Counted from the first letter of the stretch, positions 1 to 20,000 are shown. The stretch: DNA of 20,000 nucleotides from an uncultured virus (IMG/VR IMGVR_UViG_3300006899_000004) (IMGVR_UViG_3300006899_000004); one strand, 5' to 3'. Notes: a model not told the origin generated them from the letters alone. Made by a program: numbers and translations.

Positions 1-1
1 C

Positions 2-448
2 GCGGCTCCGGCGCACCTCGCCAAGGTCGCCAAGGCGCAGCAGAAGCTCGCCCCTCTCTCGGACAGCGAGAAGATGCTCTTCGAGAGCGTCGTCAGCGAG
101 CTCAACAACGTGCCCGGTCGACTCGCCCTCTTCGGAGCGTACCTGGGCATCAAGGCCCGAGCGCTCTCGACGGTCGCTTCGCGGCACCGCGACATCCGAT
201 CCGGTGATCGGGTCCAGGTGATCGCTCCCACCTCCCGGTTCTACGGGTGCACCGGCGTGGTGACGAAGGCCGCCGAGATCCGAGCGTACGTCCGGTTCGA
301 CGGTGCGGGCCCCGCGACGCCGGACGGGTACTTCTTCCTCGCCGATCTCGCTCACGCTCCGGAGCAGGACGCAGAGCCGGAGTTCTTCGAGGATCACATG
401 GAGGAGCCCGAGGTCATCGAGGGCGAGCAGGATCTCGACGGCGAGTGA
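2..448 (+). CDS. KOW/SH3-motif protein with acidic tail, 5'-truncated; paralog of 4982..5647
   Basis: Frame is open from position 2 (AAPAHLAKVAKAQQKLAPLS...) through the track ORF 74..448. Contains IRSGDRVQV...RFYGCTGVVT...IRAYV (KOW-like). Strong GC3 bias; terminator follows. Confidence 0.8.
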   Translation, partial: AAPAHLAKVAKAQQKLAPLSDSEKMLFESVVSELNNVPGRLALFGAYLGIKARALSTVASRHRDIRSGDRVQVIAPTSRFYGCTGVVTKAAEIRAYVRFDGAGPATPDGYFFLADLAHAPEQDAEPEFFEDHMEEPEVIEGEQDLDGE

Positions 449-465
449 TCGCCAAGAAGTGAAGT

Positions 466-505
466 GAAACCTCCGGAGCGACATCGCTCCGGAGGTTTCC
501 TTTTT
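466..505 (+). terminator. Intrinsic terminator
   Basis: GAAACCTCCGGAGCG-ACAT-CGCTCCGGAGGTTTC followed by CTTTTT. Confidence 0.85.
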
Positions 506-507
506 CT

Positions 508-536
508 GTGTAACGTTGTTCCGAGTGTGATAGTGT
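508..536 (+). promoter_or_regulatory. Recurrent promoter motif
   Basis: GTGTAA-N17-TAGTGT directly after the terminator. Confidence 0.65.
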
Positions 537-557
537 TTATTCAAGAGGTACAGTTCA

Positions 558-645
558 GTTTCAGAAAAGAGTCAGAGAGACTGGTCACATGCCAGTGACA
601 CTTCGCTGAAGAAGTTTCCGGAACTCTCTGACTCTTTTCTGAAAC
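558..645. repeat. Perfect 22-bp inverted repeat enclosing small hairpins (structured leader or ncRNA candidate)
   Basis: GTTTCAGAAAAGAGTCAGAGAG (558-579) / CTCTCTGACTCTTTTCTGAAAC (624-645), 44-nt interior. Confidence 0.85.
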
Positions 646-669
646 AGACACTCTGAGGAGCGCTGGCAC

Positions 670-1104
670 ATGATAATCATCCAACCCCAGTTCGCAGCGA
701 GAACCGATCTCGCAAACGGAAAGTGCAACAACCCTGACTTTCTGGTGTTGCTGCTCACCTTTAACGGTGTTCTGACACACAAGCAGATACACGACAGTCT
801 CGCCGCCTGGCGGGGCATCCCTCTCAACAAAAAGACGAAGACGTCGTATCTGACCGACCATACGTACGGTTACGTCGGTCGCGACAGATATGGCAATGCA
901 CCCGAAGGGATCATCTTCCACGAGGGCGCACTGTTCAAACACTGGTGGTGGCGTCCTCAGCGAGGTCACTACATGCTCACGTTCAAGGGTGACGCACGAG
1001 GATCGATGTTGATCGCTTCCGTCGACAGTAAGAAGCTCAACACGCTCAAGGGTCCCATCGTACCTGCATTCGATTTCTTCAGATCAGCGCTGGTTTCGCA
1101 ATGA
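670..1104 (+). CDS. Hypothetical protein (144 aa)
   Basis: ORF with GAGGAG RBS upstream; ATGA overlap with next ORF. Confidence 0.75.
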   Translation: MIIIQPQFAARTDLANGKCNNPDFLVLLLTFNGVLTHKQIHDSLAAWRGIPLNKKTKTSYLTDHTYGYVGRDRYGNAPEGIIFHEGALFKHWWWRPQRGHYMLTFKGDARGSMLIASVDSKKLNTLKGPIVPAFDFFRSALVSQ

Positions 1105-1283
1105 ACAGATCTGATCCGCTCCCGCTGGGCGCGACGTGCCAACACCCTAACATGGAACAAGACGGTTGTCACTTCTTCTGTCCCGATTGTGATTTGTATT
1201 GGGACGAGAACGAGGGTGGACCTCCTTGGTACGATTACATCTTAGACTACGATGCAGCTCCGCTGCCCAAGCCCACCGAGTGA
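1101..1283 (+). CDS. Small putative zinc-ribbon protein
   Basis: CQH...FFCPDCDLYW motif; translationally coupled; terminator follows. Confidence 0.65.
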   Translation: MNRSDPLPLGATCQHPNMEQDGCHFFCPDCDLYWDENEGGPPWYDYILDYDAAPLPKPTE

Positions 1284-1334
1284 CTCAGGAATATTCTTTG
1301 TCACTTTGATTGTGGCAACCCAACAGACAAATCA

Positions 1335-1365
1335 AAAGCCCACGAGTGAGACACTCGTGGGCTTT
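1335..1365. terminator. Probable bidirectional terminator between convergent genes
   Basis: AAAGCCCACGAGTG-AGA-CACTCGTGGGCTTT. Confidence 0.75.
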
Positions 1366-1541
1366 CTAGTTCGACCTTGATATTGTTTTGTCAGTTGCTT
1401 TCGAAACCAGTCTGGGGGCGCTGCGCGTTAACGCAGAGCTTCAAATGTCTTGATTCGAATGAGCGTTCTGAGACTTCGGAAAGTGCAATTCACGGGCAGC
1501 GCACGCGCGCGCGCGCGAGAAGCGCACAGCTTCACTCAGAA

Positions 1542-2210
1542 TCAAGAAAACGTCGTAGACAAGAAGGTGCTGCTCGCGTTCTTTTTGTCGAAGACTGCTT
1601 CTTGGTTCGATGCAAGAGCCTTGAACACGTCAACATATCTGTCGAAATCACTTGGCGTGATAGAGGGATCGATGTTCGCCAACGCGCGTTCTTTTTCGTG
1701 CTGACGCTCTTTTGGCAACTTGATCGCAACAAGCGCCGAAGACAGAAGCACGTTGTTTTGATCAAGCAACTGAACGTACTTCAGCGCTTGCTCGAAGTCA
1801 AACGGCAGCTTCTTAGCAAGCCCAGCTTCGATGACGCTTGAAACCAATTTGTCAATGTAAGACTTCAAGTACTTACGCTCATCGAACATAAGGTGCACGA
1901 AGTCTTTCTGATCTTCCTGGAAGAGCGCTGTCGCAGCAAGGATGTGTGGATCAAGCGCGAGTTTGCTCAATTCATTTCGTTTGTTCACAGATACGATCAT
2001 CTGTATCGGTGGATCACCCACCTGAAGATGGATCGACTTTTGAAAAAGAGTCACTCGGCGCTGGGTGGCCAAGCTCATGAGTTCGTTCAAGGAAATCGAA
2101 CCCGGAACTAGAGGGTTCGAGATCACGCCATTCTCTTCTGTGATCGCAGCAGATGCTTTGAGCATCGTCGACGGCGTGAGATGACCCTCAATCGCTACGA
2201 TCTTTCGCAT
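1542..2210 (-). CDS. Hypothetical helical protein; C-terminus probably frameshifted
   Basis: Track ORF 1542..2222, likely ATG at 2210 (MRKIVAIEG). A -1 shift at the A5 run (+ strand T5 near 1582-1586) would continue as KKEREQHLLVYDVFLILSEAVRF. Confidence 0.65.
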   Translation of the reverse strand: MRKIVAIEGHLTPSTMLKASAAITEENGVISNPLVPGSISLNELMSLATQRRVTLFQKSIHLQVGDPPIQMIVSVNKRNELSKLALDPHILAATALFQEDQKDFVHLMFDERKYLKSYIDKLVSSVIEAGLAKKLPFDFEQALKYVQLLDQNNVLLSSALVAIKLPKERQHEKERALANIDPSITPSDFDRYVDVFKALASNQEAVFDKKNASSTFLSTTFS

Positions 2211-2362
2211 TCCGTCAGACACTTGTTGGTTCTACGTTCTGCACGCTTTCGAGCGCGCTTTGATTGTTTCTTGGTTGGACCGGGATTCAGATAGTATTGG
2301 CTTTCCCAGAAATCACTTCTCGCTGCGTTCACACTCTTGACACTCTTGTTGAGCTGCTTCAT
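2195..2362 (-). CDS. Small basic hypothetical protein (55 aa), not in the ORF track
   Basis: Manual translation MKQLNKSVKSVNAARSDFWESQYYLNPGPTKKQSKRARKRAERRTNKCLTECERS*; sits just downstream of a promoter motif. Confidence 0.6.
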   Translation of the reverse strand: MKQLNKSVKSVNAARSDFWESQYYLNPGPTKKQSKRARKRAERRTNKCLTECERS

Positions 2363-2374
2363 ATCTGTATGTAT

Positions 2375-2403
2375 AGATTACTGTACCAGACCCAACTGTG
2401 CAC
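2375..2403 (-). promoter_or_regulatory. Recurrent promoter motif
   Basis: Minus strand GTGCAC-N17-TAATCT. Confidence 0.6.
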
Positions 2404-2420
2404 TATCAGCACACAGTGTG

Positions 2421-2690
2421 TTATGGGATGTACAAGATCTGTTTAGAGCTAACCTCAATGTGCTCTCGAGTCCATAGTTCAAATATAATTTTTTTGACTT
2501 CTTTACGATCAAATCCCTCTGTTGCGAGTTCTGTTCGTAACTGTTCAGAAGTGTAACTCTTGTCTCTGATCTTTCTTAAGATCAGATCTTGAAGATCGTT
2601 GTCAGTACCCACACTTCTCACACGACCCGTTTTTTGACGGAATACTGATGTGAACAAATCCTCGGGCGTTTCGCGCTGGTCGCTGCTCAT
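2421..2690 (-). CDS. Hypothetical protein, possible winged-helix
   Basis: 89-aa ORF; LQDLILRKIR...SEQLRTEL...EVKKIIFELW...HIEV pattern resembles a wHTH (inference). Confidence 0.6.
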   Translation of the reverse strand: MSSDQRETPEDLFTSVFRQKTGRVRSVGTDNDLQDLILRKIRDKSYTSEQLRTELATEGFDRKEVKKIIFELWTREHIEVSSKQILYIP

Positions 2691-2708
2691 AGACTAAAAG
2701 TACCACCT

Positions 2709-3095
2709 TTATCGCTTAGGTGCACTCCCAAACTTCTTCAAGAATTCTTCGACAAATTCAGAAGAACAGTCAAGAGAGACAAAGTCATCACCTTGCATTC
2801 CTGCTTCTGAATAGCCAACAGACTTGACAAGTGCATCTGCAAAGCCCATCTTCTTGAGCTCGGCGTGAAGATCTTTCAACCAACCCTCGTCTGTGTAGAT
2901 CAGATCGTGCTTGTCAACGTCCCAATCGCTGGTGTTGAAATACGCGCGGAGATCTCCAATCTTCTCCTTCGTCTTTTTATCGACGAAATATCTCATCTCG
3001 AGCGCATAGATCTCCACTGACTTCTTCTGACGCGTCCAGAAGCCGTTTCCAGTCGTTGTGGCTTTAAAAGCCACTTTCGTTTCCACGGAGGGCAT
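2709..3095 (-). CDS. Phage-type hypothetical protein (128 aa)
   Basis: Clean ORF in a minus-strand run; LIYTD..W and YSEAGMQG motifs. Confidence 0.8.
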   Translation of the reverse strand: MPSVETKVAFKATTTGNGFWTRQKKSVEIYALEMRYFVDKKTKEKIGDLRAYFNTSDWDVDKHDLIYTDEGWLKDLHAELKKMGFADALVKSVGYSEAGMQGDDFVSLDCSSEFVEEFLKKFGSAPKR

Positions 3096-3449
3096 TTGTG
3101 ATTTCCAGTGCTTGTTTAACGTTTCCAGTCGTTGTGGCTTTTGATGTACGGCTTCTTGAGCGGCTCCGAGGGGGCGTCCTTGTAGTCGTCCAACGACTCC
3201 TGGAGGTCCGCGATGATCTCCCGCTGCTCGTCAACGTCCCCCTTCGCCGCGAGCCACATGGCCATCAGGTCGTAGACCCCCTGATCGGTGCGGGCCAGTT
3301 CGGAAGCCTGCACGATGAAGTCTTGAGCGAGCCCCGCGTTCCCCATGGCAACCATGATCGTCGCGAGGTTCATCACCTGCTCGGGGGTCGTGTGGAACGG
3401 GATCATAGGGTACCTCGGTACTTTCCTGTGCTTGTTTAACGTTTCCAGT
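3044..3449. repeat. Interlocking direct repeats sharing the core CGTTTCCAGT
   Basis: CGTTTCCAGTCGTTGTGGCTTT at 3044-3065 and 3120-3141; TTTCC(A/T)GTGCTTGTTTAACGTTTCCAGT at 3102-3129 and 3422-3449. Confidence 0.9.
3116..3406 (-). CDS. High-GC hypothetical protein, probably a captured and truncated bacterial gene
   Basis: 96-aa ORF with GAGG RBS; visibly higher GC than neighbours; last residues (SHNDWKR) are encoded by the repeat. Confidence 0.75.
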   Translation of the reverse strand: MIPFHTTPEQVMNLATIMVAMGNAGLAQDFIVQASELARTDQGVYDLMAMWLAAKGDVDEQREIIADLQESLDDYKDAPSEPLKKPYIKSHNDWKR

Positions 3450-3927
3450 TCAACTGGTCTGCTTTGACGATGCTGATCTTGTTGTTCACGACACTGATAA
3501 GACCTTGATCTCTATCGCTCTCCCCTTGCCACGCGACAGCACCGCTGAGCACTCGACCCCACGGAATAAAGAAAGTAGCGATCAGATACTCGAGCCACTC
3601 GATGTAGTCATAAAACTTTTCCGACCCATTCCAGCCCAACTCGTCTCCCTCGGGAACTGGCGCCCAATCACACCAGAGACCAGGCTGACCTACTGGAGGC
3701 TTGTTCATATCTGCGACGGTAGAGTCATCTGCGCCAGTGTAGAAACATCCCTCTTCTCCGACGGGAAGAAGAACAGCTTCTCGGACGGGATCAGAGAGAG
3801 CCGCTGTCTTCTCGGTGTGACGCTTCATTCGTCGTGAATCAGAAAACGCATTGAGATACAGAGTCTGTTCACGTGAAAGACAAGGAGTGATCTTGAACAC
3901 TCCCTTGAACTCAGTCGTGTATCCCAT
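3436..3927 (-). CDS. Phage-type conserved hypothetical protein (163 aa)
   Basis: AGGAG RBS; MGYTTEFKG...QPGLWCDW...WNGSEKFYDYIEWLEYLI...W.GE pattern familiar from phage hypotheticals. Confidence 0.85.
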   Translation of the reverse strand: MGYTTEFKGVFKITPCLSREQTLYLNAFSDSRRMKRHTEKTAALSDPVREAVLLPVGEEGCFYTGADDSTVADMNKPPVGQPGLWCDWAPVPEGDELGWNGSEKFYDYIEWLEYLIATFFIPWGRVLSGAVAWQGESDRDQGLISVVNNKISIVKADQLNWKR

Positions 3928-3974
3928 TTTGCTCTCCTTTTAACACAGACGTAAATTTGTTGTCTGTTCTACGG

Positions 3975-4047
3975 TGGGAGCCGTGGGGCTCGAACCCACG
4001 ACCTACGGGTTAAAAGCCCGCAGCTCTACCGACTGAGCTAGACTCCC
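3975..4047 (-). tRNA. tRNA-Lys (TTT)
   Basis: GGGAGTC/GGCTCCC acceptor stem, TAGCTCAGTCGGTAGAGC D-arm, GCGGG-CTTTTAA-CCCGT anticodon arm, GTGGG-TTCGAGC-CCCAC T-arm. Discriminator A is followed by CCG, so CCA is not encoded. Confidence 0.95.
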
Positions 4048-4110
4048 AGGTGCAGGATTTTGCTCTGGAGCGGAATCACAGAGCGGGCTCCTGCGGACCC
4101 AAGTCAAGCC

Positions 4111-4578
4111 TCAGTCGTCGAACTCGGGCACTTCCTGGAAGGCAGAGTCACAGAACGTTCGAACGGTTCGAAGATCGTTCTTCTGACCGGGGAAGAGCTC
4201 CCGAGCGGTATCGAAGAACATCGTTCTGATCTGCCCCTCGCGGACCCCGCCCTCCTCGGAGCGATCGAAGTACCAGTCCGCCGCGGCGATCAGATCGTCC
4301 TCGCTCCCAGCGGCCTTGATCATCGCGTCGAGCGCACTCGACACGGGTTTGTTCGAGACCGCGAGCGGGAAGAGGACCATCAGCACTCTCTTCACTGTGT
4401 CCTTCTCGGGACTGTTCTCCGAGAGAGAAGAACAGATCTGCTCCACCATCTCGAGCGCCGCCTTGCGCGCCTCGTCCTTGTCGCCGAAAGCAGCGACGAA
4501 GTGGGTGAGCGCTCGTCGAAGGACCGATCCCTGCTTCGCCGGAACACGCCGGCGATCGTTGTTGTTGTTCTGCTTCAT
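4111..4578 (-). CDS. Hypothetical protein (155 aa)
   Basis: GGAG RBS, GC3-biased codons, promoter motif upstream. Confidence 0.8.
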   Translation of the reverse strand: MKQNNNNDRRRVPAKQGSVLRRALTHFVAAFGDKDEARKAALEMVEQICSSLSENSPEKDTVKRVLMVLFPLAVSNKPVSSALDAMIKAAGSEDDLIAAADWYFDRSEEGGVREGQIRTMFFDTARELFPGQKNDLRTVRTFCDSAFQEVPEFDD

Positions 4579-4622
4579 GAGTTGATCTCCAAAGCGGCTA
4601 TAGCCGCACTCCTTACTCTCTT

Positions 4623-4651
4623 AATCTAACCTTTGAGAAGCAACCGTACAC
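4623..4651 (-). promoter_or_regulatory. Recurrent promoter motif
   Basis: Minus strand GTGTAC-N17-TAGATT. Confidence 0.65.
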
Positions 4652-4658
4652 TCTTGCT

Positions 4659-4774
4659 CTTTCCCTCTTTCTCCCTCAGTGACACACAGATTAATCGTTG
4701 TGCTGAGACTTAAGTAGCTATGGTCAGCCGCTCAAAAGTTTTTCTGTGTGTCACTGAGGGAGAAAGAGGGAAAG
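4659..4774. repeat. Perfect 32-bp inverted repeat with 52-nt spacer
   Basis: CTTTCCCTCTTTCTCCCTCAGTGACACACAGA (4659-4690) / TCTGTGTGTCACTGAGGGAGAAAGAGGGAAAG (4743-4774). Confidence 0.9.
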
Positions 4775-4827
4775 GCCCGGGACCTTCGCGCGCGTGTACG
4801 CGCGAGAGGTTCACCGAGCCTGTTTCT

Positions 4828-4932
4828 TCACCAGTGCTTGAGAACGAAGTGGATGATCACACCAGCGGCGAGGATGAACACCAGGAATCCTGCGATCAAC
4901 TGAGCGATCGCGATGAACTTCAGGAGTTTCAA
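4828..4932 (-). CDS. Small single-pass membrane protein (34 aa), not in the ORF track
   Basis: GAGG-aaac-TTG start; MKLLKFIAIAQLIAGFLVFILAAGVIIHFVLKHW*; GC3-biased. Confidence 0.65.
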   Translation of the reverse strand: MKLLKFIAIAQLIAGFLVFILAAGVIIHFVLKHW

Positions 4933-4940
4933 GTTTCCTC

Positions 4941-4974
4941 AAAGAAGCAGAGGGCGGGAGTTCCCGCCCTCTGC
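4941..4974 (-). terminator. Intrinsic terminator for 4982..5647
   Basis: GCAGAGGGCGGGA-GT-TCCCGCCCTCTGC, followed on the minus strand by TTCTTT. Confidence 0.75.
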
Positions 4975-4981
4975 GACTCTT

Positions 4982-5647
4982 TCAGCCGTTCGCCGCGGAA
5001 TCGAGCTCCTCGTCGCTCTCCTCGACCTCCGCGTCCTCGAAGTCGAGCTCCTCGGCGTCGGCGTCGACCACGTCCTTGGAGGGATCGAAGAGCTCGACGT
5101 CGCTCTTGAAGAGGTAGACCTGACGACCGATGGGCTGACCCGTCGCGCCGTCGACGATGTCGACGTAGCACCGGATCCGGTTGACCGCGGTCACGACCGC
5201 GCGGTGGCCGATGTAGCGAGGATCCGCGCTCGAGCGGATCTTCACCTGCTGACCCGGAGCGAGCTCGATGTCCTTCGAAGCCACCGTCGCCGAGAGGCGC
5301 AGGGAGTGACCCAGGTGAGCGCTGAAGATCTCGAGCTCGGCGGGGGTGTACTTGGCCTTGATGTCCTTGAGGACCTCGGCCAGCGGCGCGGAGAGAGGCA
5401 GGAGGTTCGCGGCCGCCTTGGTGACCTTGGCGAGGTGCGGCACCTTCGCGCCGGGAGCACCGGACTGCTTCGCGGCCTTCTTCGCCTCGCGAGCAGCCTT
5501 CCGCTCGGCGCGCTCTCGCTCGAGCTGCTTCTTCTTCGCCTCGCGCTCCTCCGGCGTGAGCTTCACGCGGGGAGCGACGGGAGCGAGCTTGGTGATCTGG
5601 ACCTGGGCGAGGGCGTTGTTGAGGATCTCGGTCGTGGGATTGCTCAT
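4982..5647 (-). CDS. KOW/SH3-motif protein with basic coiled N-terminus and acidic tail
   Basis: LAPGQQVKI...RYIGHRAVVT...IRCYV; strong GC3 bias; aligns by eye to 2..448. Confidence 0.85.
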   Translation of the reverse strand: MSNPTTEILNNALAQVQITKLAPVAPRVKLTPEEREAKKKQLERERAERKAAREAKKAAKQSGAPGAKVPHLAKVTKAAANLLPLSAPLAEVLKDIKAKYTPAELEIFSAHLGHSLRLSATVASKDIELAPGQQVKIRSSADPRYIGHRAVVTAVNRIRCYVDIVDGATGQPIGRQVYLFKSDVELFDPSKDVVDADAEELDFEDAEVEESDEELDSAANG

Positions 5648-5738
5648 GGAAAACCTTCTTTCTGATTTTGGTGTGAAACTTGTGACTTGCAGCTGGCTGC
5701 TTTCCGCAACATTGCATCAGCAGCATCAACCTGAACCA

Positions 5739-5767
5739 GTTGTACCCTTTTTGGGTGAGTGTTGCAC
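5739..5767 (-). promoter_or_regulatory. Recurrent promoter motif (near-consensus)
   Basis: Minus strand GTGCAA-N17-TACAAC. Confidence 0.55.
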
Positions 5768-5769
5768 CC

Positions 5770-6198
5770 TCAATTGAGGTGCCGAAAGTCGGAGGACGCC
5801 GCGGCGCTGATGGGCAGAGTGATAGTGTCACTCGAGGGCACCAGCTGGGGAACCGCAGGGTCAGACACGGTCAGCTTGACCGTGATCTTATCACGAGCGA
5901 TCTCGGTGACCTCGGCCTGGCCATTGCCGATACCAAACGTGACGCGCTCACCCACGCGCAGGCGGCGCGTAGAAGAAAGTACACTCTCGTGCACGTCGAC
6001 CGCGCTAGAGAAGATGTGAAACGTACCCCCGGCGATCGCCGAGGTGATGATCTCGTCGAGACCAGCGCGGAGAGCAGCGTGGTACTTGTTACGCATCGCT
6101 TCCGTGTATGCGGTAGACCCGCTGTGCATCTCGTCTGCGGTTTTGCACAGCGAGTTGTAGTGGAAATTGAGCAGAGCGATGAAATGAATGCCGTTCAT
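5770..6198 (-). CDS. Divergent KOW/SH3-motif protein
   Basis: HIFSSAV...LSSTRRLRVGERVTF...QAEVTEIARDKITVKL parallels EIFSAHL...VASKDIELAPGQQVKI of the neighbour. Confidence 0.7.
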   Translation of the reverse strand: MNGIHFIALLNFHYNSLCKTADEMHSGSTAYTEAMRNKYHAALRAGLDEIITSAIAGGTFHIFSSAVDVHESVLSSTRRLRVGERVTFGIGNGQAEVTEIARDKITVKLTVSDPAVPQLVPSSDTITLPISAAASSDFRHLN

Positions 6199-6204
6199 GT
6201 CTCC

Positions 6205-6233
6205 ACTCTAACACTCAAAGGTGCAGAGTTCAC
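6205..6233 (-). promoter_or_regulatory. Recurrent promoter motif, probably leaderless
   Basis: Minus strand GTGAAC-N17-TAGAGT; ATG 6 nt downstream. Confidence 0.65.
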
Positions 6234-6279
6234 TGAGTCAAAACAGCAAGAATATTCGCAGTTGAATTTTGAGTGCAAA

Positions 6280-6308
6280 GTGTAAAGTACACGCGCAGAA
6301 GGTACAAT
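6280..6308 (+). promoter_or_regulatory. Recurrent promoter motif, probably leaderless
   Basis: GTGTAA-N17-TACAAT; ATG at 6314. Confidence 0.65.
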
Positions 6309-6313
6309 GTGAC

Positions 6314-6499
6314 ATGCATAGCAAGACTGAATTCATGGCAAAACACAATCTTCCAGAGAACTCTGACCGGTTCTTCGAAAAGAACGGAGAAAACGACCAG
6401 ATCTACATGACTCTTTCAGGCAAGTTTTCAAACACTTACAAAGACATCACGCCAGAACTTATCGCTTGGCTCAAACTCACAGCTAAGTTGTTCACTTGA
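6314..6499 (+). CDS. Small hypothetical protein (61 aa)
   Basis: Track ORF 6269..6499; start re-assigned to ATG 6314 from the promoter position. Confidence 0.6.
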   Translation: MHSKTEFMAKHNLPENSDRFFEKNGENDQIYMTLSGKFSNTYKDITPELIAWLKLTAKLFT

Positions 6500-6506
6500 A
6501 AGCTAA

Positions 6507-6535
6507 GTGAACAGCTCTGCGAAACATAGTAAACT
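6507..6535 (+). promoter_or_regulatory. Recurrent promoter motif
   Basis: GTGAAC-N17-TAAACT upstream of the RadA-like gene. Confidence 0.65.
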
Positions 6536-6562
6536 ATTCTCTCTACCCACAGGAGACCAAAC

Positions 6563-7330
6563 ATGAGAGAGATGAGACTGGACACTCAAATCGCTGGGAT
6601 CACCAGTGAGACAAAGCTCTCAGATCTGAGTGTTCCCAGCGAAATGCGAAAGCGCGTGAAGACAGGAATCGACTGGTGGGACACAGCACTCGGAGGTGGC
6701 GGTCACGTGCCCTCTACAGTGTGTATCCTCACTGGAACGCCAGGCTCTGGAAAGAGCACGTTGCAACGGCAGCTCGCATCCAGTTTGATTGGTCAGGGAC
6801 ACATTGTTCTCTATAACACTGGCGAAGAGAATCTCTATCAAGTCAAGATGGCAACGGAGCGGCTCGGCATTGCTGAAGACTTCTACGTGGGCCAGCACAT
6901 CTTTGTCGATAATCTTCTCGCTCACGCAGAGAAACTTCGTTCTGCGAATACAGGAAAACGAATGTTTCTGTTTCAAGATTCACTGCAGACTTTGAATGAC
7001 GGGTACTATAAAGACGGAGGAACGACGGGAAATACTCCCGTTCGGTGCATCGAGAAGGTGATCGATTGGTGCAAGAGCACCTATTCGATCGGAATCGTGA
7101 TCAATCAGGTCACGAAGTCTGGAGAGTTTGCTGGAAAGCAAACAATCATTCACGCTGTCGATGCTCGAGTTCACCTGTACATCGACGAAGATCCTCGCTC
7201 ACCCACGTACGGATCTCGCGTCTTTGAAGTCCCCAAGAACCGCTGGGGCTGCTCGGGTATCACGACCGTGCTCAACATGAAAGAATCTGGTTTGGACCAC
7301 CAGTGTTCTTACGTCAAAGGCGCAGTCTAA
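6563..7330 (+). CDS. radA: RadA/Sms-like RecA-fold ATPase (ATPase core only)
   Basis: Walker A GTPGSGKST, Y.TGEE, Walker B LFQDSLQT, QVTKSGEFAG..I.HAVD and KNRWG (RadA KNRFG signature). No N-terminal C4 zinc finger or C-terminal Lon-like domain. AGGAG RBS. Confidence 0.85.
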   Translation: MREMRLDTQIAGITSETKLSDLSVPSEMRKRVKTGIDWWDTALGGGGHVPSTVCILTGTPGSGKSTLQRQLASSLIGQGHIVLYNTGEENLYQVKMATERLGIAEDFYVGQHIFVDNLLAHAEKLRSANTGKRMFLFQDSLQTLNDGYYKDGGTTGNTPVRCIEKVIDWCKSTYSIGIVINQVTKSGEFAGKQTIIHAVDARVHLYIDEDPRSPTYGSRVFEVPKNRWGCSGITTVLNMKESGLDHQCSYVKGAV

Positions 7331-7352
7331 CAAGTTCCAACAAAAGAAATTG

Positions 7353-7380
7353 AAAGGGAGTCGAAAGACTCCCTTTTTTT
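7353..7380 (+). terminator. Intrinsic terminator
   Basis: AAAGGGAGTC-GAAA-GACTCCCTTTTTTT. Confidence 0.9.
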
Positions 7381-7659
7381 GCTCTCTGCGTCGAGATCTC
7401 AAGGCAGATCTGTCCCTGCACGAGTGCTTTAAAAGAGTGTAGTCAATGTGTTTCGCGCGCGAGCGCGCGAAAGGGCGCAGGGTGTACTGCACTCACGTTG
7501 CACAGTATGTACACGGTCACGTTGCTATCACTCACCTAGAGTGACTCTACCACGTGGTCATTCAAGGTTCACGGTTTAACAAACACACACTTCAGTGAAC
7601 GAGAATCGTGTTTCAGCGTTAAGAGTGCAATACAACTCAAAAAAGAAATCTCAAGCAAC

Positions 7660-8259
7660 GTGATGCGTCTCGCCAACTTAAAAAAAAACTTAAACTCTGT
7701 AAACCCTAGGAATTGGTTAAGTTGTGCTGGCAACTTGTTCAGAATACACAACGCGTCACTTGTGCAGGAACGTTTCACAAATATTCGAGTCGCTTTTGTT
7801 ACTGCAGATTCAGTCAGAGATCTCGTTAACAACTGGTGTTATGATTACAGTGAACAAAACAAAGACATCTTCTTTGCAGAGAAGAGTTCTATCTTTGTTA
7901 GAAACAACAACTCTTCTAAATTAGAACGGTTTCGCAACCACTATAATCAATCAATGACTTTCATATACACGATTAAACCCGTTGCAACTAAAACAAAGTT
8001 ATTCGAGATATCAACGCCAGTTTCAAACAGCAGTTCTTTCACATTTATTGTGCTCAGTTCTGTTATGAAATATGACAACATGAAAAACAAGAACTCTTGC
8101 ACGTGGAACTCTTTCTCTTCAACGCTCGAGAGCGTGTGCATATATGTCTTTGAACTTGACGATTATCTCTTGATCAATTCAAAGACCTTTTTCATGTTGT
8201 GTTCACTTGCTAAGCACCTCAAAGCTCCGCGTTTTGAGACGCAGAGCTCAGAAGACTGA
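7660..8259 (+). CDS. AT-rich hypothetical protein (start uncertain)
   Basis: 199-aa ORF; the frame stays open upstream to a TAG at 7537. Confidence 0.55.
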   Translation: MMRLANLKKNLNSVNPRNWLSCAGNLFRIHNASLVQERFTNIRVAFVTADSVRDLVNNWCYDYSEQNKDIFFAEKSSIFVRNNNSSKLERFRNHYNQSMTFIYTIKPVATKTKLFEISTPVSNSSSFTFIVLSSVMKYDNMKNKNSCTWNSFSSTLESVCIYVFELDDYLLINSKTFFMLCSLAKHLKAPRFETQSSED

Positions 8260-8311
8260 AAGTTTTTTACGTGAGCGGGAGCGATCGCTCGAGGCTGGGG
8301 TGGCGGAGCTA

Positions 8312-8340
8312 GTGCAACACTCTTGTAACTGTGTTACTGT
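8312..8340 (+). promoter_or_regulatory. Recurrent promoter motif, probably leaderless
   Basis: GTGCAA-N17-TACTGT; ATG at 8347. Confidence 0.65.
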
Positions 8341-8346
8341 TATAAA

Positions 8347-8637
8347 ATGTTTGGTTTTCGAACAAACCCTAAAGTGCTCATCGAACAAGTTGCACACAGC
8401 ATGTACGATGAGTACGACCGTGCGGGTTTACATAAACGGGCTCTCGTCAAAGTAGACGGAAAGAAAAATCCAGAATCTAAGTTGTATGAGGTGTCTGTTT
8501 CTGTAAATGGGAAAAAGATCTGTCAGAACTCTGACAGTGACTGGCGTACTGCATACAAGAAACTTCTTCAGACCCTGAAAGATACCAAGGGAGAGTGCAA
8601 GGCTCCCACGGATGGAGTAAAAAACGATCATGGCTAA
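8347..8637 (+). CDS. Hypothetical protein (96 aa)
   Basis: ORF immediately after promoter motif; overlaps the ATPase start. Confidence 0.75.
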   Translation: MFGFRTNPKVLIEQVAHSMYDEYDRAGLHKRALVKVDGKKNPESKLYEVSVSVNGKKICQNSDSDWRTAYKKLLQTLKDTKGECKAPTDGVKNDHG

Positions 8638-9760
8638 AACGCAAATGCACGTTCGAACCGTGCTCTCGGTGGTGCCGCAGCTTCCTGCTGCGATCTCGGT
8701 CTTGTTCAGAGGAAATCACGGTATCGGAAAGAGCCAGGTCGTGGCTCAACTCCGGAACCTGATCAAGGAGAGTGACCCCAATCTTGGGGATTTTCCTCTC
8801 ATCGACAGGCGTCTCTCTCAGTTGACTGAGGGTGACATCATCGGTCTTCCTTCGACTGACGGTGAGGTGACTCGATTCAACCCGCCCGACTGGTACAAGC
8901 AGGCGTGCAACAAGCCTGCGTGTCTGTTCCTCGACGAGCTCAACCGTGCAACTCCCGAGGTCATGCAGGCGGCATTTCAGATTGTTCTTGATCGGACCCT
9001 GAACGGTCAGAGCCTACACCCGCAGACTCGAGTGTTCGCTGCGGTCAACGATTCTGGTGCGTACACCGTCAACGAGATCGACCCCGCTCTGCTGGATCGA
9101 TTCTGGGTGGTGGATCTGAATCCCGACGTGGACGACTGGCTCACTTGGGCTCGGAACGTTGGGATCCATGATCACATCACGGGATTCATCGCAGCGAATC
9201 CCAAGTTCTTGGATCCTCACAAGAACGTTGAGCCGGGTGCTGTGTCTCCGTCCCGTCGCTCGTACGAGCGTCTGGACATGAGCTTGAAATGTGCTGGGAT
9301 CGAAGAGAAGCCCAATGACGATCGATTCTACTCGATCGCTGCAGGGTTCCTCGGTGTCGAAGCAGCGCAGGCTTTCTCTGCTCACGCCAAGAACAACGAC
9401 CTCCGCGTTCTTCCCGAGGAGGTCGTCAACAGTTACAAGAAGGTGCAGAAGAAGGTGCAGAAGATGTCGATCGAGAGGCAGGTCGACCTCACTGCGAAGC
9501 TCTCAGACTACTTCGCCGAGAAGCCCGAGAACCGAAAGTTCAGCGACAAGGTGCTTGGAAATCTCGATCTCTTCATGCAAGACATCACGCCTGAGACTCG
9601 CTTGACGTTCTTCACGAATGTCATCCGAAGCTGCGGCACCGACACCGCCGCGATGGCAGCCTTCAACGCAAAGGTGAACTATCAAGTACTTCAGTTATTC
9701 GGTGTGAACGCTGACGGTACTGGCGAAGTGAAGGTACCTGACTTCCTCGAAAAGAAGTAA
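8630..9760 (+). CDS. MoxR/AAA_5-like AAA+ ATPase
   Basis: Walker A GNHGIGKS, EGDIIGLP, Walker B LFLDELNRA, sensor-1 AAVN, DPALLDRF arginine finger, SRRSYE sensor-2. Confidence 0.9.
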   Translation: MAKTQMHVRTVLSVVPQLPAAISVLFRGNHGIGKSQVVAQLRNLIKESDPNLGDFPLIDRRLSQLTEGDIIGLPSTDGEVTRFNPPDWYKQACNKPACLFLDELNRATPEVMQAAFQIVLDRTLNGQSLHPQTRVFAAVNDSGAYTVNEIDPALLDRFWVVDLNPDVDDWLTWARNVGIHDHITGFIAANPKFLDPHKNVEPGAVSPSRRSYERLDMSLKCAGIEEKPNDDRFYSIAAGFLGVEAAQAFSAHAKNNDLRVLPEEVVNSYKKVQKKVQKMSIERQVDLTAKLSDYFAEKPENRKFSDKVLGNLDLFMQDITPETRLTFFTNVIRSCGTDTAAMAAFNAKVNYQVLQLFGVNADGTGEVKVPDFLEKK

Positions 9761-9764
9761 AGGC

Positions 9765-10232
9765 GTGTCAGCACCAAAGCTGATATCTAGCAGCACCATG
9801 CAACTAGCAAAACTAGTTGCATGGTGCTCTTGTCACAGTCTGAATGTTACCATCAGAGAAGGTAATTTTCAGGGCGAAAATATGGCTTTTTTTTGTGACG
9901 ATTCTATCACTGTCACAAAACAGAAAAAAGCGCAAGAGACAGTGTGGCTTCTTCTCCACGAGATTGGACACTATCTTGTAACAAAAAAACATCCCAATAG
10001 GTACAAAAACGGATATCCTCACAGAGAAAAACCAAAGAAAAATTTGTTAAAGGCTGTACACTATGTCTCTATTCTTGAAGAAGAGATAGAGGCGTGGAAT
10101 CTTGGAAGAGAACTGAGCAAAGACTTGAAATTCAAGTTCTCAGTCTCAGAATTTGAAAAGTACAAAACAAGTATGCTTAAATCTCACATCACGTGGGCGT
10201 ACCTGAAACTTTCAAAAGATAGTAGTCTCTAA
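9765..10232 (+). CDS. Putative zinc metallopeptidase (HExxH; ImmA/IrrE-like)
   Basis: LLHEIGHY plus downstream EEEIEAW third-ligand helix. Confidence 0.7.
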   Translation: MSAPKLISSSTMQLAKLVAWCSCHSLNVTIREGNFQGENMAFFCDDSITVTKQKKAQETVWLLLHEIGHYLVTKKHPNRYKNGYPHREKPKKNLLKAVHYVSILEEEIEAWNLGRELSKDLKFKFSVSEFEKYKTSMLKSHITWAYLKLSKDSSL

Positions 10233-10999
10233 TGAGAAGAAAAAACTTCCTTAAAAGAGGGTTATCAACAGTTCTTCCACACAACTTTTCAGATAGAATA
10301 CTCAAACAATATCGACAGATACTTAACGGCAATGAAGATCTTGCAAAGGCGCTAACGGCTGCTGACAACGCAACGCTACATTCTGTTTCAGGCGTTGTTA
10401 TCTCTAACGAGAGAGATATAAGAACGGGAAAGTTACTGCCTTTTAGAGGGACGCGGAAAGAAAAGAGAAAGTTCCGCAAGGTATGGAGAAAGGGTTTCAA
10501 GAGTTTTCTAGACGTTGAAACTACGACCCTCTACTTCAACGTGATTGATCGATTGAGGTTTTCAAATTCGAAAGCCAATTGTGTAGCGCTCACAAAAAGA
10601 CACAAAAAGAAGTGTCTAAAACGTTTTAGCAGACAGGGTCACGCTATCTGGTTGCTTTCTTCTGCTAAGAACAAGGGCTCTTTCACAGACAAACTGCAAA
10701 ACTATGCTGTTGTTAACAGCAAAAAACTCGCTTCAAGACGTGGAAGAACTATGATTGCAAGACTTAAAAATGCAATCAAGATGAAACGTTTTCTCGCGAA
10801 GATCGTTGCTCTCAACGAAAATCAGGGAAGTGCAGTCATCAATATGCTCAAGAGCAAAGAAAGCTGGCTTCAATCAGGATATAGACTCCACAAAGACCTC
10901 AAAAGGTCAGATAGTAACCGTAAAGAGCGCAGTGAACAGTTTAAAAAGATTTTGTCACATAAACCGTTCATGCTTCTAGCTAAAGAAACTAAAGATTAA
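10232..10999 (+). CDS. Very Lys/Arg-rich hypothetical protein (255 aa), likely nucleic-acid binding
   Basis: TAATG coupling to the previous gene; clusters such as RGTRKEKRKFRKVWRK and KKLASRRGRTMIARLK. Confidence 0.75.
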   Translation: MRRKNFLKRGLSTVLPHNFSDRILKQYRQILNGNEDLAKALTAADNATLHSVSGVVISNERDIRTGKLLPFRGTRKEKRKFRKVWRKGFKSFLDVETTTLYFNVIDRLRFSNSKANCVALTKRHKKKCLKRFSRQGHAIWLLSSAKNKGSFTDKLQNYAVVNSKKLASRRGRTMIARLKNAIKMKRFLAKIVALNENQGSAVINMLKSKESWLQSGYRLHKDLKRSDSNRKERSEQFKKILSHKPFMLLAKETKD

Positions 11000-11000
11000 T

Positions 11001-11135
11001 TCTAGGACTACTCGTAAATAGTCCTTTGAAGCTAGTTAACGTGTGAACAGGGAAGAGCGAGCAACCCCCTAAGTAACTGTCGTCATGTGTCTTCGCACAA
11101 GACGCACTACGTTATTCTAGAAATAGAATAACATT
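11001..11135 (+). ncRNA. Candidate structured RNA
   Basis: Hairpins AGGACTA/TAGTCCT (11004-11025), TGTGTCTT/AAGACGCA (11086-11106) and GTTATTCTA-GAAA-TAGAATAAC (11111-11132); no ORF; terminator follows. Confidence 0.45.
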
Positions 11136-11143
11136 AAGAAGAG

Positions 11144-11179
11144 AGAAAAAGCTGGAAGAAATTCCAGCTTTTTCTTTTT
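11144..11179 (+). terminator. Intrinsic terminator
   Basis: AGAAAAAGCTGGAA-GAAA-TTCCAGCTTTTTCTTTTT. Confidence 0.85.
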
Positions 11180-11209
11180 CAAGAAAACTTACGTGAGGAT
11201 CATATCTAC

Positions 11210-11497
11210 TTGGATCATGTGATTTCTAACAAAGAAATTCCAAAGCGTGGAGACACAATCATTATTTCTTCAAATTGTGTAGAACACTGGTACAGTTATT
11301 TTATCTTGACAAAGAACCCAACTATGGTAACACCAGAACACGAAATAGAACACACAGCATGCTTAGTACACGATATTCTCATACCTGTGATTGAGATAAA
11401 AGTGTTCAAGACTCGTGTTGACGTAGACAGATATTCTGTCAAGATAGGAATGTCTTGTTTACACAAAATCAGTGATAACTTTTGGAGTAATTTTTGA
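11210..11497 (+). CDS. PGD-motif array gene 1
   Basis: PKRGDTIII; TTG start with GAGG upstream. Confidence 0.65.
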   Translation: MDHVISNKEIPKRGDTIIISSNCVEHWYSYFILTKNPTMVTPEHEIEHTACLVHDILIPVIEIKVFKTRVDVDRYSVKIGMSCLHKISDNFWSNF

Positions 11498-11498
11498 C

Positions 11499-11527
11499 GT
11501 GTAACGCTCTGTGCGCCGTGGTACAGT
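11499..11527 (+). promoter_or_regulatory. Recurrent promoter motif, probably leaderless
   Basis: GTGTAA-N17-TACAGT; ATG at 11534. Confidence 0.7.
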
Positions 11528-11533
11528 CGTGTC

Positions 11534-11809
11534 ATGGATTTAGCACCTGGCGCTGCGCCTTTGGTTGGTGATATACTGTTGCACTATGGAACAGTAGAAA
11601 TTCGCGTAGTGACCAAGTCAACTTTTTTACACATCTCTAGTGAACACTTTGTTTTCAACTTGAAGTGCTTCTCTCTAGACGAAAATAGAGATCACTATCT
11701 CAGATTTATTTTCCATCCCGAGTTTACCGATCGCCGACCGTCACGCTCAAACGCAATTTGGAGAGTTTATTTTAGTCATGGTGATGCTTTCCCATACAGT
11801 AAAACTTAA
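11534..11809 (+). CDS. PGD-motif array gene 2
   Basis: PLVGDILL. Confidence 0.75.
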   Translation: MDLAPGAAPLVGDILLHYGTVEIRVVTKSTFLHISSEHFVFNLKCFSLDENRDHYLRFIFHPEFTDRRPSRSNAIWRVYFSHGDAFPYSKT

Positions 11810-11812
11810 AAC

Positions 11813-12166
11813 ATGAAACAAGTAGACATCGATCTGCTGAAACCCGGGAAGATCATCATTTATTCTAGCGCTTATGAAACATCATGGATGACTGCAATGT
11901 ACGCTATTGTGGTTGATTGTGTATATGATGAATCACTAATATATGACCAATATATCAAGATGAAAAAACTCAAACAAGAACAGTGTATTATTGAGTTCAT
12001 AGTCATCTGTGCAACTGAACAACGACTCTCAACAAGAACAATACCCCCTTTTAAACACTTCAAAGTGTCATTCCGTCTGTCTGAATCAGACACCAAAGGC
12101 AGGGATATCTTTAAGTTAGACTACACGAAAATCTCCAGATACATTAACAGAAATCCATTCTTATAA
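11813..12166 (+). CDS. PGD-motif array gene 3
   Basis: LKPGKIII...YAIVVD. Confidence 0.75.
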   Translation: MKQVDIDLLKPGKIIIYSSAYETSWMTAMYAIVVDCVYDESLIYDQYIKMKKLKQEQCIIEFIVICATEQRLSTRTIPPFKHFKVSFRLSESDTKGRDIFKLDYTKISRYINRNPFL

Positions 12167-12390
12167 TGTACAAAATCGTCAAAACTGGAGATCTGTTTAA
12201 TCCCGATGGTCCTTTAAAGGGATTAGTGCTAAACATCAAATTTCTCCACGCCCGGTGGGTCCCACGGGGAATTACTGGTCCTAGTTTTTACGATGAAACA
12301 GAGTACACGTATGAACTTCTAATCTTTTGGTTTCACAACAAAACAACGTGCACGTGCAACTATTACTGCAACACACCACTTAAGTGTTAA
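12166..12390 (+). CDS. PGD-motif array gene 4
   Basis: VKTGDLF...GLVLNI; TAATG coupling. Confidence 0.75.
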   Translation: MYKIVKTGDLFNPDGPLKGLVLNIKFLHARWVPRGITGPSFYDETEYTYELLIFWFHNKTTCTCNYYCNTPLKC

Positions 12391-12677
12391 TCAAAGAGAC
12401 ATCTTTGACAACACAAACAAAACAAGGGGAATCCAACCTCAAGTTAGGTGAAATTATCTATTTTTTGCGTCACGGAAACGTAAAAGAAATCTTATTTGTT
12501 CTGTCGATAAAACAGAACAACAACTTCAACTTTTTAAAAGTGCACGAAGTGATCTGTTACAACGTTTCTAAAAAGAAACAATGCACTTACAACATCACTA
12601 TCTACTCAAGTTGGGGAAAACCTTTCTTCACGCTCACAGAAGGTATCAAATTGTTTGATTCTTCAAGCGTATGGTGA
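12384..12677 (+). CDS. PGD-motif array gene 5
   Basis: LKLGEIIY...LFVLSI. Confidence 0.7.
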   Translation: MLIKETSLTTQTKQGESNLKLGEIIYFLRHGNVKEILFVLSIKQNNNFNFLKVHEVICYNVSKKKQCTYNITIYSSWGKPFFTLTEGIKLFDSSSVW

Positions 12678-12702
12678 GCTGAGAACAAGAACACTGCATG
12701 AA

Positions 12703-12731
12703 GTGAATTCTGCTCTGCAACTTGGTAAGAT
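12703..12731 (+). promoter_or_regulatory. Internal array promoter motif
   Basis: GTGAAT-N17-TAAGAT in the only sizeable gap of block 1. Confidence 0.65.
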
Positions 12732-12769
12732 AGCCATATTCTGCTACGAGTGTACAGAAAGAGAGTGCC

Positions 12770-13069
12770 GTGAGAACAGATCTGTTGCCCGGTGATCTTA
12801 TCATGATAGAAGATTCCGTTGGTACTGGAACGACGCCGGCAATTGTGTTTAGCATCAGTGATCTATTGAGATCTTATCATGAATTTTCTTGGCCGCGCCT
12901 AAGAAACGCGCCTCTACCAAACGTCTACAACGTCAAGTGTTTTCACGTACAAAAACAGAAGTATTTTACCTTAGAAGTGTATCCTGACTATCTTCTTTGT
13001 GAAGACAGTCCAGGAGAGTTTCGGCTGCCCGCGAGTGCGATCCACCACAGAGAGGAGCTAGAACAGTGA
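12770..13069 (+). CDS. PGD-motif array gene 6
   Basis: LLPGDLIM...AIVFSI. Confidence 0.75.
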   Translation: MRTDLLPGDLIMIEDSVGTGTTPAIVFSISDLLRSYHEFSWPRLRNAPLPNVYNVKCFHVQKQKYFTLEVYPDYLLCEDSPGEFRLPASAIHHREELEQ

Positions 13070-13353
13070 AAAACGACAAAAACAAGAACGTTGGTCAAAT
13101 CATCGTTGCAGAAAATGTCAATTCACTAGTTCTCAAGATCGGTAAAAAGTACATTCCTTTGTGGGGTCATTACGATCGCTTCAAGCGAACAACTCTTTCA
13201 AGACACACGAGGCCAGTAGTCAAACTTAAGTTGCTGAACCTAGACGCAAATCCTTCAAAAGAATATGTGATTGAAGCGTACCATGATTTTCAGTTTCTGT
13301 GGGAAAAGGGAAAATTAGTTCTGCCAGATGAATACATTTACAATATTCCCTGA
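13066..13353 (+). CDS. PGD-motif array gene 7
   Basis: KNVGQIIV...SLVLKI; GTGA coupling. Confidence 0.75.
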   Translation: MKNDKNKNVGQIIVAENVNSLVLKIGKKYIPLWGHYDRFKRTTLSRHTRPVVKLKLLNLDANPSKEYVIEAYHDFQFLWEKGKLVLPDEYIYNIP

Positions 13354-13367
13354 TCAGAGTTTATGTA

Positions 13368-13718
13368 ATGAATTTCCCTCCCAAAGCACTCGTCCAAGTT
13401 GGCGACCTTGCCAAGATAGACTGTTGGCACCACTACAATTTTCGAACTCACGCAATTGTTCTTGAGATCTTGTATCGAGGTATCACATACCCACGCGAAA
13501 TACACGCTTGGAACGTAGTGTCTTGCAGCGTTGAAGAACGTGACATGTTTGTGATCACAACCCAGCACACTCATTTTCAAAAAGAAATAACTGACAACGT
13601 GTGGTTGTTTTCTGACAACAACATGTCCACGCTGTCGGTCGTTCCGCTATCACGTTACAAATTTCGTAAAGATCCTTACAGAGACCGAGTGCTACACTAC
13701 ATCGCAGAAATACTCTAA
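13368..13718 (+). CDS. PGD-motif array gene 8
   Basis: VQVGDLAK...AIVLEI. Confidence 0.75.
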   Translation: MNFPPKALVQVGDLAKIDCWHHYNFRTHAIVLEILYRGITYPREIHAWNVVSCSVEERDMFVITTQHTHFQKEITDNVWLFSDNNMSTLSVVPLSRYKFRKDPYRDRVLHYIAEIL

Positions 13719-14036
13719 ATGTATAAAGAAATACTTGATCTTCAATCTGGTGAATTCTTACTGCTCTTTGACAGTTGGAGCAACACGCTCTACTACACAC
13801 TAGTGATCGATCTAAACTTTCCGTCTGAAGATTACTGGGCACAGGTACGGAGATCTAGGCGCACTCGCCCAATTGAGAGACTACCAGAAGACAATGTCAT
13901 CGTGTTGCGCTTGTACAGTTTTCTCCACAAGAGCGTGGGGACAGTGGGCGTATTTGACAATTGCGGAGTGCTATCAGACGGAAAGTTTGCAAGACTGTTT
14001 AGCACAGACATCCACTACAACTCATTTGGAGTGTAA
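13719..14036 (+). CDS. PGD-motif array gene 9
   Basis: LQSGEFLL...TLVIDL. Confidence 0.75.
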   Translation: MYKEILDLQSGEFLLLFDSWSNTLYYTLVIDLNFPSEDYWAQVRRSRRTRPIERLPEDNVIVLRLYSFLHKSVGTVGVFDNCGVLSDGKFARLFSTDIHYNSFGV

Positions 14037-14038
14037 AG

Positions 14039-14371
14039 ATGCTCGATGTCATTGACAAGAAACTCAACCAAGGAGACATCGTTGGTTTCAAACTGTTTGA
14101 ATATGTCACTCACAGAGGCATCCCAAAGCGTGAAGTCTTAAGATCTCTAGTGTTGTACATAGAAGAGTGTCCTGTTGGTCTCAAACTAGTCATTGATGGA
14201 GAAGAAGATCAAGTGCGAATCCACCTATGCAGTCTAGATCCTAGTCGACGTAAGAAATTCTTCCTTGAAGTCAAAAAAGAATACAAGCTCATTCACAAGA
14301 ACGGTGAACTAACGCTTCCAAACAAGCACATCTACTACAACTCTTTCTTTTCAGACAGACGACGTGAATGA
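14039..14371 (+). CDS. PGD-motif array gene 10
   Basis: LNQGDIVG...SLVLYI. Confidence 0.75.
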   Translation: MLDVIDKKLNQGDIVGFKLFEYVTHRGIPKREVLRSLVLYIEECPVGLKLVIDGEEDQVRIHLCSLDPSRRKKFFLEVKKEYKLIHKNGELTLPNKHIYYNSFFSDRRRE

Positions 14372-14682
14372 TAAAGAAACTCCTTCCAGGTGATCTGGTC
14401 ATAATTGACAGCCGCAGCACAGCGTTAACTGATTTACGCTGCACTGCTCTTGTTATTCACGTGACAACTGAAGTCTCAAATACTCATTTTATGAGAGACA
14501 CAATCTACTGCTATGGTCTAGACGGTCACAAGGTAGTGTTTTCACAGCACCCTGGAACGTACGTTCCTAGTTCTAAGAATCCTGATCTCAGACCAGTTCG
14601 TCCAAACAAGTCAGAGATCTGCAAGTTCTTTGTTGAAAATTTAGCAACGTTCTATAAAACGACACACTGCGACAATGCGTGA
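14368..14682 (+). CDS. PGD-motif array gene 11
   Basis: LLPGDLVI...ALVIHV. Confidence 0.75.
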   Translation: MIKKLLPGDLVIIDSRSTALTDLRCTALVIHVTTEVSNTHFMRDTIYCYGLDGHKVVFSQHPGTYVPSSKNPDLRPVRPNKSEICKFFVENLATFYKTTHCDNA

Positions 14683-14977
14683 AGACGTGTTAAACTCTGG
14701 AGCTTTGGTCTGGATCGAAACTTATTACCCCACACACACAGATGTTCTAGCGGTTGTTCTTAAAGTTGACACCGACGTGCAGTTCAGCGTCGGTCACTTG
14801 GGCAAAATCACGCAGTGGCAACACGGAGCAGGCGCTGCTGCATTGACCGTGCTCTGTGTCAAAGAGAACACAACAAAACAAATGATATGTTACTTAGATG
14901 ACATCACCGAAGGGCGACGCAATCTTATTGCGTATGGTTTGCATGAGAAATCTTCGTCTTTGATTCAGAGAATCTGA
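14675..14977 (+). CDS. PGD-motif array gene 12
   Basis: LNSGALVW...AVVLKV. Confidence 0.75.
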   Translation: MREDVLNSGALVWIETYYPTHTDVLAVVLKVDTDVQFSVGHLGKITQWQHGAGAAALTVLCVKENTTKQMICYLDDITEGRRNLIAYGLHEKSSSLIQRI

Positions 14978-15285
14978 TGCTGATCCCAGGATCACTGATC
15001 ATTACAGACGTAGAGTACTATCGCATTAACAACGAACCCACTCTTGTCTTAGCGCTAGATGATGCACCTGAAGTGCTAAAACCTGGCATGTCGAAATTGG
15101 GAGATCATCTCGCTAACAACAAGCGGTGGCAGTACGACAACCTCATGACAGTAACGCTGTACTGTCTGATCAATAGACGGATGCTCAAGCTCACAGTTCT
15201 AAAGTCAATAGAACACGAACGGGATGGGATTCTCTATAGTCTTAACAGTCACTACGTGCTTCGGATTGAAGAAGATTATGAGTGA
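14977..15285 (+). CDS. PGD-motif array gene 13
   Basis: LIPGSLII...TLVLAL...RWQYDNLMTVTLYCL. Confidence 0.8.
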   Translation: MLIPGSLIITDVEYYRINNEPTLVLALDDAPEVLKPGMSKLGDHLANNKRWQYDNLMTVTLYCLINRRMLKLTVLKSIEHERDGILYSLNSHYVLRIEEDYE

Positions 15286-15574
15286 AGACGAGTTAAAACC
15301 TGGAACTTTCATCAAAGTGTATGACTATAATCTTTCTTACAATCCTAAATCAATTATAGCAATTGTTTTGGCGGTCAAGACTGATCACTCACTCCAGTTA
15401 ACAGACTCGTTAACTCAGCGTAGTTACAGTGCTACAGAAGTAACCATGCTCTACGTTCAAAACGGCAGAGTAGAGAGATCGCTTTTCTCTACATTGTCAC
15501 TGTTTCAGTGGACTCTGCGCAAAGATGCTAGCTCTTATAGCACGCAAACAAGAGTGCAGATAGTGAGAACTTGA
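15278..15574 (+). CDS. PGD-motif array gene 14
   Basis: Likely ATG 15278 (MSEDELKPGTFIK...AIVLAV). Confidence 0.75.
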   Translation: MSEDELKPGTFIKVYDYNLSYNPKSIIAIVLAVKTDHSLQLTDSLTQRSYSATEVTMLYVQNGRVERSLFSTLSLFQWTLRKDASSYSTQTRVQIVRT

Positions 15575-15888
15575 TGCTGATCCCAGGATCACTGATCTTC
15601 GTAGGTACAGATATACACAATACTCTCAACACTCCCGTGCTTGTCGTGGAGCGAAGAGATCCCCCAATCGAACTCAAATCAGATTCACTGCGATTTAAGT
15701 TATCGTACTATGCCGCAACTGACCCAGAACGGTGGCAGTACTCTAATCTCATCACAGTTACGCTGTACTTTCTGTACGACAGAGAGACATTCAAGCTCAC
15801 AGTACTAAAGTCAATAGAACACAACCGCGTAGACAAAATTTCAGCTTATTTGTTTGACGGACGCTACGTTCTTCGATACGAGAGTTAA
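15574..15888 (+). CDS. PGD-motif array gene 15 (close paralog of gene 13)
   Basis: LIPGSLIF...RWQYSNLITVTLYFL...KLTVLKSIEH. Confidence 0.8.
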   Translation: MLIPGSLIFVGTDIHNTLNTPVLVVERRDPPIELKSDSLRFKLSYYAATDPERWQYSNLITVTLYFLYDRETFKLTVLKSIEHNRVDKISAYLFDGRYVLRYES

Positions 15889-15903
15889 AATCTTGAGTGA
15901 GTC

Positions 15904-16188
15904 ATGCTTAAACTCGGTGATTTGGTCAAGATAGACAATATCGGTCTGAAAGAAGAAGCACTTGTCTTAGCATTGGGCACGGTGCCAGAAAGATTAAAAC
16001 CATTTGTCTCAAACATCAATTACAGTGAGTGTTGGCACTTTCCTAACCTCATAACTGCGACACTGTATTGTCTGAACAGCACGAGGACTATCAAGTTGAT
16101 AGTTAAAAAAACGTTCTTCCCGTACCGTGAAGACCCTAACGCGATCGTTCTAGATCACTATAACATTCTGCAGGAGTACGAAGAGTGA
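15904..16188 (+). CDS. PGD-motif array gene 16
   Basis: LKLGDLVK...ALVLAL...WHFPNLITATLYCL. Confidence 0.8.
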   Translation: MLKLGDLVKIDNIGLKEEALVLALGTVPERLKPFVSNINYSECWHFPNLITATLYCLNSTRTIKLIVKKTFFPYREDPNAIVLDHYNILQEYEE

Positions 16189-16473
16189 AGAAGGTTGTGG
16201 GTGACTCATGCTTAAAACCAGGTGACTTGGTCAAGATACACAACCTCTTCATAAAAGACACTGCAGTTATCATAGCGTTAAATGACAATGCGCCGAGCGA
16301 AACAGTGATATTGAAGTTGTACTGTTTAAATGCAATGATGAATGCCAGCGTGACAGTAAAACGATCGTCCGCTGCGCGAAGAGACGACAGTGTGATCTTT
16401 CTCGCGAGCTCTGACATTCTGACAACAATGTACTCATGGTCGCTATAGCGCTCTGGGGAAGTACGAAGAGTGA
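16185..16473 (+). pseudogene. PGD-motif array gene 17, frame-disrupted paralog of gene 16
   Basis: ORF 16185..16448 has LKPGDLVK. The ATG at 16208 homologous to gene 16's start is out of frame (extra A), and the homologous C-terminus (GRYSALGKYEE*, stop at 16473) is in a third frame. Confidence 0.55.
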
Positions 16474-16561
16474 AGATACACATTTCGCGAGCTCGAACGC
16501 GAAAAATTCTGACTCTCTGAGACTCAACTCTCTCTGGGTGCTCTCTGTGCAGTTCTAAGCT

Positions 16562-16921
16562 AGAAGTATTAGCTTTTGCTGCTAGTCGAACACTGTGTTC
16601 TGCAGTCTTTCTTGACCCAATTGCACACAGATGTTCAGGAGTGCAAATCTATGCAGAAGTATACCCTTGCACCGGGGTCGAACGCTGCAAATCGACAGCT
16701 CTCGAGACACAATTCAACACAGATGCATCTCGTTGCAATAATGAGCAGAAGTATTAGCTTTTGCTGCTAGTCGAACACTGTGTTGCGCTGTCTCTAAGCA
16801 CTCAAAGCAGCACAGACGCTCTTGAGAACAAGTTGTGTCTAAAGTATAAGCTTTTGCTGCTAGCAGAGTCGCTGTGCACTACGCGCAGCACTCGACACTG
16901 AGTCGCGCTGAGTTTGTTGAC
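16562..16921. repeat. Four degenerate ~93-bp tandem repeats
   Basis: Units start at 16562, 16655, 16747, 16840. Units 1 and 3 share an identical 38-mer AGAAGTATTAGCTTTTGCTGCTAGTCGAACACTGTGTT; AAGTAT opens all four, and GTCGAAC.CTG and CACAGA recur in register in units 1-3. Confidence 0.85.
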
Positions 16922-16974
16922 AAAGTATTTTCAATTTATTTTCAGTCAAAAAGTATTTTGAATTTATTTTCAGT
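16922..16974. repeat. AT-rich 25-bp duplicate, 28-bp period
   Basis: AAAGTATTTT(C/G)AATTTATTTTCAGT at 16922 and 16950. Confidence 0.85.
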
Positions 16975-17170
16975 TGAGTGCACTTTTTTTGCGAAAAGCA
17001 GTCCCCTCATCCATACTTAAATTGTGACACTCTCTGGTGCGCTCTCTCACAAACATATCAGAGCACACAGACGTTATCTAGACCAAATCAAATCATAAAC
17101 TCCCCCTCGAGTGCACAGAGAGACTCCCCTTCTGTGCGCTGAGTCACTAGCTAAGTATCCACTCACTCAA

Positions 17171-17199
17171 GTGAATTGTTCGCTCTTCTGTGGTATGTT
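17171..17199 (+). promoter_or_regulatory. Recurrent promoter motif, probably leaderless
   Basis: GTGAAT-N17-TATGTT; ATG at 17205. Confidence 0.7.
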
Positions 17200-17204
17200 G
17201 TCTC

Positions 17205-17498
17205 ATGTGGACTTCCGAACTCCTGAGACCGGGCGACATCATCGTTCACAAGTCAGAAATTGTCATGATCTGGGAGATCGTTGAGACAGATCGTACAAGC
17301 AACGTCACCAAACAGACATGCACGATCTGTTCACTCACTGGTTACTCCAACCTTCACTGTTTTTTTACCACGAAGTTCATCGATTTTCGGTACACGCCAG
17401 ACTTTCTCCCGTCTGAAGTGGAACTCCACTCTATCAAAGAGGGATCTAGAGTCTTTGTGGTTGGAGTCTATGTTGACGGAGCCATTGTACATGACTGA
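17205..17498 (+). CDS. PGD-motif array gene 18
   Basis: MWTSELLRPGDIIV...KEGSRVF. Confidence 0.8.
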   Translation: MWTSELLRPGDIIVHKSEIVMIWEIVETDRTSNVTKQTCTICSLTGYSNLHCFFTTKFIDFRYTPDFLPSEVELHSIKEGSRVFVVGVYVDGAIVHD

Positions 17499-17506
17499 GG
17501 CGCGAG

Positions 17507-17793
17507 ATGTGGACTTCTGAACCTTTTAGACCGGGTGACTTGATCTTCAAAGACGGTTTTTTGTTGTTATGGTCTTGAAGATCGATAGAACAGAGCTCGC
17601 AGACAGACTTAACTTGTCGTACGTGCAAGAGTGCAGGCTACAACTTCTCACTGGCGAGCACGTTCCTCACGTCTTCACCCAAAAGTGTGCTTGTTTTTGG
17701 TACTCTCCGCGGTTGCTTGACTGTGAAGCTGATATCTCGATCCTCCAAGAGGGATCTCGGATCTTTAAGTCCAACTGGAACATAGCGTTTTGA
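17507..17793 (+). pseudogene. PGD-motif array gene 19, single frameshift
   Basis: MWTSEPFRPGDLIFKDG joins ORF 17569..17793 (...QEGSRIF) by a -1 shift at T6 (17557-17562). Confidence 0.7.
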
Positions 17794-17808
17794 GAAGGAG
17801 TTAAAGCA

Positions 17809-18170
17809 GTGTGGATCACAGAGCCTGCAAGAGCAAGAGACATTCTGATCAGTGACCAGGTGGATCACGACAGCTATTTCTTTCTCGCCATAGTCTTGAG
17901 TGTTGTCCGCGCGGAACTCATGGATAACATCGCTCTGTACAGGCAAGTCTGCAGAGTGCAGGTGGTGGGCTCTGAGTTTGTTCCTGTCTTCTTTGAGAAA
18001 GATCATTTGTTTCTCCCCAAAAACTCACGCTCAACGAGTATGTCTGTCACATGTGGTACACAGAAGACCCTTCACAGAGAGACAACGTTCGTCACCTTAA
18101 ACACTTCTATCCGATCTCTGAGACTAAAGAGGGATCTCGGATCTTTAAGCTCAAGAAACACGGGTCCTGA
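17809..18170 (+). pseudogene. PGD-motif array gene 20, single frameshift
   Basis: MWITEPARARDILI...AIVLSV. The family-like C-terminus (NEYVCHMWY...KEGSRIFKLKKHGS*) is in the -1 frame; likely shift at C4A5 (18015-18023). Confidence 0.7.
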
Positions 18171-18185
18171 ACGAGAGAGCAGACA

Positions 18186-18578
18186 GTGTTTGCCCTAGAT
18201 GAACTCAAAGTCGGAGATGTTCTTGTTTTTTCCCAGCGCGAGAGAGAGCAGGAGACTCTGCGATCATCCGAGATCCCACAGTCCTGTGTGACTGTGATCT
18301 TGAAGATCGTCAGCGCAGAGAGAATCTCATTTCACATGGTGAAACAAAAGTGCATGCTGCAGATGTTATCCTCTGTCGGAGAATCTGGATCGATCATTTA
18401 CTTGCCAGATCTCTCGAATCGAACTTTGTCGCCCAGGAACGAATTTTATGCTAATTTTGTGTATTACCTCCCAGAGTATTTCACCCTCAGCCCAGAGTTG
18501 AGATCACAGATCAAACAATATGTTCATCTCCAGCCCGCGGCTGAGGGATCTCGGATCTTTGTCGCAACAAAAAGATGA
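18186..18578 (+). CDS. PGD-motif array gene 21
   Basis: LKVGDVLV...TVILKI...AEGSRIF. Confidence 0.8.
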   Translation: MFALDELKVGDVLVFSQREREQETLRSSEIPQSCVTVILKIVSAERISFHMVKQKCMLQMLSSVGESGSIIYLPDLSNRTLSPRNEFYANFVYYLPEYFTLSPELRSQIKQYVHLQPAAEGSRIFVATKR

Positions 18579-18838
18579 AGAAGACCAGATTGACCCCCGG
18601 TGATTTGGTTGTTCTCACGCTTCCTGGAGCCTCATTTATGAGCGGAATCGCTATCGTCTTGTCCGCAGGCGAACTGTGCACCTTCCGAGGACGTTCTATG
18701 ATGCAGCAGTGCAAGCTGTTTGTCTTTGAGAAGAACTGTTACGAGTTCAAGGTCTACTCTCTGTCAGACACTGTCTATCTGCGCCCCCGTGAGCTCGCCG
18801 TCGTAGACAACAAGATCTTTAAAATCAAGTTCACATGA
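18575..18838 (+). CDS. PGD-motif array gene 22
   Basis: LTPGDLVV...AIVLS. Confidence 0.8.
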   Translation: MKKTRLTPGDLVVLTLPGASFMSGIAIVLSAGELCTFRGRSMMQQCKLFVFEKNCYEFKVYSLSDTVYLRPRELAVVDNKIFKIKFT

Positions 18839-19107
18839 GACCCACAAGACAACACAAAGATCTCTGTCTTGGTGACATTCTGATTGCTGCGAACATTTCG
18901 TACCTTATCATTGAAGTCAAAAAGACATGGATTCCTTCTCGTCCCGAGTGGACGGGTGTTAAAGGAATGATCATCGTGTCTTCATCCAACGTTCCAGAGT
19001 TATCAGTCTTTGCAACAAAGAACATGATTGTCGCACCGCAAGACCTAATCTTTGAAGCTAAAGACGGAAGATCCAAGATCTGGCTCTTGAGACCAAATTA
19101 CAAATAG
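18835..19107 (+). CDS. PGD-motif array gene 23
   Basis: LCLGDILI...YLIIEV. Confidence 0.8.
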   Translation: MRPTRQHKDLCLGDILIAANISYLIIEVKKTWIPSRPEWTGVKGMIIVSSSNVPELSVFATKNMIVAPQDLIFEAKDGRSKIWLLRPNYK

Positions 19108-19109
19108 AA

Positions 19110-19421
19110 ATGAAACACGAACTTGCTCCCGGCGACATCATAGTCTATGTTTACAATCGAACTTACCCAGTTCAGGTTGCAGTTGTCACAAACATCACTG
19201 TGCCTGACTTTCCAAACATACACAATCACAAAAGTGCTATGGTGCAAGTTCTGCTTGCGTGCAAGTTAAATGACATGCCCAAAGACAGCAAATGGAATCT
19301 AGAAAACAACAGTTATCCGACAGTGAGAAAGTATGTCTTCCCGTTAGAGCGTCTAGAGTTAAAGTTTATCTTTGGACGCACGAAGATCTTCTTCTATGAC
19401 CCGGAGTTTTACAAAAAGTGA
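19110..19421 (+). CDS. PGD-motif array gene 24
   Basis: LAPGDIIV...AVVTNI. Confidence 0.8.
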   Translation: MKHELAPGDIIVYVYNRTYPVQVAVVTNITVPDFPNIHNHKSAMVQVLLACKLNDMPKDSKWNLENNSYPTVRKYVFPLERLELKFIFGRTKIFFYDPEFYKK

Positions 19422-19696
19422 TCACTAAACTGATAAACCCGGGTGATTTTATCGTGGAAAGTTATGATAACGTACACCCGGTGAGCGTACTGTTAGTTCT
19501 AAACGTAGAATTCACTTTAGGTGGGTACGTGTACATACAACATTTGTTTCTCTGCTCGCTTCTCTCTAGTTCTAAATTCAGTTATTCCACGCCTCGAGGT
19601 CCTGTTCAGGATACCTTTGTAGTAAGCAATTTGACGTGTAAGACACTGACGAAACAACAAAAGATCTTCCTCTATAACATAGAGGTACTAAAGTGA
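19418..19696 (+). CDS. PGD-motif array gene 25
   Basis: INPGDFIV...LLVLNV. Confidence 0.8.
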   Translation: MITKLINPGDFIVESYDNVHPVSVLLVLNVEFTLGGYVYIQHLFLCSLLSSSKFSYSTPRGPVQDTFVVSNLTCKTLTKQQKIFLYNIEVLK

Positions 19697-19935
19697 TCTC
19701 TCCGGGAAACATAGTTCTGTTTCAGTATTCTAATAACTACGATCCAAGATCTGTGATAGAGCAAATTGGTGTTGTCATACGTGTATATGGTGATACTACC
19801 ACGTGGTATTTTAAGGCTAAATTGTTAGTCGTTGAGTGGAAAAGTGACCACAAACACGTTAAAGAGTGTTATTTGTTGTACAACTCGTTAGCCACCACAT
19901 ATCCCAATGTATTCACGTATTACGCAGAAAGATAG
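19693..19935 (+). CDS. PGD-motif array gene 26
   Basis: ISPGNIVL...GVVIRV. Confidence 0.8.
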   Translation: MISPGNIVLFQYSNNYDPRSVIEQIGVVIRVYGDTTTWYFKAKLLVVEWKSDHKHVKECYLLYNSLATTYPNVFTYYAER

Positions 19936-19940
19936 TTTAC

Positions 19941-20000
19941 ATGGAACACAACACAGTGCGTCCAGGTGACATCATCTTTTTCCACCGACGATATACATAC
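19941..20000 (+). CDS. PGD-motif array gene 27, 3'-truncated by window end
   Basis: MEHNTVRPGDIIFFHRRYTY. Confidence 0.7.
   Translation, partial: MEHNTVRPGDIIFFHRRYTY

Follow-up and report, generated by a model that had tools for sequence, protein, structure and literature searches.

A recombining tandem array of small genes for putative SH3-type barrels in an uncultured jumbo phage

What kind of genes form a series of at least 27 small, tightly packed ORFs in a phage genome, and what could such a series serve for? The question is raised by a window of 20,000 nucleotides (the whole stretch of DNA analysed; IMG/VR IMGVR_UViG_3300006899_000004) from a large, uncultured phage originating from wastewater and rivers. 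From position 11210 or 11219 to the window end, 27 co-oriented ORFs of 74–130 aa were mapped on the + strand (o1 to o27, Table 1), with 89% of this region coding. This mapping confirmed the initial annotation, which had described small paralogs running off the window end; o27 is incomplete, so the array comprises at least 27 genes. Coupling by overlapping or near-adjacent stop and start codons was likewise found for most genes, 14 of the 26 junctions being overlapping and nine being 0–15 nt long (23/26). The remaining three are longer (36, 92 and 756 nt). The array had been called uninterrupted, and no unrelated gene was found inside it, but the longest junction is a non-coding gap without a convincing gene, which separates two blocks of 17 and 10 genes. 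This gap carries the o16/o17 junction a second time (16440–16476), a short repeat in three copies (16562, 16747 and about 16842) and an AT-rich 25-nt direct repeat (16922 and 16950). An Rfam search gave no match in the gap, and the only sigma-70-like site on the + strand is located there. A strong hairpin with A/T tails lies immediately upstream of the array start.

Table 1. Features of the array and context genes in the 20,000-nt window.
Feature	Position	Strand	Description
RadA/Sms-like ATPase (context)	6563..7330	+	
MoxR-type AAA ATPase (context)	8630..9760	+	served as clade marker
Terminator-like or leader stem-loop	11137..11181	.	14-bp perfect inverted repeat 11144-11175, A/T tails; putative role
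o1	11210..11497	+	92-95 aa; start TTG 11210 or GTG 11219; motif near-miss; leave-one-out profile not significant
o2	11534..11809	+	91 aa, SH3-like member
o3	11813..12166	+	117 aa, array member
o4	12166..12390	+	74 aa, short; weak profile support
o5	12384..12677	+	up to 97 aa, array member
o6	12770..13069	+	99 aa; β2-β3 loop 8 residues shorter in allele P0008
o7	13066..13353	+	95 aa; one subfamily with o10 (E 5e-6)
o8	13368..13718	+	116 aa, array member
o9	13719..14036	+	105 aa, array member
o10	14039..14371	+	110 aa; predicted SH3-like barrel, long hairpins
o11	14368..14682	+	104 aa, array member
o12	14675..14977	+	100 aa; opens duplicated two-gene unit (o12-o13 / o14-o15)
o13	14977..15285	+	102 aa; N-half donor for o13/o15 chimeras
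o14	15278..15574	+	98 aa, array member
o15	15574..15888	+	104 aa; identity to o13 49-52%
o16	15904..16188	+	94 aa; predicted SH3-like barrel, β2-β3 insertion with helix
o17	16185..16448	+	87 aa; o16 paralog, short loop; closes block A
Non-coding gap	16449..17204	.	756 nt, repeat-bearing
o18	17205..17498	+	97 aa; missing in 2/4 runs compared
o19	17507..17793	+	o18 paralog; frameshifted in this assembly at T run
o20	17809..18198	+	129 aa; no motif Gly; leave-one-out profile not significant
o21	18186..18578	+	130 aa, array member
o22	18575..18838	+	87 aa; top window match to relatives' array profiles (17 bits)
o23	18835..19107	+	90 aa; most polymorphic member (16 variable sites)
o24	19110..19421	+	103 aa; replaced together with o25 in 2/4 runs compared
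o25	19418..19696	+	92 aa; one subfamily with o24
o26	19693..19935	+	80 aa, array member
o27	19941..20000	+	cut at window end; motif present on translation; array goes on

Reading the array as an artefact was rejected, as 18 sequencing runs contain it at 70–95% of the sampled words. An exact-match DNA query taken from the right end of the window had no match in the viral contigs searched, nor had o25 and o15 as queries among the metagenome contigs searched, and the array was thus followed up to position 20000. The contigs that carry database alleles of the array genes reach 284,379 nt, which points to a genome of roughly this length. One allele (P0215, 196 aa) is a fusion of o1 and o2, which are in frame. 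Four metatranscriptome runs contain the stretch; in the one compared, contigs cover the non-coding gap just as they cover the genes, and this run therefore does not demonstrate expression.

The array genes are for the most part paralogous. All of them had been said to begin with one motif, and it was indeed found within the first 30 residues of 23 of the 25 full-length members tested; o1 is a near-miss and o20 lacks the motif Gly. The two members left out of this test, o19 and o27, both show the motif on translation. Its frequency exceeds that in random small phage ORFs, as had been expected: 2000 shuffles gave a mean of 0.57 and a maximum of 4, and the motif was present in 4 of the 41 annotated T4 CDS of 60–142 aa and in none of eight small genes to the left in the window. 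Pairwise protein identity among members has a median of 17% and a maximum of about 49%, with the motif Gly as sole conserved residue. Sequence likeness reaches past the motif into β2, β3 and the last strand, and subfamilies are present inside the array (E 1e-22 to 1e-5, plus DNA repeats). With leave-one-out profiles from which close paralogs were removed, 16 of 25 members scored above 99% of shuffles and nine were not recognised, the weakest being o20, o1, o15 and o4. This supports common ancestry for most members, without showing it for all. The loop between β2 and β3 measures 10–35 residues and has no sequence common to the members, and no basic patch is conserved. The spread in pI (5.2–9.7, with 5/25 members acidic at 5.2–5.7) and net charge (−5 to +6) is easier to reconcile with unlike partners than with a single nucleic-acid ligand.

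Fold evidence covers three of the 27 members (o10, o16 and o24), two of which were folded here, with all Z scores below 7. The AlphaFold models of o16 (pLDDT 79.4, pTM 0.72) and o10 (pLDDT 78.5, pTM 0.70; confident in only one of five models) had EfpL domain I as best structural match, with Z 5.7, rmsd 3.6 and 60 residues aligned for o16 and Z 6.6, rmsd 2.9 and 63 residues for o10. SH3-type chains occur throughout the top matches of both models. Atlas models of o24 (pTM 0.59) and o16 also had SH3-like structural neighbours. In these models the divergent members o10 and o16 adopt one SH3-type (KOW/Tudor-like) barrel with a long β2–β3 hairpin. The KOW/SH3-like scaffold of the initial annotation thus held as an SH3-like barrel in the three modelled members, KOW being a resemblance only, with no curated KOW family. 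The suggested structure comparison placed o10 and o16 in the same fold class, but Foldseek returned no match at E ≤ 0.001 against PDB and BFVD. None of 26 proteins reached any Pfam cut-off (no KOW model at E ≤ 1) or had a significant PHROG match, and none of 25 members matched significantly in PADLOC, NCBIfam or the PDB sequences. EF-P gave no match to the array proteins in Pfam or NCBIfam. Three more KOW-like proteins were noticed on the left side of the window (weak matches).

Structures of EF-P/EfpL/IF5A domain I, Spt5/NusG KOW, Tudor and PWWP (PDB 8s8u, 6s8z, 8put, 5ohq, 6if4 and 6kco) matched with Z 4.3–6.6 over 48–64 aligned residues. An SH3-like barrel with a long protruding hairpin is common to EF-P and the array models; the array proteins are set apart from these structures by an identity of only 9–19%, no curated family match, no further domains and unconserved loops. 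Tudor and other Royal family readers possess a conserved aromatic cage, and EF-P and IF5A a conserved modified-residue loop with additional OB domains. In the array alignment, which is poor in the loops, one column only is more than 50% aromatic (16/23, in the last strand). The EF-P/IF5A hallmarks are absent, the members being single domains of 74–130 aa in which the equivalent loop is unconserved. Among the best 50 structural matches listed per model (o10 and o16) no FeoA, Hfq or Sm chain occurred. The structural matches are middling, and a common fold says nothing about function.

Expansion by local duplication, a further claim of the initial annotation, was borne out by DNA-level duplicates (o12-o13/o14-o15, o16/o17 and o18/o19). 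The two-gene duplication is marked by the DNA repeats D12, D13 and D2, spaced 597–606 nt, and a C-terminal DNA repeat (D5, D7) is common to o18, o19, o20 and o21. Strains lose, replace and splice array genes by recombination. Two of the four runs compared show a precise loss of o18 (17205–17506 absent; joint 17204>17507, where 11 letters fit either side). Two of four have o24–o25 swapped for 193 other letters (joint 19132>19673), with the left-hand break falling on the motif's Pro-Gly codons. Three alleles (P0003, P0169 and P0171) are o13/o15 chimeras with at least two crossover points. The break points observed fall inside coding sequence, and recombination occurs at short stretches common to paralogs, either the conserved 5' motif or the β3 segment. 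At the T run of o19, all four runs compared have one extra T and an apparently intact frame.

For all eight paralog pairs dN was below dS, with dS from 0.8 to saturation, which indicates coding constraint on the copies. Allelic variable sites amounted to 78/2367 in 24 members versus 7/852 in three conserved neighbours (p 3e-5), in allele sets that are 90% clusters and hide the most diverged alleles. Loops were more variable than strands (31/730 versus 11/552, p 0.026), with loop boundaries set by a rough heuristic after the variants had been seen. No positive selection, directed at the loops or otherwise, is inferred: dS is near saturation, and a loop excess is also expected from relaxed constraint. 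Several members, o11 and o16 among them, have a single protein allele over 20–27 contigs. Amino-acid changes are frequent as well in unrelated small genes to the left in the window (3/3 and 4/5 of the codon changes listed).

Among five records of related jumbo phages, three carry SH3-like clusters of their own at the corresponding place, flanked by a RadA-like ortholog (G002, G003 and G006). No orthologs at sequence level were found between individual members of the window array and the relatives' clusters, which suggests that the scaffold is kept while its members turn over. A near-complete relative (G004, 91%) had no dense cluster by the same motif scan; either the clade can do without the array, or the motif misses it there. 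Mapping the family by HMM, as had been proposed, yielded mainly the array itself: 16 matches among 1.84 billion proteins (14 self or close alleles, two unrelated) and nothing in a genome search of seven related records with the window profiles. Cross-phage profiles matched 7–10 of 25 window members, a partly circular result since the relatives' ORFs had been picked by motif. The A2/A4 profile comparison was discounted for three rows in common. The protein tree leaves 71 of 93 inner branches open; its labels cluster by phage more than shuffled ones (35 vs 52.4 changes), which is compatible with one origin per phage without demonstrating it. Longer, fused forms of the relatives' family were absent among 8000 candidates, which is weak evidence. 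Marker matches in six loci of five MAGs of mixed phyla, including two in a single Bdellovibrionota bin whose gene content is phage-like, were judged likely misbinned and set aside as a host clue.

With a probability of roughly one half, we read the locus as a recombining repertoire of putative cytoplasmic SH3-barrel binders in a jumbo myophage accessory region. This plastic region houses a lineage-specific expansion of predicted single-domain SH3-type barrels, differing from copy to copy in the β1–β2 loop, the β2–β3 loop and the C-terminal tail, with copies duplicated, lost, replaced and spliced at stretches common to paralogs. The two blocks may be translationally coupled early operons. With its loops each barrel would bind another host macromolecule, be it a protein or a ribonucleoprotein, in the service of takeover or counter-defence, and the array would be a swappable binder repertoire. 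A bolder form is tentative and rather doubtful: a widespread jumbo-phage clade with an antibody-like library of one fixed barrel and two hypervariable loops, in which coupled cassettes are spliced at conserved scaffold codons and each copy neutralises a different host defence or housekeeping target.

The barrels could instead be RNA or transcription/translation modulators, binding RNA, RNA polymerase or the ribosome and tuning phage expression. The top structural neighbours (EF-P/IF5A domain I, Spt5/NusG KOW and the UvrD C-terminal Tudor) and the KOW-like proteins to the left in the window agree with such a role, and so does T4, with three sequence-dissimilar early barrel proteins of which one mutant stabilises RNA. 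We consider it unlikely: as far as the available text of the T4 study goes, wild-type GoF and MotB.1 lack the RNA effect (PMC12152347), the window profile gives T4 small proteins at most 2.6 bits, acidic members occur and no basic patch is conserved, and at least 27 divergent copies are hard to square with one ligand.

It is also improbable that the array is a mostly neutral gene nursery, in which a cheap, stable barrel multiplies via shared 5' ends and overlapping junctions that ease in-frame duplication and loss, most copies having little or no current function. Whole-gene loss without evident compensation (2/4 runs), the frameshifted o19 of this assembly, the junction remnant at 16440–16476, the relative without a dense cluster and T4 barrel paralogs described as non-essential in the laboratory (PMC12152347, available text) would suit it, but the constraint in 8/8 pairs implies copies kept open over long times, o11 and o16 retain a single protein allele, and the o19 frame is apparently intact in 4/4 runs.

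Decoys mimicking either domain I of EF-P or the acceptor arm of a tRNA, offering the hairpin to host enzymes or to defence effectors that target tRNA or translation, are very improbable: EfpL/EF-P/IF5A domain I tops both match lists and the most variable loop is the tip of that hairpin, but its Z scores lie within about 1 of the KOW/Tudor/PWWP matches at 9–16% identity, and a loop of 10–35 residues with unshared sequence is unlike a mimic of one fixed substrate. Hardly credible, too, is that these are unrelated small genes with only a short start motif in common, selected as recombination or translation junction, a view to which the median identity of 17%, the nine leave-one-out failures, the open tree and a profile match to the relatives' arrays over the first two strands only (30 columns, probability 85%) lend something, but which is countered by the likeness in β2, β3 and the last strand, the subfamilies with their DNA repeats and the SH3-like models of three members that belong to different subfamilies.

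Precedents exist in phages both for small SH3/LSm-like families and for large paralog expansions. In the Tevenvirinae, GoF and MotB.1, together with Frd.2, form an early, non-essential family with an 'LSm-like fold', its function being open in the text available, and share with the array dissimilar sequences on one predicted small five-stranded barrel of SH3 topology (PMC12152347). As described there, the three genes are dispersed, and their products carry a separate C-terminal domain, have FeoA/Hfq as nearest structures and are conserved across T4-like phages, whereas the array consists of tandem coupled genes closest in structure to EF-P domain I/KOW/Tudor, for which even related phages gave no orthologs. 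The 2.6 bits were the maximum over 41 T4 small CDS (GoF and MotB.1 included, Frd.2 outside the T4 stretch used), and simple sequence searches do not reveal the GoF family itself either. Small SH3/Tudor-like barrels are the largest bacteria-host-only structural clusters of the Viral AlphaFold Database, which makes this a common fold in phage proteins; the part available deals with how often folds occur across phages and not with tandem arrays of paralogs or their recombination (10.1101/2025.05.14.653371). Bacillus phage G, also a jumbo phage, has a lineage-specific expansion of about 35 zinc-ribbon proteins, tens of genes for one small domain with a function only proposed; there the fold is another, the proposed role is DNA binding, and the available text mentions no cassette exchange (PMC7824862). 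In hyperplastic regions of T4-like phages, PeSL-mediated modular shuffling (PMC4122927, PMC2839356) likewise relies on short common sequences at which recombination adds, removes or replaces small genes, but PeSLs, as there described, are intergenic promoter/terminator elements swapping unrelated genes (PMC4122927). The array breaks inside coding sequence shared by paralogs and yields chimeric proteins, and its mostly overlapping or 0–15 nt junctions lack the intergenic promoter and stem-loop at cassette boundaries. A literature search found no paper describing such SH3-like tandem arrays.

SH3/Tudor-like barrels rank with the most frequent unannotated folds of phages. With at least 27 natural variants of one scaffold and strain deletions, swaps and chimeras in one locus, the array offers a panel at hand for finding out whether such proteins bind specific targets. 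Should they do so, the array would be a system in which recombination diversifies host-interaction proteins, and could supply new anti-defence proteins and small binder scaffolds; otherwise it would clearly exemplify accordion evolution of a gene family in phages.

On the + strand, the region between 11210/11219 and the end of the window contains 27 co-oriented ORFs, designated o1 to o27. Of these, 26 are complete or carry a frameshift, and the last is truncated by the window boundary. They are 74–130 aa in length, and the coding share of the stretch is 89%. At the 26 junctions, 14 neighbours overlap, nine are spaced by 0–15 nt and three lie further apart. A Shine-Dalgarno-like word was present for 7 of the 27 array ORFs versus 6 of the 13 genes left of the array; this scarcity fits a putative translational coupling of the array genes. 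The initial annotation had described an unbroken array of at least 27 ORFs; the number was recovered, but a 756-nt gap without a convincing gene (16449–17204) separates a first block of 17 ORFs from a second of 10. In the window assembly, o19 has a frameshift at a T run; each of the four sequencing runs compared shows one additional T at this point. At 11495–11533, a single TGA separates o1 from o2 in a common reading frame, and the database allele P0215 reads through as a tandem protein of 196 aa.

The start motif that the same annotation had proposed as common to the array is present far more often than by chance, in 23 of 25 members against 0.57 in shuffles and 4 of 41 small genes of T4. 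Median identity between member pairs was 17%, with clear subfamilies (o13/15/16/17, o18/19/20/21, o24/25 and o7/10). Leave-one-out profiles recognised 16 of 25 members after removal of close paralogs. Most array members can be regarded as demonstrated paralogs on sequence comparison.

None of the 26 members scanned reached the Pfam cut-off or gave a significant PHROGs match, and 25 members searched against NCBIfam, PADLOC and PDB sequences gave no significant match either. AlphaFold2 models, mainly beta, were obtained for o16 (pLDDT 79.4, pTM 0.72) and o10 (pLDDT 78.5, pTM 0.70; one of five models confident). For both, the best match was domain I of EfpL/EF-P/IF5A (o16: Z 5.7, rmsd 3.6, 60 aligned; o10: Z 6.6, rmsd 2.9, 63 aligned), and the next matches were KOW, Tudor, PWWP and further SH3-type chains; these Z values are evidence of a common predicted arrangement only. 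Foldseek with the member models returned no matches at E ≤ 0.001. Atlas models of o16 (pTM 0.61) and o24 (pTM 0.59) had SH3-like neighbours too, their nearest Atlas clusters being unnamed and scoring below 0.9. The models establish a common predicted SH3-like barrel in the members modelled. By rough pattern assignment, the beta1-beta2 loop spans 2–20 residues and the beta2-beta3 loop 5–37. The pI of the members lies between 5.2 and 9.7.

DNA repeats reveal duplication of a two-gene unit of about 600 nt (o12-o13/o14-o15) and also link the pairs o16/o17 and o18/o19. In two of the four runs compared, o18 is missing: the lost segment reaches precisely from the start of o18 to that of o19, through 5' sequence common to both genes. 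The same two runs have o24-o25 swapped for 193 other letters, with a break at the Pro-Gly codons of the start motif. The database contains three chimeric o13/o15 alleles, in which two or more crossover points are represented, as well as an o6 allele with an 8-residue loop deletion and the o1-o2 fusion allele. Recombination at coding stretches common to paralogs is documented by these exchanges.

Variation among full-length alleles was counted after omission of 13 partial alleles, four o13 alleles that were chimeric or broken, and the o1-o2 fusion. Across 24 members, 78 of 2367 sites were variable; the figure for three conserved neighbours was 7 of 852. Loops varied more than strands (31/730 versus 11/552, p 0.026). 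Unrelated small genes left of the array also carried mostly amino-acid changes (among 40 of 240 variant rows), and dN was below dS in all eight paralog pairs, with dS near saturation; both observations argue against a strong reading of the loop and array variation. Neither paralog dN/dS (8 pairs) nor allele site counts demonstrated positive selection. The array genes are under constraint and turn over.

We give a probability of about one half to the array being a repertoire of binders. Its genes would be expressed early in infection, the proteins would be cytoplasmic, and the barrels would bind through their loops, with a different target per copy. No signal peptide or membrane segment was seen in the members by inspection. 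That the members are instead modulators of RNA or transcription is doubtful, although KOW and Tudor chains are among their structural neighbours. A mostly neutral gene nursery is an equally doubtful reading. It is very improbable that the members are EF-P/tRNA-arm decoys. That the genes are unrelated is just as improbable.

A search with the MoxR marker retrieved 42 viral loci at 38–55% identity, and no cultured phage above about 33%. The complete relative G003 (298 kb) encodes a major head protein, large terminase, baseplate hub, sigma factor, GroEL, UvsX-like recombinase and DnaB; this gene content identifies the clade as jumbo tailed phages. Proteins of the window's phage occur on contigs up to 284 kb. 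The phage was detected in wastewater, river and sludge runs from eight studies in all, 18 runs containing at least half of the sampled words. One Bdellovibrionota MAG contains two different phage-like contigs of the clade (L121 and L122), which may hint weakly at the host or reflect misbinning. The window tRNA-Lys(TTT) is located at 3973–4047 (−); G003, too, has a tRNA-Lys(TTT), which adjoins its RadA-like gene. At 8630–10232 the MoxR ATPase is followed by the M78-like peptidase. No vWA-peptidase partner of the ATPase was found within the window; ORF inspection placed a vWA-peptidase-type gene near the ATPase in three related loci (L001, L002 and L122).

A motif scan of five whole records of related phages found small SH3-like ORFs densely clustered on one strand in three, each time beside the RadA-like ortholog. 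By the same scan, G001 has a small cluster at the broken end of the record and G004 no dense cluster. At least ten motif ORFs were present in 11 of 40 flanking loci, some of them near-duplicates, against a background of 0–9. The relatives' cluster proteins are shorter (medians 66–92 aa versus 98 in the window), and Gly-Trp is frequent in their fourth strand and absent from window members. None of 63 reached the Pfam cut-off, tblastn of window members against the relatives' records gave no match at E ≤ 0.001, and alignment of the relatives' profile with that of the window was confined to strands one and two (probability 85%, E 6e-6). On these comparisons, the array is a long-looped, lineage-specific version of what appears to be a clade-wide trait. 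The protein tree did not resolve the array's origin. A second paralog family in the relatives has an N-terminal leader on unlike bodies.

Positions of features in the window and in related phages
Feature	Record	Position	Strand	Remarks
RadA-like ATPase, MoxR-type ATPase, M78-like peptidase, tRNA-Lys, small genes	window	left half		
Weak KOW/SH3-like protein	window	74–448	+	weak hit to NdhS, E 0.019
Long inverted repeat	window	4659–4774		intergenic; stem about 30 bp
Weak KOW/SH3-like protein	window	4982–5647	−	weak hit to KOW6_SPT5, E 0.007
Weak KOW/SH3-like protein	window	5770–6198	−	weak hit to ProQ_C, E 0.0075
Cluster	G002	150–182 kb		20 ORFs, motif scan
Cluster	G003	55–87 kb		30 ORFs, motif scan
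Cluster	G006	86–99 kb		21 ORFs, motif scan
'L-x-E-L-R-x-I-I-R-E'-type leader family	L122	11671–14263		
'L-x-E-L-R-x-I-I-R-E'-type leader family	L001	13307–13666		
'L-x-E-L-R-x-I-I-R-E'-type leader family	G003	about 87.4 kb		

The protein at 4982 is, unlike the array members, kept in five related records or loci groups. Rfam gave only sub-threshold miRNA-type matches at the inverted repeat. The gap between the blocks contains a short repeat three times (16562, 16747 and about 16842), and after these an AT-rich direct repeat of 25 nt with T runs, an arrangement reminiscent of a replication origin or regulatory region. The AT skew changes sign nearby. At 2661–2662, contigs of three runs break or have extra sequence (loose ends in X9, a 3-nt offset in X12), a pattern that suggests insertion at a site lying between two small genes.

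Paralog expansions in phages, small SH3-like early proteins and modular shuffling are all known. Earlier work describes three early proteins of T4, dispersed in the genome, that share a predicted barrel (PMC12152347), SH3/Tudor-like barrels as the largest phage-only clusters of the Viral AlphaFold Database (10.1101/2025.05.14.653371), PeSL shuffling (PMC4122927) and, in PMC7824862, about 35 copies of a zinc ribbon in phage G, the MoxR-vWA pair and a single SH3 protein next to a polymerase. SH3, KOW, Tudor and barrel are all absent from the main texts of the EVADES preprint (10.1101/2025.06.06.658234) and PMC12363180, as is SH3 from PMC13573597. No description of tandem SH3-barrel arrays was found in the literature searched, whose coverage excluded most subscription papers. 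The array is a real, unclassified and actively recombining expansion of a gene family in a jumbo phage, and its significance would rise should its copies turn out to bind specific targets.
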